A stretch of 21,631 bases of DNA, from positions 1 through 21,631 of the forward strand of contig JAOZGP010000003.1 in assembly GCA_027491735.1 (NCBI GenBank), given 5' to 3'. The notes beneath the pieces are model-generated. The model saw nothing but the letters and a program-made list of their open reading frames with translations. It had not been told where the DNA came from and searched no databases. Positions 1 to 21,631 of this stretch are shown here, piece by piece. This DNA is from Thermoproteota archaeon (GTDB lineage: Archaea > Korarchaeota > Korarchaeia > Korarchaeales > Korarchaeaceae). A program made the translations under genes and the position numbers. The first letter of the stretch is position 1; each line of letters begins with the position of its first letter.

Positions 1-133
1 ACTCCCTTCAGCCGTCCCCGCTTCGGCTTGAGGTCTCGCACATCTGAAGGGCACAACACGCTAAGAACTCAGTTAAGATCCCGAAAGAGGCCGTGACGAT
101 GCCACATCATCCGTGAATTAGCTCCTCATGTCC

Positions 134-952
134 CTATAATTTAATACCGAAGAGGTTGAGGATCTCTGGATCAAGCACAGAAAAGACCATTCTGAAGGGT
201 GCGAGGATGTGAGCTCCCCATTTCAGCTTGAACCTCCTAACCCCTTCATCCACTCCAAGACCCAGATTCATCCTCTTGATGCCTAGCTCCTTGCTTCTCT
301 CTATCAGCTCATGAAGCAGCAAGTCCGAGGCTCCGGGAACCTCTCTGGAACTGAAGCTGAACATATAGAAAGAGCAGTTTCTGGCTGAGAGATCTCCCAC
401 CGTGAAAGCCACCAGCTTCCCATCCTTTCTCGCCTCCAGCAAGATCACACCCTCTCTCCTGACATAGGACCCGAGCTTTGAGAACATCTCTCTATGCATG
501 TCCGAGATCTCCTTCCTGCCGATCAGGTCCTTCACTATCCTCCCATGCTCTCGGGTCACCTTGTTCCCCTCCACGACCTTCAGTTCCCTAGAAGCTCTTC
601 TCACCATGTTTCTGACTTTCTTGTTGGGTCTAAGTCCTTCCAGGTTTAGATAGTAGTACTCATCCCTCTCCTCCTCCTCGATCCTGTAGGGATAGGACTC
701 AGGTATCCTCGGAGCGATGAGCGTCAGGTACCTGGGTTTTATCCTCCTGACAAGCCTCTCCACTAGATCTTCGAGGTTGTCTTTCTCCTCTAAAGGATAA
801 CCTATTATCCTCAAGTCATCTCCGCGGAGATAATAAAGGCAAGGGCTCTCTAGAAAGGGTTCCAAGTTCGAGAAGGAGGTCATGTAAGACGGAAGATGCT
901 CCGGGATGTATGCCCTCTCCAGGACGTAGCTCATCTCCTCATCCGTGAGCAT
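134..952 (-). CDS. GNAT-fold protein, FemABX/MprF-transferase-domain (DUF2156/Acetyltransf_6)-like
   Basis: The ORF track gives 134..1042 (GTG), but ATG at 952 (MLTDEEMSYVLERAYIPEHL) is a more protein-like start. The C-terminus PGASDLLLHELIERSKELGIKRMNLGLG..EGVRRFKLKWG and the mid-protein KKVRNMVRRA motif match FemAB-like GNAT proteins. Confidence 0.7.
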   Translation of the reverse strand: MLTDEEMSYVLERAYIPEHLPSYMTSFSNLEPFLESPCLYYLRGDDLRIIGYPLEEKDNLEDLVERLVRRIKPRYLTLIAPRIPESYPYRIEEEERDEYYYLNLEGLRPNKKVRNMVRRASRELKVVEGNKVTREHGRIVKDLIGRKEISDMHREMFSKLGSYVRREGVILLEARKDGKLVAFTVGDLSARNCSFYMFSFSSREVPGASDLLLHELIERSKELGIKRMNLGLGVDEGVRRFKLKWGAHILAPFRMVFSVLDPEILNLFGIKL

Positions 953-1125
953 CTTGAGTTCCCTCGGAAACACCAACAAAAAGGTGATGTTTGTGATCCA
1001 GCACCGCCCTATCCAACGGAAAAAGTCGGCTGATCTCTTCACGCCCCACCGCTTGGATGAAATCGGTCAAGAAGAGGTGAGCTTAGATTCGAATTCGCCT
1101 GATCAGAGCTGATAGATCGTGAGGC

Positions 1126-1159
1126 CAAACGTTTTATACTGGCAGTAGGTCCTCTACTG
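1126..1159 (+). promoter_or_regulatory. Putative BRE/TATA promoter with an inverted repeat over the start site
   Basis: CAAACG-TTTTATA (TATA about 1132-1138) lies about 25 nt before ATG 1161. An inverted repeat CAGTAG-N5-CTACTG occupies 1143-1159. Confidence 0.45.
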
Positions 1160-1160
1160 G

Positions 1161-2210
1161 ATGAGAGTGAGCAATCCTCGTTACCCTGTTATTGCTGTCC
1201 TTGCGCTCCTTCTGCTGTCAGTCGCCCAAGTTAGCGCTCAACAAAGTACTCCCCTACCTAAATCTCCCTTTCTGATTGGAGCCGTTGACCTCCTCGGGAA
1301 CCTATCCTCTGAGGGAGATCTGAAGGTCATGGTGATAAACAACGGGTTCGTGAACGTGAGTGTGAGTGGGATCCTGATCGATGGCTTCGAGTTCTGGAGC
1401 GGTCAGCTCCTCCTCAAGCCAAACGAGACCAAAACCTTTGAACATGTGGTAAGTTTCAACAGGAGCGCCCCCATACACAACCTGACCTTCCTGTTCGAGA
1501 AAGCCATGCCGAGCAAGGTCAGCATACCACTGACCCCGCAGAAGAACTCTAGCTCCTGGTTAGGGAGGTATCCCATCAGTTTAGCCGTCGAGTTGGGAGT
1601 TAAGGAATCTGTTGGAATGCCCGTGTGGGCTAAACCTGGATTTTCAATGAGGATCCATTACTCCACGTTCCAGAGTAACGGAGGAAAGCAGTCGGACTAC
1701 ATGGAGCTCACCATAAAATCCGTTGATGAGGAGAGCAAGGAGTACACCTACGTGGTGAAGATGGGAGGCAGGAGCATGGCCAATAAAGCCAGCGTGTTTG
1801 AGCCGAACTTATTGCTCATGCATCCCTTCTACATCAAGTGGATAGAGGATCACGGATACCTCCCGTATGGGAGGTGGAAAATAGTTCTCCTGGGAAAGGA
1901 GGATGTGACTACCAAGTACGGAGTGATAAAGACCCTGCACCTCCAGATGATGGGCGTCAGCGGCCTCACTACATACAAGATAGGGATGTGGATCGATCCT
2001 GACACAGGCATAATGATCAAGAGCTTCAGAACAGCTTTATCCGCATCTCCAAACGGCATATCCTACGAGAACGCTACCATCACTCTCGACACCATAAAGG
2101 GAGTTCCCATAGGGGCTGGCAAAAAGGGGCCTATCAACTGGATTGCTGCTGGAGCTGCCTTCGCTGTTTTAGTGATTGTGGTCTACCTCCTCCAGAGGAA
2201 GAGGTCCTGA
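1161..2210 (+). CDS. Secreted, C-terminally membrane-anchored surface protein of unknown function
   Basis: N-terminal signal peptide (..VIAVLALLLLSVAQVSA/QQ), beta-rich ectodomain with several N-x-S/T sequons, and a C-terminal TM helix WIAAGAAFAVLVIVVYLL followed by basic QRKRS. Confidence 0.75.
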   Translation: MRVSNPRYPVIAVLALLLLSVAQVSAQQSTPLPKSPFLIGAVDLLGNLSSEGDLKVMVINNGFVNVSVSGILIDGFEFWSGQLLLKPNETKTFEHVVSFNRSAPIHNLTFLFEKAMPSKVSIPLTPQKNSSSWLGRYPISLAVELGVKESVGMPVWAKPGFSMRIHYSTFQSNGGKQSDYMELTIKSVDEESKEYTYVVKMGGRSMANKASVFEPNLLLMHPFYIKWIEDHGYLPYGRWKIVLLGKEDVTTKYGVIKTLHLQMMGVSGLTTYKIGMWIDPDTGIMIKSFRTALSASPNGISYENATITLDTIKGVPIGAGKKGPINWIAAGAAFAVLVIVVYLLQRKRS

Positions 2211-2252
2211 CGAGCACTTTTTACTTACCCATCAGTAATTTTTGTCGGACAG

Positions 2253-3455
2253 ATGAGGATAGATCCTGGGATCTGTGTTGTGTGTAAGGGAAATCGTGGG
2301 CTCTGTGGCCTTGAGAGATGTCCCATACTAGAGAGAATCAAAATCCACTCGAAGGTAAGGTTCAGGGGAGATCTTGTTGATGGCGCCTCGCCTCCTTTCT
2401 CCCTTGTGGGGGAAACCGGATACCCAAGGGTCATGGTAGGCTCCTTGATCTCGGAGAGCACTGATCTTGCTCGGCTGTCCGAAGATCACTCATCCCTTTT
2501 AGATATGGATCTTGAAAAGATCATAGAGATAAGAGCTTCGCTTATGAACCTCAGTTCAAGGTACAGGGTCAGAGACCAGGGAGATAAGAATTTGGAGGAG
2601 ATGAGGCTTTCCGCCATGAGTTCAATCCCTGTGCTCATAGAGGCGAAGGTAAAGGCAGCTCTAAATCCTCGGATGAGGTTCGATGGGTTGTTGGCTCCAG
2701 TGGGTCCCACAGCACGGTTGGAGAGGATAAGGCTGGAGGAAGAGCCGAAGGTTCCGAGGAGGGTGGATCTTCTGGTGTCTGATCACGACGTCCGGGCCTT
2801 CGATGCTGCTGTAGAGCTCTATACCTCAGGAATCGATGTGTATCACATAACCAGGCTTTTGAGCCTTGGTCTTCTGGGAAGGAGGGACTTCAGGAAGCTT
2901 GTCCCGACCAGATGGTCGATAACAGCCGTTGACTCCATGCTGGGAGGTTTCCTCAAGAGAAGGGTCCTTTCCCTCCCGGAGCACTCGTCCGAGGTTCTCC
3001 TCTACAGATCTGAGTTTAATGACAACAGGTACAGGATCCTTATTGTCCCTGGACCATACAGACTGAGTGTGGTGGAGTGTTGGCTTCCTCGGAGCCTGTG
3101 GACGAGATTGAGCGCTCAGGTAACCACAAATTATGAGGACTCAGTGAAGGACTTTCATCTCATGGATGGAGGACACTACGCCTTGAGGTTCTCCGTCCTG
3201 GAGCACATGTTCAGGATCGGAAGGCAGGCCACCTGTGTGGTTGTGAGGGAGATAGGTCCCGGCTACTACGCTCCGGTGGGAAATTGGCAGATAAGGGAGG
3301 CTATTCGAAGAGCTTTCTCATCGGAGCCGGCTAGGTTCAATGACCTGGATGAGGCCATCTCCAGTCTGGACATCTCTAAGGAAGCTCTATTGGCCGTTCT
3401 GAGATCTAAGGCCTTGCAGATGCTCAAGGTAGGACGCTTAACAGATTTCCTGTGA
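2253..3455 (+). CDS. nreA: Nre-family archaeal DNA repair protein (DUF650/DUF651)
   Basis: N-terminal CxxCKG..LCG..RCP Zn motif, plus SPPFSLVG..GYPRV, RKLVPTRWSITAVDS, GGHYALR and YYAPVGNWQIRE motifs, and a C-terminal PIP-like RLTDFL. Confidence 0.92.
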   Translation: MRIDPGICVVCKGNRGLCGLERCPILERIKIHSKVRFRGDLVDGASPPFSLVGETGYPRVMVGSLISESTDLARLSEDHSSLLDMDLEKIIEIRASLMNLSSRYRVRDQGDKNLEEMRLSAMSSIPVLIEAKVKAALNPRMRFDGLLAPVGPTARLERIRLEEEPKVPRRVDLLVSDHDVRAFDAAVELYTSGIDVYHITRLLSLGLLGRRDFRKLVPTRWSITAVDSMLGGFLKRRVLSLPEHSSEVLLYRSEFNDNRYRILIVPGPYRLSVVECWLPRSLWTRLSAQVTTNYEDSVKDFHLMDGGHYALRFSVLEHMFRIGRQATCVVVREIGPGYYAPVGNWQIREAIRRAFSSEPARFNDLDEAISSLDISKEALLAVLRSKALQMLKVGRLTDFL

Positions 3456-3498
3456 CAGATTTTTATTTGAACATGGGGGGGTTAGCTGGTGGCCTTGG

Positions 3499-4515
3499 TT
3501 GGAGGGAGACGAGGTAGAAAGAACGATTATGCTCACGGGCAGATCGACCTACATAATATCCCTTCCGAAGAGCTGGCTTCGAAGCATGGGTGTGGGTAAG
3601 GGAGATAAGCTCAAGCTCTACAGAAGGGGTCCCAATGAGATCCTGATAACCACCTCCATGATAGAACCCAAGGATAGTGGTTGTAAAGTCGTTGAAATTA
3701 GCCCGAAGAGAACGCAGATGATGCGAGCAGCGCTCTCCTGCTACATAGATGGTTGCACCAGGATCATTCTGAGAGCCAAGGGCAAGAGCTTTCTGCCAAC
3801 ACACCTTGAGGATTTGAGGGAGTTTGTGAAGAGAAACATTATTGGGGCAGAGATAGTCTCGGAAAGCTCTAAGGAAGTTGTGATACAGGTCTTTCTGGGA
3901 CCTCCCGAGTTTCCATTCGATCAGGCACTCAGACGCGTCTACTGGATAATGTCCAACATGATGAACAACCTTCTGAAGGTTCTGGAGGAGGAGTGCGATG
4001 AGGAGCTCGCCAGTTCCATAGTCAAGTCCGACGACGACGTCGACAGGTTGGTGTACTATCTCTCCAGACAGTTGAAGATGAGCCTGAGAAGCGTGAAGGT
4101 GATGGAGGAGACCGGTCTCACGGATCTCAAGGACGCCGTTGATTACGGGCTGATAGTAAAGTTCCTGGAGAGGATAGCAGATCACATCGTGAACTCTGCT
4201 AGAATTTTCATGGGAGAGAACCATATAGGCAGGGAGCTCAGGACGAAGATGGTCAAGGCCTTGAAGGAGGCCAAGAGCAACTTTGACGATGCTATCGAGG
4301 CGCTCTTCTCACTGGACTATGAGAGGATAGAGGACATAGTGGAGAGGTCGAGAAAGCTCAGATGGAAGCTGAAGGACCTGATAAATAGGTCTACCAAGGA
4401 GGAAAGAGGGGTTTTGAGTTTGCTTGCTGAACACCTCGCCAGGGTATCTGAGTACAGCAGTGATATAGCTGAGATAGTGATGAGCATGGCCCTCAGAAGG
4501 ACCAGGAAGAAATGA
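3499..4515 (+). CDS. phoU: Archaeal phosphate uptake regulator (AbrB/SpoVT N-domain plus tandem PhoU domains)
   Basis: N-terminal TGRSTYIISLPKSW..GDKL (AbrB-like), then PhoU motifs DDDVDRL, LERIADH and LARVSEYSSDIAE. TTG start. Confidence 0.88.
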   Translation: MEGDEVERTIMLTGRSTYIISLPKSWLRSMGVGKGDKLKLYRRGPNEILITTSMIEPKDSGCKVVEISPKRTQMMRAALSCYIDGCTRIILRAKGKSFLPTHLEDLREFVKRNIIGAEIVSESSKEVVIQVFLGPPEFPFDQALRRVYWIMSNMMNNLLKVLEEECDEELASSIVKSDDDVDRLVYYLSRQLKMSLRSVKVMEETGLTDLKDAVDYGLIVKFLERIADHIVNSARIFMGENHIGRELRTKMVKALKEAKSNFDDAIEALFSLDYERIEDIVERSRKLRWKLKDLINRSTKEERGVLSLLAEHLARVSEYSSDIAEIVMSMALRRTRKK

Positions 4516-4523
4516 GAGGGATT

Positions 4524-7340
4524 TCACTCTATGTATATGGCAGGTCTCCCCGGAAGCGATCTCGTTGCTCTGCCCATCGGATCATATTCGGGCTTGTCCT
4601 CCACCTGAAGGCTCATATCGAGCCCGAGTTCCTCTTCAATGAAATCTCTGAGATTCCTAAATGCCCTCATCTCGTCCTCCCTAGGAAGCCATGTCCACGG
4701 CGATTGTTTGAATTCCTGAACAATTCTCGCTACTTCCTTGCCCCTCGTCCTGAATTTCTCGTCCTTCATGACTTCCCGTATTATCTCTGATGGAGATCCT
4801 TTCTTTTCGGATATCTCCCTCATCAGATCGTATTTCCAGTTTGAAGCTATGTAGACATGGAGTTTACTGGGTTTCTGTCCTGTGACGTTCAGGACTGACC
4901 TAACATCATCCACGAGCCTCCTCACGACATCCACCATTCCCTCCTCAAGCTCATAGACCTCTGAGGGCTCCGGCCATGAGGCTAGACTGACGAATCCGTC
5001 ATGACCAAGCATCTCCCAAAGCTCCTCCGACATGTGAGGGATTATGGGAGCAATGATCCTGACCCAGTCCTCGAGCACCCTCTTCATGACTGCGCTCCTA
5101 CCCTTCTTAGCTCGAAGGTAGAACTTCACGTCATTGAGTGGGAAGTGGATTGCATTGAGAGTCGCCTTTCTCATGAAACATTGCTCATAGGCCTCCGTGC
5201 TCTCCTTCACGTACCTGCTCATCCTGCTGATTATCCACTTGTCCCAGATGTCCTCTGGATCGGAGATCTCTGAAGAGGAGAACCTCCTGAAGATCTCATA
5301 TATGTCTTGAAGGATTGAAAGCATAGATCTTGCGGCAGCATCGCTGAAATTGGCATCACTCATTATCTCAGCAGATCCGAGAAGTGCGGCTCTTATGCAG
5401 TCCGCCCCGTACTTCCTCACCGCCTCTCTGAGGGGTATTATGTTCCTGAGGGTCTTGGACATCTTCACGCCTTCCATGAGCACAGATCCGTTGGCCACTA
5501 TCTGTTTGGGCCAGTGTTCAGGCCTGAATATGGCTATGTGATTGTAGAGGAAGAAGGCAAGGTGATTCCAGATCAGGTCCCTACCGCTGTGTCTGGAATC
5601 GAGTGGATACCAGTACTCAAATTCCTCCCTCATCTTCTGAAGAATCTTCGGGTTAATCCCCCTTCTCCTCCCTACGTCCTCTGGATCTCCCTTTCCAAGA
5701 AAGATGTAGTCGAACACCTCCTCTCCAAGATTTTCAGGCTCTATCTTCCTGAGATCCCTCACTATAGTGTAGTAAGCCATGTAGATCGTGCTATCACTGA
5801 GGCTCTCTATGATCCAGTCCGGGCTCCACGGAAGCCTGGTGCCAAGTCCTCTCCTTCTGGCGCATGCCTTCTCCTTGAGCCACTCGACGGAATCCCTGAA
5901 CTCCCTCCTGAGGGTCTCCGGTACTATCCTCATTTTCGAGAGATGCTCGAGGGCTTTTCTCTTCCACTCTGGGTCGGCGTAGTTTATGAACCACTGATCC
6001 CTTACTATCTTCACGAGAACCTCTGTGCCACACCTGCAGAGCACTGGGGCGTTGACTATCTCGTAGAAGATGATGGCCTTGCCCTCCTTTATGAGATCCT
6101 CCTTCACCCTCTCCTTTGCCTTGGAGACTGAGAGACCGCTGTACTTACCCATGTTCTCCTTGGCCACTCCTCTGTGGTACTCAACTGAGTACACCTCCTT
6201 TGTGGCGTCCTCAGCCTTGGGGTCGTTCTGATCTTTTATTTTGAGCTTTTCGACGACATCCTTGGCTGGAAGATCGGAGTAGCCGTCAACCTTTATTATC
6301 GATATTGGATCTGGTCTCCTTATCCCGAGATCCGAGAAAAAACTGTCGGGAAGGTCCATGAGGGCGAGGTAATCGTAAGGAGCATGGCCAGGAACAGACA
6401 TAACCACTCCTGTCCCGAAGTCCCCTTTGACGAAGCTAGCAGGGAGGATGTAGATCTCCTCTCCAGTCATCGGGTTCGTAACCTTTCTGCCGACAAGTTC
6501 CGAACCGTTTATCTTTCCAACCCTCCTGACTTTTCTTCCCTGAAACCCAAGCTTGAGCGCAGCCCTGTCGGACATGATCCATCTCTCACCATCGACCTCT
6601 GCTATGACGTACTCCATCTTCGGGTTAATCCATATATTTGTCACTCCGAAGATGGTCTCAGGCCTGAACGTCACGACTGGAAACACCAGGTCATTAGATC
6701 TGAACTTTATGAGAACCACTTCCTCTATCTCTGGGTCTTTATCTCCTATCGTGTCATGTTGCCCAACAGCGTTTCCGCACTTTGGGCACCAACCGACCGG
6801 ATGTTCTCCCTTCACAAGAAGCCCCTTCTCCCTGAGCTTGTAGAACTGCCATGTTATGAACCTGTTGTAGTGCCTGTCTATAGTTGTGAACTCCCTCCTC
6901 CAGTCTATGGAATATCCCATCTCCTTCATTCCCATCTTTATTTCGTTATGGAAGTATCTGGCGAGGCTGAGCGGATCCGTGAGGCTCTTTATCGTCTCCT
7001 CGGGTATGTGATATATCTCCCTGAAAGTCTCTATGAGGTCTTCTTCCCCATCCTTGAGCCTCTGAGCCATGGCTATTATAGGAGTTCCCGTGTAATGGAA
7101 GGCCATGGGGAAGAGGACGTTATACCCCCTCATCCTGTGAAATCTGGCGTACACATCACCCACTGTGTAGGTTCTCCCGTGACCCACATGCTGCGGACTG
7201 TTGGGGTATGGGTAGGCCACCGTTATGAAGAACTTCGGTCTACCGACCTCAGGTTCAGCCTCAAATATTTTAGCCTCCTCCCACTTCTTCTGCCACTTCT
7301 CCTCCATTTCCCTGAGGATAGAGAGGAAATCATCACCCAA
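4524..7340 (-). CDS. leuS: Leucine--tRNA ligase (archaeal type)
   Basis: AYPYPNSPQHVGH (HIGH motif), CP1 editing motifs TFRPET and GTGVVMSVPGHAPYD, WIIESLSDSTIY, and KMSKT (KMSKS motif). The ORF extends to 7487, but TTG at 7340 (LGDDFLSILREMEEKWQKKW) fits a TATA-like AAGGTTATAT at about 7374-7383 on the minus strand. Confidence 0.97.
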   Translation of the reverse strand: MGDDFLSILREMEEKWQKKWEEAKIFEAEPEVGRPKFFITVAYPYPNSPQHVGHGRTYTVGDVYARFHRMRGYNVLFPMAFHYTGTPIIAMAQRLKDGEEDLIETFREIYHIPEETIKSLTDPLSLARYFHNEIKMGMKEMGYSIDWRREFTTIDRHYNRFITWQFYKLREKGLLVKGEHPVGWCPKCGNAVGQHDTIGDKDPEIEEVVLIKFRSNDLVFPVVTFRPETIFGVTNIWINPKMEYVIAEVDGERWIMSDRAALKLGFQGRKVRRVGKINGSELVGRKVTNPMTGEEIYILPASFVKGDFGTGVVMSVPGHAPYDYLALMDLPDSFFSDLGIRRPDPISIIKVDGYSDLPAKDVVEKLKIKDQNDPKAEDATKEVYSVEYHRGVAKENMGKYSGLSVSKAKERVKEDLIKEGKAIIFYEIVNAPVLCRCGTEVLVKIVRDQWFINYADPEWKRKALEHLSKMRIVPETLRREFRDSVEWLKEKACARRRGLGTRLPWSPDWIIESLSDSTIYMAYYTIVRDLRKIEPENLGEEVFDYIFLGKGDPEDVGRRRGINPKILQKMREEFEYWYPLDSRHSGRDLIWNHLAFFLYNHIAIFRPEHWPKQIVANGSVLMEGVKMSKTLRNIIPLREAVRKYGADCIRAALLGSAEIMSDANFSDAAARSMLSILQDIYEIFRRFSSSEISDPEDIWDKWIISRMSRYVKESTEAYEQCFMRKATLNAIHFPLNDVKFYLRAKKGRSAVMKRVLEDWVRIIAPIIPHMSEELWEMLGHDGFVSLASWPEPSEVYELEEGMVDVVRRLVDDVRSVLNVTGQKPSKLHVYIASNWKYDLMREISEKKGSPSEIIREVMKDEKFRTRGKEVARIVQEFKQSPWTWLPREDEMRAFRNLRDFIEEELGLDMSLQVEDKPEYDPMGRATRSLPGRPAIYIE

Positions 7341-7690
7341 GTTGGATCCCTCTGCCTTCCCTTCGATCACAAAGATATAACCTTTGAGGGGTACCCGGTC
7401 CTCCCTTAGGGAAGCAAAGGTCAATTGAATATTTTTTCGGATGTTGAGGTCTTCTCCCATCAGCCCGAGCTTTGAGACACGGCTCACAGATATTTCGCTT
7501 TCCTGAGCTTGAAATCGATCTTGATGTTAGATTCGAAGCTGGACACGGGAATTTCTCAGGGATTCACACTTTACGAGTTCGGAGGATGACCCTCTGGAAT
7601 CGATATCTTATCTGTTGGCTCCAAGACCTGCTCTGCGTACCCTCTGAAACCGTTCCGGTCTAATCATAAGGTTTTAAGCATTTTCGTGAT

Positions 7691-7847
7691 CGGAGGCACG
7701 CTGCGGCTGCAACAGGCAGTTCGTATGCATTTGACTTCTCGATGAAGGGAGCTAAGTGCTCTGACCGGGTTGAGGTCAGTGATCCGCTCTCCGATGAAGT
7801 CCAGGTCCGTCGTGAGCACAGCTGAGCGTTCCTCACCGCGCCTTCCG
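7691..7847. ncRNA. Candidate structured non-coding RNA (unassigned)
   Basis: Nested helices: 7691-7700/7837-7847, AGCT-AA-GTGCTC 7750-7761/GAGCAC-AGCT 7814-7823, TGACC/GGTCA, CGATG/CGTCG and CTGC/GCAG. TATA-like TTTTAAG at 7672-7678. No convincing ORF. Confidence 0.3.
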
Positions 7848-7920
7848 AAAGCTCGCAATGACAGACTCCTCATCTTCTAACAGTTCAAGGCTTAAGAATC
7901 CGATCAAGGGATCCTTCAGG

Positions 7921-8514
7921 ATGAATGTGAGTGAGGAAGACGCCCTAATAGTTGTTGACATGCAGAGGGATTTCATGCCCGGAGGAGCTCTGCCCGTAAA
8001 GGGAGGAGATGAGATAATTGAAATCGTGAACTCTTACATAAGGAAGTTCAAGGAGAGAGGCGCTCTCGTAGTTTTAACTAGGGACTGGCATCCAACGGAC
8101 CACATCTCATTCCGGGAGAGGGGAGGACCCTGGCCTCCTCACTGCATTCAGGGAACTATCGGTGCTGAGTTTTATCCTGGACTTTACGTCCCCGAAGACG
8201 CTTTGATAGTGTCGAAGGGATCCGACAGCGAGAGGGAAGCTTACTCTGGGTTTAAAGGAACTGATCTGGAGGAGGAGCTGCGGAGGAGAGGAGTGAGGAG
8301 GATCTTCGTCGCCGGAGTGGCTACGGACTTCTGCGTTAAGAGCACAGTCCTCGACGCTCTGAGAAGGGGATTTGAGGTTTACGTCCTGTTGGATGCATGT
8401 AGAAGCGTGAGCAAGGAGGGAGGAGAGAGAGCAGTTGAGGAGATGATCAAGTCGGGAGCCAAGATCACCAGCTACTCCGAGATGTTCGGGTCGAGGGCTG
8501 TACAAAACTGTTAG
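7921..8514 (+). CDS. pncA: Nicotinamidase/pyrazinamidase (isochorismatase family)
   Basis: Motifs ALIVVDMQRDFMPGGALPV, TRDWHP..H.SF, WPPHCIQGT.GA, VSKG..EAYSGF and GVATDFCV give the D-K-C catalytic triad and metal ligands. ATG 7921 lies about 25 nt after CTTAAG. Confidence 0.95.
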   Translation: MNVSEEDALIVVDMQRDFMPGGALPVKGGDEIIEIVNSYIRKFKERGALVVLTRDWHPTDHISFRERGGPWPPHCIQGTIGAEFYPGLYVPEDALIVSKGSDSEREAYSGFKGTDLEEELRRRGVRRIFVAGVATDFCVKSTVLDALRRGFEVYVLLDACRSVSKEGGERAVEEMIKSGAKITSYSEMFGSRAVQNC

Positions 8515-8546
8515 ATACTCGATAGTCAAATATGCTCTGGGCTGAC

Positions 8547-8740
8547 ATGGAACGATAGCACACGATGAGGGAGGCGGCCAGGATCTCAGGTGTCTCAGTC
8601 AGGATGATCCAGCGGTGAGATAAATCAGGCAAGATCAGGTGCATCCGCACTCCGGATGGAAAGAGGAGTGTTCCAGAGCCGGAGATGAGAGAATACTCGG
8701 TCTGGGCGAGGAACGGGTTGTGGTGAGCTACGCAGGGGTG
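8547..8740 (+). pseudogene. tnpA: IS607 TnpA (MerR-like HTH plus serine recombinase start) remnant
   Basis: Translates as [46 protein letters not shown], then after a frameshift RILGLGEERVVVSYAGV. This matches the IS607 TnpA N-terminus (..[21 protein letters not shown]....GYARVS), with two stops and a frameshift. Confidence 0.85.
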
Positions 8741-8774
8741 ACCTGGAGGAGCAGGCCGTGAGGGGGCGCGCGGG

Positions 8775-9010
8775 TGGGACGCTCGCACACTTCAGCCTTG
8801 GCCTACAAAGCCAGGTGGCTGGGCCTCCCTGTGCAGTTCGTGAGCCCCACCTGCTCCTCCAGAACCTGCCCCGTATGCTCAGACCGATTGTGGGCCTATC
8901 GGGGCAGGCTCATGCATTGTGAGGGCTGCAGTTGATCGTGTAGGGACGAGGCTGCGGCCCTCAATCTTCGGATGTGGGCGCCTTGGGTTCCCCAAGAGGG
9001 GCGGATCTAA
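8775..9010 (+). pseudogene. tnpB: TnpB C-terminal remnant (Zn ribbon plus RuvC-III)
   Basis: From 8798: LAYKARWLGLPVQFVSPTCSSRTCPVCSDRLWAYRGRLMHCEGCS*SCRDEAAALNLRMW.. This is the TnpB YKA..G.PV..V.P..TS..CP.C..C..C..RD..AA.NL signature, with an internal stop. Confidence 0.85.
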
Positions 9011-9545
9011 AGGAGATGATGTCCAGGGAGACGTTCGTCTACGAGCGATGATATCCCCCGAACCCCATCAGTTATCAGACTGAAGATGCAGTAGGCCTGG
9101 ATACCTTCAGCTCCGAACCTCCCGGATCAGGTAGAGAACCACAGTTCCTTTAAGATAGAGGGGCATGAAACACCATCCACCGATAGAAGCTCCTCTGGAT
9201 CTGCTCATTGCACGGGGGCTGAAGCGATCTACTAAAAGCTTCTATGCTTCATCCCCGTAAACCCTAAGCGAAGTTAGTAGAAGGGGATTGATCTACAGCC
9301 TTGTCGTCAGCCATCTCACCTCTCCTCATCACGTCGGAGATTGTGCTTGCCTCGAGCCCATAAATCTCCGCCTGCTCGAATGACTCAGTGCTCATTCCAT
9401 CATCCGGTTCGACGATTGGGAAATGTCGCATCCCTCGACAGTATTTGTAAATTATTTTTACATATCCTAACGTGTAGCGTTAGAAAATACGGATATAATG
9501 AGCCTCTCTAGAAATGTTTTTATGATACTATCGGGAAAATCAGCA

Positions 9546-11657
9546 ATGAGATTTTATGCTTCCTTCCTAATTATGCTCCTGGTGGCCGGCCTTCTGCTGG
9601 GAAGCACAACAACGAGTGCTCAGCAAGGGAGCCGGATGAGATACAAGCTCAAGGTGCGGATATATCTCACCTACTTCTGGGCCAATGAGCGGGCTGATCT
9701 GGACAACGACATACCAAACGGTGACTCAGATGTCTGGATCTTCTCCTTGATAGAGGAGGAACAGCATGAGGCCCAAACGAAAGCCATAGGGGAGAGAGAG
9801 AATCTGGATCAGCACTGCTGTGATCTGAACAAGAACGAAAAGTACGATTCTGGTGAGAGAAGGATCAAGGTTCTGAACCTCTACAGCGGTAAAGCCATCA
9901 GAACTGATGTAGTGTATGAGGTGGAGCAATGCGAACCCTTGAGGCCATTCCACATCTACATAAAATCGATAGACTCTGACGTAGGGGGGAGCGAGAAAAC
10001 GAAGTATGTTTCATCGGTGATCAAAGGGATCTCCTCGGTGGTGAAGTCGGTAAAGCCCTTTGCCAAGCTGATCGGTTCACTGGCCAGCTTCGTATCGAGC
10101 AAGTTCAGAGATCATGAGGTCATAGGATGGGGCGTCAAGAACTCCTGGCGGCCGTCTAAAGCCTATGAGGTTAAGCCGGGAGCTAAACAGGGAGAGAGGT
10201 GGAACCTGGGCCCGAAAAAGATATGGAATGTTGGAGAGGTTCCTCCTCCCGAAAGGACATGGGTCTCGGAGGAAGTTCCCCTGGAGCTCAGGGAGGATGG
10301 AGAGCTAAGAGCCATCGTGTGGTATAGACTGGAGATCTACAACACCGGAATTCTGTGCTCATGCCAGAAGATCGAGGTTCCCGTTAAGGAGGATCTGAGA
10401 GCCCTGAGAAGCTTGGAACTCATCAGAAGATCGGACATCTCCGAGATGGAGTTCCACCTAAGGACGTCCGATGATCCTCACAACGGGACGAACATCTCCA
10501 TCCTGATGAACAATGAAGAGGTTGCCAAGATATGGGGCGAAGAGGAGATCTTCTGGAGCGGGAACATAAAGTCCCTCTGGAGTGGAAACAAAGAGGTCTC
10601 GGGGGTGCTGGATTTAAGTAGGGTTAAAGGTCCGACCAGGCTGGAATTTGTATCCTATGGACCAAAGGATAAGGTGAACTCCATTACGGCTGATATCATG
10701 GTTTCAGAGCCTGACCTTTGCGTTGTGGCCAACGAGGTAGATCTCAGAATGTCGACTGAGCTTCTATCGAGCTTAGAGGGTTATGGATACCACCATTCCT
10801 CATGTAATCCAGACAACCTGAGAAGTCCTGTGATCCTCGTACTGGGTGGACCGGAATCCTACTCATGGGTCGGGGATTTTGTCTCCTCCCTGCTTCCTCA
10901 GAGCAAAGCCCGAGAGATGAGGGAAAAGCCCACGTCCATCCATTTGAAAGTCGGGGAAAAGGACCTGTATCTTTCAGGAGGTCCTGATAGATACGAGACG
11001 AGAAAAGCAGCTGAATCTTGTCTCGAGAGCCTAGTTAAGACCTTGGTGAATAGAGATTCGAAGCCTCCACAGATCTGGTGGCCCGTGAGCACCAAGGTTG
11101 AGGTTAACGGAAGCTTTACCATTACTTGGAGCGAGCCAGTCAGCTCCATTGAGGTGAGAGCGTTCTCCAAGAATGTGTCGATTCCTGGGCTTAGGGTGTT
11201 CCACAAGGGACGAACCAGTCAGGTGATCCTTCCAGACATCTGCCCAAAGAACTTGAATATTCTCATAAAGGCGGTTGACCTCAAAGGCAACTCAGCCGAT
11301 TCGGTAGTTGAAGTCGTCCGAGCTGGTAAGCCGATCCCCTACCTGGTATATCACCCACAGATCGTTGAGGAGAAAGGGCTTACATGGACCCTGATCGTCG
11401 ACATGGAGAACCTAGGGGATGAGGCCGGAACTGTTTCCTTCACAGGCACCGCAGGTAAACCCAACTTTATTGAGGTCTCTCCACTCGGAAATGGAAGCCT
11501 GATTGTGCCGCCAGGTGGCGTAGGAGCCATGACCTTCAAGATATCCGTGGGCGATGGGGCTGAGACCGGGACCTACACCTTCAAGCTGTTGTTTTATGAG
11601 AAGAACACGCATGTTCTTGAGGAGGTCGAAGTTACCATCAAGATATGGAAGGAATGA
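9546..11657 (+). CDS. Large secreted multidomain protein (C2-like N-domain, cell-wall-binding-2-like segment, Ig-like C-terminal domains)
   Basis: The signal peptide starts at ATG 9546 (MRFYASFLIMLLVAGLLLGSTTTSA), about 25 nt after TTTTTAT at 9517-9523, although the ORF track starts at 9498. Contains VILVLGGPESY..GGPDRYET and Ig/NEW3-like strands (MENLGDEAG..VPPGG..FKISV..AETGTYTF). No C-terminal TM helix. Confidence 0.75.
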   Translation: MRFYASFLIMLLVAGLLLGSTTTSAQQGSRMRYKLKVRIYLTYFWANERADLDNDIPNGDSDVWIFSLIEEEQHEAQTKAIGERENLDQHCCDLNKNEKYDSGERRIKVLNLYSGKAIRTDVVYEVEQCEPLRPFHIYIKSIDSDVGGSEKTKYVSSVIKGISSVVKSVKPFAKLIGSLASFVSSKFRDHEVIGWGVKNSWRPSKAYEVKPGAKQGERWNLGPKKIWNVGEVPPPERTWVSEEVPLELREDGELRAIVWYRLEIYNTGILCSCQKIEVPVKEDLRALRSLELIRRSDISEMEFHLRTSDDPHNGTNISILMNNEEVAKIWGEEEIFWSGNIKSLWSGNKEVSGVLDLSRVKGPTRLEFVSYGPKDKVNSITADIMVSEPDLCVVANEVDLRMSTELLSSLEGYGYHHSSCNPDNLRSPVILVLGGPESYSWVGDFVSSLLPQSKAREMREKPTSIHLKVGEKDLYLSGGPDRYETRKAAESCLESLVKTLVNRDSKPPQIWWPVSTKVEVNGSFTITWSEPVSSIEVRAFSKNVSIPGLRVFHKGRTSQVILPDICPKNLNILIKAVDLKGNSADSVVEVVRAGKPIPYLVYHPQIVEEKGLTWTLIVDMENLGDEAGTVSFTGTAGKPNFIEVSPLGNGSLIVPPGGVGAMTFKISVGDGAETGTYTFKLLFYEKNTHVLEEVEVTIKIWKE

Positions 11658-11778
11658 TCTCTACCGAGGAAGTTTCTGGAGAGACCTGAAACTTGGGGCT
11701 CATACAAACAATATGTTCGAGACGGTCTGGACCGACTTTTTTATCTTTTTCAGGTCACCTGAGATAGTGGATGAGAGC

Positions 11779-12246
11779 ATGTTCAGGAGAATCTTGTTTC
11801 CCACAGATCTCTCCGAGAACTCCTTGGCTCCTATGAGTCTTCTGAAGGAGTTAGCCGAAAAGGGCTCGGACGAGCTCATTTTACTTCACGTGATAAGCGA
11901 GAGCGATGTAGAAGTTGTTGTGGAGAGCATAAAGATCACGGATGGGCCAATGGCGGATGCTCGGAGCGTCGCCATCGACAGGATAAGGAGCGCTAGGGAG
12001 AGGAGACTTCGACATATAGAGAGGGACCTGACAAGACACTTCAAGAAAGTCAAGACGGTGATAGATATTGGAAGGCCTTCAAAGGTCATAGCGGAGGTCG
12101 CTGAAAGGGAGAAGGTCTCTCTGATAGTGATGGCCTCCAGGGGAAGGGCTAAGCTCCCGGAGGACTGGATAGGAAGCACCTCGATGAGGGTCATTATGAC
12201 CACATCCATTCCGGTGCTCGTGTGCAAGAGGCCCTGCCGCGAGTGA
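11779..12246 (+). CDS. Universal stress protein (UspA family)
   Basis: Motifs MFRRILFPTDLSENS, LILLHVI, GRPSKVIAEVAEREKVSLIVMASRG, IGSTSMRVI and IPVLV. The true start is ATG 11779, not 11554. Confidence 0.93.
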   Translation: MFRRILFPTDLSENSLAPMSLLKELAEKGSDELILLHVISESDVEVVVESIKITDGPMADARSVAIDRIRSARERRLRHIERDLTRHFKKVKTVIDIGRPSKVIAEVAEREKVSLIVMASRGRAKLPEDWIGSTSMRVIMTTSIPVLVCKRPCRE

Positions 12247-12288
12247 ACCGTTATAAGGCCCCTAGTTACAGGTTTTCAAAGATAAACT

Positions 12289-13236
12289 ATGGAGTATGTG
12301 AGAGATCTCCTCTGGAAGTCAGGAATCACTGTTAAGGAGCTTGTGGAGGGGTTTGGGACGACGGGCTTTCAGAGCACAGAGCTCTACAAAGCAGCTCGGA
12401 TAATGATAAGGATGAGAGAGGAGGGAGCCAAGGTAATACTCACCTTCACATCTAACATGGTCACCTCAGGGCTCAGAGGTTTATTTGCTCAGCTCATACG
12501 AGTGGGGGTGGCTGACGTAGTGATAACGACTGTGGGCGCTGTTGAGGAGGACATAATGAAGGCCATGGGAGAGAGGTTCTACATACACAGATTCCAGGCC
12601 GACGATGTTGAGCTCCACGAGAGAGGGATGAACAGGGTTGGGAACCTGCTGATAAGCAACGACAGCTACGCTAGGTTCGAGGCATTCGCCAATGAGATCC
12701 TAGACGAGATAGGTAAGAGGAAACCCCGGATAACGGTCTCTGACCTGTTGTACGAGATAGGTATCAGGCTCAGGGATGAGAACTCCTTCCTCTACCAAGC
12801 AGCCAGGAGAGGAGTTCCAGTCTTCTGTCCAGCGATAACGGATGGGGCGTTTGGCTTCCATCTCTTCATGGCCAGGGGGAGACACCCCGAGTTTCAGGTG
12901 GACGTGATCGGAGACTTCTCTAAGATGATATTCTCTCTAAGCCAGGAGGACCGGAAGGGGGTCATAGCCCTGGGAGGAGGGGTCTCCAAGCACCACGCGA
13001 TACTAGCCACCCTTCTGAGCGGGGGAGCTGACTATGCAGTGTATATAACCACAGCTCATCACTCCTCAGGGAGCATGAGCGGAGCCACCACGTCAGAGGC
13101 CAAGAGCTGGGGGAAGCTCAAGGACGATTCCGACTCAGTGACTGTAATAGGAGATGCGACTATCCTCTTCCCCCTGGCCGCTATGTATGCCCTTGAGGTC
13201 CTGAGAGAGGAGGGCCTTCTTAAGGATCTGAGCTGA
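12289..13236 (+). CDS. Deoxyhypusine synthase family protein (divergent paralogue, possibly a polyamine/homospermidine-type synthase)
   Basis: Motifs GFQS, FTSNMVTSGLR, TTVGAVEED, NRVGN, FCPAITDG, LGGGVSKHH, GS.SGA..EAKSWGK (catalytic Lys retained) and GDATILFPL. TATA-like TTATAA at about 12251. Confidence 0.9.
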   Translation: MEYVRDLLWKSGITVKELVEGFGTTGFQSTELYKAARIMIRMREEGAKVILTFTSNMVTSGLRGLFAQLIRVGVADVVITTVGAVEEDIMKAMGERFYIHRFQADDVELHERGMNRVGNLLISNDSYARFEAFANEILDEIGKRKPRITVSDLLYEIGIRLRDENSFLYQAARRGVPVFCPAITDGAFGFHLFMARGRHPEFQVDVIGDFSKMIFSLSQEDRKGVIALGGGVSKHHAILATLLSGGADYAVYITTAHHSSGSMSGATTSEAKSWGKLKDDSDSVTVIGDATILFPLAAMYALEVLREEGLLKDLS

Positions 13237-13245
13237 GGTGGTTGA

Positions 13246-14310
13246 ATGGCCAGGTTCATCCTGAGCAGGAGCATGGTCTTCAGACAGTTCAGGAGAATCT
13301 CTGAGCATGTGGATCTGGTGGCCTACAGCTATAAGACAAACCCGGAGGTGTGGCGGGTTCTCAAGGAGGAGGCAGCATCCATGGTCGGCCTCAGCTCCAT
13401 GGGCTCAGCCGTCAAGGTGAGAGAGCTCAACAGAGCGATGTTCTACGTTCAGGGTGAGAGTGAGGAGGAGATCTCGTGGCTCCTCAGGTCAGGAGTTAGA
13501 TATTTCATAGTTGACAACGAGCCAGAACTCGAGAGACTCCTTCGGGTCCTCGAGAGAGAGGATATGGAGGCGGAGATGTTCTTGAGGATGAAAATGAAGG
13601 AGCACACGATCTACACTGGGAAGCACTTCGTTTACGGGATGAACTGGAGGAGGATCAACGAGATCCTTCCTGAGTTAAGGAGTCATCCTCACGTGAGAGC
13701 TTTGGGAATCCACTTTCACAGAAAGACCCAGAACGTCGGTGAGTGGAGCCTCGTCAAGGACCTTCAGGACGCTTTAAGCGAGAGGAGCTTTGAAGTTCTG
13801 GACATGATAAACGTGGGAGGAGGAATCCCTGTGAGGTACGCGAACACAAGACCTGAGGTTGGAATGATCCTCAACAGGATAGGAGAGCTCAGAGATTTCC
13901 TGAGGAGTAGGGGAATCAGGCTTATGGCTGAGCCCGGAAGGTTCATAGCCGCTCCAAGCGTGGCCCTGGAATCCTCTGTTCTAAACGTCTACGAAAACGT
14001 GGCCGTGCTCGACTGCTCGATATTCAATGCCTACATGGACACATATCTTCTGAACATAAGACTGCCGGTTCTTGGAGAGGTTGAGGAAGGCAAAGGAAGG
14101 AGATATCTGCTCAAGGGCAGATCTCCCGATTCCCTAGACATATTCAGATACTCAGTATATCTGAAGAGGAAGCTCCGACCAGGAGATATCGTCACGTTTC
14201 TCAACGCCGGAGCCTACAACTTCCACTCAGAGTTCAATGACCTACCTAAGATAGGAACAGTTATCGTGGACGAGTTCCCGTTCGACTTTCCAGATGAGCT
14301 CATTCTCTAG
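13246..14310 (+). CDS. PLP-dependent Orn/DAP/Arg decarboxylase family 2 (alanine-racemase fold III)
   Basis: Motifs YSYKTNP (PLP Lys), GIHFH, INVGGG, AEPGRFIA, PDSLD and FLNAGAY. The RBS GAGGTG overlaps the stop codon of the upstream DHS-like gene. Confidence 0.88.
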   Translation: MARFILSRSMVFRQFRRISEHVDLVAYSYKTNPEVWRVLKEEAASMVGLSSMGSAVKVRELNRAMFYVQGESEEEISWLLRSGVRYFIVDNEPELERLLRVLEREDMEAEMFLRMKMKEHTIYTGKHFVYGMNWRRINEILPELRSHPHVRALGIHFHRKTQNVGEWSLVKDLQDALSERSFEVLDMINVGGGIPVRYANTRPEVGMILNRIGELRDFLRSRGIRLMAEPGRFIAAPSVALESSVLNVYENVAVLDCSIFNAYMDTYLLNIRLPVLGEVEEGKGRRYLLKGRSPDSLDIFRYSVYLKRKLRPGDIVTFLNAGAYNFHSEFNDLPKIGTVIVDEFPFDFPDELIL

Positions 14311-14502
14311 CCGATGTTCCCGACCGCTGCACCGGGAAGTGTTGCACCACAAAGAATTTTTCTGAGGAGGTAGCTCCTGAGAGGAGATCTTTGGTGTTAG
14401 GGGTTCCCGGAACCTAGGTTGAGAGAGCTTGAGGAGGCCTCTTCATGCACGTGCCCTGGCTGAGGTTCAAGATTTTTAAGTTAAAAGTTGTGATCCTCCT
14501 TT

Positions 14503-15456
14503 ATGAGCACAAGGGTTCTCATAGCTCTTGGAGGGAACGCGATAAAGCAAGCTGACGAAAGAGGAACTTACGAGGAACAGATGAAAAATGTAAACAGAAC
14601 CGCTGAGGAGATCGTCAGACTGATAAGAGAGGGATATCGTGTGGTGGTAACCCATGGTAATGGTCCTCAGGTGGGAGCGCTCTTGATACAGCAGGAGGAA
14701 GGGGCTAAGAGAGGCGTACCACCCCAACCCATGCACGTCTGTGGTGCGATGACCCAAGGGCAAATAGGATACATGCTTCAACAGGCCCTCATCAATGAGA
14801 TGAAGAAACAGAGGTTTTCTGTGCCTGTGGCGACTGTGATAACGCAAGTGATGGTCAGGAAGAATGATCCCAACTTTAACGACCCTCATAAGCCCGTGGG
14901 ACCTTTTTACGATGAGAAAACTGCTAGGAGATTGATAAGGGAGAAGGGATACATTATTAAGAGGGTGAGGCCGAATGGAGATAAGCCCTACAGAAGAGTC
15001 GTGCCCTCACCTGATCCAATAGGACCCGTCGAGGCTGAGGCCATAAAGCGGTTGGTGGACGCCGGTGTGATCGTGATTGCTTCTGGAGGTGGAGGAATTC
15101 CTGTTATCGAGGATGATGGAGTACTTAGGGGAGTGGATGCTGTCATAGATAAGGATCTAGCAGGAGAAAAGCTTGCTGAGGTTGTAAAGGCGGATATCTT
15201 CATGATACTGACCGATGTGAGCAGGGTCAAGCTGAACTATGGTAAGCCAGATGAGAGGGATATAGTGAGGATGACTGTCTCCGAGGCCAGGAGATACATG
15301 GCTGAGGGACACTTTCTGCCTGGGAGCATGGAACCCAAGGTGAAGGCCTGCATACACTTCATAGAGGCAGAAGGTAAGCTAGCCGTGATAGCCAAGCTTG
15401 ATCAGGCCTTGGAGGCCCTCAGGGGGGAGGCAGGGACCTGGATAGTTCCTGACTGA
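14503..15456 (+). CDS. arcC: Carbamate kinase
   Basis: Motifs IALGGNA, THGNGPQVG, AMTQGQIGY, KPVGPFY, RRVVPSPDP, GGGGIPV, AVIDKD and GSMEPKV. Confidence 0.96.
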   Translation: MSTRVLIALGGNAIKQADERGTYEEQMKNVNRTAEEIVRLIREGYRVVVTHGNGPQVGALLIQQEEGAKRGVPPQPMHVCGAMTQGQIGYMLQQALINEMKKQRFSVPVATVITQVMVRKNDPNFNDPHKPVGPFYDEKTARRLIREKGYIIKRVRPNGDKPYRRVVPSPDPIGPVEAEAIKRLVDAGVIVIASGGGGIPVIEDDGVLRGVDAVIDKDLAGEKLAEVVKADIFMILTDVSRVKLNYGKPDERDIVRMTVSEARRYMAEGHFLPGSMEPKVKACIHFIEAEGKLAVIAKLDQALEALRGEAGTWIVPD

Positions 15457-15691
15457 CCTCTTTATAAAATTCACCACGAGAAGGCCCTTTGGGCGTTCCA
15501 TCTAACTCTTCGGAGGTCTCAGACAAATCGTGACTGAACATCTTTGTCAGGCCATTCTGGTGAAGAATTCTGAAGAATATCAGGATCTTTGAACCTTATA
15601 GAGGCACCTGAGCGTTATAAGGGAGAAGATCTGTGAAGACGAGAACGATAAGATGATAGGCTCTTTTCCTAGAGGTTAAGTTCGGATGAAG

Positions 15692-17140
15692 TCACATACC
15701 GTATATGACTTCCACGGTCTCCAGGGATGGGTCTTTGGCCAGGAGTATTCCTCCATGTCTCTTAACGGTTAGCAGATATTCTATATCCTCTTTGGAGATC
15801 CTGAAGCCCTTTATCAATATGGGAACTCCAGGCGGATAGGGAGTTATGTTCTCCGCCGAGATCATGCCTGGAGCCAGCCTGAGCGGGACTCTCCTCGAAA
15901 TTATCCTCTTTGGCATTCTCCTGACTATGTATGGGTCTATGACGGGAGGATCGGCCCTGAGAGGTGGTCTCAGAAGCTTTTTATTCCTCACAGTACCGAC
16001 TTCTGAAAGTGCTTTCCCTACAGCTTTGGTTGTGATGTCCACGTCCTCCTCCCTCAACTGAAAGGTTGCCATGAAGAGTAAGGAGTTGTAGTTTGAGGTC
16101 TCGGGGACTACCCTGTATTTCCTCTGAAGCAGGAGATCAAGTTGAAATCCCGTCGTGTCGTAGCTGGTGAGTATCACCTGGGTCTTCGTGAGGTCCCATC
16201 CAGATATCCTGTCCCTCCACTTCTCGAGAAGCCCGTCGTCCATTATCTTCAGCTTGGGAATTTCCTTGAGTTTTTCTCTCAGTTCTTCAGCTTTTTTTAT
16301 CACGCTTCCCACAGCTCTCTTCCCACTTCTCTCCAGATAGCTCCTAGCAGCATCCAAGGAGGCCATTAGATGAAATGAGGGACTTGTGGTCGTGTAACCC
16401 CTGTAGGCCTCCATCATGAGGTCTGAGTCAACCCGATCTCTCTTCCAGTGGATCATCCCGGTCTGTTGGAGGGAGCCCCCTTGTTTATGGGTGCTTTGTA
16501 TGCTCACATCCGCCCCAGCCTCCATGGCGGTCTCGGGAAGCCTGTCGCTGAACCTAAAGTGGGATCCCCAAGCCTCGTCCACAATTATCAGGACATCCTC
16601 GCTGAAATTTCTTATTCTCCTCACGATCTCCTTGAGCTTGCAAGAGAGACCTTCGTAGGTCGGGTTGGATAGAAGGACAGCGTTGGCCTCGGGATGTCTT
16701 CTGAGGGATTCTTCAACATCGTCTGGGGTTGGAGGCACGAAGGCATCCAGCTCCTCGTCATACTGTGAGGGGATGAAGCGATACCTTATGCCGAAGTCCT
16801 CACAGGCGTTTTGGACACTCACGTGTATGTTCCTAGTAACCAGCACAAGCGGAGTTCCGTAGGCCAGCGATAGATATCTCATCACTATGTAAACGCTCCC
16901 GGTAGATCCATGAACGCTAAATAAGGTCATATCAGCTCCGTAAAGTTTAGCAGCTCTCTCTTGAGCCTCATAAAATATTCCCGAACTCTCCCCTGGTATT
17001 CCATAGATGGAGAGAGAAGCAGAGACGTCCGTTCCGTATATGTCCTCCACTCGTTCAGCATTGAGGATCACTGAGGGGGTGCACCATCTCACGTATCTCC
17101 TCACTTCTCTGTTCAGGAAGTCGACGAGCTTGGAGCCCAT
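15692..17140 (-). CDS. Orn/Lys/Arg decarboxylase family 1 (fold-I PLP, wing-less SpeA/YaaO-like)
   Basis: Motifs EAQERAAKLYGAD, GSTG, NPTYEG, VDEAWGSH, QSTHK (PLP Lys), TTSPSF.LMASLD, D.TK and PYPPGVP. Confidence 0.9.
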   Translation of the reverse strand: MGSKLVDFLNREVRRYVRWCTPSVILNAERVEDIYGTDVSASLSIYGIPGESSGIFYEAQERAAKLYGADMTLFSVHGSTGSVYIVMRYLSLAYGTPLVLVTRNIHVSVQNACEDFGIRYRFIPSQYDEELDAFVPPTPDDVEESLRRHPEANAVLLSNPTYEGLSCKLKEIVRRIRNFSEDVLIIVDEAWGSHFRFSDRLPETAMEAGADVSIQSTHKQGGSLQQTGMIHWKRDRVDSDLMMEAYRGYTTTSPSFHLMASLDAARSYLERSGKRAVGSVIKKAEELREKLKEIPKLKIMDDGLLEKWRDRISGWDLTKTQVILTSYDTTGFQLDLLLQRKYRVVPETSNYNSLLFMATFQLREEDVDITTKAVGKALSEVGTVRNKKLLRPPLRADPPVIDPYIVRRMPKRIISRRVPLRLAPGMISAENITPYPPGVPILIKGFRISKEDIEYLLTVKRHGGILLAKDPSLETVEVIYGM

Positions 17141-17326
17141 ACCTCAAGTCATGGATTTGAGTAGTAAAAAGTTGCTCTCGATGCTCATTCATGAGAGCTG
17201 CCCTCGCGAGCGAGGTTCACATTGGACATTCTTGAGGAGGAGCCTGCCACGTCCCCTTCCCGAGAGAGGTGCTACATCCCGATGTGATAAACTTTAACAG
17301 ATCACCGGAACCTATTCCTGATCGTC
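17141..17326. promoter_or_regulatory. Divergent promoter region (decarboxylase / nadA operon) with inverted repeats
   Basis: Minus-strand TTTTTAC near 17164-17170 and plus-strand GATAAACTTTAA at 17286-17297. Inverted repeats CTCAAGTC-N3-GATTTGAG (17143-17161) and ACATC-N2-GATGT (17274-17285). Confidence 0.45.
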
Positions 17327-18253
17327 ATGGTTGTTGGGTATGTGGAGAAGCTCGCCTCCAGGATCTCACGGTTGAAAAGGGAGAGAAGAGCTGTCATACT
17401 CGGACACAATTATCAGGATCCTTATGTTCAGGAGATAGCTGATTTCCTTGGAGATAGCCTGGAGCTCGCTAGAAAAGCGATGTCCGTGGATGCAGATGTC
17501 ATAGTCTTTGCTGGGGTCTCCTTCATGGCTGAGATGGCTGCCATCCTGAACCCGAATCGGATCGTCCTCCATCCTGAACCCTCGGCCGGCTGTCCTCTAG
17601 CAGATCATCTCAGCAGGGAGGTGGTTGACTTCTACAGGAGAAGATATCCTGACGCTCCTCTGGTCATCTACATAAACTCCCATGCCTCGGTCAAGGCGAT
17701 ATCCGACTACATCGTCACGAGCTCCTCCGCCGTCAGATTGGTATCTCAGCTGGATACTGACACAGTTCTTTTTGGTCCTGATAGAAACCTTGCCAGCTAC
17801 GTGGCAGAGAAGACCGATAAGGAGGTGGTGCCTGTTCCTAATAACGGACATTGTCCCGTTCACGAACACCTTCTCTCCTCCTATCACGTAAGGCTGGCGA
17901 GGGAGATTCATCCGAATGCCAAGATCCTCGCGCACCCGGAGGTCAGACCGGAGGTCAGAAGAATGGCTGACTTTGTGGGGAGCACCAGCCAGATGCTCAA
18001 AGCTGTCAGCTCATTGGAGGGCGAGCTTCTCATAGGAACCGAAGAAGGGCTTTCCGTAAGAGTTAGAAGAGAGAACCCAGGAAGAAAGATCTTTCCTGTT
18101 AATCCAGGAGCTATCTGCATAGACATGAAGAAGATAAACCTGGAGAATATAGAGGTTACGCTCAGGGAAATGGGTCCCAGGGTGAAGGTCGACAAAAAGG
18201 TGGCTTATAAGGTCAGGGAAGTTTTGATGAGATCTTTAGATATTTTGAGGTGA
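17327..18253 (+). CDS. nadA: Quinolinate synthase
   Basis: Motifs ILGHNYQ, GDSLELA, FMAE, YINS, AHPE, GSTSQM and GTEEG, with three 4Fe-4S Cys ligands (AGCPLA, GHCPVH, AICIDMK). Confidence 0.97.
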   Translation: MVVGYVEKLASRISRLKRERRAVILGHNYQDPYVQEIADFLGDSLELARKAMSVDADVIVFAGVSFMAEMAAILNPNRIVLHPEPSAGCPLADHLSREVVDFYRRRYPDAPLVIYINSHASVKAISDYIVTSSSAVRLVSQLDTDTVLFGPDRNLASYVAEKTDKEVVPVPNNGHCPVHEHLLSSYHVRLAREIHPNAKILAHPEVRPEVRRMADFVGSTSQMLKAVSSLEGELLIGTEEGLSVRVRRENPGRKIFPVNPGAICIDMKKINLENIEVTLREMGPRVKVDKKVAYKVREVLMRSLDILR

Positions 18254-19098
18254 TTACCACGTTTTTCGAGGACTTCTTAAGGTTCTTGAGGGAGGATATC
18301 CCTTTTTGGGATCTGACATCTGAGCTCCTGATCCCTGAGGACATCGATGTGAGAGCTGAGGTGATAGCTGAGGAGGATGGAGTTGTAGCCTTTACGGAGG
18401 AGTTGAGCTCTTTTCTCAAAGGAATGGGCATCAAGACAAGGTTCATTAGGAGTGGAAGCAGGATCAGGGACGGAGATGTCATAATGGAGCTCAGAGGCAA
18501 GGTCAGGAGGATCCTGCTTGTCGAGAGAACAGCCCTCAACCTTCTGGCTAGGGCCTGTGGGATAGCTACAAAAACAGCCAGAGTTGTTGAGAAGGTCAGA
18601 AAGATCAACCCTCGTGTCAGGATCGCCTGCACGAGAAAGACCACGCCAGGCCTCAGGTACCTCGAGAAGAGAGCTGTTATGGCTGGGGGAGGTGATACTC
18701 ACAGGTTGTCCCTCAGCGACATGGTGCTCATAAAGGACAACCATCTAGCGATCGTTGGAGGAGTTGAGGAGGCTTTGAGGAGGGCCAAGAACGCCGGCTT
18801 TGCTTTCAAGGTGGAGGTGGAGGTCAGCACTCCTGAGGAGGCTGTGAAGGCTGCCGAAGCAGGAGCCGACGTAGTCATGCTGGACAACTTCAGACCTGAG
18901 GAAGTTGAGAGAGCCCTCAGCATGCTCAAAGCTGAAGGTTTAAGGGAAAAGGTTCTGATAGAGGTTAGCGGAGGCATTGGAGAGGATAACGTGATCGATT
19001 ACGCGAAGTTCGATGTGGACGTGATAAGCATGGGGGAGCTGACCTGTGGAGCAAGACCTCTGAAGATGAGCTTAGAGGTTCGGGAGGTGATCCGGTGA
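18250..19098 (+). CDS. nadC: Nicotinate-nucleotide pyrophosphorylase (quinolinate phosphoribosyltransferase)
   Basis: Motifs ERTALN, GIATKT, TRKTTPGLR, HRLSLSD..LIKDNH, EVEV, MLDNF and EVSGGI. GTGA start/stop overlap with nadA. Confidence 0.97.
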   Translation: MITTFFEDFLRFLREDIPFWDLTSELLIPEDIDVRAEVIAEEDGVVAFTEELSSFLKGMGIKTRFIRSGSRIRDGDVIMELRGKVRRILLVERTALNLLARACGIATKTARVVEKVRKINPRVRIACTRKTTPGLRYLEKRAVMAGGGDTHRLSLSDMVLIKDNHLAIVGGVEEALRRAKNAGFAFKVEVEVSTPEEAVKAAEAGADVVMLDNFRPEEVERALSMLKAEGLREKVLIEVSGGIGEDNVIDYAKFDVDVISMGELTCGARPLKMSLEVREVIR

Positions 19099-19868
19099 GG
19101 ATCGCTATCATAGGATGTGGAAACATAGGAGGTGAGATAGTCAGGGCCGTCTGTGGGGGAAGGTTGAAGTCCAATGTGACAGCGTTGATGGATAGATATC
19201 CTGAGAAGTGCTTTCATTTGGCCTTGATTCTTGAGAAGTCGACTGGGCTCCGCCCAGTAGTGGCTGAAGGGATTGAAGATCTTCTCGAGGTTAAACCGGA
19301 TCTCGTTGTCGAGGCGGCCAGCCAGGAGGCGGTCAGGCAGTATGCTAGGAGGATCCTAGAGAGGGGCATAGACCTCGTGGTGATGAGCGTTGGAGCTCTC
19401 CTGAACGAGGAGTTCCTTCAAGAGGTCTCAAGTTTGGATGGAAGGATCTATGTTCCATCTGGTGCCATAGCGGGATTGGATGCTGTCAGAGCTATGAGAC
19501 ACTCCGGGATAACCAGGATTGTCCTGAGAACGAGGAAAAATCCCAGATCGCTGGGCATGAAACTTGAAGAGAGGAAGGTTCTCTTTGAGGGACCGGCGAG
19601 CAGGGCTGTCAAGGAGTTTCCCTTCAACGTGAATGTCGCAGCTGCTCTATCGCTAGCTGCTGGAAGAGAAGCCTGGGTTCAGGTTATAGCCGATCCTGGC
19701 GTTGAGATGAACGTCCATGAGCTGGAAATAGTCTCGGACGCTTCAACACTGAGAGTTGCCGTGGAAAACAGGCCAAGCCCCTCGAACCCAAGGACAAGCT
19801 ATCTTGCCTGCCTCTCTGCAGTAGAGCTGCTGCGATCATTGGAGGACAAGGTCCGTGTGGGGACCTAG
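19095..19868 (+). CDS. nadX: L-aspartate dehydrogenase
   Basis: Rossmann motif IIGCGNIG, plus VEAASQEAV, MSVGAL, PSGAIAGLD, TRKNP, FPFNVNVAA and NPRTSYLA. RBS GGAGGTGA and GTGA overlap with nadC. Confidence 0.96.
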   Translation: MRIAIIGCGNIGGEIVRAVCGGRLKSNVTALMDRYPEKCFHLALILEKSTGLRPVVAEGIEDLLEVKPDLVVEAASQEAVRQYARRILERGIDLVVMSVGALLNEEFLQEVSSLDGRIYVPSGAIAGLDAVRAMRHSGITRIVLRTRKNPRSLGMKLEERKVLFEGPASRAVKEFPFNVNVAAALSLAAGREAWVQVIADPGVEMNVHELEIVSDASTLRVAVENRPSPSNPRTSYLACLSAVELLRSLEDKVRVGT

Positions 19869-19934
19869 GGATGAAGGTTTCCTTCAATAATGAGTACCAG
19901 CGTTTAAATGGGCTGTCCATCGCGAGTTTTTGGG

Positions 19935-20012
19935 GAGGAATGGTGAGTGCGTTGCGATAACAATTTGATTAGATTTTGCTATTTCTTCGAGGGCATCTAA
20001 CAGATCCTTTTT
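19935..20012 (-). pseudogene. Short relic of an ABC-type (AAA_15/AAA_21, OLD-like) ATPase
   Basis: The minus strand reads KKDLLDALEEIAKSNQIVIATHSPFL, the post-Walker-B helix and H-loop (THSP). No start codon or Walker A/B motifs in frame. Confidence 0.65.
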
Positions 20013-20070
20013 GCTTCACTGAAGAATCGCCTAACATTTGTAATAATTTCTCTATAATCTGTTGCCGTTG

Positions 20071-21058
20071 TGCCTTGTCGAACAAACACTCATAGAATAA
20101 TACACAATAAAAATTAAATTTCAATAAAACCTTCAGCTAACCCATGCCAAAGATAAACTGGAAGGAGTACAACGAGAAACTCGTAAAGAGAGGAGAAATT
20201 TTATTCAGTACAGAGTTCATAGAAAACTGGAAGAAAGAGCTCAATTCAATGAACGAAAGAAAGAGAGGTCATCCTTACGAATATCCTGATTCTTTCATGC
20301 AGTTCTTAGCATCAATACGCTACTACTACCACCTCGACTACAGAACCCTGGAAGGATTCTGCAGGCTTGTCAAGAATTCTCGATATGCAGCCAAGATCAT
20401 TCAACTATCCACAAGAGAGTTCCGAAGTTAGATTTCACCCCTCCTGAACTTGATTCGGAAGAAATCGTTATAGCGGTCGACTCTTCAGGAATAAAGGTAC
20501 ACAACAGGGGAGAGTGGATGAGGGAGAAGTACAGGAGGAGAAGGGGATGGATAAAGATTCACTTCGCTGTCGACGTTGAAACAAAGCAGATCGTAGCTTA
20601 CGAGGTTACGGACGAACAAACACATGATAACAAGGTCTTCAAGGATTTGGTTGAGAAGTCGTGCGAGAAAGCAAAGGTTAAGAGGGTTCTTGCCGACAAA
20701 GCGTACGACAGCTACGAAAACTTCGAATTTCTTCAGTCTAAAGGCATAGATCCCGCTATTCCGGTGAGGAGAGGAGCAATAGACATCCTGATCCATCCTC
20801 GCAGTGAAGAGGCAAGGAAGCAGAAAGAATTCGAGAAATGGAAGATGGAGAAGGAATACGGATTAAGGTGGATGGCCGAGACAGCTTATTTTATCTTTAA
20901 GGGGTACCTTGGTGAATTTGTTTCTGCAAAGAAATGGAGGTACATGCTTGCAGAAATTGCGGCTAAGGTTTGGATATACAACTCGTTGAGGGTTGTTCTC
21001 TGAAGGATGTTGGTTTGAAGAGAAGGGAGAAGTTAATTAAGAATTAGTCGACAAAGCA
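20071..21058 (+). mobile_element. IS5-family (IS903-group-like) insertion sequence
   Basis: Imperfect terminal IRs TGCCTTGTCGA (20071) and the reverse complement of TCGACAAAGCA (ending 21058) resemble the IS903 end GGCTTTGTTGA and enclose a DDE transposase. Confidence 0.88.
20144..21003 (+). pseudogene. IS5-family DDE transposase, frameshifted near 20365-20400
   Basis: The first frame gives INWKEYNEKLVKRGEI..RGHPYEYPD..YRTLEGF. The second frame gives DHSTIHKR..IAVDSSGIK..GEWMREK..WIKIH..HD..LADKAYD..RWMAET. Confidence 0.88.
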
Positions 21059-21150
21059 TTAGATGGTGGAAGAGTAAATTAATTTAGTTATTATTTTTCC
21101 CTAATCCACACGTTAGAATTTTTTATTATTTTTTCCAGCAATGAATCTCT

Positions 21151-21631
21151 ATGTTCACCCAAACAGCATGGCTGATCAAAAACTTGAGAGGAGTCCTCTA
21201 TTTCAAAGAAGACAAATCAATAATCGATCTCGTCACCAGAAAGTTCAGGTACGGGATTCAGACGAATGGATTTCTTCTGAACGACGAAGATATGGAGTTC
21301 ATAATGGAGAGAGGAGTCAACCTCGGCATCTCATTTGACTCACAGGACATGAAGACAAACGATTTTCTGAGGGGGGAGGGGCACTTCAACTCTGTTAGCA
21401 GGATTTTAGAGGTAATGCAGGGCTACAAACACCTTAACGTTATCACGACAATTAACCATTACAACTACACCCAGCTTCCCGAAATGGTGGATTTCCTCGC
21501 CGGAAAGGTTGAAGTATGCTTGATGAACCCCGTAAGGGGCACGAGCGCCGGTGGCAGAAAGCTCAGACCGCCAGTCGAAGCCGCGGATTACTTCATAAAG
21601 GCTGTGGACAGGGCAATAGAGTTAACAGGGA
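21151..21631 (+). pseudogene. N-terminally truncated radical SAM enzyme, CbpB-like (peptide-modifying); runs off the window
   Basis: An open frame from ATG 21151 to the window end (absent from the ORF track because it has no stop) reads KFRYGIQTNGFLL..GISFDS..NDFLRGEGHF..NVITTIN..LPEMVDFL..MNPVRGTSAGGRKLRP. There is no CxxxCxxC motif upstream in frame. Confidence 0.7.

What the first reader, a model, noticed from the sequence alone, without database searches (positions are those of the whole stretch)
12289..14310. Coupled DHS-paralogue plus fold-III decarboxylase operon: candidate undescribed amine-synthesis or protein-modification system
Seen: the two genes are 9 bp apart, the RBS overlaps the first stop codon, the pair has its own TATA-like box, and both keep their catalytic lysines. 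Known: DHS-family enzymes use NAD+ to transfer an aminoalkyl group either to a/eIF5A (deoxyhypusine) or to a small amine (DHS-like homospermidine synthases), and fold-III decarboxylases make putrescine, agmatine or cadaverine. Inference: the decarboxylase makes a dedicated amine which the paralogue condenses into an unusual polyamine or attaches to a protein lysine. Both active sites deviate from canonical enzymes (next two findings), so the product may be new. I recall similar pairs in DPANN genomes, which is unverified.
Basis: partly seen in the sequence, partly recalled or inferred. Interest (0 to 1): 0.75.

Follow-up and report, generated by a model that had tools for sequence, protein, structure and literature searches.

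The report
Agmatine-type deoxyhypusine synthase with its own decarboxylase
The archaeon's only deoxyhypusine synthase sits in a widely conserved two-gene cassette with an unusual compact decarboxylase, and probably modifies translation factor aIF5A from arginine via agmatine rather than from spermidine.

Summary
A 315-aa deoxyhypusine synthase (DHS, 12289-13236) and a 354-aa fold-III PLP decarboxylase (DC3, 13246-14310) are 9 bp apart, with a GAGGTGG over the stop codon.

The DHS is not a paralogue; it is the only DHS found in this 88%-complete genome. It does belong to a separate clade, DHS-A. All 79 decarboxylase-linked DHS form one branch (SH-aLRT 100). Relatives in the same phylum carry either DHS-A plus DC3 or an ordinary stand-alone DHS.

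The pair recurs in 79 of 81 related loci (DPANN and Korarchaeota-type archaea).
- **Agmatinase link:** all 38 DPANN genomes with DC3 also have an agmatinase-family gene, against 25 of 63 without.
- **Equivalent slot:** a pyruvoyl SpeD-like decarboxylase fills the same slot in other DPANN clusters. Two such DPANN SpeD homologues are published arginine decarboxylases.
- **Pocket:** DHS-A carries the two pocket changes (Phe, Met/Leu) that set the agmatine-coupling enzyme CdmS apart from human DHS.

Best reading: DC3 makes agmatine, DHS-A uses it as C4 donor for aIF5A, and a ureohydrolase finishes. DC3 lacks the canonical catalytic Cys (Pro instead), which is unexplained. No step is tested biochemically.

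This scan noted the same pair earlier on other DNA. I found no paper describing it.

The parts
12251..12256 (+). TTATAA, a TATA-box-like hexamer 38 nt upstream of the DHS start codon. No Shine-Dalgarno-like run lies before the DHS ATG, so a leaderless transcript is possible.
   Evidence: Read from the sequence. Not tested against chance or by transcript data. No RNA run was listed.
12289..13236 (+). Deoxyhypusine synthase of the DHS-A clade, 315 aa, the only DHS of the genome. Catalytic K276, H235, K234, E270, W274 and D185 are kept. Pocket residues F190 and M263 stand where human DHS has D243 and D316. S260 stands where human DHS has D313.
   Evidence: CdmS pocket comparison from PMC10981699 (passages).
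13235..13241 (+). GAGGTGG ribosome-binding-like run overlapping the DHS stop codon (TGA 13234-13236), 4 nt before the DC3 ATG. It suggests translational coupling.
   Evidence: In 77 related pairs the two ORFs overlap in 46 and lie 1-30 bp apart in 22 (starts taken as the first in-frame start codon, so approximate).
13246..14310 (+). DC3, a compact (354 aa) alanine-racemase-fold (fold III, group IV) PLP decarboxylase and probable arginine decarboxylase. It has K30 (PLP lysine), H158-R-K-T-Q-N in place of H-x-G-S-Q, G191-G-G, E229-P-G-R, and S-P294-D295-S where canonical enzymes have T-C-D-S.

Best explanation
The finding is a self-contained cassette for modifying translation factor aIF5A without spermidine.

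Proposed steps:
1. DC3, a compact fold-III PLP decarboxylase, decarboxylates L-arginine to agmatine (inferred).
2. DHS-A, a separate clade of deoxyhypusine synthase and the only DHS of the genome, uses agmatine as its four-carbon donor (inferred). It keeps the full NAD/lysine catalytic set (shown by alignment). Its donor pocket carries the same two replacements that distinguish the agmatine-coupling enzyme CdmS/SpeY from human DHS (shown by alignment).
3. An agmatinase-family ureohydrolase removes urea (inferred). It would act either on a 4-guanidinobutyl-lysine formed on aIF5A K36, or earlier on agmatine or diagmatine. This gene lies elsewhere in this genome and directly downstream of DC3 in about a third of DPANN genomes.
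4. The end product is deoxyhypusine on aIF5A (inferred); homospermidine may be a by-product.

The two genes are translationally coupled and inherited together. In Korarchaeota-type genomes the cassette replaces the ordinary stand-alone DHS, and it probably arrived from DPANN archaea by gene transfer (inferred from a tree).
For: (1) **Sole DHS.** There is one PF01916 match in the genome. aIF5A is present with the KPGKHG motif.

(2) **Linkage.**
- A DHS lies upstream of DC3 in 79 of 81 loci.
- The two are adjacent in 13 of 13 DC3-bearing genomes of the window's own phylum set of 43.
- They are adjacent in 36 of 38 DC3-bearing genomes of a 101-genome DPANN sample.

(3) **DHS-A is a clade.**
- All 79 linked DHS form one split, with SH-aLRT 100 and a stem of 0.67.
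- Linked DHS of the same phylum set are 75-84% identical to the window's.
- Unlinked DHS of the same phylum are 31-49% identical, and those of one genus 32-36%.
- Seventeen further unlinked DPANN DHS are 34-42% identical.

(4) **Ureohydrolase link.**
- An arginase-family gene occurs in 38 of 38 DC3-bearing DPANN genomes against 25 of 63 others. It lies directly downstream of DC3 in 13.
- It lies next to the pair in 11 of 81 loci.
- In genus g4, 5 of 6 DC3-bearing genomes have a second copy, while 13 of 13 DHS-B genomes have one.
- All those scanned are agmatinase type, not arginase type: TIGR01230 scores 184-211 bits, at or above the cut-off of 174. The window genome's own copy scores 157.

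(5) **Equivalent slot.** DC3-less DPANN clusters read DHS, then an AdoMet_dc homologue, then agmatinase (L130, L131). One holds an AdoMet_dc-DHS fusion (L132). Two DPANN SpeD homologues from speY clusters were shown to be arginine decarboxylases (PMC10407285, passages).

(6) **Pocket.** CdmS differs from human DHS at F204 and L286 versus D243 and D316 (PMC10981699). DHS-A has Phe at the first position in 80 of 80 and Met/Leu/Val/Ala at the second in 80 of 80.

(7) **No other decarboxylase.** 28 of 38 DC3-bearing DPANN genomes show neither an AdoMet_dc nor a PvlArgDC homologue. In those, DC3 is the only candidate source of a substrate for the agmatinase.

(8) **Bacterial parallel.** Fold-III ODC homologues next to speY in bacteria are arginine decarboxylases (PMC13625781, abstract and passages).
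Against: - No enzyme here has been assayed.
- The window genome and its kin also have two AdoMet_dc homologues, a SpeE and an agmatinase, plus a fold-I decarboxylase three genes away. Spermidine and another agmatine source are therefore probably available, and a dedicated arginine decarboxylase looks redundant.
- DC3 lacks the catalytic Cys kept by ODC, DapDC, Lys/Orn decarboxylase and CASDC.
- DC3's best solved matches are Lys/Orn decarboxylases, not arginine decarboxylases.
- DHS-A scores only 143 bits on the SpeY/CdmS model NF002699 (cut-off 500).
- Non-acidic pocket residues also occur in stand-alone DHS-B (Thr/Leu) and in Sulfolobus DHS. Phe also occurs in 3 unlinked DHS.
- The three PvlArgDC-adjacent DHS that I aligned (L155-L157) keep the human-like Asp/Asp pocket. 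Adjacency to an arginine decarboxylase alone therefore does not prove direct use of agmatine.
- Fold-I and SpeA-type decarboxylases were not surveyed in the DPANN sample.
- Genome samples are related to one another, so the counts overstate independence.
Confidence: 0.6

Rival explanations
1. This is a polyamine pathway only. DC3 (arginine decarboxylase), DHS-A (working as SpeY/CdmS) and the agmatinase make diagmatine and then homospermidine, as in bacteria. aIF5A modification is not the purpose of the cassette.
For: The same gene logic is the published SpeY pathway (PMC13625781; PMC10981699). DPANN speDA-speY-speB clusters were read this way (PMC10407285). The pocket is like that of CdmS.
Against: DHS-A is the only DHS in the window genome. 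A DHS was found in 100 of 101 DPANN genomes sampled, mostly as a single match. aIF5A keeps its target lysine. DHS-A scores far nearer the archaeal DHS models (327.6 bits) than the SpeY model (143 bits). Frequent neighbours in DPANN are ribosome-biogenesis genes (KH/Pno1-like, RIO1). Both functions may coexist.
Confidence: 0.12
2. DC3 is an ornithine or lysine decarboxylase. DHS-A then takes putrescine (or cadaverine, or homospermidine made from putrescine) as donor.
For: The best solved matches of DC3 are the Vibrio and Selenomonas Lys/Orn decarboxylases. D295, which aligns with the distal-amine-binding Asp of the canonical C-D-S motif, is kept in 72 of 84.
Against: An agmatinase would then be unnecessary, yet it co-occurs in 38 of 38 and is of agmatinase type, not arginase type. 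The pocket resembles the agmatine enzyme. ODC-like neighbours of speY in bacteria turned out to be arginine decarboxylases.
Confidence: 0.1
3. DC3 is not a plain decarboxylase. Without the proton-donating Cys it could perform decarboxylation-dependent transamination. It would then hand an aldehyde (4-guanidinobutanal) to DHS-A, which would act as a reductive aminase on aIF5A. Alternatively, DC3 decarboxylates a carboxylated intermediate after the DHS step.
For: Pro replaces the Cys in 82 of 84 DC3. A solved Cys-to-Ser variant of a related decarboxylase holds PMP and 4-guanidinobutanal (title of PDB entry 9cpz). Dialkylglycine decarboxylase is a natural decarboxylating transaminase (PMC6411801). 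DHS-A has S260 where other DHS have an Asp, equivalent to human D313. This reading would explain why DC3 is kept beside other arginine decarboxylases. BtrK shows that the fold can act on a protein-tethered amino acid.
Against: True arginine decarboxylases (SpeD-like) occupy the same slot in sister clusters. The scheme needs an amino acceptor and external NADH. Relatives of DC3 vary between Asp and Cys at the neighbouring position, so another residue may donate the proton. There is no direct evidence.
Confidence: 0.08
4. This is an ordinary spermidine-dependent DHS that merely sits next to an unrelated decarboxylase.
For: The genome has SpeE and AdoMet_dc homologues. The catalytic residues of DHS are all kept.
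Against: Linkage is strict over several phyla. The two are co-inherited as a clade. The stand-alone DHS is displaced within a genus. The pocket lacks both Asp residues.
Confidence: 0.07

Closest known systems
Bacterial SpeY/CdmS pathway: arginine decarboxylase, DHS homologue (1,9-bis(guanidino)-5-aza-nonane synthase) and ureohydrolase (Kobayashi 2024, PMC10981699; Li 2026, PMC13625781)
   Same: The gene logic is the same: decarboxylase, DHS homologue, agmatinase-type enzyme. A fold-III decarboxylase lies directly beside the DHS homologue. Pocket residues are Phe and a hydrophobic residue in place of human D243 and D316.
   Different: The pair here is archaeal and the DHS is the only DHS, so it should act on aIF5A. 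It scores 143 bits on NF002699 (cut-off 500) against 327.6 bits on an archaeal DHS model. The decarboxylase belongs to a different compact family that lacks the catalytic Cys. Gene order is DHS first.
DPANN speDA-speY-speB clusters (Li 2023, PMC10407285)
   Same: The organisms are of the same kind, and DHS and agmatinase stand in the same places. The decarboxylase there is a proven arginine decarboxylase.
   Different: That decarboxylase is a pyruvoyl SpeD homologue, unrelated in fold to DC3. The DHS of those clusters lies outside the DHS-A clade and has Met or Leu, not Phe, at the first pocket position.
Haloferax volcanii model of agmatine-dependent deoxyhypusine synthesis (Prunetti 2016, PMC5178350)
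   Same: It proposes the same sequence: arginine decarboxylase, transfer of agmatine by DHS to aIF5A, then an essential agmatinase-like enzyme. DHS clusters with agmatinase (passages).
   Different: There the decarboxylase is pyruvoyl type and unlinked, and the cluster holds aIF5A. That model is itself unproven; in vitro assays failed.
Canonical deoxyhypusine synthase (human 1rlz/6xxj, Sulfolobus 8put, Pyrococcus 7cmc)
   Same: The fold is the same, about 200 bits to solved DHS. K329, H288, E323 and W327 equivalents are kept.
   Different: D243, D313 and D316 equivalents are Phe, Ser and Met. It scores below the NCBIfam equivalog cut-offs. It is obligately linked to a decarboxylase.
Fold-III basic amino acid decarboxylases (Vibrio vulnificus Lys/Orn decarboxylase 2plj; chlorella virus arginine decarboxylase 2nva; ODC)
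   Same: The two-domain fold matches (Foldseek E 3e-23, TM 0.72). The PLP lysine, stacking His, GGG and EPGR motifs are present.
   Different: DC3 is 40-70 residues shorter. It has H-R-K-T-Q instead of H-x-G-S-Q and Pro instead of the catalytic Cys. It reaches no NCBIfam equivalog cut-off.

Membership tests
Deoxyhypusine synthase family (Pfam PF01916) | Domain match over the gathering score | tested here: met
   336.4 bits against a cut-off of 27, covering 1-286 of 288 profile positions.
Deoxyhypusine synthase family (Pfam PF01916) | Catalytic lysine (human K329) and His288, Glu323, Trp327 | tested here: met
   K276, H235, E270 and W274 align with the human residues. They are conserved in at least 95% of DHS-A and at least 90% of other DHS.
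Deoxyhypusine synthase, NCBIfam equivalogs (NF002294, TIGR00321) | Score at or above the curated equivalog cut-off | tested here: not met
   327.6 against 350 and 301.3 against 304.25. Stand-alone DHS of related genomes pass, with 396-398 bits.
Deoxyhypusine synthase (function) | Transfers a C4 unit to the conserved lysine of aIF5A | not testable with these tools
   Only indirect evidence: it is the sole DHS and aIF5A has the KPGKHG motif.
SpeY/CdmS agmatine homocoupling enzyme (NF002699) | Score at or above the equivalog cut-off | tested here: not met
   143 bits against 500. Other DHS-A score 148-151 bits.
SpeY/CdmS agmatine homocoupling enzyme (NF002699) | Phe and Leu in place of human D243 and D316 in the donor pocket | tested here: met
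   F190 and M263 in the window. Phe in 80 of 80 and Met/Leu/Val/Ala in 80 of 80 DHS-A. The feature is taken from PMC10981699.
SpeY/CdmS agmatine homocoupling enzyme (NF002699) | Genomic association with an arginine decarboxylase and an agmatinase-type ureohydrolase | tested here: met
   DC3 is adjacent. An agmatinase-family gene is in 38 of 38 DC3-bearing DPANN genomes and once in the window genome. That DC3 is an arginine decarboxylase is inferred.
Fold-III (alanine racemase fold, group IV) PLP decarboxylases | N-terminal barrel domain with PLP lysine, stacking His, Gly-rich loop and EPGR | tested here: met
   PF02784 at 55.2 bits. K30, H158, G191-193 and E229-R232 are invariant. Foldseek E 3e-23 to 2plj.
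Fold-III (alanine racemase fold, group IV) PLP decarboxylases | Catalytic Cys of the C-D/E-S motif from the second domain | tested here: not met
   Pro294 in the window. At positions 294-295, P-D occurs in 71, P-C in 11 and N-D in 1 of 84, with 1 unmatched. The Cys is kept in 2plj and in CASDC.
Arginine decarboxylase (any named family) | Match to a curated ADC model, or measured activity | tested here: not met
   SpeA model NF003763 scores 15.2 bits against 369. Activity is not testable here. The assignment rests on context only.
Carboxy(nor)spermidine decarboxylase (TIGR01047) | Score at or above the equivalog cut-off | tested here: not met
   20.3 bits against 409. The resemblance is only a language-model one (0.93).
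Diaminopimelate decarboxylase (TIGR01048) | Score at or above the equivalog cut-off | tested here: not met
   83.2 bits against 297.9.

The most novel reading that the evidence does not exclude
DC3 has lost the proton-donating cysteine because it is not meant to release an amine. It would decarboxylate arginine and deliver the aldehyde-level C4 unit (4-guanidinobutanal or its PMP ketimine) straight to DHS-A. DHS-A, with an altered NAD-site residue (Ser for Asp), would then work as a reductive aminase on aIF5A. Together they would form a two-enzyme machine for protein modification. This would explain why the pair is inseparable even in genomes that already make agmatine and spermidine.
Probability: 0.07. 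Interest if true: 0.9.

Novelty: new variant of a known kind. Interest (0 to 1): 0.62.

Why it matters
Hypusine on IF5A is essential in eukaryotes and archaea, yet many archaea have no spermidine pathway. How they build the modification has been open since the Haloferax work of 2016. A 2026 paper asks outright whether archaea encode agmatine-dependent as well as spermidine-dependent DHS (PMC13625781).

This cassette gives a compact candidate of two or three genes. It comes with a natural control, because close relatives in one genus carry either the cassette or an ordinary stand-alone DHS.

It also defines an unstudied family of compact PLP decarboxylases without the usual catalytic cysteine. 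The family has about 39 clusters at 50% identity with E no greater than 1e-30, and 428 matching stretches in species genomes encode a relative.

Tried and rejected
- **Complex prediction (DHS-A alignment A2 with DC3 alignment A3).** The job was never accepted because the queue was full. Whether the two proteins bind was therefore not examined.
- **The look-up of sequencing runs.** No RNA holder was listed, so co-transcription could not be looked at and read laying was not used.
- **The search of earlier findings by sequence.** Nothing was returned.
- **Agmatinase pairwise identities.** All were 24-38% apart from one close pair, so they could not tell which agmatinase type the window genome keeps. 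One row failed because of its name.
- **TiaS argument.** I first argued that DC3 must be the arginine decarboxylase needed for tRNA agmatidine. I dropped this because the TiaS_FLD domain was found in 0 of 5 DC3-bearing DPANN genomes.
- **Arginase plus ODC variant.** Rejected because the ureohydrolases score as agmatinase, not arginase.
- **CASDC-like role.** Suggested by the protein atlas, but not supported by HMM scores.
- **Local neighbours in the window.** Carbamate kinase was seen beside the pair in 0 of 81 and 0 of 36 other loci, and the fold-I decarboxylase in 1 of 81. I did not build on them.
- **Literature.** Searches found no paper on an archaeal DHS paired with a fold-III decarboxylase. 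Supplements were not read.
Full report
**What is in the window.**
- The window holds a 315-aa ORF at 12289-13236 and a 354-aa ORF at 13246-14310 on the + strand.
- The first is a deoxyhypusine synthase: PF01916 at 336.4 bits and about 200 bits to solved archaeal and human DHS.
- The second is a fold-III (alanine racemase fold) PLP decarboxylase. PF02784 scores 55.2 bits; the C-terminal domain model scores 18.4 bits, below its cut-off.
- Nine bases separate them, and GAGGTGG overlaps the TGA of the first gene.
- A TTATAA lies 38 nt before the first ATG; I did not test it.
- Surrounding genes are a universal stress protein upstream, then carbamate kinase downstream, a fold-I Orn/Lys/Arg decarboxylase on the other strand, and a NadA-NadC-aspartate dehydrogenase operon.

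**Not a paralogue, but a separate kind of DHS.** The genome has 1.36 Mb in 41 contigs and is 87.85% complete. It holds one PF01916 match and one PF02784 match, both in this window. aIF5A is encoded elsewhere (133 aa...SKSKPGKHGAAK..., target lysine K36) within a ribosomal-protein cluster. This DHS should therefore be the one that modifies aIF5A.

It nevertheless falls just under the NCBIfam DHS equivalog cut-offs: 327.6 against 350, and 301.3 against 304.25.

**Conservation of the pair.** Close relatives of the decarboxylase (DC3) all had a DHS directly upstream, in 6 of 6 loci. A profile of 16 DC3 sequences matched 476 stretches in the species-genome collection. Of these, 428 encode a relative, and the best 80 were kept.

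In the 81 loci L005-L085:
- 79 have a DHS upstream on the same strand.
- 74 of those have at most 142 bp between the matches, and 5 have 481-3247 bp.
- One locus (L046) has none within 4 kb.
- One locus (L060) begins at a contig end.

Record titles name Woese-, Aenigm-, Iain-, Alti-, Micr-, Undin- and Nanoarchaeota (DPANN), Ca. Korarchaeum, Ca. Methanodesulfokora and 'Thermoproteota'. In 77 pairs with both ORFs, 46 overlap and 22 lie 1-30 bp apart (starts approximate).

**Two DHS types that exclude each other.** In the 43 genomes held for the window's phylum, 39 have a DHS and 13 have DC3, always beside the DHS. Within one genus of 21 genomes, 6 have DC3.
- Linked DHS of this phylum set are 75-84% identical to the window's. 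Unlinked DHS of the same phylum are 31-49% identical, and those of that genus 32-36%.
- DPANN linked DHS are 54-65% identical.
- A tree of 114 DHS was built with IQ-TREE (quick search, LG+G4). I left out seven loci fetched twice and fragments under 230 aligned residues.
- That tree puts all 79 linked DHS on one side of a branch with SH-aLRT 100 and length 0.67, with no unlinked DHS inside.
- Seventeen further unlinked DPANN DHS are 34-42% identical. The one exception at 61% comes from a genome whose DC3 lies on another contig.
- I call the clade DHS-A. The stand-alone DHS of the sister genomes (DHS-B) pass the equivalog cut-off with 396-398 bits.
- Inside DHS-A the 12 rows of the window's lineage form one clade (SH-aLRT 100) nested among DPANN rows and next to Aenigmatarchaeota-type rows (node support 92). 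This suggests transfer from DPANN and displacement of DHS-B. That conclusion rests on outgroup rooting and is an inference.

**What co-varies.**
- SpeE and two AdoMet_dc homologues occur in both DHS-A and DHS-B genomes and in the window genome. The spermidine route therefore does not co-vary.
- Arginase-family genes do. In that genus, 5 of 6 DC3-bearing genomes have a second copy of about 273 aa, while 13 of 13 DHS-B genomes have one.
- The window genome and its nearest genera have a single copy.

A sample of 101 genomes (at least 80% complete) from the phylum of a DPANN genome gave these results:

| Feature | Count |
|---|---|
| DHS present | 100 of 101 |
| DC3 strongly matched | 38 of 101 |
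| DC3 weakly matched | 1 of 101 |
| DC3 beside DHS | 36 of the 38 |
| Arginase-family gene, DC3-bearing genomes | 38 of 38 |
| Arginase-family gene, remaining genomes | 25 of 63 |
| Arginase-family gene directly downstream of DC3 | 13 |

Eleven of the 81 loci show the same three-gene order. Every ureohydrolase scanned scores as agmatinase (TIGR01230, 184-211 bits; the window genome's copy 157, below the cut-off of 174) and poorly as arginase (69-97 bits).

**The decarboxylase slot.** In DC3-less DPANN genomes the DHS is often clustered in the same way:
- DHS, then an AdoMet_dc homologue, then agmatinase (L130, L131).
- A fused AdoMet_dc-DHS of 442 aa followed by an agmatinase (L132).
- DHS then agmatinase (L133).
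- A PvlArgDC gene lies within 3 kb of the DHS in four genomes.

Two DPANN SpeD homologues from such speY clusters were shown to be arginine decarboxylases (PMC10407285, passages). Fold-III ODC homologues beside bacterial speY are also arginine decarboxylases (PMC13625781, abstract and passages). DC3 thus stands where proven arginine decarboxylases of unrelated folds stand.

Of the 38 DC3-bearing DPANN genomes, 9 have an AdoMet_dc homologue and 1 a PvlArgDC, so 28 have neither. Fold-I and SpeA-type enzymes were not surveyed there.

**The DHS pocket.** DHS-A keeps K276, H235, K234, E270, W274 and D185, the equivalents of human K329, H288, K287, E323, W327 and D238. Kobayashi et al. report that the agmatine-coupling CdmS differs from human DHS in the substrate site at two residues: F204 and L286 for D243 and D316 (PMC10981699, passages).

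An alignment of 132 DHS shows:

| DHS group | Residue at D243 position | Residue at D316 position |
|---|---|---|
| DHS-A (80 of 80) | Phe | Met, Leu, Val or Ala |
| DHS-A, window | F190 | M263 |
| SpeD-linked DHS | Met or Leu | Leu |
| DHS-B | Thr | Leu |
| 10 stand-alone DPANN DHS | Asp | Asp |
| 3 aligned PvlArgDC-adjacent DHS (L155-L157) | Asp | Asp |
| 3 unlinked DHS (L092, L097, L137) | Phe | Val |

The Asp/Asp rows are the human-like pattern. DHS-A also has Ser where most others have the D313-equivalent Asp, in 78 of 80. The pocket evidence favours agmatine but is not exclusive.

**The decarboxylase itself.**
- An AlphaFold model (pLDDT 88.1, pTM 0.87) matches fold-III decarboxylases. 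The best match is the Vibrio Lys/Orn decarboxylase (E 3e-23, TM 0.72), followed by SbnH, D-Orn/Lys decarboxylase, DapDC, ODC, BtrK and the chlorella virus arginine decarboxylase.
- The profile search gives the same order.
- DC3 keeps the PLP lysine, the stacking His, GGG and EPGR. It reads H-R-K-T-Q-N in 84 of 84, where canonical enzymes read H-x-G-S-Q.
- It has Pro where they have the catalytic Cys. At the two positions, P-D occurs in 71, P-C in 11 and N-D in 1 of 84, with 1 unmatched.
- CASDC keeps that Cys (PMC11866407, passages).
- A solved Cys-to-Ser variant of a related enzyme holds PMP and 4-guanidinobutanal (title of PDB entry 9cpz). Loss of the Cys can therefore divert the reaction to an aldehyde.
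- The nearest outgroup is also unnamed. It consists of compact decarboxylases 30-35% identical to DC3, which vary at these two positions. Another residue may therefore take over.
- The full-library search found 39 representative clusters at E no greater than 1e-30.

**Reading.** The most economical account is arginine to agmatine by DC3, agmatine as C4 donor for DHS-A, and an agmatinase-type enzyme removing urea to yield deoxyhypusine on aIF5A. This is the Haloferax model of Prunetti et al. (PMC5178350, passages) with a dedicated decarboxylase, and the archaeal counterpart of the bacterial SpeY pathway.

The order of the last two steps is open, and so is any homospermidine by-product. One point is unexplained: genomes that already have SpeD-type decarboxylases and SpeE keep DC3, and the Cys is gone. 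A physical complex, or a changed reaction, would account for both. The complex prediction could not be queued.

**Relation to earlier work.** This scan had already noted the DHS plus compact-decarboxylase pair and the SpeD-DHS fusion on other DPANN DNA (e1-981967, e1-3184560, e1-2516940). Those notes prompted the pocket check, which I made independently.

- DHS-A and DHS-B exclude each other within one genus.
- A second agmatinase co-varies with the cassette.
- The cassette is present in genomes with a full spermidine route.
- The clade test and the slot equivalence.

Paper searches found no description of an archaeal DHS paired with a fold-III decarboxylase. The 2026 paper states that ODC-SpeY co-occurrence in eubacteria is limited to Alpha- and some Gammaproteobacteria and leaves the archaeal question open.

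Noticed in passing
window 14503-15456 (+) and 15692-17140 (-): Carbamate kinase (TIGR00746, 431.6 bits, over its cut-off) lies 192 bp downstream of DC3. Next comes a 482-aa fold-I Orn/Lys/Arg decarboxylase, of the size class of the fold-I archaeal arginine decarboxylase described in PMC8503589. This arginine/agmatine-flavoured neighbourhood is local: carbamate kinase was seen beside the pair in none of the other loci, and the fold-I enzyme in one (L064).
   Followed up: partly
window 9498-11657 (+) and 11554-12246 (+): A 719-aa ORF with a hydrophobic N-terminus has no Pfam family. Its end overlaps the listed start of the universal stress protein ORF. The Usp domain begins only at residue 76 of that ORF, so its true start is probably later.
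   Followed up: no
window 134-1042 (-); L130:573-1475, L131:543-1469: A GNAT/LPG_synthase_C-like gene lies at the window's start. The same Pfam family follows the agmatinase in two DPANN DHS-SpeD-agmatinase clusters. A link to polyamine or aIF5A acylation is possible but untested.
   Followed up: no
L132:2902-4230 (-): An intact 442-aa fusion of an AdoMet_dc (SpeD-like) domain to a DHS occurs in a DPANN genome. It is followed by an unknown 176-aa ORF and an agmatinase-family gene.
   Followed up: partly
DPANN genomes G047, G051, G056, G066, G105: The TiaS_FLD domain (PF08489) was found in 0 of 5 DC3-bearing DPANN genomes, while it was found in four archaeal control genomes. These lineages may not need agmatine for tRNA-Ile modification.
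   Followed up: no
DC3 family, positions 294-295 (window numbering): Eleven of 84 DC3 read P-C instead of P-D, so a Cys sits one place after the canonical Cys position. The same Asp/Cys alternation runs through the unnamed outgroup of compact decarboxylases.
   Followed up: partly
window 20518-21003 (+), 20001-21000: A DDE transposase fragment (PF01609) lies in a stretch where G+C falls to 0.42, against about 0.50 elsewhere in the window.
   Followed up: no
window 17327-19868 (+): NadA, NadC and aspartate dehydrogenase ORFs overlap at their ends (18250 against 18253; 19095 against 19098). This is a compact de novo NAD operon.
   Followed up: no
DPANN loci L138, L139, L141-L144, L147, L149, L150, L154-L157: Many stand-alone or PvlArgDC-adjacent DPANN DHS keep the human-like Asp/Asp/Asp pocket. 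In the three DPANN genomes checked for SpeE, only weak Spermine_synth matches (20-34 bits) were seen. Where these organisms would get spermidine is unclear.
   Followed up: no
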